Sequence record: OR545507.1
Length of the DNA: 64,000 nt
Reading direction: 5' to 3' (one strand)
In this document: positions 1 to 64,000 of the stretch, piece after piece
Position numbering within the stretch: the first letter of the stretch is position 1
Layout of the letters: the number at the start of each line of letters is the position of its first letter
Program-made: the position numbers and the translations under genes
Notes under the pieces: model-generated
What the model was told of the DNA's origin: nothing
Seen by the model: the letters and a program-made list of their open reading frames with translations, nothing else
The model's database searches: none

Positions 1-56
1 TATCCTCCATAGATATATTACATTCGTATAAAGTATGATATTATTTAGTACTGAAT

Positions 57-95
57 AAAATCGCCTTTTTTAAAAGCTTTAAAAAGTGCGATTTT
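57..95 (-). terminator. 39-bp near-perfect palindrome just past the stop of the 75-aa ORF; probable terminator or cruciform
   Basis: AAAATCGC (57-64) pairs with GCGATTTT (88-95); inner arms 66-74/78-86 pair around a 3-nt loop, with one mismatch and one G-T. Confidence 0.45.
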
Positions 96-99
96 CGGT

Positions 100-327
100 T
101 TACATTAACCCAGAACCGTCACCTGTTGGTGCAGCGGCATAAACAACTGCAACCACATTTTTGCGGCGTTGTTCTTCATGTGCTTTAAATTCACGGTACT
201 TTCTTAAGTTGTTTAATACTTGTAATGTTAGTTTCGGTTTTCTGGAATCAGTAATTTTATATACGTTCTGATCATCTTCAGGGTCGTACATTGAATCACT
301 GCTAGATTCAAAGATGTCCTTTAACAT
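100..327 (-). CDS. small hypothetical protein downstream of portal (possible prohead core component)
   Basis: 75-aa ORF with GGAG RBS and late promoter CATAAATA (392-399); sits where T4 has gp67/68; I-F-E near the N-terminus. Confidence 0.55.
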   Translation of the reverse strand: MLKDIFESSSDSMYDPEDDQNVYKITDSRKPKLTLQVLNNLRKYREFKAHEEQRRKNVVAVVYAAAPTGDGSGLM

Positions 328-391
328 TTGATCTCCTTGAAATATGCATTATAAATGAGGGTAAAAATAAACCCTCATTCTTATACATTGT

Positions 392-399
392 TATTTATG
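392..399 (-). promoter_or_regulatory. T4-type late promoter (CATAAATA)
   Basis: 7/8 match to TATAAATA at the portal stop, upstream of the 75-aa ORF. Confidence 0.55.
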
Positions 400-400
400 T

Positions 401-2140
401 TTAAAAAGAATTGCCTAAATTATTAGGGTCGAAACCACCACTTCCACTCTGTTGCTCTTGGTATTCGGCATCAGCACTTTCCAAATTACCTTCTCCATCA
501 ATACCAAGATCCATTCCAGGATCATTTGGAGCATCAATACCAACAGACTGCAATCCTGCGGAATCTTCTTCACCACCAGAAGGTTGGGAACCATCTTGTG
601 GATTCTCTTGTAACCACATTTGTTCATTCTTAACAATATCAGCTTTAGAAAAGCCCATTTTTTCAAGAATTGTTTGTTTTGCCATATAAGGCAAGTCATT
701 AAGAGGAAGATATGTATTAATTAGTTTAGCATCTAGTTCAGCTTTACGATAAGAAGCTAAGTTAATAGGTGGATTCATAATAACTTCAAAAGATGAAGTA
801 CTAATGTTATATCCATTTTTAACCATAAATCTTTTGAATTCAGCATCAAAATGTTTTGCAACTAAACGTTGATAACGCATACATTGATTATTGAATCGCA
901 ATTCACTTGCCATAGCTTGTGTAGCACCATCACCAAATAATGAAACACCACCATCATCTGGACCTTGTGGTAGATATGAAGCTGGTATTTGAAGACCACG
1001 AATCAATTTATTATTGAAATAACGTAAGTCATCAATTTGTCCTAAGTTATCACCGCCTGGTAATGTTTGAACATCTGAACCACGACCTTCAGAAGTTTGT
1101 GGGAAAAAGTAGTCTTCTAAAATGCTTAATGGATTATACGCTGCATCCATTAGTGAAGTACTTCCACCTTTGTTTGAAGGTATTCTACGCTGGTGGATTT
1201 CATTTTTAAATCTTTCAACATAAGCCATCGCTTGGTGTGCTTGCATATCACCAACATCAATTTTAAATACACGACGCTCAGGTGCACGTTGTACACGATA
1301 AATTATGATACTATCTTCCAGAAGTTCTTTTTGCTTATAGACTTTAAATACGTCCTCAAGTATACTAGTACCAAAAGGCCATACCCCATCTTGTCCTGTA
1401 TTTAGTGTTAGATGAATTACGTGTTCTGCACCAACAGGAATAACGTCTAATTGACCGTTAGTACTGAATGGGTCAGCCGTATTTCCTTGACTTGTAAAAC
1501 CAGATGCACCACCAGCAGCTACTGAACCACCACCACCCATTGTTGTTGGAATAGCTCCTGGATAAGCGGTTTTATCAAATCCTACTTGAAGGTTACTAAA
1601 AACTTTATCTTTCAAATTTAATGATACGTCACGTATATAATAAATTACTGGTGTTTTACCAGTGGCTTCGTTAACAAATACTTGCTCAACATTTTTGGGA
1701 CTTACCCAATACCAATCGAATGTTTCTGGATCTCGAATGAAAAATTGATCACCATATTTCAGAAGACCACGCACAATTTCATACATTCGTGTTTTAAAAT
1801 CATTTTGTTCAGTCCATGCATCTAAACGATCTTCAATAGTCGTTACTTCAGTATCACCAATATCATCTTTATATTTGATTTTATATGGTAAACCAAAATC
1901 TTCAGTACTTTGAGTACAAAAGTCAGCAATTATATTCAATGCAGTTCTAATTTCAGGATCTTGGTCCATTTGCTCATACTGACTATAACGCTCAGTACGA
2001 TTTGCCAATCCATTATATACAACAGGAAGATAGGAAGCGAAATTTGTTTTCGTTCCTGTTGATTTATTGCTATTACTGGACTGATTTGGGATGGTCGATA
2101 GTTTAGACCTTCCCACTGTCATATGTCGTTTCCAACTCAT
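401..2140 (-). CDS. gp20: portal protein (T4 gp20 family)
   Basis: Hallmark LEDSIIIYRVQRAPERRVFKIDVG, LEDYFFP..SEGRGSDVQTLPGG and FNNKLIRGLQIP motifs; acidic C-terminal tail. Confidence 0.95.
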   Translation of the reverse strand: MSWKRHMTVGRSKLSTIPNQSSNSNKSTGTKTNFASYLPVVYNGLANRTERYSQYEQMDQDPEIRTALNIIADFCTQSTEDFGLPYKIKYKDDIGDTEVTTIEDRLDAWTEQNDFKTRMYEIVRGLLKYGDQFFIRDPETFDWYWVSPKNVEQVFVNEATGKTPVIYYIRDVSLNLKDKVFSNLQVGFDKTAYPGAIPTTMGGGGSVAAGGASGFTSQGNTADPFSTNGQLDVIPVGAEHVIHLTLNTGQDGVWPFGTSILEDVFKVYKQKELLEDSIIIYRVQRAPERRVFKIDVGDMQAHQAMAYVERFKNEIHQRRIPSNKGGSTSLMDAAYNPLSILEDYFFPQTSEGRGSDVQTLPGGDNLGQIDDLRYFNNKLIRGLQIPASYLPQGPDDGGVSLFGDGATQAMASELRFNNQCMRYQRLVAKHFDAEFKRFMVKNGYNISTSSFEVIMNPPINLASYRKAELDAKLINTYLPLNDLPYMAKQTILEKMGFSKADIVKNEQMWLQENPQDGSQPSGGEEDSAGLQSVGIDAPNDPGMDLGIDGEGNLESADAEYQEQQSGSGGFDPNNLGNSF

Positions 2141-2151
2141 TATTTTCGTCC

Positions 2152-4356
2152 TTAACTGTTTCTCTCACCTTGAGTGTTTTCAGAGATAGTTCTTAGATAG
2201 TTATTTGTCTGTTGCACAGCAGATAGAGATTGCTCATTAACATCAGCAAGTTTTTTAAGTAACTCTTTCATGTCTTCTGATATTGTGGCATTATTATTAG
2301 CATTTGCCATACTACTACCACTATTTATCATCGCTTTCATGGACTCATAATCGTCCGGTTCAGCTTGAATTGGTAGATCATTTGGTCCCCATGCTGATTT
2401 GTCAAATGTTTTTGGAGTTATCGTTACATATGGTGCAACATGTTCAGATTTTTCAATTCTCGCAGTAGCTCTTGGCTTATTTTCAAGACCACTACTAATA
2501 AGTTTTTCAGCAACTGATTCATCAAGGGGTTTTGGTTGTTTAAAGTTTCTACTTGAATTCCATTTTAAAAAACCATCAAATGAACTAGAAATATAATCAC
2601 CAAATGAATTCATTTTTTCTTCAAAATAATTATTAACTTTTTCTGCACCATCGGTAACAGAATTGTTTTCTACTTTTACTTTGTCGTCTGAACCACCAAA
2701 CCAACCTTTAACAGAATCCCAAAGTTTACCAGGAAGATCCATTAGGTTATTCATAAAGCTATCAAATGCTTCTGAAACTTTATTATATCCACTACCAAAA
2801 ATTTCAGTACCTAACCCTTCTAACCACTGCTCAAACTCACCACCAATCCTATCCAAATACGCAACTGCATCTTTCGCAATAGGAACCAAACCAAAACCAT
2901 CAAGTGCTAACTCTCCGATAAATTCCCATGCACCATCAGTACGGTCTGCAATATCAGTAAGGTAATCCGCAATAGAATTTTGTGTATCTGCATACATTTT
3001 ATTAAATGGTTCAGTAAATTCTTTACTAATCCATCTATTGAATCTATCCGTGAATTGTGTTAGTTTATCTGCTGGTTGACTCTTAGGATCATTAATCGCA
3101 GCTTCCATATCAAGTAGCTGTTGGTTGAAGGTTGCTGCTGTAGTGTTTCCTAATTGTATCTGATTTAATAAATCTTGCTTTATTAGTTCTTTGTTCTTTT
3201 TAACAAATTCCAATTGTTGACGGCGAATTTCTTGTGAATCAGTAACACCACTACGTACCAAGTTCTCACCTAAATCAGCAAATTGGTTCAGTACTGGAGT
3301 CAATAAATCATCTGGTACTCCACCAATAGTTAAACGATGTGAAATTAAACGTAGAAAATCTGCACCAGCATCACCCATACTGGCAGCCGCTTCGTTAAAT
3401 GCTTTTGATGTTGCAACTGCTGCTTTACTAGATAATCCAGAATAGTTTTGTAATGCGATTTGCATTGAACGTGTGTCTAATGATTTATCTAAGTTTTGTG
3501 TTTTATTTAATAGTGCATCAACTGACTCACCCATGCTTTTACTGAACTTAGTCATGCTCATGATAAACTGTTCAGTACTTTTTGCTTGATCCATACTACG
3601 TAACATTTCTCTTCCACCAAATTGCTTTTGGAATTTAATATTACGTGCAGTTAAATCAGTTAATGTTTTTTGTGAAACACCATATAAACCTAATTGATTT
3701 TGTGCTTGTTGCACAGTACCCAATAATTTACCAAATGTAGAAACACCATCACCATATGCACCATCTAATTGTGCAACAACGGCACTATGAGTTTGTAATG
3801 CTTCACCAAATGCATCAATACTCATCATTGATGCACCAGCACCTTTTAATATGGAGCCGTAACCTTCAGATAGAGCGACACCAGCACTGTTTATTCTATT
3901 ATAAACTTCAAGCTGTGCATTTAACACATTATAAACTGCTAAACCAGCGTCAGCAACCAATTTGAAGGCAGATGCTGCTGCACCAACTGGACCTGGGATC
4001 ATTGCTAATGAACCAGCAAATGAAGATGCACTCATTCCTAGTGAGTTTACAACATTGCTAACGTTTGCAGACGTACTCATCATAGTTTTGCCGACATTCG
4101 ATACTTCAGATGATAATGATTTAAATATTTTTCCAAATTCTTTACCATCATCAGCTTTGTTATTTGTTCGAGAGCCACGGTTTCCAGTACTTGATGAATT
4201 ACTTCCATTACGTTTTCCACTTTTAGAACCGGATTTCTTTCTATCATTTTTTATATTTTCAGCCAATAACTCACGTATAGCACTCAAACTATCGTTGTTA
4301 TCTTTAGTTTGATTAACCAACTGCTGGAGTAGGTAATCACTTGTATTTCCAGCCAT
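2152..4356 (-). CDS. probable tail tape-measure / baseplate hub protein (gp29-like)
   Basis: 734 aa, Ala/Ser/Gly-rich helical character with spaced aromatics (FGEK, WLEG, LWDSVKGWF); divergent from gp26/gp51-like genes; own late promoter. Confidence 0.55.
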   Translation of the reverse strand: MAGNTSDYLLQQLVNQTKDNNDSLSAIRELLAENIKNDRKKSGSKSGKRNGSNSSSTGNRGSRTNNKADDGKEFGKIFKSLSSEVSNVGKTMMSTSANVSNVVNSLGMSASSFAGSLAMIPGPVGAAASAFKLVADAGLAVYNVLNAQLEVYNRINSAGVALSEGYGSILKGAGASMMSIDAFGEALQTHSAVVAQLDGAYGDGVSTFGKLLGTVQQAQNQLGLYGVSQKTLTDLTARNIKFQKQFGGREMLRSMDQAKSTEQFIMSMTKFSKSMGESVDALLNKTQNLDKSLDTRSMQIALQNYSGLSSKAAVATSKAFNEAAASMGDAGADFLRLISHRLTIGGVPDDLLTPVLNQFADLGENLVRSGVTDSQEIRRQQLEFVKKNKELIKQDLLNQIQLGNTTAATFNQQLLDMEAAINDPKSQPADKLTQFTDRFNRWISKEFTEPFNKMYADTQNSIADYLTDIADRTDGAWEFIGELALDGFGLVPIAKDAVAYLDRIGGEFEQWLEGLGTEIFGSGYNKVSEAFDSFMNNLMDLPGKLWDSVKGWFGGSDDKVKVENNSVTDGAEKVNNYFEEKMNSFGDYISSSFDGFLKWNSSRNFKQPKPLDESVAEKLISSGLENKPRATARIEKSEHVAPYVTITPKTFDKSAWGPNDLPIQAEPDDYESMKAMINSGSSMANANNNATISEDMKELLKKLADVNEQSLSAVQQTNNYLRTISENTQGERNS

Positions 4357-4388
4357 AACATTCCCTTTTAATAGATGTATTATAGAAA

Positions 4389-4396
4389 TATTTATG
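4389..4396 (-). promoter_or_regulatory. late promoter (CATAAATA) for the tape-measure/portal operon
   Basis: Minus-strand 7/8 match about 33 nt upstream of ATG 4356. Confidence 0.6.
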
Positions 4397-4444
4397 AAAC
4401 TATAGAGAATATAAAAATTAGTTTAATTTAATCTTTTTTGGTCT

Positions 4445-4452
4445 TATAAATA
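4445..4452 (+). promoter_or_regulatory. late promoter TATAAATA
   Basis: Perfect T4 late consensus 35 nt upstream of ATG 4487, GGAG RBS between. Confidence 0.8.
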
Positions 4453-4486
4453 CTAAAACACATTTATTACATGGAGATTTAATAAA

Positions 4487-5323
4487 ATGGCTATGAATCC
4501 ACTTGCTAAGTACACTAAAATTGAAGAGATCAGTACTAAGTTAGTTACAAACGGCGTTATTCCTTATAAAGAAGGAGTTCTAGGTCCAAAAGGTGTCAAA
4601 TGTGGAGTTTGTGCACGTAGTGCACGTGATGAAATGACACTTAATACCCCCGATATGTTACTAAACGGAGATGCAGTATCCCGTGTTATTGAAAACTGTG
4701 TTCCTAATGTAATTGACGCTGATGAGTTGTATGTAAATGACGTTGAAATGCTTCTTATTGCTATTAAAGTTGCTTCCAAAGAAGAAACATATGATATTAA
4801 CGTTGTATGTCCTGAATGTGAAAAAGAAGGTCGATTTGAGCGTAATCTATCATATCTTCTTGAAACTGCACAAGCATTTGAAGAAATCCCATCAATTGAT
4901 TTAGATAATGGACTCCGTTTAGAATTTAGACCACTGACATGGAAAGAATATTCATCGTTTGCTGAACGCATGTTCAGTGAGCAGCAGAAGACTAAGTTTC
5001 TTGAAACTGCTGATATTGATAAAGATGAAAAAGTAAAAATATTTTCTGAAGTATTTGAAAACATGGCTCAACTTAACTTCGACATGATCGGTGGAGTTAT
5101 TGCAAAAATTATAACACCAGATGGTGATGAAGTAGTTGAAAAAGAATTTATTAATGAATGGCTTGGACAACAATCGAAGGGAGTACTTAAACTAATTCGT
5201 GAAAAAATGGATGAAGTACTTGAAATTGGAGTATCACATAGTATGGAAGTAGAATGTGATGGATGTAATCATCAATGGGAAATTGATGGACTAAAATATG
5301 ATCCTAGTCATTTTTTCGAGTAA
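4487..5323 (+). CDS. gp26: baseplate hub assembly protein (gp26-like)
   Basis: MNPL start, DVEMLLIAIKVAS followed by CPEC, C-terminal CDGC; two CxxC pairs as in the T4 gp26 family. Confidence 0.75.
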   Translation: MAMNPLAKYTKIEEISTKLVTNGVIPYKEGVLGPKGVKCGVCARSARDEMTLNTPDMLLNGDAVSRVIENCVPNVIDADELYVNDVEMLLIAIKVASKEETYDINVVCPECEKEGRFERNLSYLLETAQAFEEIPSIDLDNGLRLEFRPLTWKEYSSFAERMFSEQQKTKFLETADIDKDEKVKIFSEVFENMAQLNFDMIGGVIAKIITPDGDEVVEKEFINEWLGQQSKGVLKLIREKMDEVLEIGVSHSMEVECDGCNHQWEIDGLKYDPSHFFE

Positions 5324-5532
5324 TGCTTCTCCAGTCATCTCCTGAAGAAATACAAGAAGTACTGAAGGAGATAGAACTGAATAAGTCAGAAATCAAAAAT
5401 GCACTAATGGAATGTTCTGTATATATGGATAACATTGACTATGGAACACTCCTTAATATGCCATTAATAGATAGAGACTTATTAGTTAAGTCTTTTAATA
5501 AAAAAATTAAAAAACAAAACGAGAAGCACTAA
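5323..5532 (+). CDS. baseplate hub assembly catalyst (gp51-like)
   Basis: 69 aa overlapping the gp26 stop; YGTLLNMPLIDRDLLV resembles the gp51 'MxxxER' motif. Confidence 0.55.
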   Translation: MLLQSSPEEIQEVLKEIELNKSEIKNALMECSVYMDNIDYGTLLNMPLIDRDLLVKSFNKKIKKQNEKH

Positions 5533-5541
5533 TTTTCATAT

Positions 5542-5568
5542 AGCCAGCACATTGTTGCTGGTTTTTTT
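5542..5568 (+). terminator. intrinsic terminator of gp26-gp51
   Basis: CCAGCA/TGCTGG stem followed by T7. Confidence 0.8.
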
Positions 5569-5786
5569 GGTTTTAAACTACAGAATTATTTGAATTGAAT
5601 TATGAAAGGATTAATTTTAATATTATTGGATTCATCTAACTCATTTCATTCGTTAGCTGAAGAATATTCGTTACTACGTAACTCATATTCATTTAATTAA
5701 ATTAATTATAAAGAACTTTAAAAGATTTAATACTTGACGGGATTTGTTGAGGACATTTTCATCCCCCCGCAGGGGAATGAAGACAA

Positions 5787-5810
5787 TAAAAAAGAGACAA
5801 TGAAGTCTCT
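5787..5810 (-). terminator. intrinsic terminator closing the candidate ncRNA
   Basis: Minus strand AGAGAC-ttcatt-GTCTCT followed by T-tract. Confidence 0.65.
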
Positions 5811-6241
5811 ATTTCTTGACGCTGATGGTTTCAGCATTTATTGTATTGCGAATTTCTTAAAAATATATTAAGAACGAAAGCGGGTTGCTCTGTTTCTCTC
5901 TATCGCAGTCATGTGCAACGGTCGTCAGTCTTAATCATCCTGACACTCACCTGAAAGTCTATACAATCAAACTTCAGGCTGTTTATTAAAATCACTTAAT
6001 AAACTCCCTTAGCAAATCTGGTAAGGTGCGATCCTTATATGTCTATCGAGGAACTCTCTGTATGCTTATCGGAGTTCTTTATTGAGCCGCATTGCCGTGA
6101 GGGGTTCAAACTATGCCCACATCTAACGGGTTTCTTTTGCTCATCGCACTGTTGAACTGCTCATCTGCCATCTACATTTTCGATAGGATCAGGTTCTAAT
6201 TTATATGCATTTCTGCATTCAACAGGATTGTCATTACTACA
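5787..6241 (-). ncRNA. candidate large structured non-coding RNA (~455 nt), family unassigned
   Basis: No ORF of 60 aa or more; promoter 6248-6275 upstream and terminator 5787-5810 downstream; about ten stems, one nested long-range pairing, and GAAA tetraloop on the minus strand; core lines ~50% GC versus ~20% in the flank. Confidence 0.6.
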
Positions 6242-6247
6242 ACAAAC

Positions 6248-6275
6248 ATTATAGCACAAACTTTAAAGTTGTCTC
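6248..6275 (-). promoter_or_regulatory. early-type sigma70 promoter driving the candidate ncRNA
   Basis: GAGACA-16 bp-TATAAT with extended -10 (TGcTATAAT); same register as five other promoters in the window. Confidence 0.7.
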
Positions 6276-6329
6276 ACTATTTTTATAAAAATATTCATTA
6301 AGTACTTAAAATATTGCAAATAACTAATC

Positions 6330-6337
6330 TATAAATA
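6330..6337 (+). promoter_or_regulatory. late promoter TATAAATA
   Basis: Perfect consensus 31 nt upstream of endonuclease VII ATG with GAGG RBS. Confidence 0.8.
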
Positions 6338-6367
6338 TTTTGATAACAAATAGTTTGGTGAGGAATT

Positions 6368-6859
6368 ATGAAAAAAAGATTAAAAGATAGTAAGGATGCT
6401 GCAAACTATCGAAACGAATTACTAAAGAAACAAAATGGAATAGATCCTATAATTAAAGAACCAATAACTAAACCAGTACTGGATCACTACCACTATGGTA
6501 ACCAACATTGTAGACAAGTTCTTCAAAATGAAGTCAATGCTTGGGAAGGAAAGGTACAAAACAGCTTCAATCGATATATGAAGCACTTAACTGATAAACC
6601 ATTATATGAGGTACTCAGAAATCTTGCTGATTACTTAGAGCGTAATAACAGCATTCCTGACGATGAACAAGTTATACATCACACTGCACTAACTGTGGAT
6701 GTTAATAAGTTTAAAAGGCTTCCAGCAACACAGCAAAACGCGATTCTGGAAGGGTTAGGAGTTGTCCCTGGTAGTAACACTACTGCTCGTGTAAAGCAAG
6801 CCAGAAAGCTGATTAAGGACGGTAAATTAAATATGGTTGATATAAAAAAAGGGAGCTAA
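6368..6859 (+). CDS. gp49: recombination/packaging endonuclease VII (Holliday junction resolvase), zinc-cysteine-less variant
   Basis: Colinear with T4 gp49: QNG..., LDHYH (D40/H41), N-A-W-E-G (N62/E65), LRNLADYL, IHH, KFKRL; 163 vs 157 aa. Confidence 0.8.
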   Translation: MKKRLKDSKDAANYRNELLKKQNGIDPIIKEPITKPVLDHYHYGNQHCRQVLQNEVNAWEGKVQNSFNRYMKHLTDKPLYEVLRNLADYLERNNSIPDDEQVIHHTALTVDVNKFKRLPATQQNAILEGLGVVPGSNTTARVKQARKLIKDGKLNMVDIKKGS

Positions 6860-6869
6860 GGCTCCCTTT
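6848..6869. terminator. bidirectional terminator between convergent gp49 and gp46
   Basis: AAAGGGAGC-taag-GCTCCCTTT with A-tract before and T-tract after. Confidence 0.85.
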
Positions 6870-6877
6870 ATCTTTAA

Positions 6878-9025
6878 TTAGAAAACATCGTCAAGGGTTG
6901 CATATTCAACAGTACTGAAACCGTCCTCTTTAACAACTTTGAGGATTTTTTCAGTCTTAGATAGTAACTCTTCTCTGTGGGAAATAGCATAAACGTTCTT
7001 ACCACGTACAGCAGCCATATCTTGGAAGATAGACCACACACGTAGAACACCACTTGAGTCAAGACCTTGGTCAATCATCTCATCAATGATAAGAATATTA
7101 ATACTTTGGTATAATGACTCATATGTATCACGGAAAGCACAAGATAATGCGATGTTTACCCTTGTACGCTCACCTCTACTAAGCTGTTTATAGTCAAAGT
7201 ACTGTCCACTCTTCTCAATTTCAACACTCAAATCATTCAAAAACACAACATTATGCTCAGAACCGCACATATCGATATAGTACTGAAGTCGTGTATTCAA
7301 ATATGATATATTTTGCTCAATAATACGTTTACGGACATAAGAATCCTTGTTTAAAAGTAATTTAACCAAGAAATCTTGGTGATTTGACATTTTATCAAGA
7401 TTATTATAGTCGCTATAATCAATTGGTACTAAAGAATCAGTCTTCAGGGTATTAATTTGGCTAATAAATGTGTTAGTAGTCTTCAATTCACGATCTAATT
7501 GCTGTGATAATGAATTTACAGTCATTTCTAACTCTTTAACTTCATATTTGTTTAATGTATCTGGAACTTCCATTAGTTCATATGAGTTAAGTTCATCATA
7601 TGATGACATAAGTTCATTTGCATAGATGTTTATTTGTTCTTCTTCACTCTTTCTGACCAATTCTTGAAGCTTATGTTCATGCATTTGTGCTTCTGAAAGT
7701 GTATTATAATATGTCACAGGCTTAGGTGGCATATCAAAAATCTCAATACTATCAATTTCTTGAAGTAATGTTTCAATTTCAGAAGAAGAACTATCAATTT
7801 TAGCTTGAAGATCATTAATAGTACTTTGGATTTTGTCTTTAATTGAAGAAGTATGTTCGTTATGTTCCAATTCAGACATACAAAGTGGACATTTGCTGTT
7901 TTCAACTGTTGATAATTTGTCAATTTCAGCATTAATTGAACATTCATATCCTTTTAAAGCTATTTTTAGTGAGTTTAGTTTTTGTTCTTTGAAACGTTTT
8001 TGGTTATTATTCTCTTTTAGAATACCCTCTAACTGTTTCCATATCTCCAACTCATTATGATTTTCCAATTCTGCACTAATATCAATAGTTTTTAGCTTAT
8101 CAATGCTTAGATTTAATGCTCTTTTAGATCTTTCAAGTTCACGGTCATATGCATCAAATTTTAAAGCCAACTCTTGTACACGGCGTTCGATTTCACCACG
8201 CTTTGCGTTATGAATAAGAGCTTTCTCTTTTATGTCCGCAGCTTCATAGAGGTCATTAAAGTCTAAAGTTTTATATATATTCAACTCTTCATTTAACTTA
8301 TATACTCTATTATTTTTATCAATTTCAAACTGGTTTGCCTGTTCTTGTAGTGCCTCAATACTTTTTTGAATACGTTCATTACTTGCAGCTACAGTTTCAT
8401 TTTTGAACTTTTCTTGTTCGGCTAAACGTTTAGTATCCTTATACATCTCCTTTAGCATTTCAGCTTTTTCCGTCAACTGTGTTATTCCAAGAAGTTCTTC
8501 TATCATATCACGTTGTTTTTGTGTGGATAAAGCTAAGAAAGGTTCAACGTTAGCATTCAGTACTACAATATGTTCAAATAATAATTGAGATATACCAAGA
8601 ATTTCATTCAAATCTTCTTGTGTGTCTTTCTTTTCTCCCCTTGATTCATCTTCAATTTTATTATCTTTCCCTAAAGTAACAAAATTGAAATACGTGGGAC
8701 TTCTCCCACGTTCAACCAGATATTGTACACCATCTTTTTCAAACTCTACAACTACTTCACAATTTTTTCCATTAGTTTTATTGACTAGGTTAGGAATTTT
8801 AATATCGTTACCAATACTTTTACCAAATAATCCAAAAACTAATCCTTGAATAATAGCACTTTTCCCTACACCATTTCGACGTCCGGTACTGTCACCACCT
8901 TCAATAACTGCATCATTATTTTGACCCAGTACTAATGAAATGTCGGAACCATTCAAGTCAATTGATTGTGGTGCATTACCAAATGAAAAGAAGTTCCTCA
9001 TAGATATACGTGTAATGTTTAGCAT
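6878..9025 (-). CDS. gp46: recombination exonuclease ATPase subunit (Rad50/SbcC-like)
   Basis: Walker A NGVGKS, CPLC zinc hook, long coiled coils, signature LSRGE, Walker B LIIDE, H-switch SHR. Confidence 0.92.
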   Translation of the reverse strand: MLNITRISMRNFFSFGNAPQSIDLNGSDISLVLGQNNDAVIEGGDSTGRRNGVGKSAIIQGLVFGLFGKSIGNDIKIPNLVNKTNGKNCEVVVEFEKDGVQYLVERGRSPTYFNFVTLGKDNKIEDESRGEKKDTQEDLNEILGISQLLFEHIVVLNANVEPFLALSTQKQRDMIEELLGITQLTEKAEMLKEMYKDTKRLAEQEKFKNETVAASNERIQKSIEALQEQANQFEIDKNNRVYKLNEELNIYKTLDFNDLYEAADIKEKALIHNAKRGEIERRVQELALKFDAYDRELERSKRALNLSIDKLKTIDISAELENHNELEIWKQLEGILKENNNQKRFKEQKLNSLKIALKGYECSINAEIDKLSTVENSKCPLCMSELEHNEHTSSIKDKIQSTINDLQAKIDSSSSEIETLLQEIDSIEIFDMPPKPVTYYNTLSEAQMHEHKLQELVRKSEEEQINIYANELMSSYDELNSYELMEVPDTLNKYEVKELEMTVNSLSQQLDRELKTTNTFISQINTLKTDSLVPIDYSDYNNLDKMSNHQDFLVKLLLNKDSYVRKRIIEQNISYLNTRLQYYIDMCGSEHNVVFLNDLSVEIEKSGQYFDYKQLSRGERTRVNIALSCAFRDTYESLYQSINILIIDEMIDQGLDSSGVLRVWSIFQDMAAVRGKNVYAISHREELLSKTEKILKVVKEDGFSTVEYATLDDVF

Positions 9026-9033
9026 ATAGTCCC

Positions 9034-10083
9034 TTATAACGATCTGTAAATTTGGATTAGAAGATTTTTATCAAACATTGGTGAATCAATTTCCATAATT
9101 TGCTGCAAAACTATCTCATCAACTGATTCAGTACTTTCAAAACTAACACCATCTTCGATTAATTCTGAAATACTTTGCTTGCTTGTCACAACATTAAACT
9201 CTCTAATGTTATAAAGTTTAGTAAATGTATCACGAATAAAACTAATCTCATCAGTTGTTATTGATATATCAACTTGAACTTTTGATATTGTGTTATCTTG
9301 TAGATAATAGCTTGGATCAGTCAACAATTCAGAAAGTGTGAATGTTCTATATTTTGGTGCATTATCCCATGACTTGAAAATAGGTTCTTTGCCATGTTCA
9401 AGAATCATCACACCTCTTGCATCATCCCATGTATCGGAAAAATTATGTGGAAAACAATTACCAGTATAAACTACACGAGTTCCTTTTGAAGTTGTTTTTG
9501 ACTGTCGTTTATGAAAATGTCCACTAAAAACATACTCACATCCACCAAAAGAACCTTCTGTTTCTTTTCCATGATCAGGCATTTCTACCATCTTGTTAAG
9601 CAAGTAACCTGGTAACTCTAAGTGACCAAAAACATACTTACTTTTTAGTTGAGGTAACAACTTATATTCATCTTCAATCATAAATGGAATGAAAGTACAA
9701 TCATCAAAGGTTGTAATTTCATTAATGAATTCTATATTTTCATAAACTTGAGCCATATTGATACTTGTTATATCACGTTTGTTTTTATGATACATATCAT
9801 GGTTGCCGACTAAAAAATATACTTTTTCAAAATTATCATTTAATAATTGAAGAATTTGTAAACCATAGTTTAGTGTTTGAATATTGATATTACTTCTATT
9901 ATGAAAATAATCTCCCATAAAAACACAAACTTTGATATTATTTTTTTTAGCTACATCAATCATGAATTTAATGAAGTTTAAACAATCTTCATTGTGTTGC
10001 TTGCTGTTATTCTTTAAACCTAAGTGAATATCAGTGAATGTAATTGCTTTATCAAACAGAGCCATCTTCATTTTTCCTTTCAA
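9034..10083 (-). CDS. gp47: recombination exonuclease nuclease subunit (Mre11/SbcD-like)
   Basis: Phosphoesterase motifs DIHLG, GDYFH, GNHD, GHLE, SGHFH; true start may be a few codons downstream. Confidence 0.92.
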   Translation of the reverse strand: MKGKMKMALFDKAITFTDIHLGLKNNSKQHNEDCLNFIKFMIDVAKKNNIKVCVFMGDYFHNRSNINIQTLNYGLQILQLLNDNFEKVYFLVGNHDMYHKNKRDITSINMAQVYENIEFINEITTFDDCTFIPFMIEDEYKLLPQLKSKYVFGHLELPGYLLNKMVEMPDHGKETEGSFGGCEYVFSGHFHKRQSKTTSKGTRVVYTGNCFPHNFSDTWDDARGVMILEHGKEPIFKSWDNAPKYRTFTLSELLTDPSYYLQDNTISKVQVDISITTDEISFIRDTFTKLYNIREFNVVTSKQSISELIEDGVSFESTESVDEIVLQQIMEIDSPMFDKNLLIQIYRSL

Positions 10084-10891
10084 TCATGTTCAATTCAATT
10101 TCAATTTGACGTGTATGTGATGGCGTAAAGCCATGCATTTCAAGTAAATCATCACGTATATTTCGAACATTTTTCTCACTATTCAATATAGAACGAAAAC
10201 TATTGTTTACGAATGATGTATAGTAAGAGAAAGGATTTAGCTGAACTGCTGGTTTATCTTTTTTATAAAGAATGCTCTCTTTAAAGAGAAGTGCGTTTTT
10301 AACTAATTGTATTCTTGCATCACCCATCATTTCATCTAAGTATGTATAGTTTCTGTAATTAGATTTATGAGAGATTTCCTCAGCAAGTTTAATGAACATC
10401 TTCCCTAGTTCATTTGTAATTTTACCATGAACAGTACTGAATTCACCAGTTTCAAGATCTCCTTTCCAATGAGAACGACATACTTCATAGAGAATTCCTT
10501 CATTATCTACAATGTAATGCTTGAATGGTTCAAAGTTAACTCTAGTGTCGGGTGGAATATGTTCATCAGTGATAACACGAATAACAACTTCATCGATTGG
10601 AACATCAGTGATAACTAAATTATTTTCATCTGCATATTCTTTAGCTTTTTTAGCACTCATACTTTCCTTTTCACGAATACTATCAAGCATTTCATTGTTT
10701 AGTCGTTTGATTCGTGCTGCTTTGGCTTTTTCAAGTAACTCAGTAGTAATTTCTGACTCATGAAAAACAATATAATCATACATACTATATGATTTGTCTA
10801 ATAACCAGCAGTATGAAATCTTACTTTTTTGTATTTCACGAAGTAAATCAGCATTATTGAGATACTTTTTACGCTTTGGCCTATTTGTCAT
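10052..10891 (-). CDS. gp55: late-transcription sigma factor (gp55 family) with large insertion
   Basis: YLNNADLLREI, ELGKMFIKLAEEISHKSNYRNYTYLDEMMGDA, NPFSYYTSFVNNSF...EK motifs. Confidence 0.85.
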   Translation of the reverse strand: MTNRPKRKKYLNNADLLREIQKSKISYCWLLDKSYSMYDYIVFHESEITTELLEKAKAARIKRLNNEMLDSIREKESMSAKKAKEYADENNLVITDVPIDEVVIRVITDEHIPPDTRVNFEPFKHYIVDNEGILYEVCRSHWKGDLETGEFSTVHGKITNELGKMFIKLAEEISHKSNYRNYTYLDEMMGDARIQLVKNALLFKESILYKKDKPAVQLNPFSYYTSFVNNSFRSILNSEKNVRNIRDDLLEMHGFTPSHTRQIEIELNMIERKNEDGSV

Positions 10892-10948
10892 TGTATTTTA
10901 CTCTCCATGTTTAAATCCAATAGGTACAATCCTTGTACCATCAATGTT

Positions 10949-10976
10949 ATTATAGCACCAAAAAGCATTTTGTCCC
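10949..10976 (-). promoter_or_regulatory. early-type promoter for gp55-47-46
   Basis: GGGACA-16 bp-TATAAT, extended -10 TGc. Confidence 0.7.
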
Positions 10977-10979
10977 ACG

Positions 10980-10987
10980 TATAAATA
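10980..10987 (+). promoter_or_regulatory. late promoter TATAAATA for the baseplate operon
   Basis: Perfect consensus 36 nt upstream of ATG 11023. Confidence 0.8.
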
Positions 10988-11022
10988 CATCAAATGTTCC
11001 CTTATTATGGAGAATCAAAAAG

Positions 11023-11754
11023 ATGATTGATCGTAGAATTCGATTACGACCTAAAGCCGCAGGTGCTAACTATGTATATGGTGATTTCGGGGATAGCTCC
11101 GAACCAACACTACTTTCGTTTCTGCGTCCAACTAATGGGTTGGTTTGGACTGTAACACCAACAATTACTGAACAAAGGTCAATTCAGTATGAAACACAGT
11201 CTCCTATACATACCAACAGTAACTATAACAACTATAAGAACACTACTAATACAGTTTTCACTATTCAGGGTGAATTTTATGCAAATACAGCAGCAGAAGC
11301 TATGTATGCGTTGGCATGTGTTCATTTTATACGTTCTGTTTCATTGATGGATTTTGGTAGACAAGCTGCTTCGGCTAATAACCCCGAACTCGCAATTGCG
11401 GGTGCACCACCACCAATCTTACTTCTAAGTGGATATGGTCGTTATACATATAATGATATTCCTGTTATTTTAAAATCTTATAATTTTACTTACCCAAATG
11501 ATGTTTCTTATATTCAAGTTCCATTGAATAGTAGCGATAGTACTTTTAATTTATCCGACATGGATAGTAGAAAATTCTTCGAACAACTTAGAAGTACTGG
11601 ATATATGAACCCACAAGATGAAGTTTGGGTTCCACAAAAAATCTCAGTTATGTTACAACTTGAAGAACAACCAACATCGGATTATATGACTAAAACGTTC
11701 AACCTCAATGCATTCAAACGTGGTGAACTATTACGTAAAGGAGGATTCATTTAA
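11023..11754 (+). CDS. tail-tube initiator / baseplate protein (gpU/CIS-tube-like)
   Basis: Start moved to ATG 11023 (GGAG at 11009, downstream of late promoter); TITEQRSIQY...FTIQGEF and PPPILLLSGYG patterns; precedes LysM wedge gene. Confidence 0.5.
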   Translation: MIDRRIRLRPKAAGANYVYGDFGDSSEPTLLSFLRPTNGLVWTVTPTITEQRSIQYETQSPIHTNSNYNNYKNTTNTVFTIQGEFYANTAAEAMYALACVHFIRSVSLMDFGRQAASANNPELAIAGAPPPILLLSGYGRYTYNDIPVILKSYNFTYPNDVSYIQVPLNSSDSTFNLSDMDSRKFFEQLRSTGYMNPQDEVWVPQKISVMLQLEEQPTSDYMTKTFNLNAFKRGELLRKGGFI

Positions 11755-12068
11755 TGTCCAACTATAGTCAATACTCACCTTACGCTAAGGTGAAACAAAC
11801 ATGGTATCTTGGGTATAATTTACCACGTGATATTGTTCCGGCTGATACTGATGATTTTTATGAGATCCCATTGAAATATGAATATCAACCTTGGCGTTTA
11901 GCATACGAAATGTATGGTAATGAACGCTTATATTATATTTTCGCATTGTTAAATCCAGACATACTAGGAGAAGATCCTATATATAATTTTAAAAGTGGAG
12001 TAACAATTAGAATACCAGCAAATCAAAGAGTACAGAATTATCTTAATGGTACTCGAAACATAGGCTAA
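11754..12068 (+). CDS. gp53: baseplate wedge protein, LysM-like (gp53/gpX)
   Basis: WRLAYEMYGNERLYYIFALLN...FKSGVTIRIP is the typical gp53/LysM pattern. Confidence 0.75.
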   Translation: MSNYSQYSPYAKVKQTWYLGYNLPRDIVPADTDDFYEIPLKYEYQPWRLAYEMYGNERLYYIFALLNPDILGEDPIYNFKSGVTIRIPANQRVQNYLNGTRNIG

Positions 12069-12079
12069 TGGAGTAACGT

Positions 12080-14329
12080 ATGGCAGATTTACGAAGTACA
12101 GTTGATAATTTTCAAAATGATATTACAAGTATTACTGGTAAGGCTAAAACCACCACATCTAATGCACTTGATAGTTTGAAAGCTACAGCAAATACATTAC
12201 AAAATGATGTAAAAACTATTACAAAAAATAATTACAAAGCAAATGTAAGTAATGTAGTATCATTACCAAAACAAAGTGCTAGTGTTGATCAAGTTTATGA
12301 AGATCTCGATTTAAGTCAGTTTGTAATACCGTATGACAATAAATTATTGAAATATGATAACCCAACTTGGCACTTTTGTTTATTTGCCTTAGATAAAGAT
12401 GATTTTAAAAACTTTTGGCTTTACCCAGATGCAGAAGTGCAACGACATGTGATATCAGAAAGTGGTGTTACTGGCAAATATAATATCACTAGTGTACAAA
12501 TGACACAAGCTGGACCTTCAACACCAGGAATGACAACAAACTATTGTTTTAATACAGCAGTACTTAATATGTCTGAAAATAATAGTATGAGTCTATATGA
12601 TGAATTAATTTCGTTAAGTAACAAACTTAGATATCATAAATTTATGGACTTGCCATTGATCTTGGAATTAAAGTTTATTGGCTTTAATAAAAATGGAATA
12701 CCTGAAATTATCCCAGAAACAACAAGACGCTGGTCAGTTAAAATTAATAGTGTTACTGCAAGTGCTTCACAAAGTGGTAGTACTATGATGTATACTATGA
12801 ACTTAGTTCATAATAGAGCAGCTTTAGTTGATAACATTGAATGGACCTTAAAAGAACCATTCAATTGTACTGCTGAAAACTTTGGTGACTTCTGCTTTGA
12901 TTTAGAAGATAAATTAAATCAGATGGCTGACCAACAATATGGTTATCTTAGATATAAATTTGGTGAATTATCCGAAGGTAAATTTTTCGAATTTAAAGTA
13001 GCACCTGATTTGCAAGATTTGTTTATAAACTATGATTCTAAACAAATGGCAGAGGCCGGAACAACTAAAAGTGGTGCACAAGGTTCTAAAAACTTTTCAT
13101 GGAACCCAAGTACTCCTATATCTCGAATTATTGATGACGTTATTGATACATGTACTGTACAAGCCGATGATAGTACTAGTGTGCGTCAATTTGTAAACAT
13201 TATACCAGTTAAACAATACGTTGGTTTTGATAATTATCGTAATACTTCTGTGTATAAAGTAATTTTTTATATTGTTAGATTTAAAATAGGTGATATTGTT
13301 CATGAATCGGATTTACAACCTGAAAATTTCACATTTGAGTACTTTTTTGAGAACGCAGAAAAATACGTAGATCCTAATGATCAAAAACCAAAAATAAACA
13401 TGAAAACTTATAATTATCAATTTAGTGGGCTTAATAGTGAGATACTTGATTTGGATTTGAAATTTGATCAGCAATTTTTCGTAGCCACTACACGTAACCC
13501 TGGTCCGATACAAGATGTAGCGAACCATGCAGGTACACATACATCCCAAGAACTCAATATTCAAGGTGTACAATACAATAGTATACCAGACGCATGGGCA
13601 AAAACAAGTGATTTACGTGTAACTCGTGATTTAGGAGGGATGTTAACACAAGCCCAACAACAATTGTTAACTGAAGTTGAAACTTTAGCAAAAAATCAAA
13701 TGCAGGTTGGTAACGCAGAAGAACAAGACCGTTATAATAACTATCAAGTCAATGTTTTACCTCAATATATTGAAGATTATGTAACCACTTATGAAGAAAA
13801 CGATGGTGGCACTGATGGTGTTGGTCACCGTTATGGTGAAGTGTTCACAATGCCAACCGAAGCAACTAACAATGAAACAACTTTATCCGCTTCGTTAAAC
13901 GATAACAGCAGCACATATGAAATGGATAGACGTAAAATACGTGACAACTATTACAATAGACCTTTTTTGTGTAAACTCGATATGCGTGTAGTAGGCGACC
14001 CGTACTGGTTAGGGTGGAGTGATTACTCTTACTTACAATATCTAGAACAAGTAATTAATGGTGAAGATATGGAAATTAACCCAGATGATTATCATGTAGC
14101 AAATTATATAACATCTGAAGCGTATCTATTACTAAAATTACAACCAGTAATATCAATAAATGATAACACTGGTGTTTTGGATATTAATACACCAACCACA
14201 TTTAACCAAACAATTTATCGTGTTAATAAAATTGTTCATGATTTTGGTGCAGGTGGTTCTTTTACACAACAAATTCAAGCTGCAATTGTAATTCGTGCAC
14301 TCAAACGTCACGATAGTATAGTTGATTAA
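12080..14329 (+). CDS. baseplate hub protein (gp27/gpD-like)
   Basis: 749 aa between gp53 and gp5; C-terminal VVGDPYW...YRVNKIVHDFGAGGSFTQQI resembles hub C-termini. Confidence 0.55.
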   Translation: MADLRSTVDNFQNDITSITGKAKTTTSNALDSLKATANTLQNDVKTITKNNYKANVSNVVSLPKQSASVDQVYEDLDLSQFVIPYDNKLLKYDNPTWHFCLFALDKDDFKNFWLYPDAEVQRHVISESGVTGKYNITSVQMTQAGPSTPGMTTNYCFNTAVLNMSENNSMSLYDELISLSNKLRYHKFMDLPLILELKFIGFNKNGIPEIIPETTRRWSVKINSVTASASQSGSTMMYTMNLVHNRAALVDNIEWTLKEPFNCTAENFGDFCFDLEDKLNQMADQQYGYLRYKFGELSEGKFFEFKVAPDLQDLFINYDSKQMAEAGTTKSGAQGSKNFSWNPSTPISRIIDDVIDTCTVQADDSTSVRQFVNIIPVKQYVGFDNYRNTSVYKVIFYIVRFKIGDIVHESDLQPENFTFEYFFENAEKYVDPNDQKPKINMKTYNYQFSGLNSEILDLDLKFDQQFFVATTRNPGPIQDVANHAGTHTSQELNIQGVQYNSIPDAWAKTSDLRVTRDLGGMLTQAQQQLLTEVETLAKNQMQVGNAEEQDRYNNYQVNVLPQYIEDYVTTYEENDGGTDGVGHRYGEVFTMPTEATNNETTLSASLNDNSSTYEMDRRKIRDNYYNRPFLCKLDMRVVGDPYWLGWSDYSYLQYLEQVINGEDMEINPDDYHVANYITSEAYLLLKLQPVISINDNTGVLDINTPTTFNQTIYRVNKIVHDFGAGGSFTQQIQAAIVIRALKRHDSIVD

Positions 14330-14342
14330 GGAATAAAATATT

Positions 14343-17006
14343 ATGGCAGATACAAGTAAAAAGTATGCACAACAGCAGTTGGGTCGTTTTGACCCATCTT
14401 ATCCGCAGTTAGCAACTGTTATGGATAACAGAGATCCAACTAAATCAGGAAAACTGAAAGTTTGGATACAAGGTTCTCAAAGTGATAAAAACTCAAAAGA
14501 ATCATGGATAGAAGCATCTTACATGTCTCCTTTTGCTGGTAAAACACCAGGTATTCCAAGTGCTGATGCATATGGTCAATATCCAAAAGGATACGGTTTT
14601 TGGGCAGTACCACCAGACGTAGGGTGTACAGTTGTTGTAATTTTTGCACAAGCCCGTACATTCCAAGCATATTGGATTGGTTGTGTATATGACCAGCGTA
14701 TGAATACTATGGTTCCGGGTATGGCAACTGAAGTAAGTAATTATGGTGGAACTGATATGCCACTTCCTGTTACTGACTATGATCGTAACACTATCACTAC
14801 CGATATGCAAGACAAATATGCTAACGTTCCAATCATCGCAGGTCTTAAAAAGCAAAACCTTTTATATGACGAAGAAGCTGGGTTGGCGAATCGTAGTAGT
14901 ACTCGACAAACCACAAGTACTGTATATGGAATGTCATCACCACGTGGAAATAGTTTCATTATTGATGATGGATATACTGAAGAGGAATTAACTGCACCCA
15001 CATGGGATCAAGACCCAGATGGATATCAAGATACGCAATTTAATAACCCAGTAAACGATACCCGTGTTGGTTCTCGTAAAAATGAAGGTGTTGTAATAAA
15101 AACACGTAGTGGTGCACAACTTCTTTTATCAGAAGCAACTGGTGATGTTCTTTTAATTAACCGTGACGGTACTGCACGTATTAAATTCACTGGTGAAGGT
15201 GATATTGACATGCATTGTGACAAGAATATCAATATTCGTGCAGGACAAGATATTAATATTACGGCTGGACGTTCATACAACATTGAAACCGGACAAGATT
15301 TCAATGCACGCGTTGGTGCAAATACTAAATTAGATCTAATTGGTGCTCTTGATGCAAAAGTTGGTGGACAAGTGGTGGTTAATTCAGGTGCTGACCTTCG
15401 TTTAGTTACGGCTGCATCATTACGTATGCAAAGTGGTAGCAGTACTGATATTACGGCTGGTTCAAATGCTTCTATTTCTGCCGCAACATCTGCAAACCTA
15501 ATTGGATCATCATCAGCAATTATTAGTGGTGGTGGTCAAACATTAACAGTTAATAGTGGTGGTAATAGCGGTACTGCTGAATTTACTGCACCAAACTTTA
15601 GAACACCATCTGCTGGTCTTAATGAACACATTCATGATATCGCTGCATGGGTTAACGCTGAAAATCATGGTAGTTATGTTGAACCACCAAGACAAGGTGG
15701 TGGAAGTGGTTCTAGTGAATCACCAGTACAACCACAACCAGCAAATGATGTATCACCAGAATTACCCGTAGCACAAGACACTGAAGCTGTTCAGTTTGTT
15801 AACTATACATCAGAAACTGAACAAGTTCAATCACAAGATTTGATGACATCTGATCCTGGGATGACTGGATATAGTATTACATATGAAGGTTTACATATGT
15901 TAATGCCATGTAGCGGTACTATTCGACAATATGGTTACTGGGGGAAAGGTGTTCCAACACAAAGTGGAGGAAAGGCAGACCGTTCAGGTTGGGAAATACA
16001 ATGTAAAGGTGATGTAGTTGCACCAGATGGTGGTGTGGTAGTAATTACTAATGGTGCTCTTTTAATACAACATAAGTCTGGATATAAATCTATTTTTTAT
16101 AATATTCAATCTGATTTATTAAACAAAGATGTTGTTCAAAAAGGTCAAGTTGTTGGAAAAGCAAATGGTGTCATACAGTTTGAAATTCGTGTTACATCAG
16201 CAAATGTTCTTGGATTCAGTGGTTCTGTTGACCCAGGATTATTTTATGCTTCACAAACAGGAACAGGGTCTGATGCGGCGAATAAAACATTAATTGGTGG
16301 TCAAGCAACTAATCAATCTGCTCCAAAAGCAGTTGTACAACCTTCAGTTGATAGTGATGAATTGGTAGTTACAACAAAAATCAAAACGATAGGTACTGGA
16401 TATTCTCAACGTGGTTCTCGTCATGTGCCTCGTAGGAGAAGAACACAGAGAAGTGGAGCTTCAACAACTCCGGTGGAGCAACCTACCTATAATATTGGAA
16501 ATGTTGATAAAACTGCAATCGATTGGAAAGTTGTTCCAGGTGATGCACAATTTATTTCTGAATTAAAAGAATATGAAGGTACATTACAATACCAACAAGC
16601 AAAAGGATATTATCGTAATGGTAAATTCTGGCGTTATTTGGATAGTCGTGGGTATCCAACTATTGGTTATGGTCACTTGATTATTAGTGGTGAAAACTTT
16701 TCAGATGGAATAACTGAACAGCAAGCCAACGATATGTTAGTTCGTGATAGTAGTAAAGCTATATATGATGCTAAATCAATTTATGCTTCATATAACATGA
16801 AAACACCTTATTTGGCTCAACAAGTACTATGCCAAATGGTATTCCAGATGGGTAAAGGTGGGGTACTTAAATTTAAAACTATGTTGTCTGAATTAGCTAA
16901 AGGTAATTATAAACAAGCTGCTGCTCAAATACGTAATTCAGCTTGGTATCGCCAAACTACTCGCCGTGCTGAGTTAATGGCTCGTCGTTTAGAGGCATGT
17001 CAATAA
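14343..17006 (+). CDS. gp5: baseplate central spike gp5: OB-fold, beta-helix, HxH apex, degenerate M23 domain, C-terminal T4-type lysozyme
   Basis: VMDNRDPTKSGKLKVWI and PPDVGCTVVVIF (gp5 OB); 8-residue-like repeats; NEHIHD; KEYEG...DSRGYPTIGYGH (GH24). Confidence 0.88.
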   Translation: MADTSKKYAQQQLGRFDPSYPQLATVMDNRDPTKSGKLKVWIQGSQSDKNSKESWIEASYMSPFAGKTPGIPSADAYGQYPKGYGFWAVPPDVGCTVVVIFAQARTFQAYWIGCVYDQRMNTMVPGMATEVSNYGGTDMPLPVTDYDRNTITTDMQDKYANVPIIAGLKKQNLLYDEEAGLANRSSTRQTTSTVYGMSSPRGNSFIIDDGYTEEELTAPTWDQDPDGYQDTQFNNPVNDTRVGSRKNEGVVIKTRSGAQLLLSEATGDVLLINRDGTARIKFTGEGDIDMHCDKNINIRAGQDINITAGRSYNIETGQDFNARVGANTKLDLIGALDAKVGGQVVVNSGADLRLVTAASLRMQSGSSTDITAGSNASISAATSANLIGSSSAIISGGGQTLTVNSGGNSGTAEFTAPNFRTPSAGLNEHIHDIAAWVNAENHGSYVEPPRQGGGSGSSESPVQPQPANDVSPELPVAQDTEAVQFVNYTSETEQVQSQDLMTSDPGMTGYSITYEGLHMLMPCSGTIRQYGYWGKGVPTQSGGKADRSGWEIQCKGDVVAPDGGVVVITNGALLIQHKSGYKSIFYNIQSDLLNKDVVQKGQVVGKANGVIQFEIRVTSANVLGFSGSVDPGLFYASQTGTGSDAANKTLIGGQATNQSAPKAVVQPSVDSDELVVTTKIKTIGTGYSQRGSRHVPRRRRTQRSGASTTPVEQPTYNIGNVDKTAIDWKVVPGDAQFISELKEYEGTLQYQQAKGYYRNGKFWRYLDSRGYPTIGYGHLIISGENFSDGITEQQANDMLVRDSSKAIYDAKSIYASYNMKTPYLAQQVLCQMVFQMGKGGVLKFKTMLSELAKGNYKQAAAQIRNSAWYRQTTRRAELMARRLEACQ

Positions 17007-17018
17007 ATATTTTAGTAC

Positions 17019-17026
17019 TATAAATA
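17019..17026 (+). promoter_or_regulatory. late promoter TATAAATA
   Basis: Perfect consensus upstream of the free lysozyme, directly preceded by AGTAC. Confidence 0.75.
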
Positions 17027-17042
17027 AAACGAGGATATCTTT

Positions 17043-17531
17043 ATGAGTAAATGGGAAATTAAAAATACAGATGAGCAATTTTTTAAGGAAATTAAAGAAT
17101 TTGAAGGAACTATTGCTTATCAGAAAAAACTTGGTTATTTTAAAAATGATAAGTTTTGGGTATATAAAGACAGCTTAGGTCTTGATACAATTGGCTATGG
17201 TCACCTAGTTTTACCTGGTGAAAATTTCAAGAATGGTTTAACAGAAGCACAAGCTGACCAACTTCTTCTTAAAGATGCTCAAACTGCGTACAATGATGCA
17301 AAATCAATTTATGAACAATTTGGTATGACCGCACCTATACAGGTTCAACGTGTATTATGGTTGATGGTATTCCAGATGGGCAAAACCAAAGTTTTAAAAT
17401 TTAAAAAAGCAATGACCGCATTAGGTAAGGCTGATTATAAAACTGCTGGTAAGGAATTGCGTGATAGTACATGGTATAAACAAACCACTTCAAGAGCGGA
17501 AAAGATGGCACGTATTGTTGAATCCGTATAA
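17043..17531 (+). CDS. T4-type lysozyme (GH24), paralog of the gp5 C-terminal domain; endolysin or baseplate lysozyme
   Basis: KEFEG...YKDSLGLDTIGYGHL retains the E/D/T triad; FQMG, STWYKQTTSRA. Confidence 0.88.
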   Translation: MSKWEIKNTDEQFFKEIKEFEGTIAYQKKLGYFKNDKFWVYKDSLGLDTIGYGHLVLPGENFKNGLTEAQADQLLLKDAQTAYNDAKSIYEQFGMTAPIQVQRVLWLMVFQMGKTKVLKFKKAMTALGKADYKTAGKELRDSTWYKQTTSRAEKMARIVESV

Positions 17532-17546
17532 TAAAGGAAATAGTCA

Positions 17547-17942
17547 ATGGCAGTTGTTTTTAAAGGTTTTTCTACCCCAGTAGTGGGTAGAACTGAAACA
17601 TTGTATGATAGTGAATTGGTTCGCCAAGATTTAATGAATCATTTCAATACAAAAAAAGGCGAAAGAGCATTTGATGCTGACTATGGTTTTATTGCATGGG
17701 ATTTGCTGTTTGAATTGGAAGGTTATAATACTATCAACCTTTTGGAAGCAGATGCCCGTAGAATAATTAGCTTAGATCCACGCTTAAATCTTAAGAAATT
17801 GCAAATTTCAAGAATAGAATATGGATACCAAATGAATATTGTATTACAGTACGTAGTATTGGATACATTAGAAGAACTTACTATTGTATTCGATGCAAGA
17901 AGTAATAACAGAATGGCAACATATTCAGTATCGTCTTTATAA
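17547..17942 (+). CDS. gp25: baseplate wedge subunit / sheath initiator
   Basis: FKGFST...LMNHFNTKKGERAFDADYG...ISLDPR is the gp25 family pattern. Confidence 0.85.
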   Translation: MAVVFKGFSTPVVGRTETLYDSELVRQDLMNHFNTKKGERAFDADYGFIAWDLLFELEGYNTINLLEADARRIISLDPRLNLKKLQISRIEYGYQMNIVLQYVVLDTLEELTIVFDARSNNRMATYSVSSL

Positions 17943-17946
17943 TTAC

Positions 17947-17976
17947 AAAAGCACTCTTCGGAGTGCTTTTCTTTTT
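17947..17976 (+). terminator. intrinsic terminator with UUCG loop
   Basis: AAAAGCACTC-TTCG-GAGTGCTTTT then CTTTTT. Confidence 0.9.
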
Positions 17977-17977
17977 G

Positions 17978-17985
17978 AATAAATA
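17978..17985 (+). promoter_or_regulatory. late promoter (AATAAATA) for gp6
   Basis: Immediately after the terminator, 58 nt before ATG 18044. Confidence 0.55.
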
Positions 17986-18043
17986 TTTCTATATATAATT
18001 CCCAGTACTGAACTAGTACTTTACTGATTTAAAGGAATAAATT

Positions 18044-21000
18044 ATGTCACAACAAAAAAGGCAATCAAATTTATACGCTGGTGAGGATTGGACTCAAGTA
18101 TATGAAAGTTTTTATAAAATCAATCTTACAGCTTATGACTTCGATACTATCCGTCAGAGTATGATTGATTATCTACGTGCAACTTACCCAGACTCATTCA
18201 ACGACTGGATCGAAAACGACCAGTTTATTTTTATTTTAGATACGATTTCTATGCTAGGGCAGAACTTGGCATTTCGTATGGATTTGAACACACGTGAAAA
18301 CTTTTTAGATACTGCAACTCGTCGTGCATCAGTACTAAAACTAGCTAAAATGATTTCTTACTCACCACGCCGCTCATATCCAGGTCGTGCAGTTGCTAAA
18401 TTAACCGAAATTAAAACAAACCAAGATGTTCGTAATAGTTTTAATGAATCATTAAAAGATAAAATCATTCGTTGGAATGACCCGATGGATGCTAACTGGT
18501 ATGAAAACTTCATTCTAGTAATGAACAGTTCATTTGTCAGTACTAACCAATTTGGTAATCCAGTCAAGCGTATTGATGTTAATGGTGTCTCTCGTCAACT
18601 ATATCGAATGAACACCATCCCAATGACAGCACCCAGTATTCCATTTATTGCAACTGTCAATGGTGAATCTATGACATTTGAAGTAGTGAATCCTGATATT
18701 ACGTCTGTTGGTGTTGAAGAACGACATCCAGAACCACAAGAGCAAAAATATATTGTTTATCAAAATGATGGTAATGGATTTAGTTCACCAAATACTGGTT
18801 TTTTTGTATATTTCGTACAAGGTACATTGACATATCAAGATTATCAATATGCTATCCGTGAAGAGAACCGTATACAAGATATTAACGTTGATAATATCAA
18901 CGAAACTGATGTATGGGTTCAAGAAATAAATGAAGATGGTATTGTTCGTACCAAATGGACAAAAGTTCCATCAATGGAAAGTATTGCATATAACACTGTT
19001 AATCGTCAATTAAAAACAATTTTTGCTGTTACTACTCGTGATAAAGATCAAATAACAATTAAGTATCCAGACTCAAGAAGTGGTGTTGTTCCCCGTGGGA
19101 CGTTCCGCGTATGGTATCGTGTTAGTAATGGTAAAACATATAACATTAAAACTTCTGAAATTCAAAACAAAAGCGTAAAATATACATATCGTACAAAAAC
19201 ACAGTCAAGTTATGAATCTAGTACATTGGATATACGTTTTTCATTACAATATGAGTCCGACCGTGCACAAAGTGCAGAGACTATTGAGCAGATTAAAGCA
19301 CGTGCACCACAAATGTACTATACACAAAACCGTTTTGTCAATGGTGAAGATTATAATATTGCACCACTTAGTTTAGGCAATACTGTACTTAAATCTAAAG
19401 CTATTAATAGAATTTATAGTGGACAATCAAGATTTATTGATATTAATGATCCTACTGGTAAGTATCAAAATACCGATGTTTTTAGTGATGATGGTGCATT
19501 ATATCAAGAAAACACACAATTTAATAGATCATTATTGCTACCAACTACAAAAACAAATGCTAGTATTGTTATTGACAATATTCAACCATTGATTGGTGAA
19601 AATGCGGTAATACAACGTTACCAAGCGTTTCCATCAAATACAATTGGTATTGAAATACAACAAGCATGGACTCCGGTATACAATTCAAATTATACAACTA
19701 ACACATATGGTAGAATTTTGGGTTCATCTGGTACAGTTTATGGTTCATATCAGGTTGGTACTCTAATTAAATTTTCTAATTCTGGAACTACTATATGGGC
19801 TAGTGTAGTTAGTGTATTGGATAATGGATTTTATGTACTGAGTACATCGGTTCCAAGTGGAATGCAAGCCATAGAGTACATTTTACCATATAGAACTAGA
19901 TTTAACTCGGTTGAAGTTCAAGCAATTTCTGCTATGCTAGATAAAAAAACTGATTTTGTTATTGTACATGACAAAGAAACGACATCATGGGTTCCTATTG
20001 AAGTAAGTACCAATGATGATACTATTGTATATAATGGTAATGAAGTTTTAATTATAATTAATGTAAAATATACAGCAGAAACTTGGGAATTTGATGCTAA
20101 CGGTATTGAATATATTTTTGTGGGTGGAGAAAAAGTAAGATTTTACTTTGTATCATCTAAAAAAATTACTGATATTAGTACTGGTACAGTTCAAAGTGAT
20201 AAGATTGAAATTTTATCATCTAACACTACTAGTAGTAGTAATTCAGGATTGACAAGTAATATAGATTTTCAAATTTATGACACAATTCAACAAGAGAATG
20301 GCTATCTAGATGGTTCTCGTGTTATTGTTACATCTAGGAAAGTAGATAGTAATGGTATACCATTGGAACCAAACCAATTTAAAGAAATTGTTCCTACTTG
20401 GACTGGAACCGATGCATTAAAATATGGTGGTATTTTGGTATTTCAGGAAAATAGTGATTTCACTATATCAGTACTGTCGTTACCAAATGATACCTTCACA
20501 CTTCTTGATTCATCGTGGTCTTATACAATGGAACAAGCCTTGGCAGAGCCGAATGCATATAAAAGAACTGAATTTGTTAGAAATAACGCAATTCGTTCAA
20601 CCACATTGAGTGGATTATATAGTAAAGGTTCTGGATTTTTAGTTGGTTTTAACTATGATGGTAAATATTATTTTATTGAACAAACAGTTGGTAACAACAA
20701 TGATCGTTTAGGACAGCTAATTAGTAATTTAACTTATTCCGATGATACTGGCACTGTTAGTCCTGAATTGGCTTTTTATCGTGCAATTAATAACATGGGA
20801 ACTAATGCTGACGAGAATCAGAAGCTAGATTATTATGGATACAAAGATGTTACTTCACAGTACACTGTTAAAACTAATGCACGTACTAGTATAGACTTCC
20901 ATTGGAAACACTATGCACCTGACGACAATCGCATTGATCCTAGTAGAACAAACTTAATTGATATGTATGTATTAACCAATTCATATAAAACTGAAGTTGA

Positions 21001-21505
21001 CGTTTGGTTGAAAAATAATGCTGTTGGTAGTATTCCTAAACCACCTACATCGGTTGAATTGAAAGATATGTTCAAAGATGTTGAACAAAAAATAGTCATT
21101 AGTGATAGTATTATTTGGCATAGTGCTGAGTACTTACCTTTATTTGGCAACAGTGCTGCTGAAGATTACAAAGCTGATTTTAAAGTAGTGAAATTACCAA
21201 ACAGCACAATGAGTGACGATGAAATTCGTCAAAATGTTATAGCATTAACTAATGAATACTTCAATGTTGACAACTGGGATTTCGGTGAAAGTTTCTATTA
21301 TACTGATTTGTGTACTTACATACACTCACAGTTAGGTAGACATATTAGTACCATTGTTATAGTTGCACAAAATCCAAATTCAAAATTTGGCTCTCTATTT
21401 GAAATCCCTTCACGTTCAGACCAAATATTTTTGAGTACTGCATCTGTTGAAAATGTTCAAATTGTTAACTCACTAGCTAAAAGTAATATTAATATCGGTT
21501 CTTAA
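18044..21505 (+). CDS. gp6: baseplate wedge protein gp6 (enlarged, 1153 aa)
   Basis: N-terminal DFDTIRQSMIDYL...ENFLDTATRRASVLKLAKMISYSP and QNRFVNGEDY match the gp6 family. Confidence 0.85.
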   Translation: MSQQKRQSNLYAGEDWTQVYESFYKINLTAYDFDTIRQSMIDYLRATYPDSFNDWIENDQFIFILDTISMLGQNLAFRMDLNTRENFLDTATRRASVLKLAKMISYSPRRSYPGRAVAKLTEIKTNQDVRNSFNESLKDKIIRWNDPMDANWYENFILVMNSSFVSTNQFGNPVKRIDVNGVSRQLYRMNTIPMTAPSIPFIATVNGESMTFEVVNPDITSVGVEERHPEPQEQKYIVYQNDGNGFSSPNTGFFVYFVQGTLTYQDYQYAIREENRIQDINVDNINETDVWVQEINEDGIVRTKWTKVPSMESIAYNTVNRQLKTIFAVTTRDKDQITIKYPDSRSGVVPRGTFRVWYRVSNGKTYNIKTSEIQNKSVKYTYRTKTQSSYESSTLDIRFSLQYESDRAQSAETIEQIKARAPQMYYTQNRFVNGEDYNIAPLSLGNTVLKSKAINRIYSGQSRFIDINDPTGKYQNTDVFSDDGALYQENTQFNRSLLLPTTKTNASIVIDNIQPLIGENAVIQRYQAFPSNTIGIEIQQAWTPVYNSNYTTNTYGRILGSSGTVYGSYQVGTLIKFSNSGTTIWASVVSVLDNGFYVLSTSVPSGMQAIEYILPYRTRFNSVEVQAISAMLDKKTDFVIVHDKETTSWVPIEVSTNDDTIVYNGNEVLIIINVKYTAETWEFDANGIEYIFVGGEKVRFYFVSSKKITDISTGTVQSDKIEILSSNTTSSSNSGLTSNIDFQIYDTIQQENGYLDGSRVIVTSRKVDSNGIPLEPNQFKEIVPTWTGTDALKYGGILVFQENSDFTISVLSLPNDTFTLLDSSWSYTMEQALAEPNAYKRTEFVRNNAIRSTTLSGLYSKGSGFLVGFNYDGKYYFIEQTVGNNNDRLGQLISNLTYSDDTGTVSPELAFYRAINNMGTNADENQKLDYYGYKDVTSQYTVKTNARTSIDFHWKHYAPDDNRIDPSRTNLIDMYVLTNSYKTEVDVWLKNNAVGSIPKPPTSVELKDMFKDVEQKIVISDSIIWHSAEYLPLFGNSAAEDYKADFKVVKLPNSTMSDDEIRQNVIALTNEYFNVDNWDFGESFYYTDLCTYIHSQLGRHISTIVIVAQNPNSKFGSLFEIPSRSDQIFLSTASVENVQIVNSLAKSNINIGS

Positions 21506-21512
21506 TATAACG

Positions 21513-21536
21513 GGCGTTCTTCGGAACGCCTTTTTT
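21513..21536 (+). terminator. intrinsic terminator with UUCG loop
   Basis: GGCGTTC-TTCG-GAACGCC-T6. Confidence 0.9.
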
Positions 21537-21540
21537 ATAT

Positions 21541-21548
21541 CATAAATA
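21541..21548 (+). promoter_or_regulatory. late promoter (CATAAATA)
   Basis: Directly after the terminator, upstream of the giant wedge gene. Confidence 0.6.
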
Positions 21549-21584
21549 AATCAAATGAATGAACGAATTATATGGAGTCCAAAA

Positions 21585-24500
21585 ATGACTAATAATTTTA
21601 AGTTTCAACCTACACAGATGGCTGAAGCAGTACAGAAGAAGCTTTTTATTAAAAGATTGCCTGAGTGGATGCAAGGCTTAGAAGATATTCAAAAAGTCAG
21701 TGATGATGTTATTCAACAATGGTTTAATCCGGCTGAAAACGAATTAGTTGACGGCTATATTGGTGATATGGGTTCTCCTGCCGCTGCTGGTAATATCTTC
21801 TTACATGAAAGTACTGTAGCACGTCAACTTTATCAGTTGTCCACTGCTTACGTCTCAAAAAATGATGATTCGACAATTCGTTCAATTCAATTTTATGATG
21901 ATCTAGTTGGATACATGAATCATTATGGAGCACTAACCGATAATGAAAGCCGTTTGTTCAACGGTAAGTTTTATGCATGGACTCCAGCTATTAACCCAAA
22001 TAAAATGAACAATTTTAGCTCATATCTTTGGGATACTAAAAACTCTTATAATATTACTTCACCTGATTACATTGTAATGGAACGTGGAGCACTTAATGGT
22101 AATACATGGTCACTACAAAACTTTTGGTATACTTTAGGTGAAACATTAGAAGATGGCTCAATATTAACTGAAGAATTAATGCAAGATTCACGTTTTATTC
22201 GTGCACGTGCACCAATTATTGAATATAATAAAAATATTGAGCTAATTAACTACGGTACAAAATTCCGTGGAACTGTTGATCTGTTCTCTGATATTATTAA
22301 ACCTGAAGATATCGTTCAAAAAGATATTAATAGTGGTATACGTATTGATGGTATTATTCCGCAAGATGGAATGCGTATTCTATTCACCAGTATTGGTAAC
22401 AATGGTGAAAACAATAGAATTTATAATGTATATGTGAAAAAAATGCAAGATGGTACTCGTGTTTATGGTTTAGCACTAGATCCAGAAGAAGAAACCGAAT
22501 CACGCCCAAGTGGTGAACCTCAAGATGGTGATGTTGTTCTAATCACTAAAGGTAATGAGTATGGTAATAGTTCTATGTACTGGAATGGATCTTTGTGGGT
22601 TCGTGCACAATCAAAAACTAGTGTTAACGTATTCCCTAAATTCCAACTTTATGATCGTAATGGTATCAAACTTGACAACAGTACTACATATCCATCAAGT
22701 AACTTTAAAGGTTCAGAGTTGTTTGGTTTTAAAATAAATTACAACTATGCAACTGATAGTGTATATGGATATAACATTGAACTTGGTGATTATAATTATT
22801 ACATTTATGAAAACTTTTTACAATCCCAACGTTATACCTATGACCATCTTGGAAAAGAAGTTGAAATTGATGGTTTATACTATTATAACATTATTGATGA
22901 AAATAATGAAATGAATCTTCAAACCGATTGGGTTCGTTCAGAAGAGTACTCTAAACAATTTGTAAAACAAACTCCACAAGTCCAACGTACTGATATGTAT
23001 CGTGTATTCAGTACTGTTTATGATATGGAAGTTTTTAAAGAACCAGTTGATGGTATGTATGCATATGTTATTGAAGTTGATAGAACATATCAGTACTATA
23101 AAGCTGACCGTGAAACTTATCTAGATTGGCATCCAATTACTGGTGATGGTGTTCAGATTGTAAAATATGACCATACATTCGAATTGGCACAAAAAGTTTT
23201 AGATAATGATTCTGATATTATTGAAGTTGTGGTTGATGGTGTTGATGTGTCCAAATATACCAAAAATGTTTCAAAAGGTCAAGTACAAAGCATCACTCTA
23301 GATAGTACTGTAGAATTGGATGAAGATTCTGTTATTCAAATTAGAACTTATAGCAGTACTGTAACTCCTAATAAAGAATTAGGTGCATATGAAGTTCCAA
23401 TCAACCTACAAAATAACCCATATAATTCTAATATTATATACATTAACCAAGGTGACTACACTTTACATTTTCAGGATATTATTCAAAAGAACATTACACG
23501 TGGTTCTTCTGATGATTTCAATGACTATGAAGAACGTTTGGCTAAAGGATTGGTTAATAATGGCGTAGGTACTAAAATTATCCAAAATGAAGCATCTATG
23601 CTTCCATTGATGGCACATACTGCAAATGAAGATATTGATTTGTTTGAAGCAACTATGTTTATGCAATCTGAATATTTTAGATTCATTAATAAATTTAATA
23701 CACAAATGCTTCGTATGTATGATGAAAATCCATCAGACTTTTTACAAAATAGTGCTGCAAACATTGTTGATGCAATTTTAACTACTATTAATATGGGACG
23801 TGATAGTTCATTCCCATTCTATTATGATAATGTTGGAAGTACTTCTGGATTCATTCGTGCATTTATACCACCAACACCACAGTTCTTAGGTATTCTTCAA
23901 GCATATGTACCAGAAAAAGCGACATTCCTCACTGCTGGTAGTAAACCAAGCTGTTATAACATCAGTCATACTGGTATTATTTCCAAAGCATACCGTGTTA
24001 TCAATGGTGTTGATAAAATGGATGATGTTGTATATGAATTAGAAAATAGAATTTTTAATAGTATTGATAATAAATTCAAAGATGTTGATTACGTACCAGT
24101 ATTGAATAGTGATGACCTTTTCCCTACACCATATTTCACTAAAACTGAATATAGTGCTGAAGAGAAACAAACATTATTACTACGTGGATACATTAACTTC
24201 ACCGCAACTAATGGTATCAGTAATAGTACACATGATTATGATCCTAACAATTGGAGAACTTGGAACTATACTGGCACTTATTATGTAGTTAATGGTCAAA
24301 GTACTGAAATTCCTGCACGTGGTTCATGGCGTGCCATTTACACTGACCAATATGGTACATATCGCCCAGCTACCCATCCGTGGGAAATGTTTGGCTTTAC
24401 ACAACGTCCAACTTGGTGGAACCAAGAATACGAACCAACGGCTGTTCAAGTTGGTGAACGTGATAGTGATGTTGTATATGTATATGAAGCACTTGTTATG

Positions 24501-27500
24501 AATGAGCAAGGTGATTTAGTTCCTAGTGGTCTTTGGGATATTGACGGAACTATTGGAGATAGCAGTACTGGAACTATTTTATTTGGTGATCGTCGTGGTC
24601 AATATGACAAATATAAAAGATTTGGTGTACAGCCATTCAAAATTACAAAAACTGGAAATAAAACATCTTCTGGTATTGATATTTGTGTGGTTGAATATAT
24701 TGCACCTGAAATTTTAGGTTTAGTGTCTGGATCTTTAAATCATAGAGCAGAACCTTGGACATATGGTGATATGGGTGACATGGAATTTACATACATGAAC
24801 ACTACATTGTTTGCATATGACCAAATGATGCTTTTGTATAAAGCTAAACCAGCACAATTTGCTAACTATTTCTGGGATACCCGCAACGATAACTTAAAAG
24901 AAGTATTCACTGATGGTTCACAATTCCTTTATGGTGATACACGTAAGCGTATTAATTTTGATAAAAATACAGTAGTTCATGGTGAAAATAGCACAAGAAC
25001 AATTGGTTATCAAATGTTTGTAAGTGACCATTTGATGTATCAAAATAAAAATATTACCACCAAGTATGGGGATGTAGTTCGTTCTTCTTATATAAATGTT
25101 GGTCATAAAATTGGAGGATTTACTAAAGCAGATCAGCTAACATTCAATGCTAAATCTTTCGGTCTTATTTCACAAGAAAACCAAACCATTGGTCTTGTTC
25201 GTTCTAATAATATCCGTGATGAGCAAATGAGTGCGATCAAAATTACTTGGAATGGTAGTGCATATCAGATTGATGGATATGATCTAGTTGGTGCTAAATT
25301 TAAATATAAACTTCCAGTAAAAAATGGTAGAAAAGTAACTCTTAAATTGGAAAACCGTAATGTTGTTCATTATAATGAATGGAAGTCTGAAGCTTCAATT
25401 GAATATGGTAAAGTTTTCAATAGTTACCAAGAAGTTTATACTTTTATTTGTGGATATGGTGAATATCTTAAAGAACATGGTTGGATTTTTGAAGATGTAA
25501 ATGATAGTGGTGCTCAACAAGATTGGAACACTATTGCTAAAGATTTCGTGATCTGGAGTCAGAATTCTCTAGTAACTGGTGAATTTATTTCTTGTACCCC
25601 AAGTGCTGCAAACGCTAAATTTGGGGCAGACTTTGGTTCAGTACAATCTATTACGCAAAATAATGGTGGTGTATGGTCATTACTTGATGATAATAACCAA
25701 GGTATTCGCCAATATGAAATTGAAACTTCTCGTATTGGAAATATCTTCACTGTTAGAACTTTAGAATCTAATAAACGCATTGCATTGATTCGTTTAAGTT
25801 TGTGTTCATATGAACATGCTGTTATTTTTGATGATAAAACTATTTTTGGTGATTACATTTATCAGCCAACATATGGTTCTATTCAAGAACTAATTAAAAT
25901 GTATGGATATATTACTGGTTCATGGACTGGTCGCCTACAAGCTCCTGGATTTATTATCTTGGAAGCTGGAACACTACCATCATTTGAAAAATTAGTGTCG
26001 GATTTCCAACATTATTATGATAGTGAAACTCCAGTAAGTGATGTACAATTACAAGAGTTGTCAAACCATTTGATTGGTTATCAATCTCGTGATTATCTAC
26101 AGCGTATGATTAGTAGTGATGTTAGTCGTGTTGATTTCTATAAAGGATTCATTCACGATAAAGGTACTAACCAAGTTTTAGAACGTGTACTTCGTGTTTC
26201 TAAATCATATGACACTGATGAATATAAAGCATTACAAGAATGGGCATTTAAAATTGGTACATATGGTAATATTGATGGTAAGAAAAACCTTCAATTTAAA
26301 CTAATCAATGACCAATTTAAACAACAACCTCAAATGGTTTCTTTTGATGTAAATGCAACTTCAAATGGTAATGGTAATCATATTGTATACTTCGGTGAGC
26401 AAGGTAAAGATCCTCGTTGGATTACACGTCCAAATGGTAAGTTCTCATTCCCAATGCGTAGTGGAAGAAGTGAAAACATCCAACTTCCAGATATTGGTCC
26501 AGTAACATTGGATGAAGTATCGTACACAACAAAAGATTTCAGTACTGCATATAATGACCGCATAACTTATACTAATGGTAAAGGTGAAAATCCTGAATCT
26601 GTGTGGATGTTTAAAGACGGTAATGGTTTGTGGAACATTTTTGAATTGGTTGATACTAATGTACAAATGGTTTCTATAACACCTATTGAAAATACCGATG
26701 TGTATGCTGAACAATTTTGTAAAGTAACTTTAACTGATAATGTACCACTTGAAGATGGTGATTATTATTATTTTGTTGATGAAACTAACTTTATGCCAGA
26801 TACTTTAACAGTAGAAAGTCAATATTATACTGCTGGTTCTGATCCTAAAGTTATGGTAGTTCCATTTGACACTTCTATTGATATTGAATTTACTGATCCA
26901 GATACACGTCCACGTTTGTATCGTTATGTATCACGTTTTGCCAGTACTGATGATCGTCAAGCTTACATTGACAAGAAATATAGTTTTAAAGCACCACAAA
27001 GTACTTTATTTGATCGTCCAACGACATATGATGAACGTACTAACATTACTGAGCTATATCTAAACGTTTATGACCCAATTAATGGTGTTATTCCAGGTGC
27101 GGCTATGCAAAACGTAACATATACTTCACCAGTTGATCCTGCACAGTATAATAGTAATGGAGAGTTAATCCAGGCTTGGGGTGCTGATAAAGTTGGTCAA
27201 GTATGGTGGAACACTAGCACTGCATTTTATTTGGATTATACTCGTGCAATTTATGACGCAGACGGTAATGTTGATATTGATGCAACCAATGAATACAAAC
27301 GTTACAACTGGGGCCGTTTGTTACCACATAGTACCATTGATGTGTTAGAGTGGGTTTGTTCACCAGTTGAGCCATATAACTGGGACAAATACTGTAAAGA
27401 TGTTGCTAAGAAAAACAAAAATAATACTATGTATCTACCAAGTGGAACTGCACTTGAAGATAATTATAGTACATTTTTGGAATATGATAGTTCAACTGAT

Positions 27501-30500
27501 AGTTATGTAACAAAATACTATTTCTGGGTACGTGATACAATTTATGTACCACCACTACATACCAGAACGAAATCATGTACTGACATTGCTCGTATTATTA
27601 AAGATCCAACACAGCTAAACATTCCTTGGTTCGCTCCAATAAATGAAAACTCGTTTATTCTTAGTAATATGCAATTTAAAGTGAATGATGATACCAGTAT
27701 TTTAACTGTTTCTTATTACATGGATAGTACTGAAGTTGTTAAACATGACCAGTATCAACTATGTAAAGAAGGTGACAGCTATAACTTTAACCCACTAATT
27801 TGGGATTCAATGTGGAACTCACTAATTGGTCAAGAAACAACTGAATCAGGTTCTGTGATTAATTTATTATATCCAGATGTTGATAACGGTTTAGGATCAA
27901 ACAAAACTTGGTTCCAAAATGTTATAGAAGCTCGTAGAAACTTTGTAGAAAGTGCTAATAATTATTATAGGTCACAAAACATAACCACTAATAGTGTTGT
28001 TATGGAAGATGTGTTTAATGTTAAAACCACTGAAGTTAACCCTAATGAAGTTTCTTTCCGTGTGTTGTCTTACAATAATGAATTAGTTATTGCAGTTGAA
28101 AGTGATAAATTTAAAGAAAATGACGCTGTTATTTTAAGTACTAGTGGATATCTACCAAATCCATTAACTTCTAGTGCTGTTTATTTTATTCACTTCGACG
28201 AAAATGGATATATTCAGTTAATGAATAGTCCAGCAAACGCGGGTAGTGTTGTTACTATAACGTTAGAAAACAAAGGTGAGGGACAACATAAAATGATTAA
28301 ACAATCTGATTATGTTGAATCACTAGGAACCTCATTAGACATGACTCAGTACTGGTCATATGCTGATTGGTATGATGTTGGATATGATAGTAACACGACT
28401 TATACTCAAGAGTCAAGCTTAGAAGATGCTAATACTAAAAACTACCAAGTTGGCGATATTATCAGAGTTACCGATAGTGAAAACATTTGGACATTGTATA
28501 TTAAATCACAATCACGCGATTCAATTTATTGGAAAGCGATTGGTCGTGAAAACAGTACAGTTGAACTCAATGATATGCTTTACGCAGATTATAGTGTTCA
28601 TAATGATAATGGTTCACTAAGCAATCGTGAAATCAACGTTCGTAAAGCACTAGCTTTACTCAAAAATTCTTTCGATTTACATCAAAGCGAAATTGTTTTT
28701 GATATGGTCAAATATGTACATGTTGAACAAAGTGTTGTGGATTGGGTATTTAAAACATCATATATCTATATTGTTGGTTTGGAACAATCATTAGTTCAAA
28801 ACTATTCAAACGATAATTTGATTAATCAAATTGTTGAATATTTTGAAGAAGTTAAACCTTATAGAACTAAAATTCGTTCACAAATAGAGCAAAAGACATC
28901 TGATGATGATTTAATAAAAGGTCTATGTAATGATTTAGATCCTAATGGATATATTTTCGTTGATGGTTCTTGGATCAAAACTGAAAAAGATATTTGGGAT
29001 TATGAGTACGCTCAATTTAATGAAATTACCCAAAAATGGGAACAGGTAGGTTCACTACCAAGTGATTTCGTTACACCAAATAGAAGATTCCAAGAAATTG
29101 ATATTATTATGCATTATGATAATATTCAGTGTAAACCAAATGAAGATTTGGCAAGCATAAATGAATTAGTAAGTGTTAATAACAAATATCAATCCAATGA
29201 AAAGGATGCTGTTAGTAACTATGAATTACAACGTTATATATATTCTTTCCCAGAATATAGTGAAGAAACTTTCGATCTTCTTATTGCTTATCAAATGCAA
29301 ATCTACTATCCAGAATTGGATGTAACACTAGGAACAGCATATGGCGTTAACCAGTGGTATAAAGACCATGCGGAAGATTTAGAAGCAACTGATGAATTCA
29401 CTGCTACATTGGAACGTGTTTATAAAGAATCAACGCATAACGATATGTTTACTGACCTTAGACAATATGTTCAGTATAACACATTGGCAAACCGTTTGAA
29501 ACTTTATAAAGATATAAGTGATGAGAAAATTCACGATGAAGTTGGATGTGGATTTAGTGGACTTACTTATAATGACAATCCTAGTACTAGACTTCCATTA
29601 GGCTTTTCTTCTAGTAATGATTATAACTATGGATATTTTGAAATAAGCAGTGAATTGTATCAAAAATACATTTCATTAATTAAAGATAAAAATCCTGACG
29701 CATCAGACTATGAAGTAAAAGTTAAACTTGAAGTTGAGTATGGTGTATATGTTTATCGTTATGATGAAGTAGGTGGTGATACCCGTTTCTATACTGATGC
29801 TATTCACGTATTAGCAGGTATGAGAGGGTTATTCGACAAAGACGCTACTGATAAGTACGAAAAAGCTGAAGAGATTCTTAGTAAGACCCCAATTGATATC
29901 TATGCAATTACAATGATTCCACGAAAATATGTTTACTTAAATGTTAACGGTGTATATCAAAGTATACCTGATGAACAAAGTATTGATGATTTCATGGAAG
30001 ATTATTTTATCACAAATGGTGAAATGGTTGAACTAGCTGAAATAAATCTTGATGATTTACCACTAGATCAAAATAATCCAATGTATTCTGATTATCAATA
30101 TATACTTGATAGTATTACTGAAGCTAAGTACTTCAATGATATGAATGCATTTGATAACCTAGCATTGGAATCTCAAACTTCTTCAATAAAATGGGAAGTT
30201 AAAGATGATGAAGTTGATCCTTATATTGTGGATATATCTGACATAAACCCTTCTGGGCGTGATGTAGGTCAAATTAGATTTACAGTTGATGGATATGGGT
30301 TTGACAATGTATCTCTTGTACAATTACGTGATAACAGCAGATATCAAACTGAAGGTATGGCAATTATCAATCCATATAAACATACAGAAGCAATTGTAAG
30401 TATTCCTTCATATGCTAAGATTGAAAATGATATTAATAAAACAACATCGAAGTTTGATGAAAAATATTTCTATCGTGTGAGATCTATTAATAGCTTAACT

Positions 30501-31556
30501 GAAGCAGAAATAGTTGACAATGACCTATCTGATGGTGATAAGGTGATGATTTTCACTCCTGATGGTGAAGATTTTGTGAGATATCAAAATCACACATGGG
30601 AAACAATCTTGCGTGTATCTAACATCAAAAACAATACAACTCCGATCCTATTCACTGTAAGAAATACAGGTAAGGAAACGATTGAATTGATTGATGAGAG
30701 TACTGGTGCAGTTCTCCGTTATGATAACATCACTCTTGCACAACAAAATGAGCCAGTACAGCCTCTAGCATTGAACATTGTTCGTGTTAGAACATTTGCT
30801 GACCCTGAATTTGTCAAGAATGGTATTAAATTGTATGAACAAAATAGAAATTACACCATTGATGTAATTAATTATGATGTTTTCTACGATACTACTTTAA
30901 ATGGTGGTAAGTACAATGACGGAATAACACCAGATGACGTTGACGTTTGGATAATCTCTAATGAAATATTTGATGTTGATGGAATTACTATCGATAACGG
31001 TTATAACTTACCAATTACGGGTGCGGGAGTTCTTAGTGAATTGGCAAGAACTAAAATGACTGATAGTTTAGAAATCAACGTTATCGAATATGATTCAAGT
31101 GTTATTCAACCGTTTAGAAATAATGAAGGGATATGGGTTTATGGATTCCCAATGGTTGACGGTATGTATATCGGTGTTGTTGGTGGTACTGTTACTAACA
31201 TCACAACCATTAGTGAAGAAAATACAACCTATGTTTCTCAACCTAAATCAATAAGTCCTTATAGTATTAGAAATAATGTTTTATCCGGTTCAGCCGCAAA
31301 CATGAATGATATTATATCGATTGGATATGAAAAAGTTGAAGTTAGAAATGCAAATAATTTACTCCGTGGTGTAATGTATAGTGCAGAACATGATTTTAAA
31401 CTTAATACTACATATTCTTTCAATGGAATTAATTTAGGTAATTATGATATGTTAAAACGTTACACACAAAATAGTTACACTATAGATCTTTCAGTATACA
31501 CTGATAGTCTACAAGTTAGTGGTAATGATATTAAAAATATATTATTAGTTAAGTAA
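21585..31556 (+). CDS. giant baseplate wedge protein (gp7-like, ~3320 aa)
   Basis: Start moved to ATG 21585 (GGAG at 21573); follows gp6; N-terminal RLPEW and C-proximal YFEEVKPYRTKIRS motifs typical of jumbo-phage gp7-like proteins. Confidence 0.6.
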   Translation: MTNNFKFQPTQMAEAVQKKLFIKRLPEWMQGLEDIQKVSDDVIQQWFNPAENELVDGYIGDMGSPAAAGNIFLHESTVARQLYQLSTAYVSKNDDSTIRSIQFYDDLVGYMNHYGALTDNESRLFNGKFYAWTPAINPNKMNNFSSYLWDTKNSYNITSPDYIVMERGALNGNTWSLQNFWYTLGETLEDGSILTEELMQDSRFIRARAPIIEYNKNIELINYGTKFRGTVDLFSDIIKPEDIVQKDINSGIRIDGIIPQDGMRILFTSIGNNGENNRIYNVYVKKMQDGTRVYGLALDPEEETESRPSGEPQDGDVVLITKGNEYGNSSMYWNGSLWVRAQSKTSVNVFPKFQLYDRNGIKLDNSTTYPSSNFKGSELFGFKINYNYATDSVYGYNIELGDYNYYIYENFLQSQRYTYDHLGKEVEIDGLYYYNIIDENNEMNLQTDWVRSEEYSKQFVKQTPQVQRTDMYRVFSTVYDMEVFKEPVDGMYAYVIEVDRTYQYYKADRETYLDWHPITGDGVQIVKYDHTFELAQKVLDNDSDIIEVVVDGVDVSKYTKNVSKGQVQSITLDSTVELDEDSVIQIRTYSSTVTPNKELGAYEVPINLQNNPYNSNIIYINQGDYTLHFQDIIQKNITRGSSDDFNDYEERLAKGLVNNGVGTKIIQNEASMLPLMAHTANEDIDLFEATMFMQSEYFRFINKFNTQMLRMYDENPSDFLQNSAANIVDAILTTINMGRDSSFPFYYDNVGSTSGFIRAFIPPTPQFLGILQAYVPEKATFLTAGSKPSCYNISHTGIISKAYRVINGVDKMDDVVYELENRIFNSIDNKFKDVDYVPVLNSDDLFPTPYFTKTEYSAEEKQTLLLRGYINFTATNGISNSTHDYDPNNWRTWNYTGTYYVVNGQSTEIPARGSWRAIYTDQYGTYRPATHPWEMFGFTQRPTWWNQEYEPTAVQVGERDSDVVYVYEALVMNEQGDLVPSGLWDIDGTIGDSSTGTILFGDRRGQYDKYKRFGVQPFKITKTGNKTSSGIDICVVEYIAPEILGLVSGSLNHRAEPWTYGDMGDMEFTYMNTTLFAYDQMMLLYKAKPAQFANYFWDTRNDNLKEVFTDGSQFLYGDTRKRINFDKNTVVHGENSTRTIGYQMFVSDHLMYQNKNITTKYGDVVRSSYINVGHKIGGFTKADQLTFNAKSFGLISQENQTIGLVRSNNIRDEQMSAIKITWNGSAYQIDGYDLVGAKFKYKLPVKNGRKVTLKLENRNVVHYNEWKSEASIEYGKVFNSYQEVYTFICGYGEYLKEHGWIFEDVNDSGAQQDWNTIAKDFVIWSQNSLVTGEFISCTPSAANAKFGADFGSVQSITQNNGGVWSLLDDNNQGIRQYEIETSRIGNIFTVRTLESNKRIALIRLSLCSYEHAVIFDDKTIFGDYIYQPTYGSIQELIKMYGYITGSWTGRLQAPGFIILEAGTLPSFEKLVSDFQHYYDSETPVSDVQLQELSNHLIGYQSRDYLQRMISSDVSRVDFYKGFIHDKGTNQVLERVLRVSKSYDTDEYKALQEWAFKIGTYGNIDGKKNLQFKLINDQFKQQPQMVSFDVNATSNGNGNHIVYFGEQGKDPRWITRPNGKFSFPMRSGRSENIQLPDIGPVTLDEVSYTTKDFSTAYNDRITYTNGKGENPESVWMFKDGNGLWNIFELVDTNVQMVSITPIENTDVYAEQFCKVTLTDNVPLEDGDYYYFVDETNFMPDTLTVESQYYTAGSDPKVMVVPFDTSIDIEFTDPDTRPRLYRYVSRFASTDDRQAYIDKKYSFKAPQSTLFDRPTTYDERTNITELYLNVYDPINGVIPGAAMQNVTYTSPVDPAQYNSNGELIQAWGADKVGQVWWNTSTAFYLDYTRAIYDADGNVDIDATNEYKRYNWGRLLPHSTIDVLEWVCSPVEPYNWDKYCKDVAKKNKNNTMYLPSGTALEDNYSTFLEYDSSTDSYVTKYYFWVRDTIYVPPLHTRTKSCTDIARIIKDPTQLNIPWFAPINENSFILSNMQFKVNDDTSILTVSYYMDSTEVVKHDQYQLCKEGDSYNFNPLIWDSMWNSLIGQETTESGSVINLLYPDVDNGLGSNKTWFQNVIEARRNFVESANNYYRSQNITTNSVVMEDVFNVKTTEVNPNEVSFRVLSYNNELVIAVESDKFKENDAVILSTSGYLPNPLTSSAVYFIHFDENGYIQLMNSPANAGSVVTITLENKGEGQHKMIKQSDYVESLGTSLDMTQYWSYADWYDVGYDSNTTYTQESSLEDANTKNYQVGDIIRVTDSENIWTLYIKSQSRDSIYWKAIGRENSTVELNDMLYADYSVHNDNGSLSNREINVRKALALLKNSFDLHQSEIVFDMVKYVHVEQSVVDWVFKTSYIYIVGLEQSLVQNYSNDNLINQIVEYFEEVKPYRTKIRSQIEQKTSDDDLIKGLCNDLDPNGYIFVDGSWIKTEKDIWDYEYAQFNEITQKWEQVGSLPSDFVTPNRRFQEIDIIMHYDNIQCKPNEDLASINELVSVNNKYQSNEKDAVSNYELQRYIYSFPEYSEETFDLLIAYQMQIYYPELDVTLGTAYGVNQWYKDHAEDLEATDEFTATLERVYKESTHNDMFTDLRQYVQYNTLANRLKLYKDISDEKIHDEVGCGFSGLTYNDNPSTRLPLGFSSSNDYNYGYFEISSELYQKYISLIKDKNPDASDYEVKVKLEVEYGVYVYRYDEVGGDTRFYTDAIHVLAGMRGLFDKDATDKYEKAEEILSKTPIDIYAITMIPRKYVYLNVNGVYQSIPDEQSIDDFMEDYFITNGEMVELAEINLDDLPLDQNNPMYSDYQYILDSITEAKYFNDMNAFDNLALESQTSSIKWEVKDDEVDPYIVDISDINPSGRDVGQIRFTVDGYGFDNVSLVQLRDNSRYQTEGMAIINPYKHTEAIVSIPSYAKIENDINKTTSKFDEKYFYRVRSINSLTEAEIVDNDLSDGDKVMIFTPDGEDFVRYQNHTWETILRVSNIKNNTTPILFTVRNTGKETIELIDESTGAVLRYDNITLAQQNEPVQPLALNIVRVRTFADPEFVKNGIKLYEQNRNYTIDVINYDVFYDTTLNGGKYNDGITPDDVDVWIISNEIFDVDGITIDNGYNLPITGAGVLSELARTKMTDSLEINVIEYDSSVIQPFRNNEGIWVYGFPMVDGMYIGVVGGTVTNITTISEENTTYVSQPKSISPYSIRNNVLSGSAANMNDIISIGYEKVEVRNANNLLRGVMYSAEHDFKLNTTYSFNGINLGNYDMLKRYTQNSYTIDLSVYTDSLQVSGNDIKNILLVK

Positions 31557-31558
31557 TA

Positions 31559-31590
31559 AAAAAAGGAGAGCATTATGCTCTCCTTTTCTT
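31559..31590. terminator. bidirectional terminator between the giant wedge gene and clpA
   Basis: AAAAGGAGAGCA-tta-TGCTCTCCTTTT. Confidence 0.9.
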
Positions 31591-31593
31591 TTT

Positions 31594-33882
31594 TTATACT
31601 AGTGCTTTATCTACAGCTTTGGTACGTTTCGGCTTAATATCGATTTTACCATCAATAACATCAAATGTAATGTTACCACCATTCACAAGTGAACCACACA
31701 ACATTTCTTTAGCTAGTGGTACACGAATGTTTTGTTCAATGGTACGTTTCATTGGACGTGCACCCATACCAACTTTTACCCCATTTTTCGCAAGCCATTC
31801 ACGTGCAGCTTTTGTCAATGTAACTTTAACATTACGGTCTTTGACTTGTTCATTCAAACCACCCATGAACTTATCAATGATGCTGTCAATAGCTTCACTG
31901 CTTAGGTCTTTAAACGTAACGATACTATCAATACGGTTAATAAACTCTGGTGGCAAGAATGCTTTAATTGCCTTGTCCTGTGCAGTGTCACTACCGCTCA
32001 TACCAATGCTACGCTTTGTTGAATCAGCCGCACCAAGGTTTGTAGTCATAATAACAGTTACGTTATTAAAATATACAGTTTTACCTTGAGAACCAGTCAG
32101 ACGACCTTCATCCAAAACCTGTAGGAAGGTTAGTAGTACTTTACGATCTGCTTTTTCAATTTCATCAAGTAACAGTACTGCATTAGGGAACTGCTCAATT
32201 TTATCCAACAGTAAACCGTTACCAGAATCATGACCAACATAACCTGGAGGTGAACCAATTAGTTTAGAAACAGTATGTTCTTGAGAAAATTCTGACATAT
32301 CAAAGCGAATGAGTTCCGCACCAGTTGCGTCTGCTAATGCTTTGGTAATTTCTGTTTTACCAGTACCAGATGGTCCAACAAACATAAATGCACCCTGAAC
32401 ACTAGATTTGTCACGCAGTCCTGCACGAGCTACCATCACGTTATCAACTAATTTTTGAATAGCTTCCTCTTGACCGTATACACGTGAGCGTAGTGCATCT
32501 GGTAGATTACGCATACGATCACTTTCAGTACATGCAACCACGTTGATATCCAAATTGGCAATACCAGCAACAACTTCTTGAATCAAATTGGCAGTAATAA
32601 GCTTACTATTGTTGTCACGTGAACGAACTTTAGCCGCAGCAGCATCCATTAGATCAATTGCTTTATCTGGGAAGTGCTTATTCTTCAGGAATTTATCACT
32701 GAGAGAAATTACAGCATCCATTGCATCAGATGTGAACTCAACATTATGGAATTTTTCATACGTTGGTTTCAAACCATTAACAATTGCACGAGTTTCATCA
32801 ATTGTCGGCTCAACTACGTCAATTTTCATAAAACGACGAGTTAATGCACTATCTTTCTCGATATTTTTACGATATTCATCATATGTTGTTGCACCAATTA
32901 CACGAATCTCACCACGTGAAAGTGCTGGCTTAAGCATATTGCTCATGTCCATAGAACCATTACTTGCGGAACCAGCCCCAACCATAATATGAATTTCATC
33001 AATGAAAACAATAGTATTTTCACGTTTCTTTAGTTCTTTTAGCAAATTGTCGATGCGTTCTTCAAATTCACCACGATACTTAGTACCAGCAGTCAATGCA
33101 CCAACATTTAGTGAAAGAATTTCAACGTCTTTTAGGTGTTCAGGTACGTTACCATCAGCAATAGCTTGTGCAAGCCCGTCGATGATTTGTGTTTTACCTA
33201 CACCAGCTTCACCAGTGAGAATAGCATTCTTTTTGGTTTTGCGAGCAAGAGTCTCAATCAATGCAGACAATTCTTTCTGGCGACCAATCATAGGATCTAG
33301 TTTGCCTTCTTTTGCAAGAGCAGTTAGATTCGTTGTATAGTCTTCCAAACCTTTTTGTTTAGATGATTGCTGCTGTTGGGCCACTTTTTTATCTCCAATC
33401 GGTTCGTCATTAATACTTTGTAAGTTGATACCCTTATCAAGTGACTCAACGTGTTTCTGTAATGCACGTGCAGCTTCAGTACAGCTAACACCTTCTTCTT
33501 TTAACGCAGCTTCTAGTGCTGTGTTAGGGAAAGACAGACATTCGAATAGAACAAAATATGCATCAATCGAAAAATCATCACTTTTTAGTTGTTCAATAAC
33601 TGATTTTTTAGAAAGCTCATGTACAACGCGATTCACTAGAAGTGAAGTGCGATTCGCGTCTTCATCTTTAACACTTTTTGGTGCATGTGGAACTGTTGTA
33701 TTTTTAAGATAGTTCATTAGGCGGTTGTGCAGTTTGTCTGCATCAATGTTCATATCTTCAAATACGTTCTTGATGCTATCAATAGTCAGTACTGTGGCAC
33801 TTACGTGGTCAATAGTCAAGAATGTATGACCTAGAGATGTTGCCAGTTCGTCGCTTTTTTTGAACAATTGAGTAAGATTCAT
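31594..33882 (-). CDS. clpA: ClpA-family Hsp100 AAA+ unfoldase
   Basis: N-domain HTFLTIDH; Walker A GEAGVGKT and GPSGTGKT, Walker B FIDEIH and LLDEIEK; no M-domain; SIGM ClpP-docking-like loop; MGARPMKR...GSLVNGG; start moved to ATG 33882 (AGGAG RBS). Confidence 0.92.
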
Positions 33883-33922
33883 GTATTCTCCTATGTGATT
33901 CACGTCACTCTAATTAATAAAC

Positions 33923-33950
33923 ATTATATCACATTCTTACGGTTTGTCTA
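33923..33950 (-). promoter_or_regulatory. early-type promoter for clpA
   Basis: TAGACA-16 bp-TATAAT with TGa extended -10. Confidence 0.72.
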
Positions 33951-33955
33951 CAAGG

Positions 33956-33961
33956 TAAATA
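33956..33961 (+). promoter_or_regulatory. probable late promoter core (TAAATA) for the neck operon
   Basis: TAAATA 32 nt upstream of ATG 33993. Confidence 0.45.
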
Positions 33962-33992
33962 AAGATATACCCGATTTATTTTGGAGACAATC

Positions 33993-35486
33993 ATGACATA
34001 TAGAATGTGGAAAAAAGGTAGAACCAATGATTACAAGTTCATTGATTCTGCCATTGCTGAACAATACAACATTGGTGGAGTTGACATGTGGCTTTATGCA
34101 TATGTCGGTCCAAAACAAGTTGCTGACAACACTGACTTATCCTATGGAGGTGATTATACATCTTCAGGATCAGTTGTGTCAAGTATTGGCGATTTAATTT
34201 TTGGTGACACACCAAACAGAAACTACAACCTTGAAGCTATCACACTTAGTTGTGTCTATCAAGTTCAAGAAGCAACTCCAGACTTGAAAATCCCAGGATT
34301 GTTCTTTAATTTCAACACTATGGACATCACAATCCATTATAATACAATGATGCAGCGTTTAGGTAGAAAAATCATGCCAGGGGATGTGATAGAACTACCA
34401 AATTTACGTGATTTTGATGTATTTGGTAAAGATACAGGTCTAAACCGCTTCTATGTCGTCCAAGATGCATTTCGTACATCTGAGGGATACTCGGTTACGT
34501 GGCAACATCACATTTATAAACTTAGAGTTAAACCGCTAACCGACTCACCTGAGTACTCCGATTTACTCGGTAACAATAATTATCCTGATAATCCAGATGA
34601 CCCTAATAATGGTAATGGAAATACCGATGATGGTTCGTCGGAAAACAGTAACTATGGCAATGAAATGGATATCATGAACCGTATCATCATGCAAGCTGAT
34701 GATGAAGTACCCTATATTCATTATACAAACGAACATTTGTATGATGATCGACCTGATACAGTAGATTTATCAAAATATATGCTTAACGGTTATGATTTTC
34801 CAGAAGAACCTGCCGATGGAATGTATTTTTTGAAAAAAACATACCCAGTACTCAAAGAGTTTGTTAATGATACATGGATTTCTGTGGAAGTCAAGCGTGG
34901 AACCATCTTTCCCAGAAAACCAATGGATGGTGACTTCTTCTTTAAAGAAAATGACGCAGATGTGACAGGTTATACGTTGTATCAATATGATAAAAGTGCT
35001 AAAAAATGGTTAAATTGTGATGTAGAATATACTACCAGTGATGTTCCACCAGAAGATGTGGAAGATTTTTGTATTTTTTATAAAGAACCACACATTTATC
35101 AGTATAATGATGACAAGTGGGGGGAACCAAAGGTAACTTATGTCAATGAACCATTCACGTCCAATTGTGTATATGGTAATATTGATTCGCAACAAGATTA
35201 TCGTCCTAAAATTCCACCAGCACGAGGTACAGTCCCTGAAGGAAATATGTTCCCAACTGATGCAGTAGATGGTGACTATTTCTATCGCACCGATTATACT
35301 CCAGTTACGTTATGGGAATTCAATGCAACTAAGAATTCATGGGTTATTTTTGATTATGGTGGAAGAAAACCGTGGGAAGGTGCAGACTTAGCACTTACAC
35401 AGTTTGTAAATAGTGATAACAAAGTTCCATTACATGACGCAGTTAAACCTAATACTGTTTATCGCATACATAAGGACACAGAATGA
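33993..35486 (+). CDS. gp14: neck/head-closure protein (gp14-like) with C-terminal repeat extension
   Basis: Start moved to ATG 33993 (GGAG 33983); EQYNIGGVDMWLY, GRKIMPGDVIELP..FYVV..WQHHIYKLRVKP gp14-like core; precedes gp15. Confidence 0.65.
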   Translation: MTYRMWKKGRTNDYKFIDSAIAEQYNIGGVDMWLYAYVGPKQVADNTDLSYGGDYTSSGSVVSSIGDLIFGDTPNRNYNLEAITLSCVYQVQEATPDLKIPGLFFNFNTMDITIHYNTMMQRLGRKIMPGDVIELPNLRDFDVFGKDTGLNRFYVVQDAFRTSEGYSVTWQHHIYKLRVKPLTDSPEYSDLLGNNNYPDNPDDPNNGNGNTDDGSSENSNYGNEMDIMNRIIMQADDEVPYIHYTNEHLYDDRPDTVDLSKYMLNGYDFPEEPADGMYFLKKTYPVLKEFVNDTWISVEVKRGTIFPRKPMDGDFFFKENDADVTGYTLYQYDKSAKKWLNCDVEYTTSDVPPEDVEDFCIFYKEPHIYQYNDDKWGEPKVTYVNEPFTSNCVYGNIDSQQDYRPKIPPARGTVPEGNMFPTDAVDGDYFYRTDYTPVTLWEFNATKNSWVIFDYGGRKPWEGADLALTQFVNSDNKVPLHDAVKPNTVYRIHKDTE

Positions 35487-36826
35487 AAATAGATTATTAT
35501 TATGACGGTCAATTTCGCAGAGTACTGAAACATCTTATCAGAGTTTTTGGTGAATTTCAAGTACAAAATGGTATTGATGCTAATGGAAACCCAAAATACA
35601 AAAAGGTTCCATGTCGCTATGCCGATATTTCAAGAATGGCAGCAGCAATTATAAATGGGAATAGTGAAAATGTTCTCCCATCAGCACCTATAATGACCAT
35701 AAGTGTTAATCAACTAAAGTTGGATCGTAAAAATATTCGTTCTAATGCCAACGAAACTATAGTAATGGGGTCTAACAAGTCCCCTGCTATTAATGAGTAC
35801 ACAAAAGATCTTGACACACAATACAAAATTGTAAGACATAACCCAGTACCTTGGACTTTTACGTTTGATTTGAATATTTGGGTAACTCAAACTCAAACTA
35901 AAATGGAATTATTCGAACAAATCTCAACTTTGTTTGCACCTAGTATACAACTTCAATTATCTGATAACCCGTTAGATTGGACATCGCTTAGTGATGTTGA
36001 ACTAATAGATTGTCAGTTTTCTACTCGTGGTTTTCCACAAGGAACTGACCCAGATTTGGATATAATGGTTTTAACATTTGAAACGACAATATGGTTTTCT
36101 TTACCAGCTATTGTTGAAAAACCAAAATTAATCCAACAGATTACTACAAATATTAAAGGTGCTCGTGACGAATTTGATTTTGAAATGGGAAATTATTCAG
36201 ATATAATAACAGATGTTTTTACACCCAAGAATTTATGCATTAAAGTTGAAGAAATTACTAATTCCAAGTATAATTTACCTGATACATACCAACTTACCTT
36301 GGTTAGCCAATCGCTATCTGCGGTTTCTCCCAACGGTGGAATATATTCATGGGAAAAATATCTTAAATATCTAGAACCAAATTTTGATGACAAAAAAGTA
36401 GGGATTAAATTTCAACAATCTATTGAAGAAGACAACCCACTAAAAGGTCATATAGCGTCGTATGGTGAAAATGAAGATGCCAACAAAATTATAGTACAGC
36501 TTGATAATACCAATTATACTGTTGATTACACTATACATGGGTTTGTGCAGAAAGATTCAGTACTTTCAAGTGCATTACCTGAACAATATTATGTAAATAA
36601 CAGTATACATAACATCATTTATAAAGAAACCGAAATCCCATCAAATTATTTGTTTAAAATTACAAATGACGGTGCACAATTAATTGATCCATCTACTGTA
36701 CGAAATTACATTTATAATAAAGAAGACAATGGTTATTATAGATATAATGACAAATTTAAATGGCATAAAAGTATCATGCCTGTGTATCGTCAGGGATATT
36801 GGAAAATAACTTTCACTGACAAATAA
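35483..36826 (+). CDS. gp15: tail terminator / sheath stabiliser
   Basis: YYYDGQFRRVLKHLIRVFG, PVPWTFTFDLNIW...ELFEQISTLFAPS match the gp15 family. Confidence 0.82.
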   Translation: MKIDYYYDGQFRRVLKHLIRVFGEFQVQNGIDANGNPKYKKVPCRYADISRMAAAIINGNSENVLPSAPIMTISVNQLKLDRKNIRSNANETIVMGSNKSPAINEYTKDLDTQYKIVRHNPVPWTFTFDLNIWVTQTQTKMELFEQISTLFAPSIQLQLSDNPLDWTSLSDVELIDCQFSTRGFPQGTDPDLDIMVLTFETTIWFSLPAIVEKPKLIQQITTNIKGARDEFDFEMGNYSDIITDVFTPKNLCIKVEEITNSKYNLPDTYQLTLVSQSLSAVSPNGGIYSWEKYLKYLEPNFDDKKVGIKFQQSIEEDNPLKGHIASYGENEDANKIIVQLDNTNYTVDYTIHGFVQKDSVLSSALPEQYYVNNSIHNIIYKETEIPSNYLFKITNDGAQLIDPSTVRNYIYNKEDNGYYRYNDKFKWHKSIMPVYRQGYWKITFTDK

Positions 36827-36839
36827 AGGAGGTGTTGTT

Positions 36840-37304
36840 ATGAATGAAGCGGTTGGTGCTATATTTTTATCAAAAAGTACTGGACATATGATGTTAAACT
36901 TGCGTTCTGAAAGAAGTACCTATTCTAACAACTGGGCATTTGTTGGTGGAAAGCTTGAACATAACGAAACACCACTACAAGGTCTGATGCGAGAAATTAA
37001 AGAAGAGTTGGGCAACTCAATACCTAACATTATTGATATTATACCGTTTGATGTATTTTGTACAAAAAATGGTAAATTTAAATATTATTCATTTGTTATT
37101 GTAGTTGAGAATGAATTTGTACCAACTTTAAATCATGAAAGCTCTGGTTATGCTTGGGTTAGAATTGGTTCTTGGCCTAAACCATTACACCCTGGTGCTA
37201 AAAATACTTTACTTAACACAAACTTAATGAAAGATTTTTACTCACTATGGGAAAGTATACGTGAAGGTACACAGTTTGTCAACAGTTTACCATATAGATA
37301 TTAA
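36840..37304 (+). CDS. Nudix hydrolase
   Basis: Intact Nudix box GGKLEHNETPLQGLMREIKEELG. Confidence 0.9.
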   Translation: MNEAVGAIFLSKSTGHMMLNLRSERSTYSNNWAFVGGKLEHNETPLQGLMREIKEELGNSIPNIIDIIPFDVFCTKNGKFKYYSFVIVVENEFVPTLNHESSGYAWVRIGSWPKPLHPGAKNTLLNTNLMKDFYSLWESIREGTQFVNSLPYRY

Positions 37305-37307
37305 AAC

Positions 37308-37335
37308 AAAAAGGAGCCGTGTGGCTCCTTTTTTT
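37308..37335. terminator. bidirectional terminator
   Basis: AAAAAGGAGCC-gtgt-GGCTCCTTTTT between convergent genes. Confidence 0.9.
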
Positions 37336-38434
37336 ATACTCCAATAATCGGAATACCTGTAATATTTAACAACACGGATGCTTGTAGTTTAACGGATTCA
37401 CCAGCAGTTAGATTACTAATACTACCATCAACTCGAAAACCTAAATTTTTATTTGAGTTTAGAGAATTGATAACCCAATTTTCATAATCAGCTTTAGATG
37501 TTCCATTAGGATTTGGGATAGATGGATCTACACCATTAATAACAATATTTACGTCCCAGTTTGGGCGACTACTGGTAATAACATCTTTAATGGATTCTAA
37601 TTGTGTAATCCTACGTGGGTCTGGCATTTGACTTGCCCCCACCGAACCAGGAACAAAAGTTCCTTGATTATCTACATAAAATTGCCCTTTTATAAAAAAG
37701 GTTTTGGAATTGTATGGAAGAGAAACTATCTCACCAGAAGAATCATTTACTTCTCTAATCATAATTTTTAATTCATAGAAATAGTTGCTACCAAATTCAA
37801 AGACACCTGTACCATTAGTTAATGTTGTCCAGTTATTTGTATCTACTTGTGAAGTACCACCTAAGTTAAAATACGCAATCGGTTTAGTACTATTACTTTG
37901 TGTGAACTCTATATATTTTTTACCATTATCATAGTTAATATCTAATAATGATGAATACTCTTTGTTTTCTGGTCTAGATGTTTGAATTTCACGCCATTCT
38001 TTGTTTTTCATTAACACACGAAGAGAATCACCGTTACTAGTTAATACCATACGACCCATAACACTATTTTCACCATCAGGTACTGTGTTAAAAACAGTAA
38101 TCATAGGGATAGACGCCCATTCAGCTTCACTTACCATATCAGCAGGTTGTCTAGCATTATCAACTAATGATATCAATAACTCACCAGTACTACCAGTGTT
38201 TCTATACCAAAGTTGACCATTGACGTTGCCACGTGGTGCAGATGCTGAACTGAAATTTTCAACTAAATGTAAAAAGTTTTCATTCCATGCTTGACCGTAA
38301 CTTACTTTATTTCTACCAACTAAATTTAACGGAACTGGGTTACTTCCGGGCTGGTTTGGTCCTAAAATAACATTATTTGGAATGGTAGCATAAACACTAC
38401 CATTACTTCTATAAATTGTATAATTAACACTCAT
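37334..38434 (-). CDS. virion structural protein with gp9/gp10-like N-terminal motif
   Basis: LVGRNKVSYGQAWNENFLHLVENF resembles fibre-connector N-termini; late-promoter operon. Confidence 0.5.
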   Translation of the reverse strand: MSVNYTIYRSNGSVYATIPNNVILGPNQPGSNPVPLNLVGRNKVSYGQAWNENFLHLVENFSSASAPRGNVNGQLWYRNTGSTGELLISLVDNARQPADMVSEAEWASIPMITVFNTVPDGENSVMGRMVLTSNGDSLRVLMKNKEWREIQTSRPENKEYSSLLDINYDNGKKYIEFTQSNSTKPIAYFNLGGTSQVDTNNWTTLTNGTGVFEFGSNYFYELKIMIREVNDSSGEIVSLPYNSKTFFIKGQFYVDNQGTFVPGSVGASQMPDPRRITQLESIKDVITSSRPNWDVNIVINGVDPSIPNPNGTSKADYENWVINSLNSNKNLGFRVDGSISNLTAGESVKLQASVLLNITGIPIIGV

Positions 38435-38446
38435 TATATGTCCCCA

Positions 38447-39055
38447 TTATTGTAATTGTACACGAACTGTGTATTTAATTTGTAAGACACGGTTTGCACT
38501 TTTCTCAACTGGGTGAAAAATGATATGGGTTAAAGGAATACCACTATCGCCATCCGTGTATAATCCCAATTCATCAAACACATAAGTTCCATCCATGCTT
38601 GTCCCTGAGCTTACACCTTGGTCGGATGGTTCACCTAACCCTAGAGTACAAATACATACAATATCAGTATAGGACTGTCCTGGTATATGTACAGTTGTAA
38701 TATTATTGTATTGTGAATCAATACCTGCCGTAATTCGTGGGTTGATTTTTTTCAAATATGTTTGTGAATACAAACCACCAAATGATGTAACACGTGGTTT
38801 TTTATAAGTAACACGACCAGTACTTAAAACTACTGTACCACCATTACCAAAACGCATCTCGCTAATAGAACCAATAGGAATACCAGTACTGTCTTGATTA
38901 TATGCTAACGCATTAGCAATGGCAGTACTCATATTTTCAGGGTGAATAGCGTTAGATTTATCTAAAACGATTTTTTGATTTGATGGATCAGTAACGTCAG
39001 TAATTAGGACATGACCTTTAACAAATAGTTTTGGTTGTTCTGTTTCTAATTTCAT
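38447..39055 (-). CDS. putative baseplate/tail-fibre attachment protein
   Basis: C-terminal FDELGLY...THIIFHPVEKSANRVLQIKYTVRV resembles tail-collar/fibre N-domain folds. Confidence 0.45.
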   Translation of the reverse strand: MKLETEQPKLFVKGHVLITDVTDPSNQKIVLDKSNAIHPENMSTAIANALAYNQDSTGIPIGSISEMRFGNGGTVVLSTGRVTYKKPRVTSFGGLYSQTYLKKINPRITAGIDSQYNNITTVHIPGQSYTDIVCICTLGLGEPSDQGVSSGTSMDGTYVFDELGLYTDGDSGIPLTHIIFHPVEKSANRVLQIKYTVRVQLQ

Positions 39056-39064
39056 TTCTAATCC

Positions 39065-39562
39065 TTAGTAGTTAATTAAAATTTGTTCTAACTTCCCAGC
39101 TAAACTTTTTTGGACATCTGATGGATACTTACTAATATAATCACGGTCTATACCAACTTTAAGGTAAGTAAAATTACCAGTTACTGTTTCAGCAAATGTT
39201 CCGGTAGTTCCTTGTTGTCTAATTAAATCCCCACCATTTGGATTTAAAATAACCATATCAGTAAATTCAAGATAATAATTACAACTTTCAGTGAATTTAA
39301 TTGGAAACCAATCATCATCAGTAGGATTACTAGCTAATGTAGCTAATACATAAATTCTACCAATAAAATTACGTAGTGTAAATGAAATAGTATGTAAACC
39401 TGTAGTACAGCCATAGTAGCCACCACTTGCGAGTGGTAACGTTTGTTCATTCCAGTGATAATCCAAGTTAGCTGGATACCAGCTATCAGATTCAGGAAAA
39501 TCTTGCCATGAACCATCTTTTGTTTTTCTTCTGAAGAGAAAGTCTTTTGATCTTAATGCCAT
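39065..39562 (-). CDS. hypothetical (probably structural) protein
   Basis: 165-aa ORF heading a late-promoter operon. Confidence 0.6.
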   Translation of the reverse strand: MALRSKDFLFRRKTKDGSWQDFPESDSWYPANLDYHWNEQTLPLASGGYYGCTTGLHTISFTLRNFIGRIYVLATLASNPTDDDWFPIKFTESCNYYLEFTDMVILNPNGGDLIRQQGTTGTFAETVTGNFTYLKVGIDRDYISKYPSDVQKSLAGKLEQILINY

Positions 39563-39594
39563 TGTTTAAGCCCTTTTAGTAGTGAACTTTCATT

Positions 39595-39636
39595 TATTTA
39601 TTAATGATAACGAAATGTATTTTGTACTGATAAATA
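39595..39636. promoter_or_regulatory. divergent late promoters (AATAAATA on minus 39595-39602; GATAAATA on plus 39629-39636)
   Basis: Both 7/8 matches lie in the 110-bp gap between divergent structural operons. Confidence 0.55.
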
Positions 39637-39672
39637 TTGGTATATGACATTAACTCATACAAGGGAAATATT

Positions 39673-40788
39673 ATGACAATTTCATTTAATGGTTCATGTA
39701 ATAACTCCGGCATCAAAAGTCTAGTTATTAATGGTGCTGGGCATTTAATTGTAACCTATGCAGATAACACAATTCAAGATTTAGGTCTTGTTGTAGGACA
39801 GAATGGCGAGAATGGTAAAAACTTTTATCCTAATGAGATTGGTTTTGAAATTCCTTCCGAACAATTTAAAGTTGGTGAACCACTTGGGTGGTGCTACTTA
39901 AGCTTGGCTAACAATACCAGTACTCTATACTTTAAATCAAATGATGCACAAGATCCGACAAGTACATGGATTAGTGTTGAGTTTGGTAAAGGTGATACGG
40001 GTGAAGCGGGTAAGCCGTTCCACATTGATAGTGCTGGAACTACTTTCCCAACAACTGGTCTTTTTAATAACTATACATTTTATAATACTCAAGATGGTAA
40101 ACTTTATTTCTATCAAAGTGTAACTGCTACTTGGAGTGATGGTATACCTTTCCGTGGTGAACAAGGTCCGCGTGGTCGTTTCCATATTGATAGCAGTGGT
40201 GATCAATTTCCAAGTATTGAAAATCTTCCAGTTGATTATTGTTTTTATAACAACACTGATGGAAAACTATATTATGTTGATGAAGTAACTACAACTACCC
40301 CTCCTTCAAAAGAGTGGAGTGATGGTATTCTATTCCGTGGTAAAGAAGGTCAGCAAGGTATTCAAGGTATACAAGGCGAACCAGGTGCACCAGGTAAAGA
40401 TACAATTTCTATTAGAAATACCATAGATAGCTCATGGACTAACGCACTATTAGTTATTGGTACATGTCCTGCTGGATATGTAGTTTCTAATATTGATGTA
40501 AACGTTATACAACCTTATTCTCTTCCAGTAACTGATATGTTTGTACGTTTTGGTGGTGAAGCACAAGAAGATATTGGCGGGACGGTAATTGCACCAACTT
40601 CCTACTTTGATATCAATCGTCAGATGCGTTTTATTGTTAATGAAACTAATCATGCAGCATCCGATGATGATGAAATTATTTCATGTGTATTCAACGATTC
40701 TGTTAACAACAGTCCTTATGGAAAAATGGAAATTATTTGTACTCTTTCATGGCAAGCTCCTATCCAACCGATTCAAGATAATATTTAA
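39673..40788 (+). CDS. collagen-like fibre protein
   Basis: Start moved to ATG 39673 (AAGGG RBS); Gly-X-Y runs (GQNGENGKN, GDTGEAGKP, GEQGPRG, GKEGQQGIQGIQGEPGAPGKD) between duplicated globular modules. Confidence 0.7.
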   Translation: MTISFNGSCNNSGIKSLVINGAGHLIVTYADNTIQDLGLVVGQNGENGKNFYPNEIGFEIPSEQFKVGEPLGWCYLSLANNTSTLYFKSNDAQDPTSTWISVEFGKGDTGEAGKPFHIDSAGTTFPTTGLFNNYTFYNTQDGKLYFYQSVTATWSDGIPFRGEQGPRGRFHIDSSGDQFPSIENLPVDYCFYNNTDGKLYYVDEVTTTTPPSKEWSDGILFRGKEGQQGIQGIQGEPGAPGKDTISIRNTIDSSWTNALLVIGTCPAGYVVSNIDVNVIQPYSLPVTDMFVRFGGEAQEDIGGTVIAPTSYFDINRQMRFIVNETNHAASDDDEIISCVFNDSVNNSPYGKMEIICTLSWQAPIQPIQDNI

Positions 40789-40802
40789 GGGAGGATGTCA
40801 TA

Positions 40803-42944
40803 ATGGCAGTATTTTCTAATTTTGAAGGAACTATGCAGCCCAAATTCATATTGGGGAAAAAAGGTGCTTCAATAAATTTTATCAATGATTCAGTTTCTAT
40901 AAAAGATTATCTAGGAGAACAGTTCCTACCACTGAAGGTAGGAACTTCATCTGACCCTAATTCAGCAGTTAACGTAAAATATCTTGAAGATAACCCTAAT
41001 GCATTATTTGGTGTTGTACCCCCTACCGATGATGTAGGAAAGAACAATAATACGTATTTTCAAATTGATGAAGATGGTATTGTTGATATTTTTGCAAAAA
41101 GTAATGGTACATGGGTAAAATCATTATACATTAATAAAAAAGTTCTATCCAGTAAAAATGGTGGCGATTTCATCGGACTTATTACTGGAGGTACAGTTCA
41201 ACAGGCCCAGTTTTATATAACACCAGAAGAATTTGGTGCTAAAGGTGATGGCGAAACTGATGACACTGCTGCTGTAAATTTATGTGCTGCTTATGCTAAA
41301 GAAAATAAAATCCAAATTCAGGCTGGTGGTAATTACCGTATCAAAACTGCAATATACCTAGAAGATGTAACTTGGTTTGGGGGAACTATTACTGGTAACG
41401 GTGGTACTATGGTATCTGTTATTAATTCCCAAATACAATTTGCAACACTTACTGGATGTTATTTAAAATTCTTCGGTGGCGATGGTAAGTTTTATTTTAA
41501 TAAATTTATAAACATCACAAGTACTGCTGCATTTTTAATGCAAGGTATGACACAACCAGGAACAATAGATTTTTGCTTTAATGAAATGACCCAATGTAAG
41601 TATGGTGTTCTTCAACAAGGTACTGGTGAGAAAATGAAGGTTGGTAGATATTCATATAACCATATTCATGATATCTATGGTGATGCAATTGAACTAAACG
41701 TAATTAACTCACATTATCCTGATGGTTTTGTGATTGAAGGAAACGTAATTGAAAACGTTGATGGTTCTAACGCTCCAATCCCACTTTCAAACTGGGGCAT
41801 TGGTATTGGCGTTGCTGGTTCTGGTCCTTATGGTTTAGATGCACCAGATACACAATATGTCAGAAACTTTGTTATTAAAAATAACAGACTATATAATGTT
41901 AGACAATGTATACACGTTGAATTAGGAATGGACTTTAAAATACTTAATAATGAAGTTTATCCATCATCTTTAGTTTCTGTTGGTACTGGATTAACCACTG
42001 CTGGTGTTATAACTTATGGTTCGAAAGAATTCATTATTGATGGGTTGACTGGTCATTTGCTTAATGATCCTTCTATCACAAATAGAATGGTTTCAATAAA
42101 CTGGGGTGTAACTTCTGGTCGTTTTGCTGGACCACCTAGAAACTTTAAAATTTCTAATCTCTATATTCCAGAGTCTTCTATACTTGTTTATACTTCCGGT
42201 TCTGATAATTGGTTAAATAATACAGAATTGAGCAATATCACTTGTTCTAAAATCCTTTGGCGTGGTTTGCCATCATCATCTAAATTTAGTGATATTAGAA
42301 CTAAAGAATTAGATGTAATTGGTCAACACCTCTCTACCGAAGGCGAAGGTGGTGGTATCTATACTCGCTCTAAATATACTTATACTAATTGGACTAACTG
42401 TGTTGTTCAAGATGATTGTAATGTTTCAAAATATAGTTTTTCTAAAATGTATGTAGACAGAATAGACCAATCATCTAATAACTTTAAAGTTACAACTGCA
42501 ATCGATGGTACAGGTCACCGTGGCCCAGTACTGATACCTGTAGTTGAGCAATATTATATTCCATACGATACTTTTCCTGGGGGACGCTATTTCTCTGAAG
42601 GCACGATTATTCATAAACAATCGGGTGGAAAATATATTGTAACTGTTGGTGGTTCTTTTTTCGGAAAATATGACACAATTAGACAAACGGTAGCAGGACA
42701 AACATACATAGAAGCATTGGGTGTGTCATGGGGTGAAAACCAATATGCAAAAGCTGCTGGTACTGAGATCATTATATCCGGTGCTGGTGAAAATGGTGGT
42801 GATTTGAGAACGTATATAACTCGTGCAGTGTATGTTGTAAACAACGTATATAGAATTGATATTGCAGATCCTATCATAACAGCAACTGCCGCTGGTGCAG
42901 CATTAAAAGCTGCCCAACCCGTAACTTACATAACCCTACCATAA
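40803..42944 (+). CDS. tailspike depolymerase, WcaM/colanidase-like beta-helix
   Basis: PEEFGAKGDGETDDTAA pectate-lyase-3 start; GDAIELNV and NWGIGIGVAG...NFVI...RQCIHVE resemble WcaM. Confidence 0.8.
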   Translation: MAVFSNFEGTMQPKFILGKKGASINFINDSVSIKDYLGEQFLPLKVGTSSDPNSAVNVKYLEDNPNALFGVVPPTDDVGKNNNTYFQIDEDGIVDIFAKSNGTWVKSLYINKKVLSSKNGGDFIGLITGGTVQQAQFYITPEEFGAKGDGETDDTAAVNLCAAYAKENKIQIQAGGNYRIKTAIYLEDVTWFGGTITGNGGTMVSVINSQIQFATLTGCYLKFFGGDGKFYFNKFINITSTAAFLMQGMTQPGTIDFCFNEMTQCKYGVLQQGTGEKMKVGRYSYNHIHDIYGDAIELNVINSHYPDGFVIEGNVIENVDGSNAPIPLSNWGIGIGVAGSGPYGLDAPDTQYVRNFVIKNNRLYNVRQCIHVELGMDFKILNNEVYPSSLVSVGTGLTTAGVITYGSKEFIIDGLTGHLLNDPSITNRMVSINWGVTSGRFAGPPRNFKISNLYIPESSILVYTSGSDNWLNNTELSNITCSKILWRGLPSSSKFSDIRTKELDVIGQHLSTEGEGGGIYTRSKYTYTNWTNCVVQDDCNVSKYSFSKMYVDRIDQSSNNFKVTTAIDGTGHRGPVLIPVVEQYYIPYDTFPGGRYFSEGTIIHKQSGGKYIVTVGGSFFGKYDTIRQTVAGQTYIEALGVSWGENQYAKAAGTEIIISGAGENGGDLRTYITRAVYVVNNVYRIDIADPIITATAAGAALKAAQPVTYITLP

Positions 42945-42960
42945 AGGAGATTATATTAAA

Positions 42961-43857
42961 ATGGCAGTTTTTTCTAATTTAGAAGGAACCATGAAGAAGT
43001 CCTTCATTCTTGGGAAGAATGGTGCACAGATTACCACAAATGGTAGTGTTGTGCAAATTCAAAACTACTCAGGAACACAACTTCTTCCAATTTCAGCAGG
43101 TGAACCAACTGCAAACACACACTTGGTTACATTGGGATATTTAAACGCACACAGTGGTGGTGGTAGTTCTGGTATCTTACGTGGAACAACAGCACCATCC
43201 GATTCGATCGGTCTAGATGGTGACGTTTACTTTTTGGTTGATAGTACTAATGTTCTTCAAATTTATATTAAAGATCTTGGTATTTGGAAACCATTTAAAG
43301 GTAGCTCACCTGGGACTGATAGCTCATATGTAACTACTGAAATAGTTCCTGTTTCTGCATTTACATTAGTGCCAGATACTACTGATCATTATACTTACAC
43401 ACTACCAGAATCAGTTCATGGTAGAGGTTCTGATATTATGATCCAACTACAAGGTGACCCAGGTAATGTTGCATTGGAATCAGTATTCCAAACCACAGTA
43501 ACAGTTAGTGGTATTGGGGATATAACAATTGATGTGATTGGTCAAATCACAGATTATGCAAGTGTTAAAGTAAACATTATAGGAGCAACAACAATGACAG
43601 TACCTTATAGTAAATTGGTAAACCAAGCAGATTGGGTTTCTAGTGATGGTGATTTTACAATCACTATTCCTGCATCTGAACACAATCAAACACCAGATAA
43701 TTTGTATATTTCAATTTATGCAAATAAAACACCTGGGAGTGTTTCGTCATCTCCATTTGAATTGGTAGTGACTGATACACAAATTAGTAGTACTGGTGAT
43801 GTAATCTTCACTTCTGATATTTCTTTCAGTGGTAAGATTGTCATCTCTGGTAAGTAA
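42961..43857 (+). CDS. virion fibre/spike-associated protein sharing its N-terminus with the tailspike
   Basis: MAVFSNLEGTMKKSFILGKNGA versus MAVFSNFEGTMQPKFILGKKGA. Confidence 0.65.
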   Translation: MAVFSNLEGTMKKSFILGKNGAQITTNGSVVQIQNYSGTQLLPISAGEPTANTHLVTLGYLNAHSGGGSSGILRGTTAPSDSIGLDGDVYFLVDSTNVLQIYIKDLGIWKPFKGSSPGTDSSYVTTEIVPVSAFTLVPDTTDHYTYTLPESVHGRGSDIMIQLQGDPGNVALESVFQTTVTVSGIGDITIDVIGQITDYASVKVNIIGATTMTVPYSKLVNQADWVSSDGDFTITIPASEHNQTPDNLYISIYANKTPGSVSSSPFELVVTDTQISSTGDVIFTSDISFSGKIVISGK

Positions 43858-43866
43858 AAAAAATTA

Positions 43867-43898
43867 ACCAGACTTGTTCTAAATAAGTCTGGTTTTTA
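43867..43898 (+). terminator. intrinsic terminator with CTAAATA in its loop
   Basis: AACCAGACTT-gttctaaat-AAGTCTGGTT then TTT. Confidence 0.75.
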
Positions 43899-43995
43899 TT
43901 ATATTTGCTTTTGTCAAATAACATATTAATTGTTGGATAACAGCATAATAAAACTAAATATATACATATTAACAAGGTTATAATGGAGGGTATAA

Positions 43996-46900
43996 ATGTA
44001 CTCAATAAAAACTGACTTAGATATTACTGGTGCTGGTACGGTTGGTAAGGATCTTTTAGTCAAAGGAAATGCTGTTTTCAACAATAACCTAACTGTAAAT
44101 GGTACTGTAACTTTTGCAAATGCAACTTTTACTGCCATTGAATCATCAACTGCCAACATTACATCTACTTTAGATGTAGGTGGCAAAGCAACACTTTCTG
44201 GTGGTCTTGGTGTTGAGGGTAATACTACAATCGGTAGTGCAGTTGTCGGGTCTGATACAGCAACAATTAATTCAAACGCTACCTTTAACGGTACTGTATC
44301 AGTTGGTTCTGATTTTACACAAACTGCTGGTACAACCACTCTACAAGCAACTAAAGTTAAAAACTTAGAAGTTGCTGAAACAACAGCATTTAAAGGTAAT
44401 ATTACTGCTGATGTTGGGACTACTGCTGCATTTGATAAAATTACTGCTAATACCGCAGAAATTACTAATGTAAGTACAACAGATATTAGTAGTACTGGTA
44501 CTGCTACATTTAACGATGTGACAATTAGTGGTACACTTGGTGGTGAGTTTAATCTATCTGACTTAAATGCAGTAACATTGAACGTTACTGGTGCATCTAA
44601 CCAACAAGGTGCAGTAACTTTCGGTGCTAACGTAACTGGTATTAACAGTACTGCTACTTTTAAAGACATTCGTATTGGTTCTAACTCTGAATCACAAACC
44701 TTCAGATTAAGCTTCCCTTACACTGCTCCTGGTAAACGCCCAACTGTTATTCTACAAAACGAAATTCAGTCCGAGCTAATGTCACCTGCAAACTTGACAG
44801 TATTGACCTCTGCTTCTTTTGGTAATGCGTCATTATCTTCTTATGGTATTACTGGTAATGGTCTAAACAAATTAGATTATCTAACAGTTTCTGGTAACAA
44901 TACACAATCACCAGACACACCACTATTAGAAGTTCAAAAAGGAAAAACTAAAGTTGCTGACTTTGAAGTAACCGGAACTGCAACTATTCCAAATATCGAA
45001 AGTACTGGTACTGCTAATTTTAATAACATTAATGTTTCTGGTCTTCTTGGTGGAACGTTCCAACTAGACGATATTAATGCAGTATCTTTGAACGTTACTG
45101 GTGTAACTTCATTAGTTGGTGGTGTTACTCTTGGTTCTAATATTACTGGTTATAACAGTACTGCATCCTTTAAAGCTATCAGCTTAGGTCAAAATAGTCA
45201 AGATGCGGCAGTGAAACTAGGTTTTGGATATACTGCACCAGGTCAACGCCCAACAGTTATTCTACCTAACGAAGTTCAATCAGAAGTCGTTTCTCCTTCT
45301 ACATTGAACGTTCTTAAAACAGCAACTTTCGGTAACGCTTCTCTTTCCACTTATGGTATTACTGGTAACGGTCTAAACAAACTAGATTACCTAACTATTA
45401 CTGGTAACGAAACACAAGCTCCAGGTACACCATTCCTACAAGTTGGTGGTAAAGCAATTCTTAATGATGTTGAATTTACTGGAACAGTAACTGGACTAAC
45501 TGTTGATGTTAGTGGGCAGGATCTAACACCTAATTCTGTTGTCGCGGCAGCAAATATTAAAGGTGCAACACTTGAAAGTACTGGTAACACTACCGTGGGT
45601 GCTAAACTAACTGTTACTGGTGATATTGCTGGTACAACTGCAACTCTTTCTGGTGCATTATCCGCTGGTTCAGTAAGTTCTGGTTCTATTACTGGTACAA
45701 CTTCTGTATCTGCACCAACAATTAGTGCATCTACTGAAGTAACGGCCCCTACTATCACTGCGAGTGGAACTGTAAGTGGGCAAACAATTAACGGTACTAA
45801 TATTAGTGCAACAACTCTGACTGCACCAACTATTAGTGGTAATACTAACTTTACAGAAAATGTTGATATTACTGGTAGCTTAACTGTTGGTTCTCTAGAC
45901 TTGAGCACTACCGATATTAATGCTAAATCAATCACTACTACTGCTGGTGCAACTATTGGTGGTGATTTAGTAGTTCAAGGCTCTTTTGATTTATCAGCAG
46001 CCGACCTTAATGTTAAATCATTAACTACTTCTGGTATTGTTAAAAGTAATGATCTTGTTAATGCTAACGTACTTCCAGTACTTAATAGTACTACCATAAC
46101 GGCAACTACTGTTAATGCTGATGATATAACTGTTACCGGATCTGCTAATTTGGGTACAATTTACTCAAGCTCATCTGTTCTAGTTGGGTCAACTTTAACT
46201 GTAACTGGTGAAACTACAACTGCATCGTTGGTTACCCCAACCATTTCAAATGCAAGTGGTGTCACTATTTCCAATAATACAAATGTAACTGGTGACCTAA
46301 CTGTTACTGGTGCAGTTATTCCAGGCTCTATCGATCTAGCAACAACTGATGTTAATGCTAAATCCATTACTACTACTGCTGGTGCAACTATTGGTGGTAA
46401 CCTAACTGTTAATGGTACAGTAGATCTTACTACGGCTGATGTTACTGTCAAATCTTTAACTAGTACTGGTGCAATTGTTAGTAATGAATCCACAATTAGT
46501 AGTGTTCTACCTAAACTTCAAAGTACTGATGCAACTATTGCAACCCTTGGTTCAACAACTGCAAATATTACTAATTTGAATGTTACTGGTGCATCTACCG
46601 TAGCTGACGTAACTTCTTCAGGTAAAGTTAAAGCAGTTTCTGTAGAAACCCCAACAATTAGTAACGTTGATGGTGTATCTATTTCCAATAATACATCTAT
46701 TACTGGTGACCTAACAGTTTCTGGTACAGTAACACCAGGTGCAATTGATTTGAGCACAACTGATGTAAGTGCAAAATCCATTACTACTACCGCTGGAGCA
46801 AATATTGGTGGAGATCTTGTTGTTTCTGGTACAGTTGATTTAAGTGGTGCTGATGTATCTGTTAAATCTCTAACAAGTACTGGTATTATTACAGTTAGTA

Positions 46901-49521
46901 GTGCAGAAGGTATCAACGTTCTACCTAAAGTTCAAAGTACTGAAGTTACAGTGTCTGCTCTAAATGCAACAAATGCAGTAGTTTCTGGTGATGTTTCAGC
47001 AGCAACAGCTTCAATCTCAGGTGCAATTACTGGTGGGTCAGCAACACTATCTGGTGTTGGAACTGCTCTAAATGTAACTAATAACGCAACTGTTGGTGGT
47101 GTACTTACTGTTGGTTCTATTACTTCAGCGGCAGAAAATGTATCCATTACTAAAAATACCGCGATTACTGGTAATTTAGCAGTATCTGGAACACTAACTG
47201 CGGGTGTTATTGATCTTAGCACAACTGATGTGTCTGTGAAGACATTAACTTCTCTAGGTGATGCAACCGTTCAAGGTAACTTAACTGTTGATGGTACTAT
47301 TAACCTAAGTTCTGCAAACATCGTCGGTGTAACACTAGAAAGTACTGGCTCCACTACCGTAGGTACTGATTTGATACTAACTACTGGTAACATTACAGGT
47401 AGTCCATCTATTTCTGGTAACTTAGGTGTAACTGGCACTACAACTTTAACTGGTGCAACAACAGTTTCAAATACATTGAATACTGCTGGTAAACTAACAG
47501 TTAATGCTGGTGGAATTCAGGTTGTTGCTGGTGGTATACAAGTTGATTCTGGAACTATTACTGCTTCTAGTGCTAATATTTCTGGTAGCTCAACACTTAA
47601 TAGTGCTACTGTAACCACTACACTAGGTGTTACTGGTGCAGCAAGTATGAATGGTGGTTTAACTGCTTCTACATTGGATGTAACAGGTGATAGTACAGTA
47701 CAAAAACTAACTGTTAAGGGTGTATTTGTTCCTGAAGGTGGTTTGGACTTATCCGGTGCTGATCTTAGTGTGAATAGCGTAACTGCGGCAACCACATTAA
47801 GTGTTACTGGTGCTAGTACTCTAACTGGTGGTGTTTCCACTTCAACTGTTACTGCATCCGGTAAGGTAACCGCACAAGAACTAAGTACTGGTACATTGGA
47901 TGTAACCACAAATGGAACTGTTGGTGGAACTTTAGGTGTAACTGGTAAAGCAACTGTTGGATCACTAGATTCAGGTGCAATCTCTGCAACATCTGGTACA
48001 TTTAGTACTACACTAGATGTGACTGGTGCAGCGACCTTTGGTAATAATGTTAACATTACTGGTACATTAACCCCAGGTGCATTGGATTTAGCTAGTACTG
48101 ATGTAGTTGCTAACAGTCTTTCTGTAGCTACAACTCTACATTCAGATGGCAACGCAACAATTGGTGGCACATTAGGCGTAACTGGTGCAGTATCTGCTCC
48201 ATCAATCGCTCTTAATGGTGAAGGTGCTGCGTTAGCAGTTACTAATAACGCAACAATTGGTGGTACATTAGGTGTAACTGGTGCTACAACTTTAGGTTCT
48301 CTAACAACCTCTGGTGCAGTTAAAACTGGTGCTGATGTTATTATCGGTACTAAAATTGGCGATCAACCAGAGACAGTTCAGATTTTCCCTAATACTTACA
48401 TTGCTGGCTCCTTGCGTGTAGATGGTGGTATCAACGCTGATATTGACGTTAGTGGTCAAACAATTGAACCTTATGCAGTTGTTGCGGCGGACACTATTAG
48501 TGCAGCGGGTAATATTACTTCTGGTGCAGAGTTGATTTCCAAATCAGCAACTATTGGTGATGTTGGTTCACAAAACAACAACTTAACAATCAATGGTAAC
48601 GTAGTTAACAACGGTAACTTTACAGTAACTGGTCTACTTAACGCAACACTAAACCAAGCAAACTCTGACGTGGCTGTTAAATCATTAACTGCAACCAACA
48701 GTGTTGCTGCTGGTACTAGTATTACCGCAGGTACAAGTATTACTGCAACTGGTCTACTAAAAGGGAACACCCTTGAAGTAACTACTACTGGTTCATTTGG
48801 TGGTGCAGTAACAATGTCAAGTGGTGCTAACATTACTGGAACCGTTGGAATTACTTCTGGTAACCTAACTGTTGGTGGTGATATTTCTGCAACAGGTACT
48901 GCAACCCTAGCAGCAACTTCAGTAACTACCATTACTACTTCTGGTGCAGCAACACTTGCTAGTGCATCTGTTACTGGAGCAGCAACAATCGGTGGTACTT
49001 TAACTGTTACTGGTTTAATGACTGCAAATGGTAGTGTTGTTTTAGGTGACGCTGCTGCTGATACATTAACTGTCAATGCAACATCTTCTTTCAAAGAAAA
49101 TGCAGTATTTGATAAAGATGTAACTGTAACTGGTCAATTAACAACTACTAATGCTGACCTAACTACTACAACAGTAACTACTAAAAAATATGATGTTATT
49201 CCTAATCAAGTAACTTCTTCTGTTATCGCACCAACTGGTACTTGGACCCCAGACGGTACTAGCAACGTATACTTTATCACTCTAGATCAAGATACCACTC
49301 TAGCACCAATCACTGGTCTAATCGGTGGTGGTAAAGCATCTTCAGTATACATTTATGTGAAACAAGATGCAACAGGTAATAGAAACTTTACTACTGATGG
49401 TACTTATGCGGTTGTTGATGGCACACTGAACAAAACTGCAAACTCTGTAACTATCTACCAAGTCATTTATGACGGTGTGAGTCCAGTAACAGATATGTTT
49501 ATTGCACAACGTACTGCTTAA
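43996..49521 (+). CDS. long tail fibre (1841 aa, Thr/Gly/Ser/Val-rich beta-repeat shaft)
   Basis: Dozens of G-x-L-T-V-x-G units, a 170-aa tandem duplication and four ~140-aa repeats; followed by a DUF4376-like chaperone gene. Confidence 0.75.
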   Translation: MYSIKTDLDITGAGTVGKDLLVKGNAVFNNNLTVNGTVTFANATFTAIESSTANITSTLDVGGKATLSGGLGVEGNTTIGSAVVGSDTATINSNATFNGTVSVGSDFTQTAGTTTLQATKVKNLEVAETTAFKGNITADVGTTAAFDKITANTAEITNVSTTDISSTGTATFNDVTISGTLGGEFNLSDLNAVTLNVTGASNQQGAVTFGANVTGINSTATFKDIRIGSNSESQTFRLSFPYTAPGKRPTVILQNEIQSELMSPANLTVLTSASFGNASLSSYGITGNGLNKLDYLTVSGNNTQSPDTPLLEVQKGKTKVADFEVTGTATIPNIESTGTANFNNINVSGLLGGTFQLDDINAVSLNVTGVTSLVGGVTLGSNITGYNSTASFKAISLGQNSQDAAVKLGFGYTAPGQRPTVILPNEVQSEVVSPSTLNVLKTATFGNASLSTYGITGNGLNKLDYLTITGNETQAPGTPFLQVGGKAILNDVEFTGTVTGLTVDVSGQDLTPNSVVAAANIKGATLESTGNTTVGAKLTVTGDIAGTTATLSGALSAGSVSSGSITGTTSVSAPTISASTEVTAPTITASGTVSGQTINGTNISATTLTAPTISGNTNFTENVDITGSLTVGSLDLSTTDINAKSITTTAGATIGGDLVVQGSFDLSAADLNVKSLTTSGIVKSNDLVNANVLPVLNSTTITATTVNADDITVTGSANLGTIYSSSSVLVGSTLTVTGETTTASLVTPTISNASGVTISNNTNVTGDLTVTGAVIPGSIDLATTDVNAKSITTTAGATIGGNLTVNGTVDLTTADVTVKSLTSTGAIVSNESTISSVLPKLQSTDATIATLGSTTANITNLNVTGASTVADVTSSGKVKAVSVETPTISNVDGVSISNNTSITGDLTVSGTVTPGAIDLSTTDVSAKSITTTAGANIGGDLVVSGTVDLSGADVSVKSLTSTGIITVSSAEGINVLPKVQSTEVTVSALNATNAVVSGDVSAATASISGAITGGSATLSGVGTALNVTNNATVGGVLTVGSITSAAENVSITKNTAITGNLAVSGTLTAGVIDLSTTDVSVKTLTSLGDATVQGNLTVDGTINLSSANIVGVTLESTGSTTVGTDLILTTGNITGSPSISGNLGVTGTTTLTGATTVSNTLNTAGKLTVNAGGIQVVAGGIQVDSGTITASSANISGSSTLNSATVTTTLGVTGAASMNGGLTASTLDVTGDSTVQKLTVKGVFVPEGGLDLSGADLSVNSVTAATTLSVTGASTLTGGVSTSTVTASGKVTAQELSTGTLDVTTNGTVGGTLGVTGKATVGSLDSGAISATSGTFSTTLDVTGAATFGNNVNITGTLTPGALDLASTDVVANSLSVATTLHSDGNATIGGTLGVTGAVSAPSIALNGEGAALAVTNNATIGGTLGVTGATTLGSLTTSGAVKTGADVIIGTKIGDQPETVQIFPNTYIAGSLRVDGGINADIDVSGQTIEPYAVVAADTISAAGNITSGAELISKSATIGDVGSQNNNLTINGNVVNNGNFTVTGLLNATLNQANSDVAVKSLTATNSVAAGTSITAGTSITATGLLKGNTLEVTTTGSFGGAVTMSSGANITGTVGITSGNLTVGGDISATGTATLAATSVTTITTSGAATLASASVTGAATIGGTLTVTGLMTANGSVVLGDAAADTLTVNATSSFKENAVFDKDVTVTGQLTTTNADLTTTTVTTKKYDVIPNQVTSSVIAPTGTWTPDGTSNVYFITLDQDTTLAPITGLIGGGKASSVYIYVKQDATGNRNFTTDGTYAVVDGTLNKTANSVTIYQVIYDGVSPVTDMFIAQRTA
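44480..45500 (+). repeat. tandem 510-bp (170-aa) intragenic duplication
   Basis: TTATGGTATTACTGGTAA at 44841 and 45351; YTAPG[KQ]RPTVIL.NE.QSE in both copies. Confidence 0.8.
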
Positions 49522-49585
49522 TAATTATAATAATAAAGGTGTCACTCATTTTGGGTGACACCATCATAACAAGTGAGGTAGTTAT

Positions 49586-50365
49586 ATGTTCACATATGTG
49601 AAAGGAAATTCAAAAGAAAATTATGAATTGGGAAACATTATTTCCAATCCAATTGGTGTAAAAGGACTTAAAGAACGTCCTGGTGCAACACCAGAAGATC
49701 CACAAACCTATCGTTATCTTTATAGTGATATTAGAACTCTTTATGGTATTTCAAGTAAAGATGGTTCCCCAGTAGAACCTAATGATGCTGTTAGAAAAGA
49801 AGAAGGTTTTTGGTGGTTAGTGTATAAAAATGTTGGAAATGTTAATGCTATTGAACAACCGTTGGAGTTTATTAAATTAAAAGATGAAAATCAACCTATT
49901 GTTGAATTTTTAGAAGACGCTACCGAAGAATATAAAGCACTAACTGTTCTTAAAACATATCATTATATTGATATGCCAATAGCAGATGTTAAAGTTGATT
50001 TAAAAGCAAGAACTATATCAGAACGTACAAATCGTATGAATTCTGGTTATATGTTCAATGGTCATCGTTACAGTACTGATATGTCTGGTCGTCAAATGCT
50101 TCTTAATTACTATACACAAGTCACTTCAGGTTCTGAAAGTGTTTCTATTTTTCTTGATGACGCAATTGTAAAATTATCTGCTACTGAAATGACACAACTA
50201 TACACTGGAGCCTTTGCTATGATTGAGCAATTGTTTACAGAATGTGACAATCAGTGTGCAGCAATTGATGCAGTTGATGATTTAGATCCTGATGCAATTT
50301 ATAAGGCACAACAAGCTGCAACTTGGGTATATGAAGGTGTTGATATTCCTGAACGTATACGTTAA
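49586..50365 (+). CDS. tail fibre assembly-associated protein (DUF4376-like C-terminal domain)
   Basis: ERTNRMNSGYMFNGHRYSTDMSGRQMLL pattern; directly after the long fibre. Confidence 0.65.
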   Translation: MFTYVKGNSKENYELGNIISNPIGVKGLKERPGATPEDPQTYRYLYSDIRTLYGISSKDGSPVEPNDAVRKEEGFWWLVYKNVGNVNAIEQPLEFIKLKDENQPIVEFLEDATEEYKALTVLKTYHYIDMPIADVKVDLKARTISERTNRMNSGYMFNGHRYSTDMSGRQMLLNYYTQVTSGSESVSIFLDDAIVKLSATEMTQLYTGAFAMIEQLFTECDNQCAAIDAVDDLDPDAIYKAQQAATWVYEGVDIPERIR

Positions 50366-50371
50366 TTTTTT

Positions 50372-50402
50372 AAGGTCAAGCCTATGCTTGGCCTTTTCTT
50401 TT
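50372..50402 (+). terminator. intrinsic terminator
   Basis: AAGGTCAAGC-ctat-GCTTGGCCTT then TTCTTTT. Confidence 0.85.
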
Positions 50403-50408
50403 AACTAA

Positions 50409-50416
50409 AATAAATA
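50409..50416 (+). promoter_or_regulatory. late promoter (AATAAATA)
   Basis: Just after the terminator, 34 nt upstream of ATG 50450. Confidence 0.6.
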
Positions 50417-50449
50417 CATCATATAAATCTATTCTGAGGAAATATTTAA

Positions 50450-52414
50450 ATGAGTATAAATCGAATTAGAGGTGATGGTGGTGTAATTATTGATAGTAAA
50501 TCTTTTTTAGAGTTACCGAAAGCACCATCAAAAGAAACCGCTGATGTAATAAGATCAGGGATGATTAGATACAATAAGGAATGGAAATCATTTGAAGGTG
50601 TTCTGGATTTTGAAGATGGTACTATGGCATATCGCCGCTTTGCAAACTTAGATGCAAATGGTAAACTTCTTACTTCCCAATTACCAGATTCAGTAACTAG
50701 TGGTTTACAGTTTGTTGGTACATACAATCCTATCCCAGATGATATTGATCCACCTTTAGCACAAACACCACTACCAGCACCAGCAGCATCACTAAATGGT
50801 GATTATTATGTTGTTCGTGGTATTATGGATGCCGCACAAGCCCATTATGAAGCAAATAATCCACAAACAAGTCCTGTTACATTTACACCTACAAATCCAA
50901 CTGGACAAGGTAATTGGATTGAAATTTTATATTATGTTGACTCTAATCCAAATATATCTGGTGCTAAACTAGTAACATACGCTTTCGCTAGAATTATTCC
51001 TGCATCTATTCCTAGTACTGGTCATGATGGTCTTAAAAATTTAGCAACAGATGCTGACTTAACCAAACCATTTGCTTCAGGTGTTCCAATGAACCAAACC
51101 GCACTATCAGATGGTGATTGGATTATTATAACTGAAGATAAAAACATACGTCTACGCCAGTCAAGAACAAGCATTTCCGCTGCTTCAGTATTATATGACA
51201 ATACTGTAATGATTGCAAATCATCGTCAATTTAGGACAAACGCAGGGACCGTTCAAACATCCATAGATAACGTTGTGATTGAGTGTTTACGTAGAACTGG
51301 TGATTCCATGTATAATGATGGAACAAGCGGCTCAGGGCGTTTTGGTGTGGTCTATGGTAGTGCAGCAGCACCAGCATTGACATTTAATAACAATCCATTT
51401 GATCCAACCAATAACCCAGGTAATGATCCTGCAAAATGGTCAGACGCTAATACTGGTATGTTTCATCCAGCAGATGATGCAATTGGTTTCAGTACTGCTG
51501 GAACTGAACGTATTAGAATTAATAATTCAACATTAACATTATACCAAACAACTTCAACCCCAGCATCAACCCCAGTACTAAGATTTGATAATGCAACCAA
51601 TACTAATGTTGGACTAAGTGCTAGTAGTAATATTATTTCATTTAGTTCAATGAATAAAGTACAAGTTGAATTTAAAAATGGTGAAAGTGCGTTTCATGGT
51701 AATATTGTGGTTGATGGTACAAGTACATTGACTGGTGATACATCAGCTAGTAATATCACTGCTAGTGGTAATTTGAACATTCAAGGTAATACTACATTAG
51801 GCGATGCTGCATCTGATACAATTACAGTTAATGGAGTTAGTACGTTTACAGCAAACACTAATTTCAATGGAACAACTAATAAATTTAAAAATATAAATCT
51901 ATTAGCTAATGGTATAATTACATTAGAAAGTACTACTAATCAAAGTACAATCCAATTAGTTAGTTCTGATTTAAAACTATCAATGGGTAATTATGCTGAT
52001 GTAAGTATCTATGATAATGGAACTATAAGAACACGTTTTAATAGATATGGTATCCAATTACCAGTACTAGCTACTATTGATAACTCTGTTGGCGTTGATG
52101 GTATGATTGCATACTCCAATACCGAGCGTACTTCAATGCAAAAAGTTCAAGGTCAATGGGTTCCAATTGGTTCAGGTTCAGTGAGAACCGATGCTTTTAC
52201 AATTTCATCTTGGGTATTAAGTGGTAACTACTACACCCTTACTGTAACAGCCTCAAACATCGTCACAGCAGAGATACAGGAACAGGTTAGTCCTGGTGTC
52301 TATACTCGTGTTGAGGTCGATAGCGTTACGTTTAACGGCACTAACGTAGTGTTTAGTATACCTTCAACTCCTGATGTACGTTTCGACGGAAGAACATTGG
52401 TAACAATTAGATAA
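50450..52414 (+). CDS. putative tail fibre / virion structural protein
   Basis: GMIRYN, ANLDANGKLLTSQLP and G.LTG.....NITASGNLNIQGNTTLGDA fibre-type motifs; shares the LGDAA.DT.TVN motif with the long fibre. Confidence 0.6.
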   Translation: MSINRIRGDGGVIIDSKSFLELPKAPSKETADVIRSGMIRYNKEWKSFEGVLDFEDGTMAYRRFANLDANGKLLTSQLPDSVTSGLQFVGTYNPIPDDIDPPLAQTPLPAPAASLNGDYYVVRGIMDAAQAHYEANNPQTSPVTFTPTNPTGQGNWIEILYYVDSNPNISGAKLVTYAFARIIPASIPSTGHDGLKNLATDADLTKPFASGVPMNQTALSDGDWIIITEDKNIRLRQSRTSISAASVLYDNTVMIANHRQFRTNAGTVQTSIDNVVIECLRRTGDSMYNDGTSGSGRFGVVYGSAAAPALTFNNNPFDPTNNPGNDPAKWSDANTGMFHPADDAIGFSTAGTERIRINNSTLTLYQTTSTPASTPVLRFDNATNTNVGLSASSNIISFSSMNKVQVEFKNGESAFHGNIVVDGTSTLTGDTSASNITASGNLNIQGNTTLGDAASDTITVNGVSTFTANTNFNGTTNKFKNINLLANGIITLESTTNQSTIQLVSSDLKLSMGNYADVSIYDNGTIRTRFNRYGIQLPVLATIDNSVGVDGMIAYSNTERTSMQKVQGQWVPIGSGSVRTDAFTISSWVLSGNYYTLTVTASNIVTAEIQEQVSPGVYTRVEVDSVTFNGTNVVFSIPSTPDVRFDGRTLVTIR

Positions 52415-52415
52415 T

Positions 52416-52445
52416 AAAAAAGGGAGAACTGATGTTCTCCCTTTT
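52416..52445. terminator. bidirectional terminator
   Basis: AAAAGGGAGAAC-tgat-GTTCTCCCTTTT. Confidence 0.9.
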
Positions 52446-52448
52446 CGT

Positions 52449-53378
52449 TTATACAGCCATAGGTGCTTTAATTGTTGGCATTGGGTTGTAATTCACTAAT
52501 TTAAAAGAATCCATAGTGAAATCTTCAATATTAGTAATTGTAGGATCAAGCCACAATTCAGGTAATTCACGAGGTTTTCGCTGTAGTTGTTCTTTTACTT
52601 GTTCAACGTGGTTTTTATAAATGTGACAATCACCACCATTCCAAATAAATTCACCAACATCTAAACCAGTAATTTGTGCAATCATATGAGTTAGTAGTGA
52701 GTAACTACTGATATTAAATGGAACTCCTAAAAATAGATCAGCGGAGCGTTGATGCAGAATACAGCTTAGTTTTCCTTGCACTACACAAAATTGCACAAAG
52801 CTATGACAAGGTGGTAACGTCATATCATCAAGCTCACCAACGTTCCATGCACTTAGAATGTGGCGACGGCCATATGGATCGGACTTTATACCTTTGATTA
52901 GTTCTTGTAATTGGTCAGTTGTACGTTTCATAACAACACCATGTGAACCAGTATAATCGATAACTTTGTATCCTTTATCTTTTAATTCTTGAATTTCTTC
53001 AGTACTGGAACTAAATTTATAATCTTCCCATTCACGCCATTGCTTACCATACACTGGACCTAACTCACCATCAGTATAACCAAGAGCAACGCCTTGATTT
53101 AGGTAATTATCTGTCCAAATAGTTTTCTTTTCTGTATCACGAGTTCCATGCAAAATTTCACAAAGGCGACGCTCATCATGGGAACCTTCAATAAACCATA
53201 GTAATTCTGAAGTCATTGCTTTCCAAGCTAGACGTTTTGTCGTCACTGCTGGGAAACCATCTTTAAGGTCAAAACGCATTTGTTGACCGATAAGTTTGAT
53301 TGTTCCAACACCAGTACGGTCAACGCTTTCTACGCCTTCATCTAGAATTTTTTGATATAGTTCTTGTAGTTGTTTCAT
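52449..53378 (-). CDS. thyA: thymidylate synthase
   Basis: DRTGVGT, GPVYGKQWR, RRHILSAWN, LPPCH, QRSADLFLGVPFNISSY, GGDCHIYKNH; uninterrupted (no td intron). Confidence 0.97.
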   Translation of the reverse strand: MKQLQELYQKILDEGVESVDRTGVGTIKLIGQQMRFDLKDGFPAVTTKRLAWKAMTSELLWFIEGSHDERRLCEILHGTRDTEKKTIWTDNYLNQGVALGYTDGELGPVYGKQWREWEDYKFSSSTEEIQELKDKGYKVIDYTGSHGVVMKRTTDQLQELIKGIKSDPYGRRHILSAWNVGELDDMTLPPCHSFVQFCVVQGKLSCILHQRSADLFLGVPFNISSYSLLTHMIAQITGLDVGEFIWNGGDCHIYKNHVEQVKEQLQRKPRELPELWLDPTITNIEDFTMDSFKLVNYNPMPTIKAPMAV

Positions 53379-53971
53379 TATTCTTCCTTGAAAAATGTAA
53401 TAAAATGTTCCATATGTTTTTCGGTGGCATTGCGTGAACCAATACCAGTCCAGTTACCATGTGGTGCTGGAACGACGAATGTTTGTGTGAACTCTTTCAG
53501 TACTGTATCGAAATAAAATACTGAACGTGAATTCATATCATAACAATAAATTTCAGGATTTTCAACTGAATCCATATACATCTGTACTGCCCATGCAGTA
53601 CCACCACTTACCTTAGTTGGTGATGTGATATTTGCAATACAATATATTCTTTCTGTATTAAGTATCTGATAACTATTCCTTGCAAGTAAGTTGTAAACAT
53701 AAGAACCAGGTTTTGGTACTTTTCGCTGCAACGAGTAACATGCAATGTTTAGTTGATTTAATATAGAAATATCAGATAGAATATTGGATGGTATTTCTAA
53801 TATAGTACTTTCATCTACACTATGCTCATGACCTTTGAATGAAAAATTAATAACTTCAAATCCATTATTTTTTGCATAGATAGAAAAAAGGCGGTCAGCA
53901 CCTGCTGCCCCGCCACTAAAACATACATTAGATAAACCTTTAATTGCTTCATCTAATTCATTCTTTTTCAT
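53378..53971 (-). CDS. SLOG-superfamily (DprA/YspA-like) Rossmannoid protein
   Basis: FSGGAAGAD, SGGTAWAV and WTGIGSR motifs. Confidence 0.55.
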   Translation of the reverse strand: MKKNELDEAIKGLSNVCFSGGAAGADRLFSIYAKNNGFEVINFSFKGHEHSVDESTILEIPSNILSDISILNQLNIACYSLQRKVPKPGSYVYNLLARNSYQILNTERIYCIANITSPTKVSGGTAWAVQMYMDSVENPEIYCYDMNSRSVFYFDTVLKEFTQTFVVPAPHGNWTGIGSRNATEKHMEHFITFFKEE

Positions 53972-53974
53972 ATT

Positions 53975-54631
53975 TTATTTTGCTTTACGTTCTGCAAATA
54001 GTTGTTTTACTTTCTCAATAGCTTTAGTCTGTGAAATACCTTCTGGAATTTCTAGATAAATTGTTTTACTATCTTTCGGTTGTTCAACAACTTGTGTTTG
54101 CGGACGCAAGCTTGGCTCTAAATTGTATGCACGTTCATAATGTTCTTTAGCCAGTTTTTCATATTTTTGTGCATCAGTGAGAAGTTGTTCTACAATAGTA
54201 GCTTCTTCTACTTTAGTGTCCGCTTCTTGTGGATTGAATGGGTTAAAGTCTTTTACTTTACCATCTTCTTGTACTTTCGCTTGATTTTCATCTAATGCTT
54301 TGTTTAGAACATCAAGAGAAATTTTATTATTACCACCAGTGTGCATATCAATGTCACAAGTACGAACGCGACGTAGATGCTGCATGTTGTGTAGAACATC
54401 TAGCATTTTGCGTCCATCGAGATAACCAATTTTATGCATTACTTCCCACAAATCAATATTAGATTGACCATGACCCATAACAATATCAGTTACTGCGTGA
54501 ACATATGCTTCTGGTAGTGAATCACGATAAACGATAAGGCAGTGTTCAGGATCATCTGGTAGTGAACGCCAAACAACAAAAACACGAGAACCTGTATTAC
54601 GCATTACACCAACATGACGAATAGCTGCCAT
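53975..54631 (-). CDS. hypothetical protein
   Basis: 218-aa ORF with GGAG RBS in an operon with thyA. Confidence 0.75.
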   Translation of the reverse strand: MAAIRHVGVMRNTGSRVFVVWRSLPDDPEHCLIVYRDSLPEAYVHAVTDIVMGHGQSNIDLWEVMHKIGYLDGRKMLDVLHNMQHLRRVRTCDIDMHTGGNNKISLDVLNKALDENQAKVQEDGKVKDFNPFNPQEADTKVEEATIVEQLLTDAQKYEKLAKEHYERAYNLEPSLRPQTQVVEQPKDSKTIYLEIPEGISQTKAIEKVKQLFAERKAK

Positions 54632-54633
54632 AA

Positions 54634-54879
54634 TTATTCTCCTTTATCTTCTTGAGTTTCACTATCTTGTGATTCAGCTTCTTCTTTAGCTGCATCTTCT
54701 TGTGCTTTAATATCTTCAAGAGCTACATTTGCAAAAGAAACAAATTTAGATACAACTGGAGCAACCTCAACAAGTTCTTCAACTTTAAAGGTGTTTCGTG
54801 CAACAGCAGCTTCCATGATTTTTGCAGCATTGATTAGGTCTAGAAGGGTTAGTTGAATTTGATTATTTTCTTGTTCCAT
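54634..54879 (-). CDS. small acidic hypothetical protein
   Basis: Start moved to the second ATG (54879) because GGAG overlaps the first; first gene after an early promoter. Confidence 0.65.
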   Translation of the reverse strand: MEQENNQIQLTLLDLINAAKIMEAAVARNTFKVEELVEVAPVVSKFVSFANVALEDIKAQEDAAKEEAESQDSETQEDKGE

Positions 54880-54913
54880 TTTAATACTCTCCATGTATAT
54901 TGGTACATTAACT

Positions 54914-54941
54914 ATTATATCATATTTTTATAAGTTGTCCC
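54914..54941 (-). promoter_or_regulatory. early-type promoter for the thyA operon, -35 flanked by a 9-bp inverted repeat
   Basis: GGGACA-16 bp-TATAAT; TTTATAAGT/ACTTATAAA at 54927-54935 and 54942-54950. Confidence 0.72.
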
Positions 54942-54946
54942 ACTTA

Positions 54947-54978
54947 TAAAAGAAGAGAACGGAAAATTCCGTTCTCTT
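54947..54978 (-). terminator. intrinsic terminator after the vWA gene
   Basis: AAGAGAACGGA/TCCGTTCTCTT 11-bp stem then CTTTT on minus. Confidence 0.8.
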
Positions 54979-54988
54979 TATTTAGTAC

Positions 54989-56413
54989 TTAACTACGTTG
55001 ACGCTTTTTATCAGCTTCATATTCGTAGTGTACAGTCTCACCAAATGGTGCAACTTTATTTGGGTTACTGTGAATCACGAACAGTGTTTTACAGTAGTTT
55101 GGATCACCCCATGACTGCCACGGTTCACCATCAGTAAACATTACAAGCTGTTTAGGCTTGTAGTTGTCGTTCTTCATATGAACCCATACTGCTTCAAAGT
55201 CAGTACCACCACCACCTTTTACTGGATATTCCAGAATCTTACGTTCTTCGCCAGTTTTGTAATCCTTTACAGTATAAACTTCAGTATCAAAAGTCATGAT
55301 ACGAATCTTAAACTGTTTGAATTGTTTAGTGATGCCAAGAACTTCACTAATGAAATCACGAAGCATATCTTCAGAAATAGACCCAGAAGCATCTAGTGCA
55401 ATCGCAATATCAATATCATCATCTGGTTTCATCCCTGGGTAAATTGGATTACCATAGAATGAACCATTAGAACCAAAACCAGCACCCCATGAACGACGAG
55501 AAGGACTTTGATACGTTGCATCAGACTTCAACCAACTACGAAGTGTACGTTGAAGTTTTGAACGCCAGTCAATCTTTGGTTCTTTAAAGTTGTTAATCAT
55601 ACGAGCGATTTCTGCTGGTGTACCACCTGCACGTGCAGCATTCATCATTGCTGTTTTGAAATCATCCATATAATCACGTTTTTGCTGTTCACTTGAACCA
55701 CCTTCTTGACCTTCTTGTGGAACGTCATGCTGGTCAATGGTAGTACCTTTTGGTTTACCCTTACCATCTTTAATATCGCCAAAAGTACCGCGATTTTTAC
55801 CTTCACCTTCACCGCCACCACTTTGTGGTTGACCTTCACCTTCACCATCTTCTTTTTGTTCTTCTTCTTCAAGAAGAATGTAAATCTCTTCTGCGGTCAT
55901 ACCTTCATATTTTTTATCATACAACCATGAACTTTGGATTTTTCCAATTTTCTCACGAACGATGATTTGGTTAATGGCATAATCCGCTGCACGGTTATAA
56001 CGTTGTGGATCACGCATACCACGACGAAGGAAGTGATCGTAAGCACAGTGTAGAATTTCATGACAAATTACAGCAATAAGGTTTTCATCAGTCAAACCTT
56101 CAGTCATTTCTTTTAATTGTTCGTCTGTAACTTCAGGATGCTTTTCACGAATAGCTTCTTCATATTCTTTCTTTTTAGATGGGTCTTGAATACCCATTAC
56201 AAATTCTACGTTGTAGAATAGATGTTTACCATCAACTGCTAGAGTACGACACCATGTATTATTAGGAACTGGACGTAAACGTGAAGCGAGTACACCAAAG
56301 AATGGTGCAGTTAACATCAAAGATGTACGAGCCAGAACCAGACGATCTTGACATTCTTTCTGGAGTGCCGGAGATACTTCATTGAATCTGGAAGTAGATT
56401 TGTTATCTGACAT
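54989..56413 (-). CDS. zincin-like metallopeptidase plus vWA domain protein (DUF2201-like), MoxR partner
   Basis: TLAVDG, CHEILH (HExxH), WNxAAD-like YNRAADYAIN, low-complexity linker, MIDAS DASGSIS, GGGTDF, FTDG. Confidence 0.85.
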   Translation of the reverse strand: MSDNKSTSRFNEVSPALQKECQDRLVLARTSLMLTAPFFGVLASRLRPVPNNTWCRTLAVDGKHLFYNVEFVMGIQDPSKKKEYEEAIREKHPEVTDEQLKEMTEGLTDENLIAVICHEILHCAYDHFLRRGMRDPQRYNRAADYAINQIIVREKIGKIQSSWLYDKKYEGMTAEEIYILLEEEEQKEDGEGEGQPQSGGGEGEGKNRGTFGDIKDGKGKPKGTTIDQHDVPQEGQEGGSSEQQKRDYMDDFKTAMMNAARAGGTPAEIARMINNFKEPKIDWRSKLQRTLRSWLKSDATYQSPSRRSWGAGFGSNGSFYGNPIYPGMKPDDDIDIAIALDASGSISEDMLRDFISEVLGITKQFKQFKIRIMTFDTEVYTVKDYKTGEERKILEYPVKGGGGTDFEAVWVHMKNDNYKPKQLVMFTDGEPWQSWGDPNYCKTLFVIHSNPNKVAPFGETVHYEYEADKKRQRS

Positions 56414-56438
56414 GTATATTTCCTCGTTTAGTTAAGAT

Positions 56439-56468
56439 AAAAGAAGGATACCATTAGGCATCCTTCTT
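56439..56468 (-). terminator. terminator-like hairpin between MoxR and vWA genes
   Basis: Minus strand AAGAAGGATGCC-taat-GGTATCCTTCTT then TT. Confidence 0.6.
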
Positions 56469-56487
56469 GTCAACAACTCTTTGTTAA

Positions 56488-57813
56488 TTAGCCAAGAGAG
56501 CGTGCTTTACGTACAAGTTCAGAGTACTTAGCGATGAAATCTTTAAACGCTGGTACATCTTTAATGGAAATCGCAACCTTATGAAGCGTGATGGTACGAA
56601 TTGCCAGTACTGCCAGTTCTGCTTGAGTTGCAGAGAAGTTATGGTCTAGGAAGGTGATGAAGTTGTTACACAGTTTACCCCATTCTTCCACTGGTAGACG
56701 TTGTTCTTGCTTCTCATTGAACAGGTCGATAATTTTATAAACCAAGTTCAGAGTGATAAAGTAGTTCGCAGAAATATCCAGCGTTGCGTCGATTTCTTTG
56801 ATTTCACCAGACAGAATAGACATAGTATCTGGTAGTTTAGCAACGTTCTCAACGTACTCAATGTATTCAGTTGCAACACCTTCACCAACACGACCAGCAA
56901 TCATTGCACGGAACACTTCTTTATCAATTGTCTTAGTTTTCTTGAGATCTTCGTAGCGTGCTACTGCTTCCCATGAACGTGGAGAAGTACCACCACTGTG
57001 AGAAGGATCTTGTGGACTAAGTGTGTTAAAGTACTTAGAACCAGTGTTGTTGATGAACGCAACAGTTGCTGGGTTCAAACGTTTTGCAATCGCATAATCG
57101 TTAATCCAATCTTGATGATAAGGAATCATCTCAATGTGAGTCATACGGTCACGCAGTGGTGTAGCAAGAGAGAAAGTTACACCGCCATCAGTTTCACGGT
57201 TACCTGCTGCAAGAATCAGTGCAGTCTTAGGTAGCTTCATCTCACCAACACAACGGTCGAGGATTAGCTGATAAGACGCTGCCTGAACAATAGGCATTGC
57301 AGAGTTAATTTCGTCAAACAGAATAACACCTTTCCAATCTTCGGACAATTTCAGAACTTTAGGTGCAGCCCATACTACCGCAGTTTCAGCTACATAATCT
57401 TTTGCTTCGGCAAGCTCAGATTCTTTCAGAAGAGAACCGTCAGTTTTACGGAAAAGCTTCTCTGGTACTGGAATACCGCGAAGGTCACTTGGTTCGATTT
57501 GAGACAAACGGAAATCGATAAAGTTAGTATCTTGGTCGATTAGTTTTGCTTCAAATGCAGCCAGTTCACGGCGTAGCTGATCAGCATTTTCAGGGTCAGC
57601 TTCGATTTGTTGTTTCATGAACTCGATTTTAGCTACGTTATCTTTACGCAGTGGGTAATTTTCATCAGCGTATTGACGAGCGATTGCAGACTTACCGATA
57701 CCTGGGCTACCCCAAATCATCAGGCTATCTTGAATCATGTCAGCTAGTGCCATTGCTTCTTTAGCTTTCTTTGGAGTCAGTTTAACGTTCAGGATATCGT
57801 TTTGAGTAGTCAT
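56488..57813 (-). CDS. MoxR-family AAA+ ATPase
   Basis: WGSPGIGKS, DLRGIP, ILFDEIN, QAASYQLILDR, AAGNR, TPLRDRM, SPRSWE. Confidence 0.88.
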   Translation of the reverse strand: MTTQNDILNVKLTPKKAKEAMALADMIQDSLMIWGSPGIGKSAIARQYADENYPLRKDNVAKIEFMKQQIEADPENADQLRRELAAFEAKLIDQDTNFIDFRLSQIEPSDLRGIPVPEKLFRKTDGSLLKESELAEAKDYVAETAVVWAAPKVLKLSEDWKGVILFDEINSAMPIVQAASYQLILDRCVGEMKLPKTALILAAGNRETDGGVTFSLATPLRDRMTHIEMIPYHQDWINDYAIAKRLNPATVAFINNTGSKYFNTLSPQDPSHSGGTSPRSWEAVARYEDLKKTKTIDKEVFRAMIAGRVGEGVATEYIEYVENVAKLPDTMSILSGEIKEIDATLDISANYFITLNLVYKIIDLFNEKQEQRLPVEEWGKLCNNFITFLDHNFSATQAELAVLAIRTITLHKVAISIKDVPAFKDFIAKYSELVRKARSLG

Positions 57814-57854
57814 GTATATATTTCCTTTTGTTGGATAAAATCGTTTAAGTTTCT

Positions 57855-57883
57855 ATTATAGCCAATCCGTGGGCAAAAGTAAA
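57855..57883 (-). promoter_or_regulatory. proximal promoter of MoxR
   Basis: TTTACT-17 bp-TATAAT. Confidence 0.6.
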
Positions 57884-57982
57884 GGAACTGTGTTAAAATA
57901 ATTTAACTTATCAGTTCCTTTGTTACTTCATGAATCATCCGTGTGTTTAAAAGGTAAATCTCTTTGCTGTCTTGATGTGAAC

Positions 57983-58010
57983 ATTATATCACATCGTTTC
58001 AACTTGTCAA
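57983..58010 (-). promoter_or_regulatory. strong early promoter with A-tract UP element
   Basis: Perfect TTGACA-16 bp-TATAAT, TGa extended -10, upstream A-tracts. Confidence 0.85.
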
Positions 58011-58076
58011 TCACTTTTTTTCTTTTTTTTTCAAACTCACATCTTGTGTCGCTTGAAAACTTTATGTCTGATGCTT

Positions 58077-58104
58077 ATTGTATCACATCATTCTATCTTG
58101 TCAA
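58077..58104 (-). promoter_or_regulatory. second strong early promoter
   Basis: TTGACA-16 bp-TACAAT, shares GATGTGA before -10 with the 57983 promoter. Confidence 0.8.
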
Positions 58105-58128
58105 CATTTATTTTTAATTCATTTTTTC

Positions 58129-58509
58129 TTACATATGAATAGAAAATAACTGTTTAAAATCGTCACAACACAATGTTAATTCAGTTATTATCATTGCATC
58201 TGTCAGATATATGTACTGACCTTCAACATAATAAGGTGAAGTACATATTCTGTCAAGTGATGTAAACATTATAGAACTTTTAAATTCTCTTTGCAAGGGG
58301 ATTTTTGTAAATTCATAAAGATTATTTTCTTTACAAATTCCATACCCAAACTTGCTAAGACGTAAACCACCGCCAGTTCTGAAATTTTCAAAAATTGACA
58401 TCAGAAGCATACGGTCTGTTATTTCTGAATCTGATTCATGTACTTCCCTAACTTTGGAAAGTACATTATTTTGATATTCAGTACTGTTATGTGATGGTTC
58501 TGGAAACAT
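58129..58509 (-). CDS. hypothetical protein
   Basis: 126 aa, GGAG RBS, last gene of the minus-strand late operon. Confidence 0.7.
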   Translation of the reverse strand: MFPEPSHNSTEYQNNVLSKVREVHESDSEITDRMLLMSIFENFRTGGGLRLSKFGYGICKENNLYEFTKIPLQREFKSSIMFTSLDRICTSPYYVEGQYIYLTDAMIITELTLCCDDFKQLFSIHM

Positions 58510-58512
58510 ATA

Positions 58513-58908
58513 TTAGTCTCCAACAAAACCTTGACGTGCAGCATATGATGGTGCACCAGGCTCATTATAGTGTTGTACGCCTTCTTTGTCAATTGTTGGT
58601 CCCATACCTTCAGTTCCAAAACAACCTGCAATGGCTTCCAACACTTCTTCATCAGCAACTTCAGTACTTTCATCATTATATCGAATGTCAGACAAAATGT
58701 CACAGGCTTTTTGTAGTTTATCTACAATTTCTTTTTGGTCTTCACCAGATTTAATCTTATCAACAATATCAATAAGACATTTGGTAATATCCTTAAGAAC
58801 ATCAACTGCTACAACATCGGATTCAACTTCAACTGAAAAACTTTCGTCTTCATCTCTTCCGGTAATTTCGTCTAACGCTTCAACTAGTTCACGATAATTA
58901 TATTGCAT
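58513..58908 (-). CDS. acidic hypothetical protein (possible head-internal)
   Basis: 131 aa, GGAG RBS, LVE/LDE near N-terminus. Confidence 0.65.
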   Translation of the reverse strand: MQYNYRELVEALDEITGRDEDESFSVEVESDVVAVDVLKDITKCLIDIVDKIKSGEDQKEIVDKLQKACDILSDIRYNDESTEVADEEVLEAIAGCFGTEGMGPTIDKEGVQHYNEPGAPSYAARQGFVGD

Positions 58909-58909
58909 A

Positions 58910-59890
58910 TTATTTGTCTCCTAAAAATTTCTTGTATTTTTCTTGGAGACTTTCAAAAATATCTTCTACTTCTTCATCAGAATCATCTTCCAAGTCAATG
59001 TTACCTTCAGGTGAATCATCTTCTTCACTTTCATTAACATTTAGTGGGTTATCTCCTAATGCAGTGCCTGGGAATTTTGGTTCAAATTTATGAACACGAT
59101 TTTCGTTCCCTTCATTATCATAATACTCAGGTTCTGGACGATTGTCAAGATCTTCATCTACAACACGTCTCCAATAAAATTGATTGCCTTTTGCAATTAC
59201 AACAAAATGGTCACCTTCAACACCATTAGTCTTTAGTTGACCATCACGAACGGCATCAGCTTCTGTATCATATGGACCATAATCAGTACTGTTAGATGGT
59301 TCTTCATCTTCAGAGATACTTAGATCTGGTAGAAATTGGGTATCTTTCATTTCTTTATCGGTAGCAGGATTACCCTCTACTGAAAAATCTTCGTCTTCTT
59401 CTTCGTTAATACCAGCAAGAGATAGCATACGACTAAAATCGAATTCTTCTTCAATAATTTCTTCTTCTTCCTCATCGTCTTCTTCAACTGATTCTAGTTG
59501 AGGTTGACCACTAAGGTCAAGAGAAAAATCTTCTTCACCTTCTACACCTGGTTCTGAAAATTCAGCATCCATACTAACTTCATCTGTGTCAGCACCAAAA
59601 TCACCAACATCAGCGGAAAGATCATCAACTGCCGCTGCTAGTGGGTCTTCAACTGAAGTTTCAATTCCACCAATTTCTTCTTCAGCACCAATAGAATCGA
59701 GATCTAGTGGAGCAATAGGTGGAAGAGATGGAGTCATAGACCCCATAGATGGTACTGGAGCGGCAACTACTGGGTCTTGACGTTCAGCTTGACCAGCAAG
59801 AGCTAACATACGTGATAGAGTTTCCAAATCATCAGATTCTAAACCTGCGATATCGATTTTAACTTGTGCTTCATTAATTTTTTTAGCCAT
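58910..59890 (-). CDS. very acidic protein, possible prohead core/scaffold
   Basis: 326 aa, extreme Asp/Glu content, repeated L(S/A)RMLxLAG motif, multiple (I/L)-x-E sites. Confidence 0.6.
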   Translation of the reverse strand: MAKKINEAQVKIDIAGLESDDLETLSRMLALAGQAERQDPVVAAPVPSMGSMTPSLPPIAPLDLDSIGAEEEIGGIETSVEDPLAAAVDDLSADVGDFGADTDEVSMDAEFSEPGVEGEEDFSLDLSGQPQLESVEEDDEEEEEIIEEEFDFSRMLSLAGINEEEDEDFSVEGNPATDKEMKDTQFLPDLSISEDEEPSNSTDYGPYDTEADAVRDGQLKTNGVEGDHFVVIAKGNQFYWRRVVDEDLDNRPEPEYYDNEGNENRVHKFEPKFPGTALGDNPLNVNESEEDDSPEGNIDLEDDSDEEVEDIFESLQEKYKKFLGDK

Positions 59891-59912
59891 TTTAAATAAA
59901 TCCTTTTAGTTA

Positions 59913-61430
59913 TCAATCATTATTATTTAATGATTTTAAAATTTGCACTGTTTCATCCTTTTTACCTGAAAGTAAAATGTCAGCAGCAAGTAGAGAAACC
60001 TCATCACCACGAGTTAGTAGTACTGTGATTTTTTTAGCATAAGGTGACTCTTTAATTTTAGAAGCTAATGATTGTACATCATCACCAGCAATTGTTTCAG
60101 ATTTAGTTTCTGGTTCAGAAACTTCGTCTGGTTTTTGTTCAGATTCTGGTTCTTTCTTAGGTTCTTCTTTTGATTGAATTTGCTCAGTACCAGAGTCTAC
60201 TTCAGGTGTTTCATCACTTTTAACTTCTTTATCTTGTTCATATTTGGCAAGTAATTTAGCAGCAGTTGCTTTTGGTATAAACTTACCATCAGCACTAATG
60301 AATCTGTCACCACCAACATACGAATATTCTTTGCCTTGTTTGGATTTAACTTTTGTACCGATTTTCATAGCACCGGAATTGTTATGACGGAAAATATCAC
60401 GCTGTGCTGCTCGTTCAACACTTTTAGAAGCACTTGTGTTAAGTTGCTTTTTACTTTCGATATCATACCACAAGTTATTTTTCTTAGCGTATGTTTTTCC
60501 TTTAGAAGAAGTCATTCTATAACCGTCAGGAACAGTAATGCTTTCAAATTCTTCAATTTCTTCATCTGCTTCATTAATTGATTCTTTAGTTGCAAATACT
60601 GGCTGTTTAGCAGGGTGTGAAGCTTTATGTGGCTTTTCACCTGAACCAAAACGTTGCTCACTATGTTCTTGTTCACCCGTTAATGTAGGAAAATCACTTG
60701 GGTTATTCTTAACAAATTGCTGATATGCATTAATAATTGCATGTGCATTTTGTTCTGGAATTACTACATTACCATCATTATCACAAAATTCTTTACCATT
60801 CCACTCACAACGTGTATTGCCTTGAACTAAGGTTGATTTGATTGGAATTAGTTTATTTTTAGAAGCTAACTGACGAGCAATACGCATACCTTCATCTGAT
60901 AGTTTACGGGTCATTGCTGGATCAACTGCTCGTCCTGATTTCATATCAACAAAACGGTGATTCTTTGGCACAAATTTAAAACCACTTACTTCCATACCTG
61001 CTGGAATTGATATATCATCAGCATATGGTGGAAGAATGTAAAATTTTAATGCATTCCATTCTTTTTGTAGTGTTTCTTTAGAAACATTATATACTCGATG
61101 ATCATCTGCCATTAATTCAGTGATGAATTCACTTTCAGTTAATAGAATTCCATCTTTTGAATTGAAACGGTTTTCACCAATAAATGTACACTCTTTACCT
61201 TCAACAATATATTTGTTACCAATCTTATATTCATTTGAAGCTAGATTGTGCTCGACAATCTGTTGTCGAGCACTTGCGTACATGGATGGGTATTTTCTAG
61301 GGTCTACCATTAACATATTATTGTCATTGAACCAGAATCCTTCAAGAAATACATATTTTGCACCAGTATGTGACGTATATACATATCCATTAGGAACTGT
61401 GGTAGTTTCAGTACTGAAAAAATTATCCAT
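59913..61430 (-). CDS. hypothetical protein with repeated small beta-modules
   Basis: 505 aa; repeats such as GYVYTSHTGAKYVF, GYRMTSSKGKTYAK, GTKVKSKQGKEYSY. Confidence 0.7.
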   Translation of the reverse strand: MDNFFSTETTTVPNGYVYTSHTGAKYVFLEGFWFNDNNMLMVDPRKYPSMYASARQQIVEHNLASNEYKIGNKYIVEGKECTFIGENRFNSKDGILLTESEFITELMADDHRVYNVSKETLQKEWNALKFYILPPYADDISIPAGMEVSGFKFVPKNHRFVDMKSGRAVDPAMTRKLSDEGMRIARQLASKNKLIPIKSTLVQGNTRCEWNGKEFCDNDGNVVIPEQNAHAIINAYQQFVKNNPSDFPTLTGEQEHSEQRFGSGEKPHKASHPAKQPVFATKESINEADEEIEEFESITVPDGYRMTSSKGKTYAKKNNLWYDIESKKQLNTSASKSVERAAQRDIFRHNNSGAMKIGTKVKSKQGKEYSYVGGDRFISADGKFIPKATAAKLLAKYEQDKEVKSDETPEVDSGTEQIQSKEEPKKEPESEQKPDEVSEPETKSETIAGDDVQSLASKIKESPYAKKITVLLTRGDEVSLLAADILLSGKKDETVQILKSLNNND

Positions 61431-61443
61431 GTGTTGATTCTCC

Positions 61444-61986
61444 TTAAGAAAGCATACGTAACAGTTGGTCGCGTTGCTCTGGACTTAATTTTTGTAGAGC
61501 ATCAGGGATACTGGAACCTTGTGCTTTTGGTTGTTCTTGTTGTGCTGGTTGCTCAGTTGAGGTCGATTGTGATGGTTGTGATTCTGAACTTTCTTCGCCA
61601 CCTTGTTGGTCACGGTAGTCATTCATTATATCACGAGCAGCATTTAATAGAGCAGTACCTACATCTTTTGGTGTAAAAGAACGACGAGGATTGTTCCCTA
61701 AATGTTTAATATCAAGATTGTTACCTTTAAAAAACTGTGCCACATCAGCGTAAGGTACTGATGGTTGAGCTTTACCATATTTACGTCCAACATAACGTTT
61801 AAACTCTGCCCATAAGCGGTTGGCTTCAGCACCAACTTCTTGTGCACCTTGTTCAATCTGTCCACTACCAAAAAAGCCTTTTACTTTTCCTTTTGCACTA
61901 TCAACTGCACTTTGTGAACGACTATAAGGACGAGCTTCATTTAACTCATTGTCTTCATAATCTAACATTTCATTAAGTATACTCAT
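61444..61986 (-). CDS. hypothetical protein (possible head-internal)
   Basis: 180 aa starting MSILNEMLDYEDNELNEAR. Confidence 0.7.
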   Translation of the reverse strand: MSILNEMLDYEDNELNEARPYSRSQSAVDSAKGKVKGFFGSGQIEQGAQEVGAEANRLWAEFKRYVGRKYGKAQPSVPYADVAQFFKGNNLDIKHLGNNPRRSFTPKDVGTALLNAARDIMNDYRDQQGGEESSESQPSQSTSTEQPAQQEQPKAQGSSIPDALQKLSPEQRDQLLRMLS

Positions 61987-61989
61987 GTG

Positions 61990-62526
61990 TTAATCCTTTT
62001 TACCAAAACCAGCACTCATATATTGAGAGTATTTATTGTCTTTTTTCGATGCTTCAATTGCATCATCAACGGCAGTGTTTGCACGTTGTTGTCCAGCTAA
62101 GTCATAACTGTCTTCTGGTTTACCAAAATCCACTCCAATAACTGGTTCATCAACATCATCAAAATCGATATCATCTTCCAAATCAGTCATTTCAATTTGA
62201 CGAGGTTCATCTTTACTACGAACACGAATCAATGCTTCTGTCATGCTTAGTAAATTGCCAATTTCATACATTAGTACATTTGATTGAACGCCACGATGAC
62301 ATTTAAAGTCAAACATCCAAATTTCACCACAATCTAATTCATAGAAATCTAATGGTTTTTCCATAAAAATTGTTTTCTTTAGTGCTCCAATTTCAAACGC
62401 ATCATAGCGATCCATTAGTCGCTGGGTTACTTTACTAAGTTGCTCAGGTGTTGGTTCAACTGCAAACTTAACTCGGTATTCATAAACTGGTTTCTTTTCA
62501 GTTAGGATTTGTTGTAATCTATTCAT
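61990..62526 (-). CDS. hypothetical protein
   Basis: 178 aa, GGAG RBS, late promoter AATAAATA at 62555-62562. Confidence 0.7.
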   Translation of the reverse strand: MNRLQQILTEKKPVYEYRVKFAVEPTPEQLSKVTQRLMDRYDAFEIGALKKTIFMEKPLDFYELDCGEIWMFDFKCHRGVQSNVLMYEIGNLLSMTEALIRVRSKDEPRQIEMTDLEDDIDFDDVDEPVIGVDFGKPEDSYDLAGQQRANTAVDDAIEASKKDNKYSQYMSAGFGKKD

Positions 62527-62553
62527 TTTAATAACTCCATAAGGTCGTTTAAG

Positions 62554-64000
<1,447 letters not shown>

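Follow-up and report, generated by a model that had tools for sequence, protein, structure and literature searches.

Few large RNAs are known to have several pseudoknots, and those that do are mostly catalysts or the cores of ribonucleoproteins (RNPs). GOLLD and ROOL, which are often carried by phages and prophages, are large, highly structured, stand-alone RNA genes of unassigned role. Another class comprises ColE1 RNA II and the R-loop origin transcripts, in which a folded RNA of ~0.5 kb is made from a strong promoter, and a G-run and AT-rich DNA lie near its 3′ end. Pseudo-ToxI-type phage mimics of host regulatory or antitoxin RNAs provide a precedent for one RNA that is common to a phage and a defence locus. 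We found no relevant account of the RNA described here, and no transcriptome of a 121Q- or Rak2-type phage, in the searchable literature, where the nearest precedent is from PA5oct, a distantly related Pseudomonas jumbo phage. PA5oct produces abundant lncRNAs of 236–619 nt, which make up to 5% of phage reads, and two of them are very abundant from early infection (PMC7318152). Four ORF-free transcribed loci on one strand (ncRNA001 to ncRNA004), one of them 451 nt long, were defined by RNA-seq; structure or conservation was not reported (PMC7318152).

The window analyzed here is a stretch of 64,000 nucleotides from record OR545507.1. Positions 5700–6360, which contain the RNA tract and its flanks, share 100% identity with Escherichia phage 121Q (genus Asteriusvirus), a Rak2-like jumbo myovirus with a genome of 348.5 kb. 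When ORFs of 50 aa or more on either strand are counted, 5533–6367 (835 nt) is the sole ORF-free tract of >130 nt in the 64-kb window. The first-pass annotation had singled out this tract on the same grounds, and its GC counts were exact (30/60 at 5881–5940, 29/60 at 6061–6120 and 12/60 at 5581–5640). The RNA has a GC content of 0.40, compared with 0.21–0.23 for its flanks and 0.349 across the window, and the single-sequence fold of the locus has an MFE z-score of −2.76 relative to shuffles. The locus is flanked by a gene annotated as endonuclease VII in relatives (6368–6859, plus strand) and, on the other side, by a small ORF (5323–5532, plus strand) that follows a T4-type baseplate gene (4487–5323; Pfam T4_baseplate), with a Rad50-like gp46 gene further out. 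Strong terminator-like hairpins at 5542–5563 and 6848–6869 close the convergent gene pairs that flank the RNA locus, and one of the two scores on both strands in the terminator scan.

On the minus strand, we identified a sigma-70-type extended −10 promoter at 6248–6277, with a first hexamer at 6275–6270 or 6277–6272 and a second hexamer (6253–6248) preceded by TG (6256–6255). The scanner also detected a hairpin (5810–5793, with arms 5810–5805/5798–5793) followed by a T-run, together resembling an intrinsic terminator (5785–5810). Both elements had been recognized previously, at 6248–6275 and 5787–5810, respectively. The core RNA predicted from these signals is ~455 nt, from a start at ~6241 (±3) to the end of the T-run (5785–6241, minus strand), and it is homologous along its full length in relatives. 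The block formed by TG, the next nucleotide and the second hexamer is invariant in 30 of 30 aligned copies and is also present in the copies from Klebsiella phage RaK2 and from the E. coli island described below.

Rfam 15 gave no matches at the gathering threshold in the 64 kb. Permissive searches, with E-values up to 10 for the region and up to 1 for seven homologous loci, returned chance-level matches only, so the covariance search that the first-pass annotation had proposed leaves the novelty of the RNA standing. That annotation had also failed to recognize tmRNA, RNase P or group I cores, which agrees with our results: ARAGORN detected no tRNA or tmRNA, the Rfam tmRNA model scored 5.5 bits against a threshold of 47, and neither RNase P nor group I appeared at E-values up to 10. 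From these comparisons, the RNA looks like a new family of large, compactly folded ncRNA that is unlike any Rfam family. Like GOLLD and ROOL, it is large, highly structured, phage-borne and encoded by a stand-alone gene, and its role is unassigned. It differs from them in being smaller and rich in pseudoknots, in being present as multiple paralogues scattered through each genome (four in the 121Q type) and in occurring in lytic Rak2-like jumbo phages of enterobacteria, and the GOLLD and ROOL models of Rfam had no match in the window or in the seven homologous loci.

For comparison with PA5oct, we used two covariance models built from the new RNA, one for its 3′ domain (R1) and one for its 5′ domain (R2). 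The test covered the stretch with ncRNA001 and ncRNA002. With filters off, R1 scored no higher than 19 bits, at a different place in the locus and on the opposite strand, and R2 found none. The PA5oct lncRNAs at MK797984 8263–8498 and 21951–22401 (L048:764–999 and 14452–14902) are GC-rich, ORF-free and of similar size. They may be analogues of the RNA.

Among phages, 72 records match the core RNA by blastn, and all of them are Rak2-like jumbo phages. The complete ones are 310–386 kb, and two are short partial Klebsiella records. The hosts include Escherichia, Salmonella, Klebsiella, Erwinia, Yersinia, Serratia, Pectobacterium, Cronobacter and Xanthomonas. Most of the 72 records have 4–5 matching places each, and those of the Klebsiella RaK2 type have 1–2; the divergent RaK2 itself carries a full copy that was detected by both R1 and R2. 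In the single complete 121Q-type genome scanned, the two models independently agree on exactly four copies, all on one strand, at ~90.5, 193, 248 and 327 kb of 348.5 kb. Each occupies its own gap of 600–720 nt, and no neighbouring gene is common to them. The paralogues are old, given that other genera have a separate orthologue for each 121Q copy. A pattern scan yielded 31 IMG/VR loci, most on contigs of 350–380 kb, and R1 confirmed 30 of the 31. A second, more degenerate pattern gave, among the matches listed, no real locus out of 100 from genomes and four out of 80 from metagenomes, one of which is on a 362-kb contig. The degeneracy of this pattern was too high for collections of genomes and metagenomes, and thus the distribution outside phages is under-sampled. 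A search of plasmids gave no match. All of the Rak2-like jumbo phages sampled, from enterobacterial and Xanthomonas hosts, carry homologues, and the RNA is a core non-coding component of a poorly understood group of phages that is being proposed for therapy.

We considered whether the tract could instead comprise short protein-coding genes or non-functional spacer. Automated GenBank annotation places two to five “hypothetical protein” features under the match in several records, and a 28-aa ORF with a GTG start lies within the RNA (5909–5995, minus strand). However, a search for a conserved ORF across the family found none that keeps its position or length, and one family copy lacks any sense ORF of at least 25 aa. 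Moreover, the helices display a pattern of compensatory substitutions, and conservation spans at least nine host genera. This explanation, which these data already contradict, is extremely improbable, and the tract is almost certainly a real structured RNA gene. The description of a novel, multi-domain structured ncRNA in the first-pass annotation is thus upheld by the homologues in 72 phage records, the covariation and the lack of both a conserved ORF and an Rfam match.

The 30-sequence alignment has the same organization in every copy, in which the TG-extended promoter and invariant blocks are followed by helices that differ in sequence yet remain complementary. Comparison of homologous regions, as had been suggested, revealed compensatory changes in ~13 helices and three pseudoknots, one of which locks the 5′ end. 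For RNA structural biology, this is a new fold that comes with rich covariation data. The 5′ domain (6083–6232, minus strand; R2 scores of 72–160 bits in 31 copies) includes a pseudoknot between 6225–6218 and 6156–6149, the latter in the loop of a 3-bp hairpin (6160–6158/6148–6146). Nine compensatory versions of this 5′-end duplex were found, with a mean of 6.95 bp for cognate combinations versus 4.2 for non-cognate ones. The domain also contains a GAAA-capped hairpin (6218–6214/6209–6205), a second hairpin (6192–6182/6172–6165), the helix 6143–6139/6087–6083 and the helix 6129–6122/6100–6095, which encloses a variable hairpin. The GAAA-capped stem had been predicted from the single sequence and is supported across the family. 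The alternative pairing of the 5′ end proposed at the same time (6223–6228 with 5937–5942, as a switch or pseudoknot) is paired in only 54% of cases and is not kept in the family.

The central domain (5982–6082, minus strand) was delineated from the alignment and pairing counts. It has hairpins at 6077–6072/6056–6051 and 6037–6033/6026–6022 and an invariant single-stranded block at 6011–6004. The first of these hairpins had been predicted, and it is 98% paired with double changes in 6/6 pairs. The proposed stem 6007–6011/6022–6026 is 81% paired without covariation, and it competes with 6033–6037/6022–6026, which is 87% paired with two double changes. The long-range helix that was to enclose much of this region (6180–6190/6030–6049) is 61–76% paired with almost no covariation, and stem 6152–6157/6104–6109, placed inside it, is 57% paired; neither is kept in the family. 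A candidate fourth pseudoknot, between 6066–6063 in the loop of hairpin 6077–6051 and 6014–6011, is tentative at best; it has two stacked covarying columns but failed the comparison of cognate with non-cognate combinations (3.9 versus 3.6 bp). A pairing of 6047–6043 with 5828–5824 was rejected, as it shows no covariation and 12 mismatched cells.

The helix 6004–5995/5990–5981 of the central domain, predicted as 5981–5989/5996–6004 and supported across the family, encloses an optional module of 35–50 nt in other copies. This module has a conserved loop-like core and occupies two alternative sites in different paralogues, either inside helix 6004–5981 or in the loop of hairpin 5874–5854 (A4 columns 565–600 and 740–775; examples in L038, L026, L044 and L001:4379–4537). 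It may correspond to the feature named “repeat_region” by the depositors of UE-S1.

The 3′ domain (5840–5981, minus strand; R1 scores of 80–145 bits) is a double pseudoknot. It comprises a 12-bp helix (5979–5968/5961–5949), the helix 5907–5903/5851–5847 and hairpins at 5945–5940/5928–5923, 5900–5896/5880–5876 and 5874–5868/5860–5854. In the model-based alignment of 31 distinct sequences, 97% of cells are paired and 26/33 pairs changed on both sides. None of 500 shuffles equalled the real alignment, and sliding the partners by 1–3 columns reduced pairing to ~40%. One pseudoknot (5919–5915 with 5888–5884) is 100% paired with double changes in 3/5 pairs, and the other joins the hairpin loop 5967–5961 to 5846–5840 (99.5% paired, 5/7 double changes). 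Most of the local stems suggested earlier hold, and in this domain 5924–5928/5940–5944 is 95% paired, 5854–5860/5868–5874 is supported across the family, 5950–5958/5971–5978 corresponds to the 12-bp helix with its register one step off, and 5884–5888/5915–5919 is fully paired and is in fact a pseudoknot. Further downstream, the proposed stem 5821–5825/5831–5835 is 38% paired and not kept. The 5′-end pseudoknot, the loop pseudoknot 5961–5967/5840–5846, the 3′ extension described below (5733–5784) and the multi-copy nature of the RNA were absent from the first-pass annotation.

The T-run hairpin is 98% paired, with double changes in 5/6 pairs. It occurs in about two-thirds of family members and is missing from the B and D paralogues. 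Beyond it lies a conserved 3′ extension (5733–5784, minus strand); the 30 aligned copies all have it, and so do RaK2 and the island copy. As this extension is present in every copy, the conserved unit is ~510 nt rather than 455 nt; the core proposed earlier is real, and the conserved RNA continues ~50 nt past the 3′ end assigned to it. The extension contains a perfect 10-bp tail hairpin with a 4-nt loop (5781–5772/5767–5758) and ends with the second copy (5742–5733) of a direct repeat of ~10 nt, the first copy of which lies at 5825–5815. Both the tail hairpin and the second repeat are kept even in copies that lack the T-run hairpin. Variation in the tail hairpin is all C-to-U in the 5′ arm, which preserves U-G pairs on this strand only and thus points to a constraint at the transcript level.

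The two direct repeats, which bracket the terminator and tail hairpin, change in concert, with the same variant within each copy and different variants between copies and lineages (both repeats read CGUCAAG in the window copy, CGUCAG in others and CUUCAAG in RaK2). If the repeats were processing sites for one active site or nuclease, the RNA would be self-processing or a processed precursor, with a mature form distinct from its primary transcript. The identity of the two repeats within each copy and the ribozyme-like complexity of the fold would fit this explanation. However, no known ribozyme family matches, and no covarying partner for the repeats was found among the copies; the candidate partner 6168–6160 can pair in 19 of 29 copies, without compensation. 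Thus, we regard processing at the repeats as very unlikely.

We also detected a complete copy of the RNA, with everything from promoter through second repeat as well as the stem-loop that comes after it, in two of 5426 complete E. coli genomes (NZ_AP027515.1, 3478976–3479514, L290:11960–12560; NZ_CM130020.1, L291:7001–7539). The two isolates are unrelated, one being from human faeces in Ecuador and the other from poultry drinking water in Bangladesh. In detail, the copy lies in an island of ~10 kb that is inserted adjoining ffs and encodes an integrase split by IS3, several hypothetical proteins and a serine recombinase, as well as a trio of DuOB, DUF488 and mSLOG-DUF4326 genes that PADLOC assigns to the candidate defence system PDC-M45. 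The best match of the island copy, with 80.6% identity, is the A-type copy found in Serratia phage BF and in Erwinia phages, and the island copy retains compensated pairs. Within the island, only the RNA gene (L290:11960–12550) matches phages, and no jumbo-phage homologue was found for the flanking proteins. Thus, we infer that the RNA gene travels as a self-contained module. Because this RNA belongs to the core of the phage clade and is seldom found in bacteria, transfer was probably from phage to island.

The island copy suggests that the RNA is a point of phage–host conflict, and this lone captured copy beside candidate defence genes offers a concrete handle on such conflict between jumbo phages and their hosts at the RNA level. 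The situation resembles the pseudo-ToxI case in that the same RNA gene occurs in phages and in an island with candidate defence genes. The RNA is unlike type III antitoxin mimics in lacking tandem repeats and an adjacent toxin of that type. Its conservation as a core feature of the clade argues against a mere accessory anti-defence gene. It is conceivable, if doubtful, that jumbo phages depend on an essential RNA machine with this RNA at its core, which would be a ribozyme or else a multi-subunit RNP of paralogues whose different pseudoknot sequences prevent cross-pairing, and that the island copied the RNA for use against such phages, as a decoy, a sensor or a handle for hijacking. If so, this would be the first bacterial island that mimics a large structured phage RNA.

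The explanation that we favor, to which we give close to an even chance, is that the RNA acts in trans as an RNP or scaffold RNA. Host RNA polymerase would transcribe it from the start of infection, the sigma-70-type promoter being the one feature from which early expression is predicted. Most transcripts would stop at the T-run hairpin and some would read through to the tail hairpin. The folded product would be a stable protein-binding or scaffold RNA, and the resulting RNP or RNA assembly may serve a core step of the jumbo-phage cycle, with paralogues that would combine one common core with differing peripheral modules and their own pseudoknot sequences. We favor action in trans because structural selection extends over all 450 nt, a pseudoknot buries the 5′ end, the A-type copies in four genera have no co-oriented downstream gene to regulate, and the gene moved alone into a bacterial island. 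The lack of a common neighbour among the four 121Q copies, the convergent genes beside A-type copies and the presence of the RNA alone in the island likewise argue against a cis element that depends on specific neighbouring genes. The analogy with the abundant PA5oct lncRNAs is consistent with action in trans and is weakened by the lack of detectable homology to ncRNA001 and ncRNA002. A simple trans-acting RNA does not explain why the tail hairpin and second repeat lie beyond a good terminator in most copies, and the concerted variation of the direct repeats is likewise unexplained and counts against it.

The conservation of the tail past the terminator would fit an origin primer acting in cis, with each copy marking one of 4–5 origins, which we consider unlikely. 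In this mechanism, the structured transcript would stay hybridized close to the six-G run in the tail hairpin and to the AT-rich DNA that follows, and would prime leading-strand synthesis, as in plasmid ColE1 RNA II or the T4 R-loop origins. The dispersed, same-strand copies in 121Q (~90, 193, 248 and 327 kb of 348.5 kb) are compatible with this, as is the strong promoter located ~480 nt upstream of the invariant G-run hairpin, which is followed by DNA of 21–23% GC. An island with only the RNA module could, moreover, exploit the replication machinery of a helper phage. The RNA shares with ColE1 RNA II its size of ~0.5 kb, strong promoter, G-run and AT-rich DNA, but has far more tertiary structure, and three pseudoknots and invariant loops over 450 nt go far beyond known priming needs. 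In addition, the terminator would halt most transcripts ahead of the G-run, the GC-skew profile simply tracks gene orientation, and no iterons or tandem repeats were found at the RNA beyond a weak, AT-rich match of 13 nt in 2.2 copies.

The genes downstream differ among copies. Copies B, C and D and the island copy are just upstream of co-oriented genes, and the A-type copies in 121Q, CBB, Munch and Hallingskeid, which represent four genera, have convergent genes downstream. The former arrangement raises the possibility of a cis-acting leader or regulatory cassette, in which the RNA would modify or gate terminator read-through into the early genes that follow, much as in antitermination or riboswitch control. 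The order of promoter, RNA, T-run hairpin, stem-loop-plus-promoter cassette and co-oriented genes in 121Q copies B, C and D, the A-type copy of a Yersinia phage, RaK2 and the island copy fits such a role, as does the presence in B-type copies of one more hairpin, with a U-run, that separates the promoter from the RNA body. However, promoter, RNA and terminator upstream of co-oriented genes were not found in all members: the A-type copies in four genera keep every conserved feature with only convergent genes downstream, and the B and D copies lack the terminator. Furthermore, the downstream genes have their own promoter-like cassette, and the RNA is several-fold larger than known leader RNAs. 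A leader function is therefore rather improbable.

Stem-loop-plus-promoter cassettes are a feature of T4-type phages, and the downstream hairpin with its promoter-like hexamer resembles them. In the window, a long imperfect hairpin is located ~45 nt downstream of the RNA (5662–5690, minus strand), with a conserved base and inner arms that vary in a complementary manner; its equivalents in other copies are in A4 alignment columns 925–1075. Most other copies have co-oriented early genes, with a promoter-like first hexamer, directly after this hairpin. The extra hairpin of B-type copies is GC-rich and is located between the second hexamer of the promoter and the RNA body (L040:2800–2870, which is 121Q copy B; L013:600–668; L017:6700–6765). 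Possibly, it terminates transcription that arrives from upstream, in a position overlapping the start site of the RNA itself.
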